Shown here in pieces: positions 1 to 40,367 of a DNA stretch of 40,367 nucleotides. The position numbers and the translations under genes were made by a program. The notes under the pieces are model-generated. The model did no database searches. It saw only the letters and a list, made by a program, of their open reading frames with translations, and had not been told where the DNA came from. The stretch is from a virus, in the IMG/VR virus record IMGVR_UViG_3300045988_046182, positions 1 through 40,367 of that record; one strand, given 5' to 3'. Each line of letters starts with the position of its first letter. Within the stretch, counting starts at the first letter, position 1.

Positions 1-16157: not shown

Positions 16158-16772
16158 TTAGTCGTTTATATACCATTTACCTTTAATTTCTTCTGTTGAA
16201 AATATTTTAACCGCCTTATGTTCATATATTGTTTTATAATCTTTTCTTTTTATTTTTGTTGCATCTTCATAAATTTCGTATTTAAAACCACTCTCACAAC
16301 TCTCTATCTCTTTCCCTTCCTCAAAAGCTTTAAACGCTTCTTGGAATGTGTATTGTGGTCTTTTGATTGTGTAACCAAAATTTAGATTTATAACATCTCT
16401 ATCACCTTTTAACCACTCTATCTTAATTCTTCCAAAACCTAAACCTATTATTCTTTCAGTATCATTTTCCCAAACTTCTCCTTCTTTAATATTGGCAATT
16501 ACCTCTCTAAATGTTAATTCTTTCATATTGTTACTCTCCTTTTCTTCTATTTTCTCGAACATTTCTTCCACCCAATAATATTCTTCTTCATCTTCTTTTA
16601 TACTATATATTAATATATCACCCCATTCTTCTACTCCAATTATAGTTACTATTTCTTCTTCAAACTGCAACATATCTTCGTTAATCCCTACTTTCGAATT
16701 TCTAAATCTTTTTAAACCTTTAATTACTCTAACCTTACCTCCAACTTTTAACATCTTACCACCTCTTAACAT
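16158..16772 (-). CDS. Hypothetical protein (204 aa), acidic
   Basis: ORF only. Confidence 0.4.
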   Translation of the reverse strand: MLRGGKMLKVGGKVRVIKGLKRFRNSKVGINEDMLQFEEEIVTIIGVEEWGDILIYSIKEDEEEYYWVEEMFEKIEEKESNNMKELTFREVIANIKEGEVWENDTERIIGLGFGRIKIEWLKGDRDVINLNFGYTIKRPQYTFQEAFKAFEEGKEIESCESGFKYEIYEDATKIKRKDYKTIYEHKAVKIFSTEEIKGKWYIND

Positions 16773-16874
16773 CTTTCTCTTTTAATAATTCTTTCTTACC
16801 TTTTAGCAATGTTTCTTTATGTCCTTTTCTCTCATTTATAGCATATTGTTGCTTAATCGCATTTGCTAAATCCA

Positions 16875-17090
16875 TTACTTACCCTCCCACAACTTAATAC
16901 TTTCAATTCTGTCTATAGGGACTATTATTTCCCCTTGTTTATCTTCCATCTTAACTCTATAATCGTGAATCTCTAGGATCCTTCCTTTTATCTCTGACAT
17001 TCCAGTATTTAAGATTACAAAATCTCCATCTTGGAAATAAAATCCGTTTTCTCCTACTAAATAATTGATGCTTACTTTTCTAATTGACAT
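16875..17090 (-). CDS. Hypothetical protein (71 aa)
   Basis: ORF only. Confidence 0.35.
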   Translation of the reverse strand: MSIRKVSINYLVGENGFYFQDGDFVILNTGMSEIKGRILEIHDYRVKMEDKQGEIIVPIDRIESIKLWEGK

Positions 17091-17420
17091 TTATTTCTCC
17101 TCCCAAAACTTTTCTATCTCATATTGACTTATTTTTCTCGCTTTTTCTCTTTCAATTCTTTCGAGTTGCCTTACTATCTTAGCCTCTTTTATAAACTCTA
17201 AATGATTTAATTCTGAATCCGTCATAAACAGTTTTAGCTGCTCTAGCATTATTTCCACATCTGCAATCTCTTCAACAAAATTCTCTTGGAAATGTAAGTC
17301 ATTTCTAACACACTTAGAAATTGCAAGCATTAACTCCGCCAACTCTTCTTGCGTTTGTCTTAACTGTGGTTCTTTGCCATAATAGTTGGCAATTTGAATT
17401 AGTTTTGATTCTCTATTCAT
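17091..17420 (-). CDS. MazG-like nucleotide pyrophosphohydrolase
   Basis: EELAELMLAI...EEIADVEIML, matching the MazG EEXXE/D pattern. Confidence 0.55.
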   Translation of the reverse strand: MNRESKLIQIANYYGKEPQLRQTQEELAELMLAISKCVRNDLHFQENFVEEIADVEIMLEQLKLFMTDSELNHLEFIKEAKIVRQLERIEREKARKISQYEIEKFWEEK

Positions 17421-17451
17421 CTTTTAACCTCCAAAACTTATTTACAATTTA

Positions 17452-17480
17452 ATTATAACATACTTAATCATCTTGTCAAT
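17452..17480 (-). promoter_or_regulatory. Promoter cassette copy (TTGACA-17-TATAAT)
   Basis: Minus strand ttgacaagatgattaagtatgttataattaaattgtaaa. Confidence 0.55.
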
Positions 17481-17486
17481 AGTTAT

Positions 17487-17870
17487 TTATTCAACTTCTA
17501 AAATTATTTTTGCAACCTTATATCCCTGCCTATTTTTAACATCTTTATCAATTAAATTCTTTGTTGAACTATCCCAACAACCTAAAAATGCTGATGTTTC
17601 TTTTATAGTATCAAAAAGTTGTATAATAGGCTCACCCCTTACATTGCAATCATATACTGCGTAACAAACTTCTTTTTGTGTTCTAGGTCTTTTCTGTTTT
17701 TCCTCTTTAAATTCTATAAATTTCAAATCACTTCTTTTATTTCTTTTGTTACTCTTTATTTGCCTTGATATCATATTATGATTTATATTCATCAATCTAC
17801 CTAAAGCTCTTTGCGAATCCGCTATCGCTATAGGTAATCCAAATACATCTTTATTGAATGCTAATACCAT
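17487..17870 (-). CDS. Hypothetical protein, possible DNA-binding protein
   Basis: Basic; ORF only. Confidence 0.3.
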   Translation of the reverse strand: MVLAFNKDVFGLPIAIADSQRALGRLMNINHNMISRQIKSNKRNKRSDLKFIEFKEEKQKRPRTQKEVCYAVYDCNVRGEPIIQLFDTIKETSAFLGCWDSSTKNLIDKDVKNRQGYKVAKIILEVE

Positions 17871-17871
17871 C

Positions 17872-18840
17872 TTAAACCCTCCTAATCCACTCTTCTGGAA
17901 TACTTAAATTATATTCTTGCGCTAATATAAACGCCACTTTAGAAAAATTAGTAACTCCATAAACCTTTTTAGCAACTGATATTAAATTACCAGTTCCACA
18001 ATGTGTAAAGCAAGTGTAAATACCTTTTTCATCATTTATAACTAAAGCCCCTTTATTATCTCCACCATGCAACACACATCTACCTATATAATTACCATTC
18101 ATATACTTAAATTCTCCACCTAGATGCTTCTGTATAAAGTCTTTTAAGCTTATAGATGATATTAGTCTGTTTAAACATTCTTCTTTATACTGTGGCTTAA
18201 TATAATCTTCACCGTCATACTTGGTATATCCTTTTTCAATGACTTTTTGCTTAGCTTTGTTATCCCTTTTCAGTTTAGATTGATAAGCATTTATAAGTTT
18301 TACCATTAATGCGCAACTTATAGGGACATCATTTTCTCTATAAGTTACTTCTTTGTTAGTGCCACCCCATATACGATTAGCATTACTTGTAGCTTGGTCT
18401 AAATACTTGTTAAACTTCCATTGCAAAGCTTTGTAAAGCAAGTTATAAGTTTCTGTATCTATAGGACTTTCCAATCTATATATTAATCTAAATTTAGTAT
18501 AATCAGTATCGCTAAAAGTCTGATGTTCTATTATAGGATAAATCCCTAACTTTTTATTTATTAATGCAACCATTTCAAATAATGTAATTTTATTTTCTTT
18601 ACTATCTATATCTAAAGCTATACACTCCAGACATTCTATATCAGACACATCTATAGTATTGCTTGTCCCTTCTTTGAACTCCGCCAATAAAACCGAATGA
18701 CCTCTTTTTAAATATTCCACTATATCTCTATAATCAACTAAAATATTTTTGCTTTGCTTTATACTGTTCGTTATTAAGCCCATTTCATATTTTTCCGGCT
18801 TCGTCTTATAACCTTTCTGACTTACTTTAATTTTAATCAT
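17872..18840 (-). CDS. Replication protein: putative primase-polymerase-like N-terminal region with C-terminal CHC2-type zinc finger
   Basis: C-terminal CVLHGGDNKGALVI...YTCFTHCGTGNLI matches the primase zf-CHC2 pattern. Acidic DID motifs lie in the N-terminal half. Confidence 0.4.
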   Translation of the reverse strand: MIKIKVSQKGYKTKPEKYEMGLITNSIKQSKNILVDYRDIVEYLKRGHSVLLAEFKEGTSNTIDVSDIECLECIALDIDSKENKITLFEMVALINKKLGIYPIIEHQTFSDTDYTKFRLIYRLESPIDTETYNLLYKALQWKFNKYLDQATSNANRIWGGTNKEVTYRENDVPISCALMVKLINAYQSKLKRDNKAKQKVIEKGYTKYDGEDYIKPQYKEECLNRLISSISLKDFIQKHLGGEFKYMNGNYIGRCVLHGGDNKGALVINDEKGIYTCFTHCGTGNLISVAKKVYGVTNFSKVAFILAQEYNLSIPEEWIRRV

Positions 18841-18841
18841 T

Positions 18842-19327
18842 TTATCTAACCTCCACTAACTCAAATCTATCTTTAAACTTGTTGTATATCTTGTCCCATT
18901 CCTCTTGAGATATACCACCGCAGATATACTTCTCTTCCAAGTTATAAAGGCATTGTCTTAGATATATGTCGTTATGCCAACCGTTATAAAGATTATTTTC
19001 TTCAATTATAGTTTTTGCGTATTCTATTTTATTAGGAAAAATGAATTTATAACTTCTTTCTCTGCAAAACTCATACAAGTCATTAAATTTAACCACAGAA
19101 TACTTGTAACCTCTTTTCTTGAATTCCTCACACACTTCGCAAGCAAATTTAAATAAGTGAAGAAAATCATAATCCATAACCTTATTAACCAATACATGGT
19201 TTGGAGTTCCTTTCTTTTCTATCGCTCCCTTTATAGCCAATATTTCTCTCCATTGTGCTACCAACTGTTGTTTAGGTAGTACCTCAATCAATTCTTTATG
19301 CCAAATTCTCATTTTATCAACCTCCAA
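18842..19327 (-). CDS. Pyrimidine-dimer DNA glycosylase (T4 DenV-like, TIGR02328-type) family protein
   Basis: N-terminal RIWHKELIEVLPKQQLVAQWREILAI resembles the DenV-family N-terminus. Confidence 0.4.
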   Translation of the reverse strand: MEVDKMRIWHKELIEVLPKQQLVAQWREILAIKGAIEKKGTPNHVLVNKVMDYDFLHLFKFACEVCEEFKKRGYKYSVVKFNDLYEFCRERSYKFIFPNKIEYAKTIIEENNLYNGWHNDIYLRQCLYNLEEKYICGGISQEEWDKIYNKFKDRFELVEVR

Positions 19328-19344
19328 AACAAATTTACAAGTTA

Positions 19345-19373
19345 ATTATATAATCACTTAATTATCTTGTCAA
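19345..19373 (-). promoter_or_regulatory. Promoter cassette copy
   Basis: Minus strand ttgacaagataattaagtgattatataat. Confidence 0.55.
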
Positions 19374-19397
19374 CAATTTTATTAAAAAGACTAGATT

Positions 19398-19724
19398 TTA
19401 CTCTAGTCTATAAACTTTATTTATTTTTTCCCAAGTATTTCTCCTAACTCTTTTATCTCTTATCTCTACACCTAAATAAGTATGATAAGGTATTCCTATA
19501 AGTTTAGTGGCTTCTTCAATAGTTAAACCTAACTCTTTACGTTTAGCTTTTATCTTTTCTCTATCTATAAAAACATCTTTCATAGTCTTTCTTGATTTTT
19601 CTCTAGCTTTTTCCTTTAAACATTCTTTACACATAGATCTATAACCATCTTTCCCTTGTGGGTGGTGATAGAAATTAGTTTCTATATCTTCGAATGTTTT
19701 ATTGCAATTAGTACAAGTTTTCAT
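19398..19724 (-). CDS. Zinc-ribbon plus XRE-type HTH protein
   Basis: CTNCN...CKEC and LGLTIEEATKLIGIPYHTYLGVE. Confidence 0.4.
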   Translation of the reverse strand: MKTCTNCNKTFEDIETNFYHHPQGKDGYRSMCKECLKEKAREKSRKTMKDVFIDREKIKAKRKELGLTIEEATKLIGIPYHTYLGVEIRDKRVRRNTWEKINKVYRLE

Positions 19725-19953
19725 TTTTAATCATTCCCATTCTCTCTAAACACTCAATAAACTTCATAGCATATTCATCAGCTGAAAGTTTATTTTTGAA
19801 ATCTTCATTGAAAGTTATGCTATCTTTATCTATTCTTAGCAACCATTCTTCCTCTAAACAAAAATTAAAACAATTAGGTTTAACTAAACTAGCATCTAAT
19901 TGTCCTAATTCAAAATTGCTTATAGGAATAATCACTTCTTTATCATTATACAC
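19708..19953 (-). CDS. Hypothetical protein (81 aa)
   Basis: ORF only. Confidence 0.35.
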   Translation of the reverse strand: MYNDKEVIIPISNFELGQLDASLVKPNCFNFCLEEEWLLRIDKDSITFNEDFKNKLSADEYAMKFIECLERMGMIKNENLY

Positions 19954-19964
19954 TTAAACACCTC

Positions 19965-20336
19965 CTAAAATGGAACATATCCATCTTCAACCCTATTCAT
20001 TTCTTCTTCAAACTCATTTGCTTTATTCTCTTGTTTATTGTTACTGCTTATAAAGTCAAAATTTTCAACAACTATATCTGTTGTATATCTCCTAGTACCG
20101 TCTTGAGCTTCATAACTTCCTGTTCTTATGTTCCCACTTATAGCAATTTGAGAACCTTTAGAGAAATATTGATTTATTATATCAGCAGTTTTACCGAACG
20201 CTATACAATTTATAAAATCAACTTCATCTCTTTTGAATTTTCTATTTACTGCTAACGTAAATCTAGCAATATCAGTATTACCTGTTCTATAATCTACATC
20301 TTTACTCAAACGACCTAATAAGTTAACTTGATTCAT
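19965..20336 (-). CDS. ssb: Single-stranded DNA-binding protein
   Basis: OB-fold-like N-terminus; acidic C-terminal tail ending DGYVPF. Confidence 0.65.
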   Translation of the reverse strand: MNQVNLLGRLSKDVDYRTGNTDIARFTLAVNRKFKRDEVDFINCIAFGKTADIINQYFSKGSQIAISGNIRTGSYEAQDGTRRYTTDIVVENFDFISSNNKQENKANEFEEEMNRVEDGYVPF

Positions 20337-20485
20337 TATTCTTCCCCTCTTTCTATCGCTATTCCGTAATCTATATAATCGTAATCCGCATCAAAATCAA
20401 CACTCAAATATCTCATTGGATTTTCTAATAAATCTTCTTCTCCTCCAATTATATCAACTTTCAAATATATAGTTTTCTTTTCCAT
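20336..20485 (-). CDS. Small acidic protein (49 aa), first gene after the promoter
   Basis: GGAGG RBS; TAATG overlap with ssb. Confidence 0.3.
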   Translation of the reverse strand: MEKKTIYLKVDIIGGEEDLLENPMRYLSVDFDADYDYIDYGIAIERGEE

Positions 20486-20591
20486 TCTATTACCTCCTTA
20501 GTTGGAAAAGTGAGACGTACAAGATATAGGCGAAATTTTAATTTATAACACCATAAACTCGCTTAACCAACTTAAATTTGTTTACAATTTA

Positions 20592-20620
20592 ATTATATAG
20601 TTATTGATTTATTTTGTCAA
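20592..20620 (-). promoter_or_regulatory. Promoter cassette copy, overlapping the 3' end of thyX
   Basis: Minus strand ttgacaaaataaatcaataactatataattaaattgtaaa. Confidence 0.5.
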
Positions 20621-21263
20621 GACATTTGCTGCATAAACCTTGTTCGCATAATAAAACTTTATGATCTACAAATGGAATATGAGGTTTTAATAAATCTATC
20701 ATAGTCAATGCCAATTCTCTAATTTCTTTCTGTGCATGAATACACTTTCTTTGTCTTAAAAAGTTTCTAAAGTTATTTAAATCCATTGTAACTATTAAAT
20801 TACAAGTTGTTGCCTGCGGTAGAATCGCTCTAGCGTCTTCTTTTTTTATCCCTAAAACTCTTAATTCTTCATATAATTCAGCGCATTTATTAAAGTGTTT
20901 ATCTATTAACTCATAAGCTTTTTGTTCATTTTCTTTTAGTGTTGAATATCCAAGTTTAGGCTTTACAAATTCAAAAAACTCTCCACTAATATATCTTTGA
21001 GATTGCACATTAAACTTAAATGTTCTATGCCTAGTCAACTGTGCTAAACACGCCCTTGAAATCCCTTCTATAGCAAAGCTAAAACTAACGTGTTCTAGCG
21101 GGCTAGTGTGTTGTTCCATCATAAGAGGAACTATAAAATCGCACATTTCCTTCTCACTCTTAATTTTTATATTATCCCAAGAATCCTTACTGTAGCATAT
21201 TCTATAAGCCTTATATATCTTTTCTATTGGATTGTTTGTTATATCTATTAAACTAACTTTCAT
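20601..21263 (-). CDS. thyX: FAD-dependent thymidylate synthase ThyX
   Basis: ThyX signature RHRTFKFNVQSQRY. Confidence 0.8.
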   Translation of the reverse strand: MKVSLIDITNNPIEKIYKAYRICYSKDSWDNIKIKSEKEMCDFIVPLMMEQHTSPLEHVSFSFAIEGISRACLAQLTRHRTFKFNVQSQRYISGEFFEFVKPKLGYSTLKENEQKAYELIDKHFNKCAELYEELRVLGIKKEDARAILPQATTCNLIVTMDLNNFRNFLRQRKCIHAQKEIRELALTMIDLLKPHIPFVDHKVLLCEQGLCSKCLDKINQ

Positions 21264-21430
21264 TATCTCTTACTCTCCTTTAACTCTTTAATTATAATCG
21301 CAGTAGCAACCCCTCCAACTGTAACACCTATTAAAATAGGTTTTGCTAAGATGCTGCTATTTGGATAGGCTATTAATCCCATTAAAGCTATTCCTACACT
21401 TGTAATTAAACTTGCTTTACTATCACTCAT
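21263..21430 (-). CDS. Small membrane protein (55 aa)
   Basis: Two hydrophobic segments; TAATG overlap with thyX; under 60 aa, so absent from the ORF track. Confidence 0.3.
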   Translation of the reverse strand: MSDSKASLITSVGIALMGLIAYPNSSILAKPILIGVTVGGVATAIIIKELKESKR

Positions 21431-21992
21431 TCAATTCAACCTCCACATTAAAATTTCTTAAAAGATAATTTCTAACTTCATAATATAAAGTGTTGTATAT
21501 CTCGCTCCCCATATATTCACTTGGTATTGCTTCTATAGTAGTGTTGTATTCAGCTTCAAAGCCTTTTATCCTAGCGTGTAATGTTTTAGGCTCATACCTA
21601 CTTCTATACTTCCCTTCTCTTAAATGCTTATGAAATAATTTATCCTCTATAAACAATCTAACCTTAGTATTATTAGCTTTTAAAATAGCAAATTCTTTAC
21701 TTATTCTTGGATAATCAGAAGTACTGAAATTACTTGCTATTTCATCTATAGATGCCTTTCTTTCTACTACTATAAGCTTATCAAAGTACAAATCTCTTTC
21801 TATGCCTTTCAGAACACCTTTAGGGAGAAAACAACTATAATCTCCTTGTTCTAATTTCTGAACCTTAAAAGTTTTTTTCTTAGCCTTAAACCACGCTAAT
21901 ACGTGGTCGTTGGCTTTTTCTCTTGTATCAACTATTATAGTTAAGTCTTTTAATGCTTTTTTTATTTCTGTTTCAGTAAATCTATATCTCAT
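21423..21992 (-). CDS. ERCC4-type (XPF/Mus81-like) nuclease, putative recombination-intermediate resolvase
   Basis: IIVDTREK...LEQGDYSCF...IVVERKASIDE motifs. Confidence 0.5.
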   Translation of the reverse strand: MRYRFTETEIKKALKDLTIIVDTREKANDHVLAWFKAKKKTFKVQKLEQGDYSCFLPKGVLKGIERDLYFDKLIVVERKASIDEIASNFSTSDYPRISKEFAILKANNTKVRLFIEDKLFHKHLREGKYRSRYEPKTLHARIKGFEAEYNTTIEAIPSEYMGSEIYNTLYYEVRNYLLRNFNVEVELNE

Positions 21993-22582
21993 TATTTTTG
22001 AACTTTCTCCAATCTACTACAAATATTATCGTACTGTTCTTTAGTCATTTGACTTATATCAGATACTCCAAACTCTTTAACGCATTGTGCTGTTATAGTT
22101 GCTTGATTTATCCCTTTAGACTTTCCTATAGCGAACAATCTGCTTAATTGCTTATCTGATAGACCTTCCTTTGGTTTAGAACTTCCATGAGTAGTTAAAT
22201 TCGCATCATCATCTTCGCCTGTATTAAGATTTAAAATAGCTTGATATGAATATCTTCTAAGATAAGTTATTAAGCTACCTGCTTGTTGTGGGTCGTTTTT
22301 AACTGGTTTCATGAATAACGGTTCACTCTCTATATATTCCCCGCTCTCATGCAGTAAAATAGTTTGTATTCCTATTTCTCCAGTTTCCTTACTCAATGGC
22401 ATTTGTAAGACTGACAAACCGTTTTTCTGTAATATATCTCTAGTCGCTAATATAAGCTTATCAAGTGTTACATAATCGCTCTTAAAAAATGGATTTTTAG
22501 CATCTTTTGATATACTTGTTACTTCGGCATTGAACTTCGCTAAAGCAACTGCTAATTTAACTATTGTTTCACTTCTATTCAT
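21992..22582 (-). CDS. ERF-family single-strand annealing protein
   Basis: KDAKNPFFKSDYVTLDKL motif typical of ERF proteins; position next to Gp157 and ssb. Confidence 0.5.
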   Translation of the reverse strand: MNRSETIVKLAVALAKFNAEVTSISKDAKNPFFKSDYVTLDKLILATRDILQKNGLSVLQMPLSKETGEIGIQTILLHESGEYIESEPLFMKPVKNDPQQAGSLITYLRRYSYQAILNLNTGEDDDANLTTHGSSKPKEGLSDKQLSRLFAIGKSKGINQATITAQCVKEFGVSDISQMTKEQYDNICSRLEKVQK

Positions 22583-22611
22583 AAAAATACCTCCTTTTAA
22601 CTGACAATTTA

Positions 22612-22640
22612 ATTATACACTAACTTAATTACCTTGTCAA
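22612..22640 (-). promoter_or_regulatory. Promoter cassette copy
   Basis: Minus strand ttgacaaggtaattaagttagtgtataattaaattgtca. Confidence 0.55.
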
Positions 22641-23132
22641 TTATCTTATTTTTAAACTTTCCTCTTGTACTAATTTAGCTCCTTCTATAATTTCACCATT
22701 CTTTAAAGCTTCTTTAAGCATTTTCTTATCTATACTAGGAGTATTTATAATAAATTGCTTTGGTATGGCATTTAAATCCTCCACAACCGTCTTAGGAGGG
22801 TTTTTCTTTATACTTACAGTAAATATTCCTCCTTTAACTTCTCTCTTCTCTAATCCGTTTATAGTGTCAAATAGATAGCCTTGTAAGTTTTCAATCTTAT
22901 TCTCTCTTATCTTTCGTTCTCTTGCTAATCTTTTTTCTTCCGCTTTTAACGCTTCCGCTTCTGCTTGTAGGTTTTTAATTAATCTCACGATATTTTCTAC
23001 CTTTGTAGATAAATCGCACTCTAATCCTTTCATAGAGTTTATAACTAACTCTTTTAAATTTTCATCTTCTCCCGCATTTTCTAAAACTTGTTGTAAGTTT
23101 CTAAAGTTTTGTGATAATTCATAAAGTTTCAT
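22641..23132 (-). CDS. Siphovirus Gp157-family protein
   Basis: MKLYELSQNFRNLQQ N-terminus and coiled coil; partner of the ERF/SSB module. Confidence 0.5.
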   Translation of the reverse strand: MKLYELSQNFRNLQQVLENAGEDENLKELVINSMKGLECDLSTKVENIVRLIKNLQAEAEALKAEEKRLARERKIRENKIENLQGYLFDTINGLEKREVKGGIFTVSIKKNPPKTVVEDLNAIPKQFIINTPSIDKKMLKEALKNGEIIEGAKLVQEESLKIR

Positions 23133-23353
23133 TAAATAACTCCCTCCTCTTTGAACTGTTTTATATAAGGTCTTAAAACCTTAACCACTTCTGTTCCTTT
23201 AGGACAACCAATCATAAAAGCGATTCTTTTAATAAATCTAGTTGTTAACTCCGGACTTTTATAAGTCGCCATGTTGGTTTTGCAAGTCCTTTCTTCCATT
23301 CTTCTCCAATCTTGAAGAGCTTTCCTAATTTCACTTTTCTTAATAACCATCAT
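23132..23353 (-). CDS. Hypothetical small basic protein (73 aa), first gene downstream of iteron array B
   Basis: ORF with GGAGG RBS. Confidence 0.35.
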   Translation of the reverse strand: MMVIKKSEIRKALQDWRRMEERTCKTNMATYKSPELTTRFIKRIAFMIGCPKGTEVVKVLRPYIKQFKEEGVI

Positions 23354-23383
23354 AATACCTCCTTGATGTTCTCTACAAGTATA

Positions 23384-23411
23384 ATTATAGCATACTTAAT
23401 TATCTTGTCAA
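23384..23411 (-). promoter_or_regulatory. Promoter cassette copy
   Basis: Minus strand ttgacaagataattaagtatgctataat. Confidence 0.55.
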
Positions 23412-23509
23412 CACTTTTATTAAAAAAATAATTATGGGGTGATAATGTGAAAATATTTTATTTCGTTATTCGCCTTGGAACATCTTTGAACCATTATAAG
23501 AAATAAAAA

Positions 23510-23850
23510 TTAATCACTTACTACATTTACTACAAAAACTACATCATTTTCTATATAGCACATTTTTATATAAAATATATATATTAATTTATTATTTATA
23601 ATAAAGTCTTATAATTTAATGTAGTAAATGTAGTAAATATATATAAAGTGTTGGTATCACTAGCTTACAAAGGGTTTTAAAAATGTAGTAATTATGTAGT
23701 AAAAAATGTAGTAAGCTTAAAAATGTAGTAAATATTTTAATTAATCATGAATTGATTGGTAACATTTTGTTTATAATTAAGTGTAGTAAATGTAGTAAAA
23801 CTACAAAAATGTAACTTAAAAATGTAGTAAATGTAGTAATAAAAAAAAGA
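23510..23850. repeat. Iteron array B, paralogue of array A: about 10 direct and 2-3 inverted AAAATGTAGTAA units plus an AT-only core
   Basis: 23531-23555 (inverted), 23618-23637, 23681-23733 and 23781-23845. Block identity to 7460-7850 is roughly 85%, except for one 15-bp segment that is inverted. Confidence 0.85.
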
Positions 23851-23882
23851 CACCTATTAAGTGCCTTTATAATGGTTTATTT

Positions 23883-24011
23883 ATATTGTTGTTTGTAGAG
23901 CATCATAGTATAATTCTTTAAATACCTAGCATACTCATAAGCTTCCTTTGTAGTCTTGCAAGTCTTTGTTTGTAATAATTCGTTAGCGATTTTATCAATA
24001 TTCTTCATAAA
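23883..24011 (-). CDS. Small protein (43 aa)
   Basis: GGAGG RBS. Confidence 0.25.
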
Positions 24012-24064
24012 AAATACCTCCTAAAGCTTTATATTTTATATATATGCTCTAAGAGGTAAAAAGA

Positions 24065-24592
24065 TTACTCTTTTTCTTCAATTTCTTTAACTTTATCATG
24101 AAGCATTTTATCAACTAACTTGATATAACTTGCATCATATCCAGTAAACTCAAAGTCTTGTAACCATCTGCGTATCTTTTCTATTTCTTTAGAAACTCCG
24201 CAAAGGGGTTTTAAGACTTTTTCAGATTCTTTAGGGAATTTAGCGACTAATCTATTAGATATAGAGGCTATAGTGGTATAAACTTCGATTTCCCAATCTA
24301 AATACAATTCTAAATGTTCCTTTATAGATAAAGGTTCTTTAACTCCTTCTAATTCCTCCCAAGACGGTTCAAGGTTTTCGCTGAACATATCAATTACATA
24401 GTGTTGTAAATCTACTCTATGACATCTATCCTCTTTAGATTGAACTTTATGCCATCTTTTAAACCCTTGTAATCCTTTCATGTGTGCTGACCTACTAAGG
24501 GTATCGTGAATCATTTCACCTCTAGCACTTAAATTTATAGCTTCTTTTAATAGTTTTATAGCTTCATTGTTAAAATCATAACTCTTAATCAT
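24065..24592 (-). CDS. Hypothetical alpha-helical protein (175 aa), cargo cluster
   Basis: ORF; 8-nt overlap with the upstream gene. Confidence 0.45.
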   Translation of the reverse strand: MIKSYDFNNEAIKLLKEAINLSARGEMIHDTLSRSAHMKGLQGFKRWHKVQSKEDRCHRVDLQHYVIDMFSENLEPSWEELEGVKEPLSIKEHLELYLDWEIEVYTTIASISNRLVAKFPKESEKVLKPLCGVSKEIEKIRRWLQDFEFTGYDASYIKLVDKMLHDKVKEIEEKE

Positions 24593-24983
24593 GTTTTATA
24601 TCCCTCAATTTCATCATAGTGTTGTTATACATCTTAGAATGAAGTATCTTCATATCTTCCATTAATTCATTTATAACAGTCATTATAGCCTTTGTACCAG
24701 CTTCTAAGCCATGTTTATTTATTATCTTAGAAACACATTCCATAAACTCAGAATCATCTCCTAATGGCTCGTAAACCATTTTAGCTGATGAATATTCCAT
24801 GGTTTTATCTTTTTCTAGCATAGATTCTATTTTTAAAGCATCTTTTATATTATCAAGTGCCATTGTCATAGCTTCAACACATTCACAATCCCATTTATCG
24901 GTTACCATAGCTTTTTCTATTTTAGGTAAAGCTTTGTCAATTATCTTTCCGTTAACTTCTATTATTTTGTTATAATCCATCAT
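24585..24983 (-). CDS. Hypothetical protein (132 aa), Met-rich, cargo cluster
   Basis: ORF; start and stop overlap with neighbouring genes. Confidence 0.45.
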   Translation of the reverse strand: MMDYNKIIEVNGKIIDKALPKIEKAMVTDKWDCECVEAMTMALDNIKDALKIESMLEKDKTMEYSSAKMVYEPLGDDSEFMECVSKIINKHGLEAGTKAIMTVINELMEDMKILHSKMYNNTMMKLRDIKHD

Positions 24984-25201
24984 TTACCCTCCTTTAGCAA
25001 TCTTATAATTTCATTATTTTGCTCTATAATGGTATTTAATTTTAAGTTAGTTTCTTGCTTTAATTCTTCCATAAGTTCATCATTAGAAGTTTGTTTTAGA
25101 TTCTCGGTGTAGTTTAATACACCTAAGAATCCACTAAACAAAGCTAAAGCGTCTAAATCTCTTAATTGATTATTCACTTTCAGAAACTCCTGTAGCCACA
25201 T
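24980..25201 (-). CDS. Hypothetical protein (73 aa), cargo cluster
   Basis: ORF. Confidence 0.35.
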   Translation of the reverse strand: MWLQEFLKVNNQLRDLDALALFSGFLGVLNYTENLKQTSNDELMEELKQETNLKLNTIIEQNNEIIRLLKEGK

Positions 25202-25529
25202 AAGAAGTAGGACAAACTGGACTTTCTACTAAGAAATGAGAAGTATCATTTCCATAAACTACTTTGTACTTTCTCCTACTTCTAATTTGGTCTGCTCTTA
25301 AAATATTACCTTTTCTACATAAAACCGGTATAGTTGCAGTTCCGTTCAAAATTACAACTGGCAACGTTCCAGCATTGCTAGGAATTGATTGACAAGTTAT
25401 TAAACAATATTCTTTCAAATTTGTTAATGTTGTTGTTGGAATAGTTATGGTTAAACTTTGGTTTGGTACAGTTCCGGTGACTGCTATACTTGTACTTTTT
25501 ATTATTCTATTACAATATTGACAACTCAT
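25170..25529 (-). CDS. Thr/Cys-containing hypothetical protein (119 aa), cargo cluster
   Basis: MSCQYCNR...TITIPTTTLTNL; AGGAGG RBS. Confidence 0.45.
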   Translation of the reverse strand: MSCQYCNRIIKSTSIAVTGTVPNQSLTITIPTTTLTNLKEYCLITCQSIPSNAGTLPVVILNGTATIPVLCRKGNILRADQIRSRRKYKVVYGNDTSHFLVESPVCPTSYVATGVSESE

Positions 25530-25611
25530 AAGTCGTCCTCCTTTATTTAAAATAAAAAGAGAGGTATGTTATACCCCTCTATAAAATCAACCTCTATATG
25601 AGGAATCTTAA

Positions 25612-26214
25612 TTAGCAAAGATTATAATTTTCTCCGCAACCATACGGTGTGAATGGAACACATTGAACAGGGTAAGGTCTTACTTGACTTACTATATTTG
25701 CAGTTTGTGCTGCTTGACTTAATCCAAGTTCCGCTGCTTGAAGTCTATCTCTCAAATCTTGTATAGTATTTTGAGTTAATAAGGCTCTTGTAGCTTCACC
25801 ATCAGCGTGGATAGCGTTAGTTATAGCACAAGTGTTCTTTTCAGCCTCATATCTGTTGATAAGTAGTTCTTTTTGCGTATTACAACAGCAACTAGCTATT
25901 TCTGAACTCAAATCTTTAAATTGTGCTAAGTTATTATATCCTAAGCTACATAAACCTTGTTGAAGAGTATTCATATTATAAGTGTTTTGGTCGCTTAATC
26001 TTCCTAGTTGGTTAGAAAGGTTAGAATAAAGGAAGTCATTGTTAATAGTGTTAAATCCTGCTCCATTACCTCCAAATCCTCCGAAACCATTTCCTCCCCA
26101 TGCTAAAAGGAAAAATAAGAAAATCCATGCTCCGCCACCGCCGAACATTCCATCATCATTTCTGTTATCTAGATTATATACTGGCGTAACGCCTAATCCT
26201 TCTGTCATAGCCAT
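25612..26214 (-). CDS. Gly-rich / Cys-rich protein with one hydrophobic segment (200 aa)
   Basis: GGGGAWIFLFFLLAWGGNGFGGFGGNGAGF, CCC, and C-terminal CVPFTPYGCGENYNLC; AAGGAGG RBS. Confidence 0.5.
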   Translation of the reverse strand: MAMTEGLGVTPVYNLDNRNDDGMFGGGGAWIFLFFLLAWGGNGFGGFGGNGAGFNTINNDFLYSNLSNQLGRLSDQNTYNMNTLQQGLCSLGYNNLAQFKDLSSEIASCCCNTQKELLINRYEAEKNTCAITNAIHADGEATRALLTQNTIQDLRDRLQAAELGLSQAAQTANIVSQVRPYPVQCVPFTPYGCGENYNLC

Positions 26215-26256
26215 ATTTGACTACCTCCTTAAATATATATATTTATATTAAAGTTC

Positions 26257-26484
26257 TTAGAACTTAATACCAAATTGTTGAGCCATTTGTCTGACTTGAT
26301 CTTCGCTCATTCCTTTTTGTTTAGCAATATTCATAATAGTTTCTTGAATTTGTTGAGGGTTTTTGCCTTCTAACATTTTCTTAGCTTGTCCCATCATAGG
26401 ATTATTACCAAACATATTCATTAGTTGTTGCGGATTCCCGCCTTGCATCATATTCATAAACATTTGCATCATATTATTATTCAT
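26257..26484 (-). CDS. Met/Gln/Asn-rich small protein (75 aa)
   Basis: MNNNMMQMFMNMMQGGNPQQLMNMFGNNPMMGQ; translationally coupled to the upstream gene. Confidence 0.45.
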   Translation of the reverse strand: MNNNMMQMFMNMMQGGNPQQLMNMFGNNPMMGQAKKMLEGKNPQQIQETIMNIAKQKGMSEDQVRQMAQQFGIKF

Positions 26485-26917
26485 TCTTATTACCTCCTAA
26501 TTGGTTTAATAAACTATCTAATACATTCTTGTAATTGTCTAAATCGCTTTTTAAGGCGTTGTATTCTTCTTTAGTGCAATAACCTTCGGTTTGTTTTTCT
26601 TCCTCTATAGAAAGCGTATAAGTGTCTATATGTGGCAAACCGTTCATATCTATATATTTAGTGTATAATTTCTTGTTTGTTGTATCTTCAAACCACAATT
26701 TGCTCCCATCAAAGTTCGGAGTTATTCCTCTAACTTCTTCTATAGATGTAACTGGTCTTATAGAAGGGAATTGAGGTTGCTGAACTTGTTGTATTGGTTG
26801 TGGTTGTTGTTGCTGATTAAATTGTTGTTCTAAAGCGTTTAATCTATTATTCGCAAAATTAGGATTGAAATTAGGATTCATTCCATAATTTCCATATCCA
26901 CTATAATAAGGATTCAT
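26477..26917 (-). CDS. Protein with Q/N/Y/G-rich prion-like N-terminal region and globular C-terminus (146 aa)
   Basis: MNPYYSGYGNYGMNPNFNPNF...QQFNQQQQPQPIQQVQQPQFP; AGGAGG RBS. The putative promoter is an extended -10 TGtTATAAC. Confidence 0.5.
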   Translation of the reverse strand: MNPYYSGYGNYGMNPNFNPNFANNRLNALEQQFNQQQQPQPIQQVQQPQFPSIRPVTSIEEVRGITPNFDGSKLWFEDTTNKKLYTKYIDMNGLPHIDTYTLSIEEEKQTEGYCTKEEYNALKSDLDNYKNVLDSLLNQLGGNKNE

Positions 26918-27011
26918 GTTATTACCTCCTGTTCTTTATACTTTAATTTTACATTAGGTTATAACAGTTCTTAAATAGAAATAAACGGTAAGTTCAAGGT
27001 AAATTAAACGT

Positions 27012-27034
27012 AAAAAAGCACCCTTTTGGGTGCT
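27012..27034 (-). terminator. Intrinsic terminator
   Basis: AGCACCCaaaaGGGTGCT followed by TTTTTT on the minus strand. Confidence 0.65.
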
Positions 27035-27040
27035 AATTTA

Positions 27041-27787
27041 TTATTTATTCAAAAACTTATTTATAAAATATTGTTGTCCTTTTCCTGTAACCTTAGGAGT
27101 TCGTGAAATACTTATTGTTCCGTTAGAATGATTTATTGTAGTTTCTTTTATTTCAAACAATCCTAATCTCATTGATTTTTGAGTTGGCATATTATAGTCG
27201 GTACAACTAGCTTTAACTAGATAACCATTTTCTCTTAACCACTTATAAAACTTCTTTTCTCCTGTATCAACTCCATTTTGCTTTAATATCTTAGCCATTT
27301 CTCTTACTAAAATAGTTGTTTTACTTGTGCTTACTGAATCAGCAAACAAAACCTTAGGGGCGTTCTCTTCTTTTTCTTGTAGCAACTTCGCTTTCTCTTC
27401 TTCACTTGCTACTAAAGCCTTTAAAGCGCTTAAATAGTCTTGTGGTAACTGCGGTGTGGAAATTTCTCTTAATTTCTTTTCGCACTCTATAAAATACAAT
27501 CTAAATCTTTTACCAATCTCGTTTCTTTGTATCATTGAAATTTCTTTTGCCATATCTATTGTAATTATATGAGTTTCTATGAATCTATTTACTAATCTTG
27601 AACCTTCTCTTTTTTGAGAAAGTTCCTCTATAGTAGTAAAATCAACATTTTCCTCAAAACCATATTCACACATTCTCTTGAACCAATCTTGATATTTAGT
27701 TTTTATCTCTAATCCTTCATGTAATTCTCTAGCGTTTACTAATTGTTGTCCTTGTTCATTTGTAGTTATTTTTATTAACTCTTTCAT
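27041..27787 (-). CDS. Phage antirepressor / regulatory protein (Rha-like N-terminus plus KilA-C domain)
   Basis: N-terminal LVNARELHEGLEIKTKYQDWFKRMCEYGFEENVDF; C-terminal KILKQNGVDTGEKKFYKWLRENGYL. Confidence 0.6.
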   Translation of the reverse strand: MKELIKITTNEQGQQLVNARELHEGLEIKTKYQDWFKRMCEYGFEENVDFTTIEELSQKREGSRLVNRFIETHIITIDMAKEISMIQRNEIGKRFRLYFIECEKKLREISTPQLPQDYLSALKALVASEEEKAKLLQEKEENAPKVLFADSVSTSKTTILVREMAKILKQNGVDTGEKKFYKWLRENGYLVKASCTDYNMPTQKSMRLGLFEIKETTINHSNGTISISRTPKVTGKGQQYFINKFLNK

Positions 27788-27788
27788 T

Positions 27789-28040
27789 CTATAATTCCTC
27801 CTTTAATTTTATTTGTCCTTTTATAAATATTTCTCTCGGCATAACACCAAACATTTTTTTAGTAGATTTAGTATTCAATAATATCGGTTCGTAAAAATCT
27901 TCTGTGTGCTCTTGTTCTTTAGAGTAAAGTTTATAAATGCTAGATACCGCTCCAGTATTCCTAAATGTAACTTGATAATACCACCCTTCATATTCTACTA
28001 ATACATCAAGCATGTTAAAATATGCGTTTTCAATTTTCAT
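27789..28040 (-). CDS. Hypothetical protein (83 aa)
   Basis: ORF; GGAGG RBS. Confidence 0.35.
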   Translation of the reverse strand: MKIENAYFNMLDVLVEYEGWYYQVTFRNTGAVSSIYKLYSKEQEHTEDFYEPILLNTKSTKKMFGVMPREIFIKGQIKLKEEL

Positions 28041-28068
28041 AATATTACCTCCTCTTATTTACATTTTA

Positions 28069-28097
28069 ATTATATCGCTATTTTTGTGTTTTGTCAA
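28069..28097 (-). promoter_or_regulatory. Promoter cassette copy (TTGACA-17-TATAAT)
   Basis: Minus strand ttgacaaaacacaaaaatagcgatataattaaaatgtaaa. Confidence 0.5.
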
Positions 28098-28155
28098 CTA
28101 TTTTTTTGAAATAAAATGAGAGTAGAATCAATCCACTCCCATTCGTTTCAATCGC

Positions 28156-28377
28156 TTAAAATACTTCTACATCTACCCATAATGTATTATCATCGTTGGT
28201 ATAAATAAATAAAACTTTTGAATCTAAGAATACTTTCTCTTTAAAAGGTACAACTCCATGTATAAAATCATCATAACTCATATCTTTTCCCCAAACTAAA
28301 GGCTTATAACTACAATCATAGTAAAAAGCTATTCTTTGCCCTTGGGAAACAACTTCTAATAATTCATTAACCGACAT
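28156..28377 (-). CDS. Hypothetical protein (73 aa)
   Basis: ORF. Confidence 0.35.
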   Translation of the reverse strand: MSVNELLEVVSQGQRIAFYYDCSYKPLVWGKDMSYDDFIHGVVPFKEKVFLDSKVLFIYTNDDNTLWVDVEVF

Positions 28378-28587
28378 AAATTTTACTCTCCTTCTTTTCT
28401 ATTATTCTCTCTTAATTCATATAACCCCTCTAGTATATCCAAAGGTGTTAATATATCATGATTAACTTCTATATAAGAAATTATCATATCTAATTGTTCG
28501 TCTGTCATTTATCTCACCTCCTGTAATTATAATAACATCTATAAAAGTTATAAAAATGACAAAAATATTACAATTTGTAATTTGAAT

Positions 28588-28612
28588 AAAAAAAGAGTAG
28601 ATTTCTCTACTC
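28588..28612 (-). terminator. Intrinsic terminator
   Basis: Perfect GAGTAGAgaaaTCTACTC stem then TTTTTTT on the minus strand. Confidence 0.6.
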
Positions 28613-28969
28613 TTAATTGTTTAATATTTCTCTTTTTAATTTATTTAATTTCACTCCATAATAACTTACAATGGGTATATTTACAATTCCTATTATAACG
28701 GCAACCGGGGAAAATAAAGCTAAAAATAAACTTAATATAATAATAAAAGCCGATATAGAAAAACAATTGCCTATTCTTTTATACTTAACCTCTAAATCAT
28801 TATTCCCTTTTATCTTTTCCTCTATAACTCCAAGCTCTGCAACTCTTTGTTGTGCTTTATTTTGCTTTAATATTTTTTCTTGTTGTTTTCTTTTCTTTCT
28901 ATTTCTTCTGAAATCATTTATTTCACCAGCTACCCAAATTTTGGTTATGAACTCTAACACATTTAACAC
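28613..28969 (-). CDS. Membrane protein (2 TM) with basic N-terminal region
   Basis: SISAFIIILSLFLALFSPVAVIIGIVNIPIV. Confidence 0.4.
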   Translation of the reverse strand: MLNVLEFITKIWVAGEINDFRRNRKKRKQQEKILKQNKAQQRVAELGVIEEKIKGNNDLEVKYKRIGNCFSISAFIIILSLFLALFSPVAVIIGIVNIPIVSYYGVKLNKLKREILNN

Positions 28970-29424
28970 TCCTTTTCAAAAAACTCTACGCAACTTATTA
29001 ATTTTGTATTTATTAATGTACCTTCCGATGTTTGAATAAAATTGTCGTTTTTAAGTTTATCCAAAACAACCTCCCTAAATTCACTTAAATCTCCAAGTTT
29101 TAATCTATTTTTGTTATAGTTGTTAGATAAAAATATATTTCCATCTTGCATTTTAAAAGAACAGTAATATTCCTTTTTAATATAAAAGTCATCACCTAAT
29201 CTTTTAAGTGGGAGCTCATCAAATTTACTAAAGCATTTAAAACTATATTTCCCTTCGTTTTTTTTAACGTGGATTACCATCACAGGATATCCACTATCAA
29301 CGAGGAATCCATTCATTTCTTTATAAATCATTTCCACATGAACAACATCGCCAACATTGAAATCAAAATTCAAATTTTCTGTTAATTTATAATTTCCATT
29401 CTCTATAATTTCAAAAGCATTCAT
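28963..29424 (-). CDS. Hypothetical protein (153 aa)
   Basis: ORF. Confidence 0.4.
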   Translation of the reverse strand: MNAFEIIENGNYKLTENLNFDFNVGDVVHVEMIYKEMNGFLVDSGYPVMVIHVKKNEGKYSFKCFSKFDELPLKRLGDDFYIKKEYYCSFKMQDGNIFLSNNYNKNRLKLGDLSEFREVVLDKLKNDNFIQTSEGTLINTKLISCVEFFEKEC

Positions 29425-29425
29425 A

Positions 29426-29620
29426 TTAACACTCCTCTTCCAACTCTTCTAATCTTTCATCAGCAACACACTCAATAATATCTATTAAATTCTCTTTAAC
29501 AAATTCTATTTGCTCCTCATTATCACATACTTCGAAAATCTCTCCGATAAATATTTCCAAAGACAAAGTTCCTAAACAAATTCTCCCACTTTTAGTTTTT
29601 TCTATATATTCTTTTATCAT
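29426..29620 (-). CDS. Hypothetical acidic protein (64 aa)
   Basis: ORF. Confidence 0.3.
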   Translation of the reverse strand: MIKEYIEKTKSGRICLGTLSLEIFIGEIFEVCDNEEQIEFVKENLIDIIECVADERLEELEEEC

Positions 29621-29621
29621 C

Positions 29622-29882
29622 TTAAAACACCTTCCTAAACCCTAAAAATTTCATTTCTCTTTCAACTTCTTCTTTAGTTCCTTCAAATGTAACTTCTTTA
29701 ATATCATTATTCCAAATATAATATAAAAGATTTTCACTTGCTATCTTTAACGCTTGTAATGGTTGTTCTCCCTCTTCAACTAAATCGTGATACAATTCAA
29801 AATCAGCTTGATTATTTCTATTGAGAGTGTATGAAACCCCCTCGCATTCATATAAAGCGCCAACCTCAAAATAATTATTCAT
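29622..29882 (-). CDS. Hypothetical protein (86 aa)
   Basis: ORF. Confidence 0.35.
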   Translation of the reverse strand: MNNYFEVGALYECEGVSYTLNRNNQADFELYHDLVEEGEQPLQALKIASENLLYYIWNNDIKEVTFEGTKEEVEREMKFLGFRKVF

Positions 29883-30010
29883 ACTCTTTATCCTCCTTAA
29901 TTATACAGTCTATACAAAGCCAATACCCTAAGAATTTACTTTTATACAATTCTCCAACATTCTTTTTACAGCAATCGCACTTTTTGTTGCTGCTATTTTG
30001 CTTTTTAAGA

Positions 30011-30202
30011 TTAACTTTCATAATATCCCTCCAAATCAAATTCAACTTGATAATCTCTTTCTGTTATTTTTTTATCTTTAAGATTTTCATAATCTTTTCT
30101 AGTTCCTTTTACAAATGAAAAAGCGGTATGTGCGTCTATATCATATATTATTGCTAAAAGTAAAGCGTAATAACCGTCATTCATGTTTAATCCTCCAACC
30201 AA
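30011..30202 (-). CDS. Hypothetical protein (63 aa)
   Basis: ORF. Confidence 0.3.
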   Translation of the reverse strand: MVGGLNMNDGYYALLLAIIYDIDAHTAFSFVKGTRKDYENLKDKKITERDYQVEFDLEGYYES

Positions 30203-30453
30203 CTATTAAAAGTACCACAATAGTTATCTTCGTACATTCTTAAATCATCTTCAAGTTCTTCAATTCTGTCTATAGCAGTATCTAAAGCATCTTCAAAATT
30301 TCTTCTTTCATCTATAAGTTCTCTTATTATAAAAACTGCTTTTTCCCTATCTTTTAAATCTTCGATAGAGCATATACGTTCTCCAGTTTCACTATCATAT
30401 AAAAACTTTCCATTAAATTCTATGTTCATCTTCTTCAATCTCCTCATTCTCAA
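30187..30453 (-). CDS. Hypothetical acidic coiled-coil protein; the true start is probably the internal MNIEFNGK
   Basis: ORF; an RBS precedes the internal ATG. Confidence 0.35.
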   Translation of the reverse strand: MRMRRLKKMNIEFNGKFLYDSETGERICSIEDLKDREKAVFIIRELIDERRNFEDALDTAIDRIEELEDDLRMYEDNYCGTFNSWLED

Positions 30454-30616
30454 TTAATACCATTATAGCTTTACTAATTCCTTCACTTATACCAACATTA
30501 AAGAAACCTTCGTAAGTATTGCAATTGGATTTTTCATTATATTTCTTACTAATTTCTCTTAACTTTTCTAAAGTGCTTCTTTTCATATTAATACCTCCTA
30601 AACATCTTATGATTTA

Positions 30617-30644
30617 ATTATAACATAGTTAATTATCTTGTCAA
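30617..30644 (-). promoter_or_regulatory. Promoter cassette copy
   Basis: Minus strand ttgacaagataattaactatgttataattaaatcataa. Confidence 0.55.
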
Positions 30645-30673
30645 TAGTTTTATATAAAAAAAGAGAGATATCT

Positions 30674-30934
30674 CTATCCCTCTAAAATCTTCTTAATTAA
30701 TTCTTGATTTTCCCAAGCTTTAGATAATTTCTTATAAGCTTTATTTCTATAATTGGTAACACTTTTAATACTGCAATCTATTTTTATAGAAGCTTTCTCT
30801 TGTGTCATACCCCTTATATCAACTAATTCAATCGCTAAACGTTCCTTGTCTTTAAGGTTAACCAATTCTAAGGCTAACATTAGAAGAGGTTTAGAAGGGC
30901 AATTAAGCACCTTCTTTATATCTTCTCTATTCAT
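30674..30934 (-). CDS. Sigma-70 region-4-only (HTH) transcription regulator, 86 aa
   Basis: KERLAIELVDIRGMTQEKASIKIDCSIKSVTNYRNKAYKKL fits the region 4.2 pattern (L..ReR.v..L...G.t.eEIA..lg.s..tVk...hrA.kkL). Confidence 0.5.
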   Translation of the reverse strand: MNREDIKKVLNCPSKPLLMLALELVNLKDKERLAIELVDIRGMTQEKASIKIDCSIKSVTNYRNKAYKKLSKAWENQELIKKILEG

Positions 30935-31003
30935 AAGATTACCTCTTTTTCTTAAATCTTACTTTTCTTTTTACTGTCTTTTTCTGTTTAACTCCCATTT
31001 AAC

Positions 31004-31294
31004 CTACTCCTTTATTTTATCGTTATGGATTGAATTATCATTATAGTTATTACCATTTATTATCTGACTTTCACCATCAGAACTCTGTTCATAAGTAGTT
31101 TCCTCTACCAACTCAGCTTCATAATTAGCAAAGAAATAAATAGTACTACCACACATTATTGTTATACTTAAAACCACTGTAGCTAAACAAGCTAAACAAA
31201 TCTTTTTATAACCTTCTAACGTTTGTCTTTGGTGTTTCATTATTTCCATAAAGGTTTCATTTGATAATAATTGAATTTCCTTATCTTTGTCCAT
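31004..31294 (-). CDS. Membrane protein (1 TM), unknown function
   Basis: ICLACLATVVLSITIMCGSTIYFFANY. Confidence 0.4.
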   Translation of the reverse strand: MDKDKEIQLLSNETFMEIMKHQRQTLEGYKKICLACLATVVLSITIMCGSTIYFFANYEAELVEETTYEQSSDGESQIINGNNYNDNSIHNDKIKE

Positions 31295-31303
31295 AAATAC
31301 CTC

Positions 31304-31564
31304 CTATTTGTTAAGTGTTACACTTGCTATAAATGCAATTATAGAACTTATTATACCAGCAACTATTAAATCCCAACGCTTACTAGGTGTTGATTTCAAA
31401 TCAATTATATCTCTTTTCATTTCCGTTAAAGTTTCCATTATAGTTTTATATTGATATTCTTGAACGGAGTGATTCTTTTCCATCTCTGCAATTCTTTTTT
31501 CGTGTTCCCTAACTTCTTTTCTTAATTGCATAAGTTCACTATATTGGTTATCTTTACATTCCAT
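31304..31564 (-). CDS. XhlA-like hemolysin/lysis accessory protein
   Basis: Coiled-coil N-terminus, C-terminal TM (DLIVAGIISSIIAFIASVTL), 86 aa, adjacent to the holin. Confidence 0.5.
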   Translation of the reverse strand: MECKDNQYSELMQLRKEVREHEKRIAEMEKNHSVQEYQYKTIMETLTEMKRDIIDLKSTPSKRWDLIVAGIISSIIAFIASVTLNK

Positions 31565-31792
31565 TTATTTTCCACCTTTCGGTAAGTCGATTCCTCCAGT
31601 TTCGGGATTATTCATTAATCCAAGTAGCACTGCTATGCTGCAAACTAATTTAACTGTTGTATCTGCCCATTCTGCATCTATTACATATCCAAATTGATTT
31701 AATAAAAGAACGATTAAACCTACAAGAGAAATCCAAAGGGCAGGATTTTTGAACCTAGCCCAATATTCTTTATTTTTTATACTATTAAACAT
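31565..31792 (-). CDS. Holin (two TM, class II-like)
   Basis: 75 aa; two hydrophobic helices; charged C-terminus; directly upstream of the endolysin. Confidence 0.6.
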   Translation of the reverse strand: MFNSIKNKEYWARFKNPALWISLVGLIVLLLNQFGYVIDAEWADTTVKLVCSIAVLLGLMNNPETGGIDLPKGGK

Positions 31793-31803
31793 TTAGATCA
31801 CCT

Positions 31804-32442
31804 CTATATCTTTTCGGCAAAGCAATAATAACCTAGCTCATTGCTTATTCTTTGTTGCGCTTTTTCTGCATCTTCTTTATTTGTAAATCTTTGTACACAC
31901 ACTCTATAATAGTCTTGTTCCTTTTCTAGTGGTATATTAGGGTCGATAGCATTTGCTAAATATCTAGCCATAACCTCATATGGGATTGGTGACCAAACGG
32001 AAATATCCTTCTCGCTATCTAAAAATAAAGTTTCAAAGATTATATTAGGCGCGTTTATATTTCTCATTTCATAATATTTATCACTATATTTAACACCTCT
32101 ATTTTTAAACCCTAAACTAGAAAAGTTTTTGCACATTCTTTCAGCATAAGGCTTAGCTCTTGAATTGTTAGCAATCCAAGCTTCACAACCTTGTCCACCA
32201 CCTTTATTACCATGCCAAGATATAAATAAATCCAAAATTTGTGCATTTGCTTTCCTTGCACCTTCTGACAACTCTCCGTTTTGAGTGTTAGCGTTGGAGC
32301 AACAATCAATTATAGTATGTCCATATTGTTCCATTATTTTTTTGAATTCAAAATGAAGAGGTTTCATAGCGTCCACTTCATCTCTTAACCCTTTAGCCCC
32401 TCTGCAATTTTCAGAATGACCATATCTACTTCCAATTATCAC
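31804..32442 (-). CDS. Endolysin: N-acetylmuramoyl-L-alanine amidase (Amidase_3) with C-terminal SPOR-like domain
   Basis: IIGSRYGHSE...GAKG and ETLFLDSEKD motifs of Amidase_3. C-terminal YYRVCVQRFTNKEDAEKAQQRISNELGYYCF resembles a SPOR repeat. Confidence 0.6.
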   Translation of the reverse strand: MIIGSRYGHSENCRGAKGLRDEVDAMKPLHFEFKKIMEQYGHTIIDCCSNANTQNGELSEGARKANAQILDLFISWHGNKGGGQGCEAWIANNSRAKPYAERMCKNFSSLGFKNRGVKYSDKYYEMRNINAPNIIFETLFLDSEKDISVWSPIPYEVMARYLANAIDPNIPLEKEQDYYRVCVQRFTNKEDAEKAQQRISNELGYYCFAEKI

Positions 32443-32475
32443 ATTATCACCTTCCTTTATCTATATTTTACCACT

Positions 32476-40367: not shown

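Follow-up and report, generated by a model that had tools for sequence, protein, structure and literature searches.

Reiterated sigma-A-type promoters with a lineage-specific spacer block in a phiCP39-O-like phage of Clostridium perfringens

Why does one phage genome carry a nearly identical promoter-like cassette about a dozen times, and why does the likeness extend into the spacer between the two hexamers? The question arises for the window analyzed here, which is the whole 40,367-nucleotide stretch of IMG/VR virus record IMGVR_UViG_3300045988_046182. By megablast, the window belongs with the Clostridium perfringens siphophages phiCP39-O, phiCP26F and HMD-PC1 and their group, with 93-96% identity over most of its length. 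Its GC content is ~30%, and the minus strand holds almost all of the genes. Positions 1-55 are identical to positions 40313-40367, an overlap of k-mer length; the window is therefore a circular assembly of ~40.3 kb, and the true genome is ~40,312 bp. C. perfringens phages of this group have been studied as sources of therapeutic lysins, with nothing published on their transcription; the comparative paper on the group describes the regulation of transcription as unknown and reports no promoters (PMC3118219).

How many copies are there, and could they have arisen by chance? A consensus scan of the window for TTGACA-N16/17-TATAAT returned 12 sites with all 12 hexamer positions matched (minus strand, 11; plus strand, 1), whereas 300 dinucleotide-preserving shuffles gave a mean of 0.11 perfect sites and a maximum of 2. 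One further copy is degenerate (TTTACA-18-TATAAT). A pattern that includes the spacer, TTGACANNNTNATTAA...TATAAT, has 8 matches, compared with 0.01 expected. The original prediction of a reiterated consensus sigma-A-type promoter is thus borne out, and each cassette that it placed is present and was located correctly to within one base; only its strand split, 10 minus-strand copies and 1 plus-strand copy, has to be amended. The aligned consensus reads aatAAAAtTa-TTGACA-AgATAAtTAAgT-(4-5 nt)-TATAAT-TAAatTgTAAataa, then GGAGG, with A/T tracts upstream and a TGn element in the versions with a 16-nt spacer. All 12 sites are intergenic, except that P20620 lies at a gene end, and all are co-oriented with a downstream ORF or terminated RNA; most directly follow a predicted intrinsic terminator (Table 1). 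A Shine-Dalgarno sequence and ATG lie within ~20-35 nt at nine of the 12 sites, one site (P20620) has a ~100-nt leader, and the other two lead into a short terminated RNA. The cassette-headed units also include a MazG-like unit and unannotated small early ORFs; for most early ORFs, Pfam and PHROG give no function. The 12 sites are very likely to be sigma-A promoters.

Table 1. Predicted promoters in the window and the units that they head. Class A denotes sites that carry the spacer block.
Site	Positions	Strand	Promoter features	Context and downstream unit
P38443	38416-38443	-	class A; TTGACA-16-TATAAT; block AGATAATTAAAT	after terminator 38461-38482; 157-aa moron 37908-38381, between tape-measure and tail genes
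P30644	30617-30644	-	class A; 16-nt spacer, TGn; block AGATAATTAACT	after terminator 30662-30683; first promoter for a run of small early ORFs, 30586 down to 28613
P28097	28069-28097	-	perfect hexamers; unrelated spacer AAACACAAAAAT; conserved downstream TAAAATGTAAA	83-aa ORF and AntA/KilAC protein 27041-27787
P23411	23384-23411	-	class A; block 12/12, TGn	end of iteron-rich non-coding region; 73-aa ORF and Sipho_Gp157 22641-23132
P22640	22612-22640	-	class A; 17-nt spacer; block AGGTAATTAAGT	Erf 21992-22582, ERCC4-type nuclease, ThyX
P20620	20592-20620	-	perfect hexamers; diverged block AAATAAATCAAT (8/12); conserved TAAATTGTAAA	overlaps thyX end; leader, then small ORF, SSB, Zn-ribbon/HTH protein
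P19373	19345-19373	-	class A; block 12/12; 17-nt spacer	after terminator 19388-19409; DenV-like glycosylase 18842-19327 (insertion relative to most relatives), then CHC2 primase-like gene
P17479	17452-17479	-	class A; TTGACAAGATGATTAAGTATGTTATAAT then TAAATTGTAAA	site named in the original prediction; 17091-17420 and next two ORFs, as far as terminator 16133-16152
P9907	9879-9907	-	perfect hexamers; block degraded, shifted 1 nt (CGATAGTTAAGT)	~80-nt non-coding RNA ending at terminator 9810-9828
P9791	9764-9791	-	class A; block ATATAATTAAGT, TGn	directly after terminator 9810-9828; 50-aa ORF 9594-9746; read-through may reach VapE-like helicase unit
P9342(+)	9342-9370	+	class A; block AAATAATTAAGT; sole plus-strand copy	41-aa ORF 9402-9527, ending at terminator 9526-9546; antisense to helicase-unit leader
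P7411	7383-7411	-	perfect hexamers; unrelated spacer	~70-nt non-coding RNA with terminator hairpin
Degenerate copy	7275-7304	-	TTTACA-18-TATAAT, TGn, then TAAATTAT	upstream of 7035-7223, scaffold gene, capsid genes
TGnTATAAT	37868-37876	-	no -35	directly after terminator; upstream of tail genes, unit starting 37850
TGnTATAAT	16107-16115	-	no -35	directly after terminator; upstream of terS
TGnTATAAT	12710-12718	-	no -35	not directly after terminator; upstream of unit starting 12690
TGnTATAAT	7275-7283	-	partial -35, TTTACA	directly after terminator; upstream of unit starting 7223
TGnTATAAT	5377-5385	-	no -35	directly after terminator; upstream of unit starting 5353

How far does the likeness reach beyond the hexamers? 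Conservation had been predicted in the spacer and in the initially transcribed region, and it is found in both, but it is not universal. A 12-nt block, AGATAATTAAGT, abuts the -35 hexamer in the eight class A sites, with 11-12 of 12 positions kept; the 13-mer that had been singled out, AAGATAATTAAGT, includes the final A of the -35 hexamer. Among the other perfect promoters, the block is diverged in P20620, degraded in P9907 and absent from P28097 and P7411. The sequence TAAATTGTAAA after the -10 hexamer is common to most block-carrying sites. In pairwise comparison, the eight class A paralogs average 0.88 identity across the block and 0.30 at baseline; the values nearby are 0.51 for the 20 nt upstream, 0.45 for the 4 nt that follow the block, 0.54 for the 11 nt past the -10 hexamer and 0.40 for the leader. 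Whole cassettes are only 47-77% identical pairwise over ~58 nt, with none of the 66 pairs at 80% or above, and are therefore not recent wholesale duplicates; in an ungapped comparison, a single pair (D1) reaches 85% over 52 nt. The block is also unlike typical spacers. Among 36 unselected perfect promoters from unrelated AT-rich loci, the match to it averages 3.9 of 12 positions and never exceeds 7, and the G residues at block positions 2 and 11 occur in 3% of them.

Constraint on the block looks different when orthologs, rather than paralogs, are compared. At class A sites, ortholog variation amounts to 1/96 in the hexamers, 10/96 in the block, 7/88 in the downstream 11 nt and ~0.20 in the flanks. 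The block thus varies about half as often as the flanks and far more often than the hexamers; mosaic breakpoints raise the flank rate, so that any real constraint on the block is moderate at best. The block does not occur away from promoters in the window: ATAATTAAGT with up to 1 mismatch has 24 matches versus 19.6 expected, and the strong matches are all in promoters or background. In some copies only, the block nearly repeats the -10 hexamer and discriminator (8-9 of 11 positions identical).

Three other features of the cassette were considered and rejected. A hairpin or dyad (TTGACAAG...CTTGTAAA, with two TAATTA) is not a general feature: only P22640 folds significantly (z -5.2), 6 of 10 cassettes have no fold at all, dyad scores of 11-14/18 are found in five copies only, and the dyad of the block with the start region is partial. 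An antisense promoter inside the cassette was dismissed by eye, since the inverted TTTACA lacks a -10 element at a usable distance. Comparison by eye with Rex, Fur, PerR, CodY, Spo0A and LexA boxes gave no fit to the block.

Where else is the cassette found? All cassettes are position-conserved in at least 10 related phages, and in IMG/VR the multi-copy pattern is restricted to phiCP39-O-like contigs; one unrelated phage family of ~40% GC in the same database has a single orthologous look-alike promoter. A bacterial scan with one genome per species gave 45 single matches in diverse taxa, none multi-copy, and the pattern is not matched exactly anywhere in the one representative C. perfringens genome that was scanned. 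A host chromosomal motif was rejected on these counts. Distant relatives were reached by way of an 86-aa sigma-region-4-like protein. The sister lineage L088 is syntenic with the window phage at 34-73% amino-acid identity; its early promoters are heterogeneous and imperfect, and the block is absent. At the orthologue of P30644 in L098, L099 and L100, the terminator, TTGACT and a 16/17-nt spacing are kept, and the spacers are wholly different; a "CTA" just before the -35 hexamer is also kept in L098 and L100. Since sister-lineage promoters are imperfect and have unrelated spacers, the perfect hexamers and the block are derived in the phiCP39-O clade.

Other parts of the cassette are shared more widely. 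A 56-nt cassette query has 82-84% matches to two annotated promoters, early promoter EP6 of lactococcal phage c2 and the "Staphylococcus-specific promoter" of Staphylococcus phage ISP; unannotated intergenic sites of Bacillus phage G and of Staphylococcus phage 6ec match it just as well. The parts common to these Firmicute-phage matches are TTGACAA(G/A), (TGT)TATAATTAA and an A/T-rich start region ending in TAAATAA; for example, phage G has TATAATTAAATTATAAATAA and the window has TATAATTAAATTGTAAATAA. The downstream layer recurs in unrelated Firmicute phages and therefore characterizes strong promoters of these hosts in general.

Reiterated near-consensus promoters for the host polymerase, with extra homology specific to one promoter class, are a classical feature of lytic phages (e.g., T5, and A1-A3 of T7). 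The window resembles lactococcal phage c2 (EP1-EP6) and the Staphylococcus Kayviruses (K/ISP) in having many near-consensus, co-oriented promoters with extra shared sequence around the hexamers. Its promoters are of a known kind of phage early-promoter family, in an unstudied phage group, and the conserved spacer block sets them apart: unlike the promoters of c2, Kayvirus, T5 and T7, they carry a clade-specific 12-nt block that is unseen in those phages. They also differ from those early-promoter families in that some copies lie among the morphogenesis genes, in the helicase island and at the tail moron, and in being predicted from sequence. A useful comparator for reiterated phage promoters is an unrelated 13.8-kb viral contig of 30% GC (L029, IMGVR_UViG_3300028805_000742), which has 14 perfect TTGACA-17-TATAAT promoters at 800-7600; its upstream A/T tracts and leaders are conserved, and its spacers are free.

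The window has a second set of promoter-like sequences. TGnTATAAT occurs 19 times versus 5.5 expected, with 18 of the 19 on the coding strand, and five copies with no -35 or a partial one, all on the minus strand, precede packaging, head and tail operons (Table 1). The copies upstream of terS and of the unit starting at 5353 both read TATG(G/A)TATAAT(G/T)TAGATAGAAAG, and L088 also has the late type, a terminator with TGnTATAAT. Early perfect-hexamer sites and late -35-less TGnTATAAT sites therefore make up two promoter classes on sequence grounds. Phage-driven switches from -35-dependent to extended -10 promoters have been described for T4 AsiA and for gp39 of Thermus phage P23-45 (PMC3950348). 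The window is like these systems in having two sequence classes, early perfect -35/-10 and late TGnTATAAT, between which a switch would take place. It is unlike them in that AsiA and gp39 act on sigma region 4, not on spacer sequence, and no AsiA or gp39 homologue was recognized among the window proteins with Pfam and PHROG.

Which phage proteins might act on these promoters? Only three candidate DNA-binding regulators were found: the 86-aa protein, a 108-aa protein with a Zn-ribbon and HTH_3 (a Pfam match below the cut-off) and the AntA/KilAC protein. The 86-aa protein (30674-30934, minus strand) has a sigma-70 region-4-like HTH, with a Pfam match to Sigma70_r4_2 at E = 6e-5, below the cut-off; its best PDB match, a weak one, is a sigma factor. 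It is 98-100% identical across clade members and 58-73% identical in sister lineages, and its gene always has the lysis genes on one side and the first early promoter on the other, an arrangement that the relatives with 58-73% identity share. An attempt to tie the block by co-occurrence to the sigma-4-like protein or the Zn-ribbon/HTH protein failed, as L088 has homologues of both and no block.

How might the cassettes work? We suggest that they serve as phage promoters for the host housekeeping (sigma-A) RNA polymerase early or midway through infection. Each cassette would head a short early/middle transcription unit bounded by intrinsic terminators, and the units would together supply host-takeover ORFs, recombination, nucleotide metabolism, replication, two small RNAs and two morons. 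With perfect hexamers, such promoters would need no activator and would be expected to fire on entry. The shared sequence can be read as two layers. First, TTGACAA, (TGn)TATAATTAA and the A/T-rich start would form a layer common to strong Firmicute-phage early promoters, and this layer probably reflects polymerase binding and escape. Second, the block AGATAATTAAGT next to the -35 hexamer, which is specific to the phiCP39-O clade and held in 8 non-homologous positions, would be under selection as a cis-element and would mark out a single class of co-regulated promoters. A phage-encoded protein would sit on the block, between the -35 and -10 hexamers, and would shut the class A promoters as transcription moves to the -35-less TGnTATAAT late promoters. 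Driving early genes with host RNA polymerase, as the cassettes very probably do, is a fairly ordinary phage strategy. The account as a whole, in which host sigma-A early/middle promoters carry the block as an operator-like cis-element of one class, is offered tentatively, at a little short of an even chance.

Is the block a phage operator? The suggestion is possible but doubtful. In its favor, the block stands out among paralogs from the sequence on either side of it, and its position suits repression. There is also evidence against it: four equally perfect promoters lack the block, no block lies outside promoters, the block is less constrained among orthologs than the hexamers, and the dyad is inconsistent. 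Among three readings, the operator is slightly favored because the block has sharp boundaries and its conserved G residues are atypical. A more specific form of the idea, a link to a phage repressor or to a Rha/KilAC antirepressor circuit, had been proposed and is not supported. The gene annotation of the window contains no integrase, no CI/Cro-type pair and no CI-like repressor, and the antirepressor morons of the clade use block-less promoters (TTGCAA-N17-TATAAT, TTTACA-N17-TATAAT and TTGACA-N17-TATACT). The 427-aa "integrase" of some annotations was rejected as such and is instead a VapE-like helicase. The "stoperators" of mycobacteriophage L5 are repressor sites repeated across a phage genome. 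The block is like them in being a short asymmetric sequence, present in ~8-9 copies, with one orientation relative to transcription and an association with promoters. It is a repeated sequence, as stoperators are, but its sites are not independent of the core promoter: unlike the L5 sites, all window copies lie inside promoter spacers and none stands alone, and there is no recognizable repressor gene. A small DNA-binding phage protein that represses the phage's own host-polymerase early promoters is known from T7, where Gp5.7 acts on A1-A3 (PMC5569994).

The block may instead need no extra protein. It could, together with TAAATTGTAAA, tune the binding, opening or escape of the C. perfringens sigma-A polymerase, whether through spacer conformation, through a second -10-like GATAAT, or through the A/T-rich discriminator and initially transcribed sequence. 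Such effects have precedents: spacer and initially transcribed sequence modulate the output of sigma-70 promoters (PMC3130263; PMC12464699), and perfect-consensus promoters are escape-limited and sensitive to the initially transcribed sequence (PMC12464699). Recurrence of the downstream layer in strong promoters of unrelated Firmicute phages speaks for this explanation, as do the occurrence of the block only as part of a promoter, its near-repetition of the -10 hexamer and discriminator, and its moderate constraint, which would suit a modulator. It fits less well with the unrelated perfect promoters that do without the block and whose spacers vary freely, with the four perfect promoters of the window genome that lack it, with the G residues at positions 2 and 11, which are atypical for spacers, and with the lack of an exact pattern match in the C. 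perfringens representative genome scanned. On balance, we regard a purely promoter-intrinsic element as rather unlikely.

A third explanation is common descent. The ancestor of the phiCP39-O clade may have had its older, weaker promoters overwritten by copies of one optimized ~40-bp core, and the block would have come along with that core, with no specific function; short-patch recombination would be the route, with the phage Erf/Gp157 system as a candidate for it. Conversion of older promoters in short patches could leave a pattern that looks like selection on the block. In sister lineages, the promoters at orthologous positions have imperfect hexamers and unrelated spacers, and the cassette is therefore derived and spread within one lineage. 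Consistent with copying, the sub-families D1, D3 and D9 have leader or terminator sequence in common over 32-72 nt, and the constraint on the block among orthologs is weak. Propagation of promoters is itself documented: putative mobile promoters are stretches of 50-100 nt with at least 80% identity, located ahead of genes that are not homologous (Matus-Garcia et al. 2012, PMC3488235). The window promoters are like these in being similar to one another upstream of non-homologous genes in one genome, and in being lineage-specific. They are unlike them in that the similarity is concentrated in ~40 bp and every cassette pair falls below 80%. This low identity, and its abrupt fall in the 4 nt after the block, also weigh against descent as the reason for the conserved block, and variation in the block, in the rest of the spacer and in the downstream part is unlinked among copies. 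Moreover, every clade member already has all of the copies, and the spread is therefore not recent. Inheritance without function is, in our judgment, unlikely, and slightly more so than a promoter-intrinsic role.

Could the repeats matter for recombination rather than for transcription? The promoter/leader/RBS repeats might serve mainly as homology patches for swaps or insertions of gene cassettes, which is close to the cassette-wise gene acquisition that had been proposed. That proposal holds in part: two insertions lie directly behind cassettes and have duplicated leader/RBS flanks, but other cargos often bring other promoters. GGAGGTT(A)GATAAAATG repeats lie on both sides of the DenV-like gene that follows P19373, and in phage CPQ4 a 37-nt leader repeat brackets an additional gene just after the P38443 orthologue. 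Cassettes coincide with homology breakpoints at 19319, 20620, 30654-30662 and 38453-38456. However, most breakpoints are elsewhere, at gene boundaries and terminators; with ~5 of roughly 45 breakpoint clusters at cassettes, enrichment there is not compelling and was rejected. What is duplicated is leader and RBS sequence rather than the block, and in the tape-measure/tail slot the alternative cargos have different promoters. Recombination at these sites would be a by-product of the repeats and gives no reason for perfect hexamers, and we consider it improbable as the main explanation. The related suggestion that every early operon carries the same portable promoter does not hold, as some early units lack a cassette.

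The least probable reading, and one that we give very little weight, is that the 86-aa sigma-4-like protein, whose gene is the last ahead of the early region, would read the -35 hexamer and the block (TTGACAAGATAATTAAGT) in competition with region 4 of host sigma-A at class A promoters, and that transcription would then flip to the late promoters. Such a switch would parallel those of AsiA and gp39 at the level of DNA. Against this reading, sister lineages have the protein (58-73% identity) and no block.

What are the implications of the promoter map? First, it amounts to a testable model of gene expression, with 12 consensus early/middle promoters, terminator-bounded units and a -35-less late class. 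Second, it supplies C. perfringens genetics with ready-made promoters that are compact and very strong. Third, if the block is an operator, one of the many early ORFs without annotation would be expected to encode a new phage regulator; otherwise, the cassettes are another case of phages reiterating optimal host promoters.

Several further features of the genome lie close to the cassettes. The RNAs downstream of P9907 (9800-9872) and P7411 (7305-7376), both on the minus strand and ~70-80 nt long, are conserved in relatives and are candidate phage small RNAs. Their 5' parts are unstructured, CU-rich and anti-Shine-Dalgarno-like (UUCUCCUUUGAUAAA and UACCUCCAAACGAUAAA), and each has a terminator hairpin; neither matches Rfam. 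Across the window, no Rfam-type RNA families or tRNAs were found at gathering thresholds, and the only RNA-family matches, two at chance level (E < 1), are within 7200-11000. The P9342(+) unit is back-to-back with a weaker minus-strand promoter, TTTACA-18-TATTAT, at 9297-9326. Both lie in a replication island within the head-gene cluster (7876-9907), which holds the VapE-like helicase, two promoters, a small RNA and the sole plus-strand unit; in the distant relative L088, the helicase sits after the primase instead.

The DenV-like pyrimidine-dimer DNA glycosylase gene (18842-19327, minus strand; Pfam Pyr_excise, E = 1e-19) is missing in all five full relative genomes compared (L001-L003, L082 and L083). 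The leader and small ORF after P20620 (20320-20498, minus strand) have 86% identity to the C. perfringens podophages vB_CPP_X44 and vB_CPP_AT, which are otherwise unrelated to the window phage. A non-coding stretch at 10013-10158 has ~81% identity to Staphylococcus and Mammaliicoccus phages and gave no match in an Rfam intron search. It adjoins a 225-aa ORF (10198-10875), which the phiCP39-O annotation calls an HNH endonuclease and which several relatives lack; together, the two are probably a mobile segment tied to a homing endonuclease.

Lastly, two non-coding regions of ~650-710 nt, at 7224-7875 and 23354-24064 (minus strand), are paralogous, being ~81% identical over ~340 nt. Each has a terminator at its start, a very A/T-rich core and a perfect promoter at its end (P7411 or P23411). 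The iteron-like sequence TTACTACATTT occurs in 10-12 copies per region, some of them inverted, with 24 in the window versus 4 expected. The two regions look like a duplicated replication origin; one origin-like copy adjoins the VapE-like helicase, and the other is upstream of the recombination genes.

Follow-up and report, generated by a model that had tools for sequence, protein, structure and literature searches.

The window analysed here (the whole stretch of 40,367 nucleotides, IMG/VR record IMGVR_UViG_3300045988_046182) derives from a siphophage of Clostridium perfringens that belongs to the phiCP39-O/CPD1 group, and its cluster of small genes encoding proteins of skewed composition is two things joined; a five-gene accessory cassette, and resident genes for proteins of 132, 175 and 43 aa. 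The cassette (24857..27002, minus strand, 2,146 bp) comprises a leader and promoter region, the genes of the 146-, 75-, 200-, 119- and 73-aa proteins and the start of the 132-aa gene (~42 codons). It has no match in phiCP39-O and is exactly missing from five sister phages (39-O, 26F, 9O, 13O, and 34O) with an identical breakpoint (query 1-974), both of its flanks match phiCP39-O at 97-98 % identity, and the sequence from 27003 upward is common to the window and phiCP39-O. The sister phages that do not carry the cassette infect the same species, and the cassette is dispensable for these plaque-forming phages. Cultivable C. perfringens phages with the cassette (17DYC or CPD1) and without it (phiCP39-O) provide a ready experimental system.

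A preliminary description of the window, made from its sequence, had proposed seven ORFs forming a single cargo operon. All seven were found on the minus strand at the positions it gave, as were the overlaps of 8 nt (26477-26484), 4 nt (24980-24983), and 8 nt (24585-24592), and the compositions were indeed skewed when compared to the remaining proteins of the window. The idea of self-contained cargo also stood, the first five genes being a clean presence/absence difference among sister phages. As one unit, the cluster is discrete, self-contained and cargo-like, but it is composite, with the five-gene cassette joined to resident genes, and it had to be amended by an eighth small gene, the last of the unit, encoding 43 aa (23877..24008, minus strand; phrog_19908, E 8e-33) and common to phiCP39-O-type phages, as well as by a second terminator at its end.

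The cassette is bounded by terminators. An intrinsic-terminator hairpin (27017..27034, minus strand; 7-bp stem, 5 GC, T-run) located 3' of the Ant antirepressor gene marks the upstream border of the unit, as had been proposed, and a closing terminator (23846..23868, minus strand) its downstream end. Past the latter follow the previously described iteron block, composed of TGTAGTAAA units in both orientations at about 23507-23848, and then a consensus promoter (23411-23384) for recombination and replication genes; the module in locus L005 likewise ends in a terminator followed by a consensus promoter for replication genes. The unit had also been credited with an extended -10 promoter of its own, and the candidate TGtTATAAC is present (26958..26966, minus strand) but weak, having no good -35 and not passing the consensus scan, which yielded only a 9/12 site there (26974-26946). 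Read-through into the unit from a consensus promoter at 28097-28069 is possible. Between the 200- and 119-aa genes lies a terminator-like hairpin with a T-run (25558..25580, minus strand), which from its sequence is possibly an attenuator. It is kept in the relatives 17DYC and L014, replaced by a different stem that is still a hairpin with a T-run in L015, and represented at the equivalent position by a GC-rich hairpin in L054 and by no hairpin in L005.

The five cassette genes belong to a syntenic module present at at least 505 IMG/VR loci, with a gene order common to 20 lineages. In the 91 loci studied for the module statistics, the 146-aa family (F1) stood beside the 200-aa family (F0) in 88, the 75-aa family (F4) was present in 86 and invariantly placed between the two, and the full succession of 146-, 75- and 200-aa families occurred in 86, the order never varying. 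The following slot was occupied in 85 loci by either the 119-aa family (F6) or a protein with a BclA_C/C1q head (F5), never by both, a stand-alone BclA_C/C1q domain being the partner of the core in 26 of the 91. The 73-aa family (F2) was found in 27 loci, representing 12 of the 20 lineages. A last slot held the 175-aa family (F3) in 38 loci and a DUF7841 protein (F9) in 46, again never both in the 84 loci concerned; the two are unrelated by hhalign, and no window protein matches DUF7841 (PF25223) in Pfam. The module is located variously behind lysis genes, ahead of replication genes, within a head operon or beside crAss structural genes, showing that the cassette moves as a block between genome positions, and in most lineages, including that of the window, its genes are located outside the structural operon. 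Since the 200-aa family and its partners also occur in crAss-like phages, the cultured Bacteroides uniformis phage C3_41T2LP and viruses assigned to Methanomassiliicoccales, the cassette is not tied to sporulating hosts.

The core of the module is the 200-aa protein (25612..26214, minus strand), which has 1795 homologs, with no Pfam domain among the best 120 of them. The family shares a conserved N-terminal peptide, a Gly-flanked AWIFLFFLLAW segment, two long helices with an invariant CCC between them and a Pro/Cys-rich tail; in the window copy, residues 22-54 consist of 42 % G and 21 % F, and the 8 Cys include the CCC and those of the terminal C-rich tail. AF2 placed helices at residues 29-39, 56-94, and 120-178 with a pLDDT of 44.7, and since no stable monomer fold is predicted, an obligate oligomer would be expected. 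The family alignment contains insertions of variable length, made of Cys-containing helical repeats, from helix 1 to the CCC. The hydrophobic segment is 11-14 residues long (KD19 about 1.5-1.6), a borderline membrane span without positive flanks. Homologs in crAss phages were labelled 'viral fiber' or 'spike' by their depositors, and the class of the N-terminal peptide follows the type of partner in 14 of 16 lineages, a correlation with two exceptions that could reflect shared ancestry.

The partner in the window, a 119-aa protein (25170..25529, minus strand; T 13.4 %, C 5 %) of a family with an invariant N-terminal Cys, was modelled as a compact 8-strand beta-sandwich (pLDDT 88). A Pseudomonas phage Pa193 tail fibre was the sole credible PDB match of this model by two methods, at a modest ~9-12 % identity, and the BFVD matches include tail-fibre, RBP and collagen-fibre proteins; the model bears a modest resemblance to fibre-head or tail-fibre distal-domain folds. 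The protein was also considered as a BclA_C domain (PF18573) and rejected, having no sequence or profile relation to it, whereas its alternative F5 was matched by PF18573 in 7 of 8 members and by PDB 9H38 (F-BclA-CTD) at E 1.4e-5. A crAss-like protein combines DUF7841 with a domain like that of the window's 119-aa protein. The 73-aa ORF (24980..25201, minus strand) encodes a hydrophobic N-terminal helix and an amphipathic C-terminal helix, and most likely starts at GTG 25177 to give a product of 65 aa; this codon has an AGGAG nine nucleotides upstream, leaves an 8-nt overlap and agrees with the annotation of 17DYC, while ATG 25201 has no ribosome-binding site.

Upstream of the core, the 146-aa protein (26477..26917, minus strand) has a Q/N/P/Y-rich N-terminus (residues 1-55: Q 21.8 %, N 18.2 %, P 14.5 %, against a background of Q 3.4, N 7.5, and P 2.4). 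The small domain at its centre is conserved (PVTSIEEvr..DGs..F.D...K.Y.K), and its C-terminal helix terminates in LGG. It matches PHROG 21718, of unknown function, and nothing in PDB and Pfam searches. The 75-aa protein (26257..26484, minus strand) has a Met/Gln/Asn-rich N-terminal half (M 20 % and Q 17 % of the protein, with a background of M 2.3) and a conserved C-terminal helix pair (..KG.....Q....QFGIK), and gave no significant family match in Pfam, PHROG or NCBIfam. From their composition and synteny, both may serve as holdase or assembly partners for the hydrophobic, glycine-rich segment of the core.

Our preferred reading, held tentatively and at somewhat less than an even chance, is that the cassette, itself dispensable, encodes a cysteine-rich assembly of the fibre or spike type, which has a hydrophobic anchor and a head that can be exchanged and is built with the help of Q/N/Met-rich partners. 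Such a complex would assemble itself; its 200-aa core would dock through the short N-terminal peptide, be anchored by the Gly-flanked hydrophobic segment and extend as a helical stalk of variable length with the CCC, ending in the Pro/Cys-rich tail. The 119-aa beta-sandwich would act as an exchangeable head or adaptor, replaced by the C1q/BclA_C domain in other lineages, and the terminal cysteines of several components suggest covalent cross-linking once these have left the reducing cell. The complex may be located on the virion or on the membrane of the infected cell; no signal peptide was seen by eye on any cluster protein or partner, and a cell-surface site would thus need an unknown export route. 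Several observations speak against a fibre; the heptad periodicity in the helices of the 200-aa protein is weak and AF2 gave no confident model of the core, so strongly hydrophobic a segment is unusual in a virion fibre, the genes are mostly outside the structural operon, and this reading offers no role for the ferritin-like and DUF7841 proteins.

The hydrophobic segment of the core would also suit a module of the infected or lysogenic cell, in which the 200-aa protein sits in the cytoplasmic membrane and either blocks the entry of superinfecting DNA as a Sie- or Llp-like moron or assists the final stage of envelope disruption in a spanin-like manner, an explanation that we find possible but doubtful. 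Hydrophobic helices are likewise present in the 73-aa family and in upstream F8/XhlA-like proteins, the module resembles morons in being autonomous and having terminators, carries a small sigma-r4-type HTH of its own in many lineages and often lies directly past endolysin/holin genes, and all three host groups possess a cytoplasmic membrane. An anchor, two helices with Cys, and a Pro/Cys tail moreover recall the architecture of the i-spanin Rz. However, the span is borderline and lacks positive-inside flanks, none of the partners bears a lipobox or signal peptide, there is no homology to Sie, spanin or holin families, and it is difficult to see how a beta-sandwich or C1q head would come to lie outside the membrane without an export signal. 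The holin and amidase of the window are at about 31.5-32.4 kb, with 4.6 kb between the cassette and the holin, and the host is monoderm and hence offers no outer membrane for fusion.

Low-complexity segments such as those of the 146- and 75-aa proteins invite yet another explanation, namely a cytoplasmic scaffold or condensate in which segments rich in Q/N, Met and Gly/Phe would lead to phase separation or inclusions that organise replication or assembly. The bias is strong in three of the five proteins, partner tails rich in R/D/E/Y are present in the versions of Bacteroidota and lemur-gut phages, and the core has no confident fold. We nevertheless consider this unlikely, as the bias is confined to parts of proteins that also have well-conserved ordered regions, the 119-aa partner folds as a compact domain, and the cassette is dispensable.

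The preliminary description had left room for an undescribed structural or anti-host system, and the genes do form an undescribed, probably structural set; Pfam, NCBIfam, PADLOC and PDB sequence searches yielded no family for their products. A defence or counter-defence cargo would fit the presence/absence among sister phages, the self-contained unit and its position in a variable phage region. Yet PADLOC returned only two weak matches, one to a methylase model over a 16.9-bit stretch (E 7.5e-4) and one to HEase at E 0.1, the core proteins contain no enzyme, ATPase, nuclease or sensor domain, the parts look structural and three very different groups of hosts have viruses with the same module, making defence a distinctly unlikely function.

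That the module is spread over viruses whose hosts are Gram-positive, Gram-negative and probably archaeal suggests a function connected with the virus particle or the gut environment and not with the biology of a single host. It may be, although we regard this with considerable doubt, that the cassette represents a new, horizontally mobile apparatus of gut tailed viruses infecting Bacillota, Bacteroidota and methanogens, a fibre or coat that can be cross-linked through cysteines, has exchangeable heads and conditions how the virus persists, adheres or is transmitted in the anaerobic gut. If so, it would consist of families without described relatives, could for example render particles hardened or sticky upon contact with oxygen or mucus, and would serve the virus and its environment and not a host-specific process. 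The five- to six-gene module is in any case found in hundreds of gut viral genomes, unnamed and without literature; most of its parts have no family models, and one member alone occurs on about a thousand contigs.

Among the resident genes, that of the 132-aa Met-rich helical protein (F11; 24585..24983, minus strand) spans the cassette border, and in sister phages without the cassette its product is shortened to the C-terminal 78 aa; phrog_17454 covers residues 55-132, and the family was found only in lineages containing C. perfringens phages. The resident 175-aa protein (24065..24592, minus strand) had been tentatively linked to HEPN by an RVDLQH motif. Neither R59 nor H64 is invariant or near-invariant in the 13-sequence alignment of its family, no Pfam HEPN match was obtained and the profile finds ferritins only, re-assigning the supposed HEPN protein to a ferritin-like fold. 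The top 22 PDB matches of the profile are all ferritins, with marginal E-values of 0.002-0.085, and the helices are in register with ferritin A-B (query 14-69, ferritin 7-61) and C-D (114-186, 88-160). The protein, which has no match in Pfam, is on this alignment a ferritin-like four-helix bundle alignable to ferritin A-D, and phiCP39-O retains the gene as gp45, annotated 'contains ferritin domain' by an independent depositor.

Together with the Cys-rich proteins, the 175-aa protein could form a set that handles metal or redox chemistry by binding iron or another metal. Apart from its ferritin-only matches, the window copy has E54-D55-x-x-H58 opposite the E-E-x-x-H of ferritin on our reading of the alignments, E101 and E136 are invariant in the family, and the CCC of the core is invariant. 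The helix-A Glu is absent, however, and ExxH is not family-wide, being missing in one subfamily. In half of the loci the unrelated DUF7841 replaces the ferritin-like gene, which also persists in phiCP39-O without the cassette and is therefore separable from the core. We accordingly hold a metal-handling set to be improbable.

The cluster had further been compared to GerQ-like spore-coat or exosporium proteins and proposed as a sporulation-modifying module. The host does sporulate, the compositions are Q-rich and Cys-rich, and the ferritin-like protein recalls CotJC. The BclA_C/C1q protein occupying the 119-aa slot in other lineages is the one real spore echo, in a domain that is a generic fibre head. 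Against these stand the lack of any GerQ, coat or exosporium match for the eight proteins in Pfam and NCBIfam at E <= 1, the absence of collagen repeats and of an exosporium leader, the 119-aa family being unrelated to BclA_C, and the cassette-less sister phages having the same host species. Viruses whose hosts form no spores also carry the core family and its partners, and the presence of the 200-aa family in crAss-like, Bacteroides and Methanomassiliicoccales-assigned viruses, that is Bacteroidota phages and archaeal-virus genomes, disfavours a spore function, which we judge highly improbable. An attractive but wrong link of the cluster to spore biology is thereby removed.

Of the known systems, two-part fibres whose C1q/TNF-type head is anchored separately, namely BclA with ExsF/BxpB and, on endospore appendages, the tip fibrillae of L-BclA/F-BclA, resemble the module in the stand-alone BclA_C/C1q partner of 26 of the 91 loci, and the terminal cysteines of its small subunits are reminiscent of the Cys connectors in S- and L-ENA. 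The N-terminal stalk peptide that tracks head type recalls the docking of leader peptides into ExsF trimers (PMC12357932). Unlike BclA fibres, the module has neither collagen repeats nor an exosporium leader, its stalk is helical with a hydrophobic segment, the 119-aa partner in the window is not BclA_C, and viruses of non-sporulating hosts are included. The likeness of the 119-aa protein to the tail-fibre distal domain of Pa193 gp47 (PDB 9b45; about 9-12 % identity) is modest and comes from a predicted monomer, and the 119-aa protein stands alone, with its gene outside the tail genes. Similarly, the 175-aa family aligns in register with bacterial and archaeal ferritin (Ftn) over all four helices, but with marginal E-values and ferroxidase ligands that are partly kept and not family-wide.

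Two-component spanins (Rz/Rz1) share with the module an N-terminal anchor, two helices, Cys chemistry and a Pro-rich C-terminal stretch, as well as the proximity to lysis genes in several lineages; on the other hand, the window has a monoderm host and a cassette outside the lysis cassette, and the module has no lipoprotein partner and no homology to spanins. Phage morons and accessory fibres such as lambda stf/tfa, HK97 gp15 and T5 Llp vary among sister phages. The module has no sequence or fold relation to these, is made up of five or six genes and extends across host phyla, but like morons it is self-contained, bounded by terminators, dispensable in the laboratory and found at differing genome positions.

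The window represents a near-complete, 40 kb siphophage genome of the Clostridium perfringens phiCP39-O/CPD1/vB_CpeS-17DYC group, in which the minus strand carries all genes. The cluster region is 95 % identical to 17DYC, where all of its genes are labelled "hypothetical". Along the direction of transcription, a run of small genes comes after the tail, endolysin and holin genes, and is followed by a consensus promoter (28097-28069) with the genes for an 83-aa protein and the Ant antirepressor (ANT E 7.7e-36, AntA E 2.5e-24), a terminator (27034-27017), the cluster of odd composition, a second terminator (23868-23846), an iteron block, another consensus promoter (23411-23384) and finally the recombination and replication genes. 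The two promoters, one ahead of the 83-aa and Ant genes and the other ahead of the recombination and replication genes, lie on the minus strand and both match the sigma-70 consensus perfectly (12/12). The second also has an extended -10 TG, and the two promoters probably define the early transcription units. The iteron block (23507-23848) is built from TGTAGTAAA units in either orientation, among them perfect inverted copies of 17 nt, and a paralogous block is found at 7457-7797. Each block is matched at approximately 79-80 % to the counterpart of the other block in phiCP39-O, and having two origin-like repeat arrays in the genome seems to be characteristic of the family.

All seven reading frames of the preliminary description (146, 75, 200, 119, 73, 132, and 175 aa) are present in the sequence, as are the overlaps of 4-8 nt and the peptide stretches quoted there, and the composition skews are large compared to the other proteins of the phage. 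The N-terminus of the 146-aa protein contains 55 % Q+N+P, and the 75-aa protein 20 % Met overall, rising to 31 % over the first 35 residues. The 200-aa protein has eight Cys in total and, between residues 22 and 54, 42 % Gly and 21 % Phe, and the 119-aa protein has 13 % Thr and 5 % Cys. The 73-aa reading frame most likely starts at GTG 25177, which is preceded by AGGAG, and an eighth gene, encoding 43 aa, comes last in the unit. Between the 200- and 119-aa genes lies a terminator-like hairpin (25580-25558), kept in relatives. The operon had been proposed to have its own promoter, TGtTATAAC; this sequence is present but weak. Searches of Pfam, NCBIfam, and PADLOC gave nothing significant for any of the eight cluster proteins, and PHROGs returned families of unknown function only. 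The earlier reading as a cargo cluster of undescribed structural proteins is supported.

Comparison with sister phages revealed that the cluster is composite. By local alignment, 24857-27002 (2,146 bp) has no counterpart in phiCP39-O, while both flanks are 97-98 % identical, and the identical breakpoint was found in phiCP39-O, 26F, 9O, 13O, and 34O. In these phages the antirepressor gene is directly followed by gp44, equivalent to the last 78 residues of the 132-aa protein, and gp45, an ortholog of the 175-aa protein. Since the 146-, 75-, 200-, 119-, and 73-aa genes are absent from phiCP39-O-type phages with the flanks intact, they constitute a dispensable cassette, whereas the 132-, 175-, and 43-aa genes are resident. 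A deletion in the phiCP39-O lineage is the simplest history, because the 132-aa gene is truncated in those phages. Two stretches of the structural region (5490-6531 and 2742-4190), which take in a 333-aa gene (5467-6468) and a portion of an 815-aa gene, also lack a nucleotide match in phiCP39-O, and since they sit beside genes that are 92-98 % identical, the structural genes are mosaic among sister phages as well.

The cassette is mobile and very widespread. For the 200-aa protein, the core of the module (family F0), 1795 homologs were found at E <= 1e-3, and the best 120 listed all lack a Pfam domain; a single homolog cluster occurs on 995 contigs, and a profile scan of IMG/VR confirmed at least 505 loci. 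We called ORFs in 91 loci, collapsed these into 20 lineages and clustered the neighboring genes, which defined six slots. The first three are occupied by F1 (146 aa in the window; 88/91 loci), F4 (75 aa; 86/91), and F0 (200 aa; 91/91), and their order is invariant, being F1-F4-F0 in 86/86 loci having all three. The fourth slot holds either F6 (119 aa in the window; 59 of 91 loci) or F5 (26 of 91), the fifth F2 (73 aa; 27/91), and the sixth either F3 (175 aa in the window; 38 of 91) or F9, a DUF7841 protein (46 of 91). The alternatives in the fourth and sixth slots are mutually exclusive, as F5 and F6 never co-occur in the 91 loci and neither do F3 and F9, while all four combinations of F5/F6 with F3/F9 were seen. 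Three metagenomic proteins of the L005-type lineage are in-frame chimeras of module genes: P0211 (F1 N-terminus and F6 C-terminus), P0176 (F0 N-terminus and F6 C-terminus), and P0158 (F6 fused to DUF7841). They look like internal module deletions in natural populations, or assembly artefacts.

The module moves en bloc and was found in diverse genomic surroundings. In abundant human-gut phages of approximately 65 kb it follows the endolysin and small membrane protein genes and precedes SNF2, DnaD, DnaB, and primase genes; in other phages it lies downstream of a CBM5/12 protein and a C39-like/SLH protein, and on an 86-kb contig it precedes a 1270-aa protein and an Amidase_3 endolysin. Locus L005 resembles the window in that a strong terminator ends the module and a consensus promoter for replication genes follows immediately. 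A diversity-generating retroelement is located a few kb upstream of the module in two loci of the ~65-kb human-gut lineage (L003 and L005, 1-2500), with RVT_1 adjoining an mtd-like tail protein. In a Coprococcus comes prophage the module, with its own HTH and XhlA-like proteins, is part of the head operon, flanked by the genes for "Phage minor capsid protein 2" (E 6e-72) and the scaffold protein (E 8e-26). Seven lineages encode a 76-aa HTH protein of sigma-70 region-4 type immediately ahead of the module, mostly with the gene for a small membrane protein before it; neither this F7-type regulator nor its companion was found in the window. This arrangement was seen upstream of F1 in L054, L090, L089, L081, L088, L071, and L082, and at 6592-7154 in L013; the scores of the HTH protein (Sigma70_r4 E 4e-4, DUF1492 E 2e-3) fall short of the Pfam cut-offs. 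The companion is a small coiled-coil/TM protein, weakly XhlA-like in L013. The closeness to lysis genes and the moron-like autonomy of the module argue for an assembly in the membrane of the infected cell, whereas the head-operon position in one prophage argues for a location in the virion.

The cluster had also been suggested to be a spore-coat, exosporium or sporulation module, a reading that is not supported. A full-length F0 homolog was identified in the crAss-like phage cr125_1 (NC_055900), where it is annotated as "spike protein/glycoprotein" (299 aa). It keeps the Gly-flanked hydrophobic segment, the CCC motif and the Cys-rich end, and adjoins a DUF7841 protein just downstream of holin and LysB-like genes. 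A search with this homolog matched many crAss-like phages, the cultured Bacteroides uniformis phage C3_41T2LP (E 3.7e-26) and, at E about 1e-15, two viruses with Methanomassiliicoccales as recorded host. In C3_41T2LP, F0 is followed by a beta-rich 180-aa protein, a 177-aa protein combining a small beta domain and a coiled coil, and DUF7841 (E 1.2e-10). As the hosts of the crAss-like phages, B. uniformis and Methanomassiliicoccales form no endospores, a spore-specific role is strongly disfavored; this host breadth is also in favor of a virion location. In-frame TAG codons occur in several annotated genes of cr125_1, the F0 homolog among them, consistent with stop-codon reassignment. Strongly charged R/D/E/Y-rich low-complexity tails or small proteins (e.g., DYDRDYDRDYDRED) accompany the module versions of Bacteroidota and lemur-gut phages (L009 3864-4469, the C-terminus of cr125_1 gp032; L096 6798-7031; L010 6401-7144).

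Searches of the PDB by sequence and profile gave nothing significant for the 200-, 119-, and 146-aa families and DUF7841. AF2 modeling of the core (27 homologs) predicted helices at 29-39, 56-94, and 120-178 and no confident tertiary fold (pLDDT 44.7). The F0 alignment has Cys-containing helical repeats of variable length inserted ahead of the invariant CCC, and the hydrophobic segment of the 200-aa protein is short, of borderline hydropathy (KD19 about 1.5-1.6) and without positive flanks. YjcZ-type sporulation peptides and type IV pilins were both rejected as models for this Gly-flanked segment, given no NCBIfam match and a misfit of the motifs by inspection. For a possible fusion of the 75-aa family to the N-terminus of the core in Bacteroidota and archaeal-virus versions, no more than a motif-level match of 6 bits was seen. 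For the Thr/Cys-rich 119-aa protein, a RiPP or bacteriocin precursor was rejected because a confident beta-sandwich is predicted. Its counterpart F5 provides the module with a fibre-head-type partner, a BclA_C/C1q domain (PF18573 in 7/8 members, best E 1.6e-9) with the F-BclA tip fibrillum head (9H38) as the best PDB match; distant homology of F5 and F6 was rejected (hhalign probability 0.09). The cluster further has a ferritin-like neighbor, as the top 22 PDB matches of the 175-aa family profile are all ferritins, with four helices in register (E 0.002-0.085), and the phiCP39-O depositors independently noted a ferritin domain. The RVDLQH of this protein, previously considered a weak HEPN motif, is part of helix B and shows no conservation, and the HEPN reading is not supported. 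A relationship of F3 to DUF7841 was rejected.

The N-terminal peptide of F0 (26130-26214 in the window) exists in two classes, which agree with the type of partner in 14/16 lineages, GVTPVYNLD-like peptides occurring mostly with F6 and LSVADVAALQ-like peptides mostly with F5; L082 and L088 depart from this pattern. Across the 20 lineages examined, both classes share the same Pro/Cys-rich C-terminal tail. By analogy with exosporium leader peptides, which dock in ExsF (PMC12357932), this correlation hints at docking, although shared ancestry could also account for it. We envisage the core protein as an oligomer that forms an extended stalk and has a hydrophobic anchor; the 119-aa protein, or the C1q protein in other lineages, would be its head or adaptor, open to exchange. 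The hydrophobic glycine-rich segment may be kept assembly-competent by the Q/N- and Met-rich proteins, and the terminal Cys found on the core, in the 119-aa family and in several members of F3 and F5 could cross-link covalently outside the reducing cell. The hydrophobic segments add to the case for the infected-cell membrane, while the fibre-type folds and cytoplasmic assembly without signal peptides point to the virion.

We rate the module as a putative accessory phage fibre- or spike-type assembly, with an appreciable chance of its being categorically new. In the literature we found no paper treating the module, and no functional data on DUF7841, the cassette-bearing phages, phage C3_41T2LP or the crAss "spike/fiber" annotation. 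Among known systems, the two-part fibres of exosporium and endospore appendages with C1q-type heads and the distal domains of tail fibres are close analogues, but neither is homologous to the core. The helical-hairpin fibre of A-ENA type offers an analogy only, as the F0 profile matched no such PDB chain. For the resident 175-aa gene ferritin is the closest analogue. In its genetic behavior, the module is like phage morons and optional side fibres, again without homology to the core.
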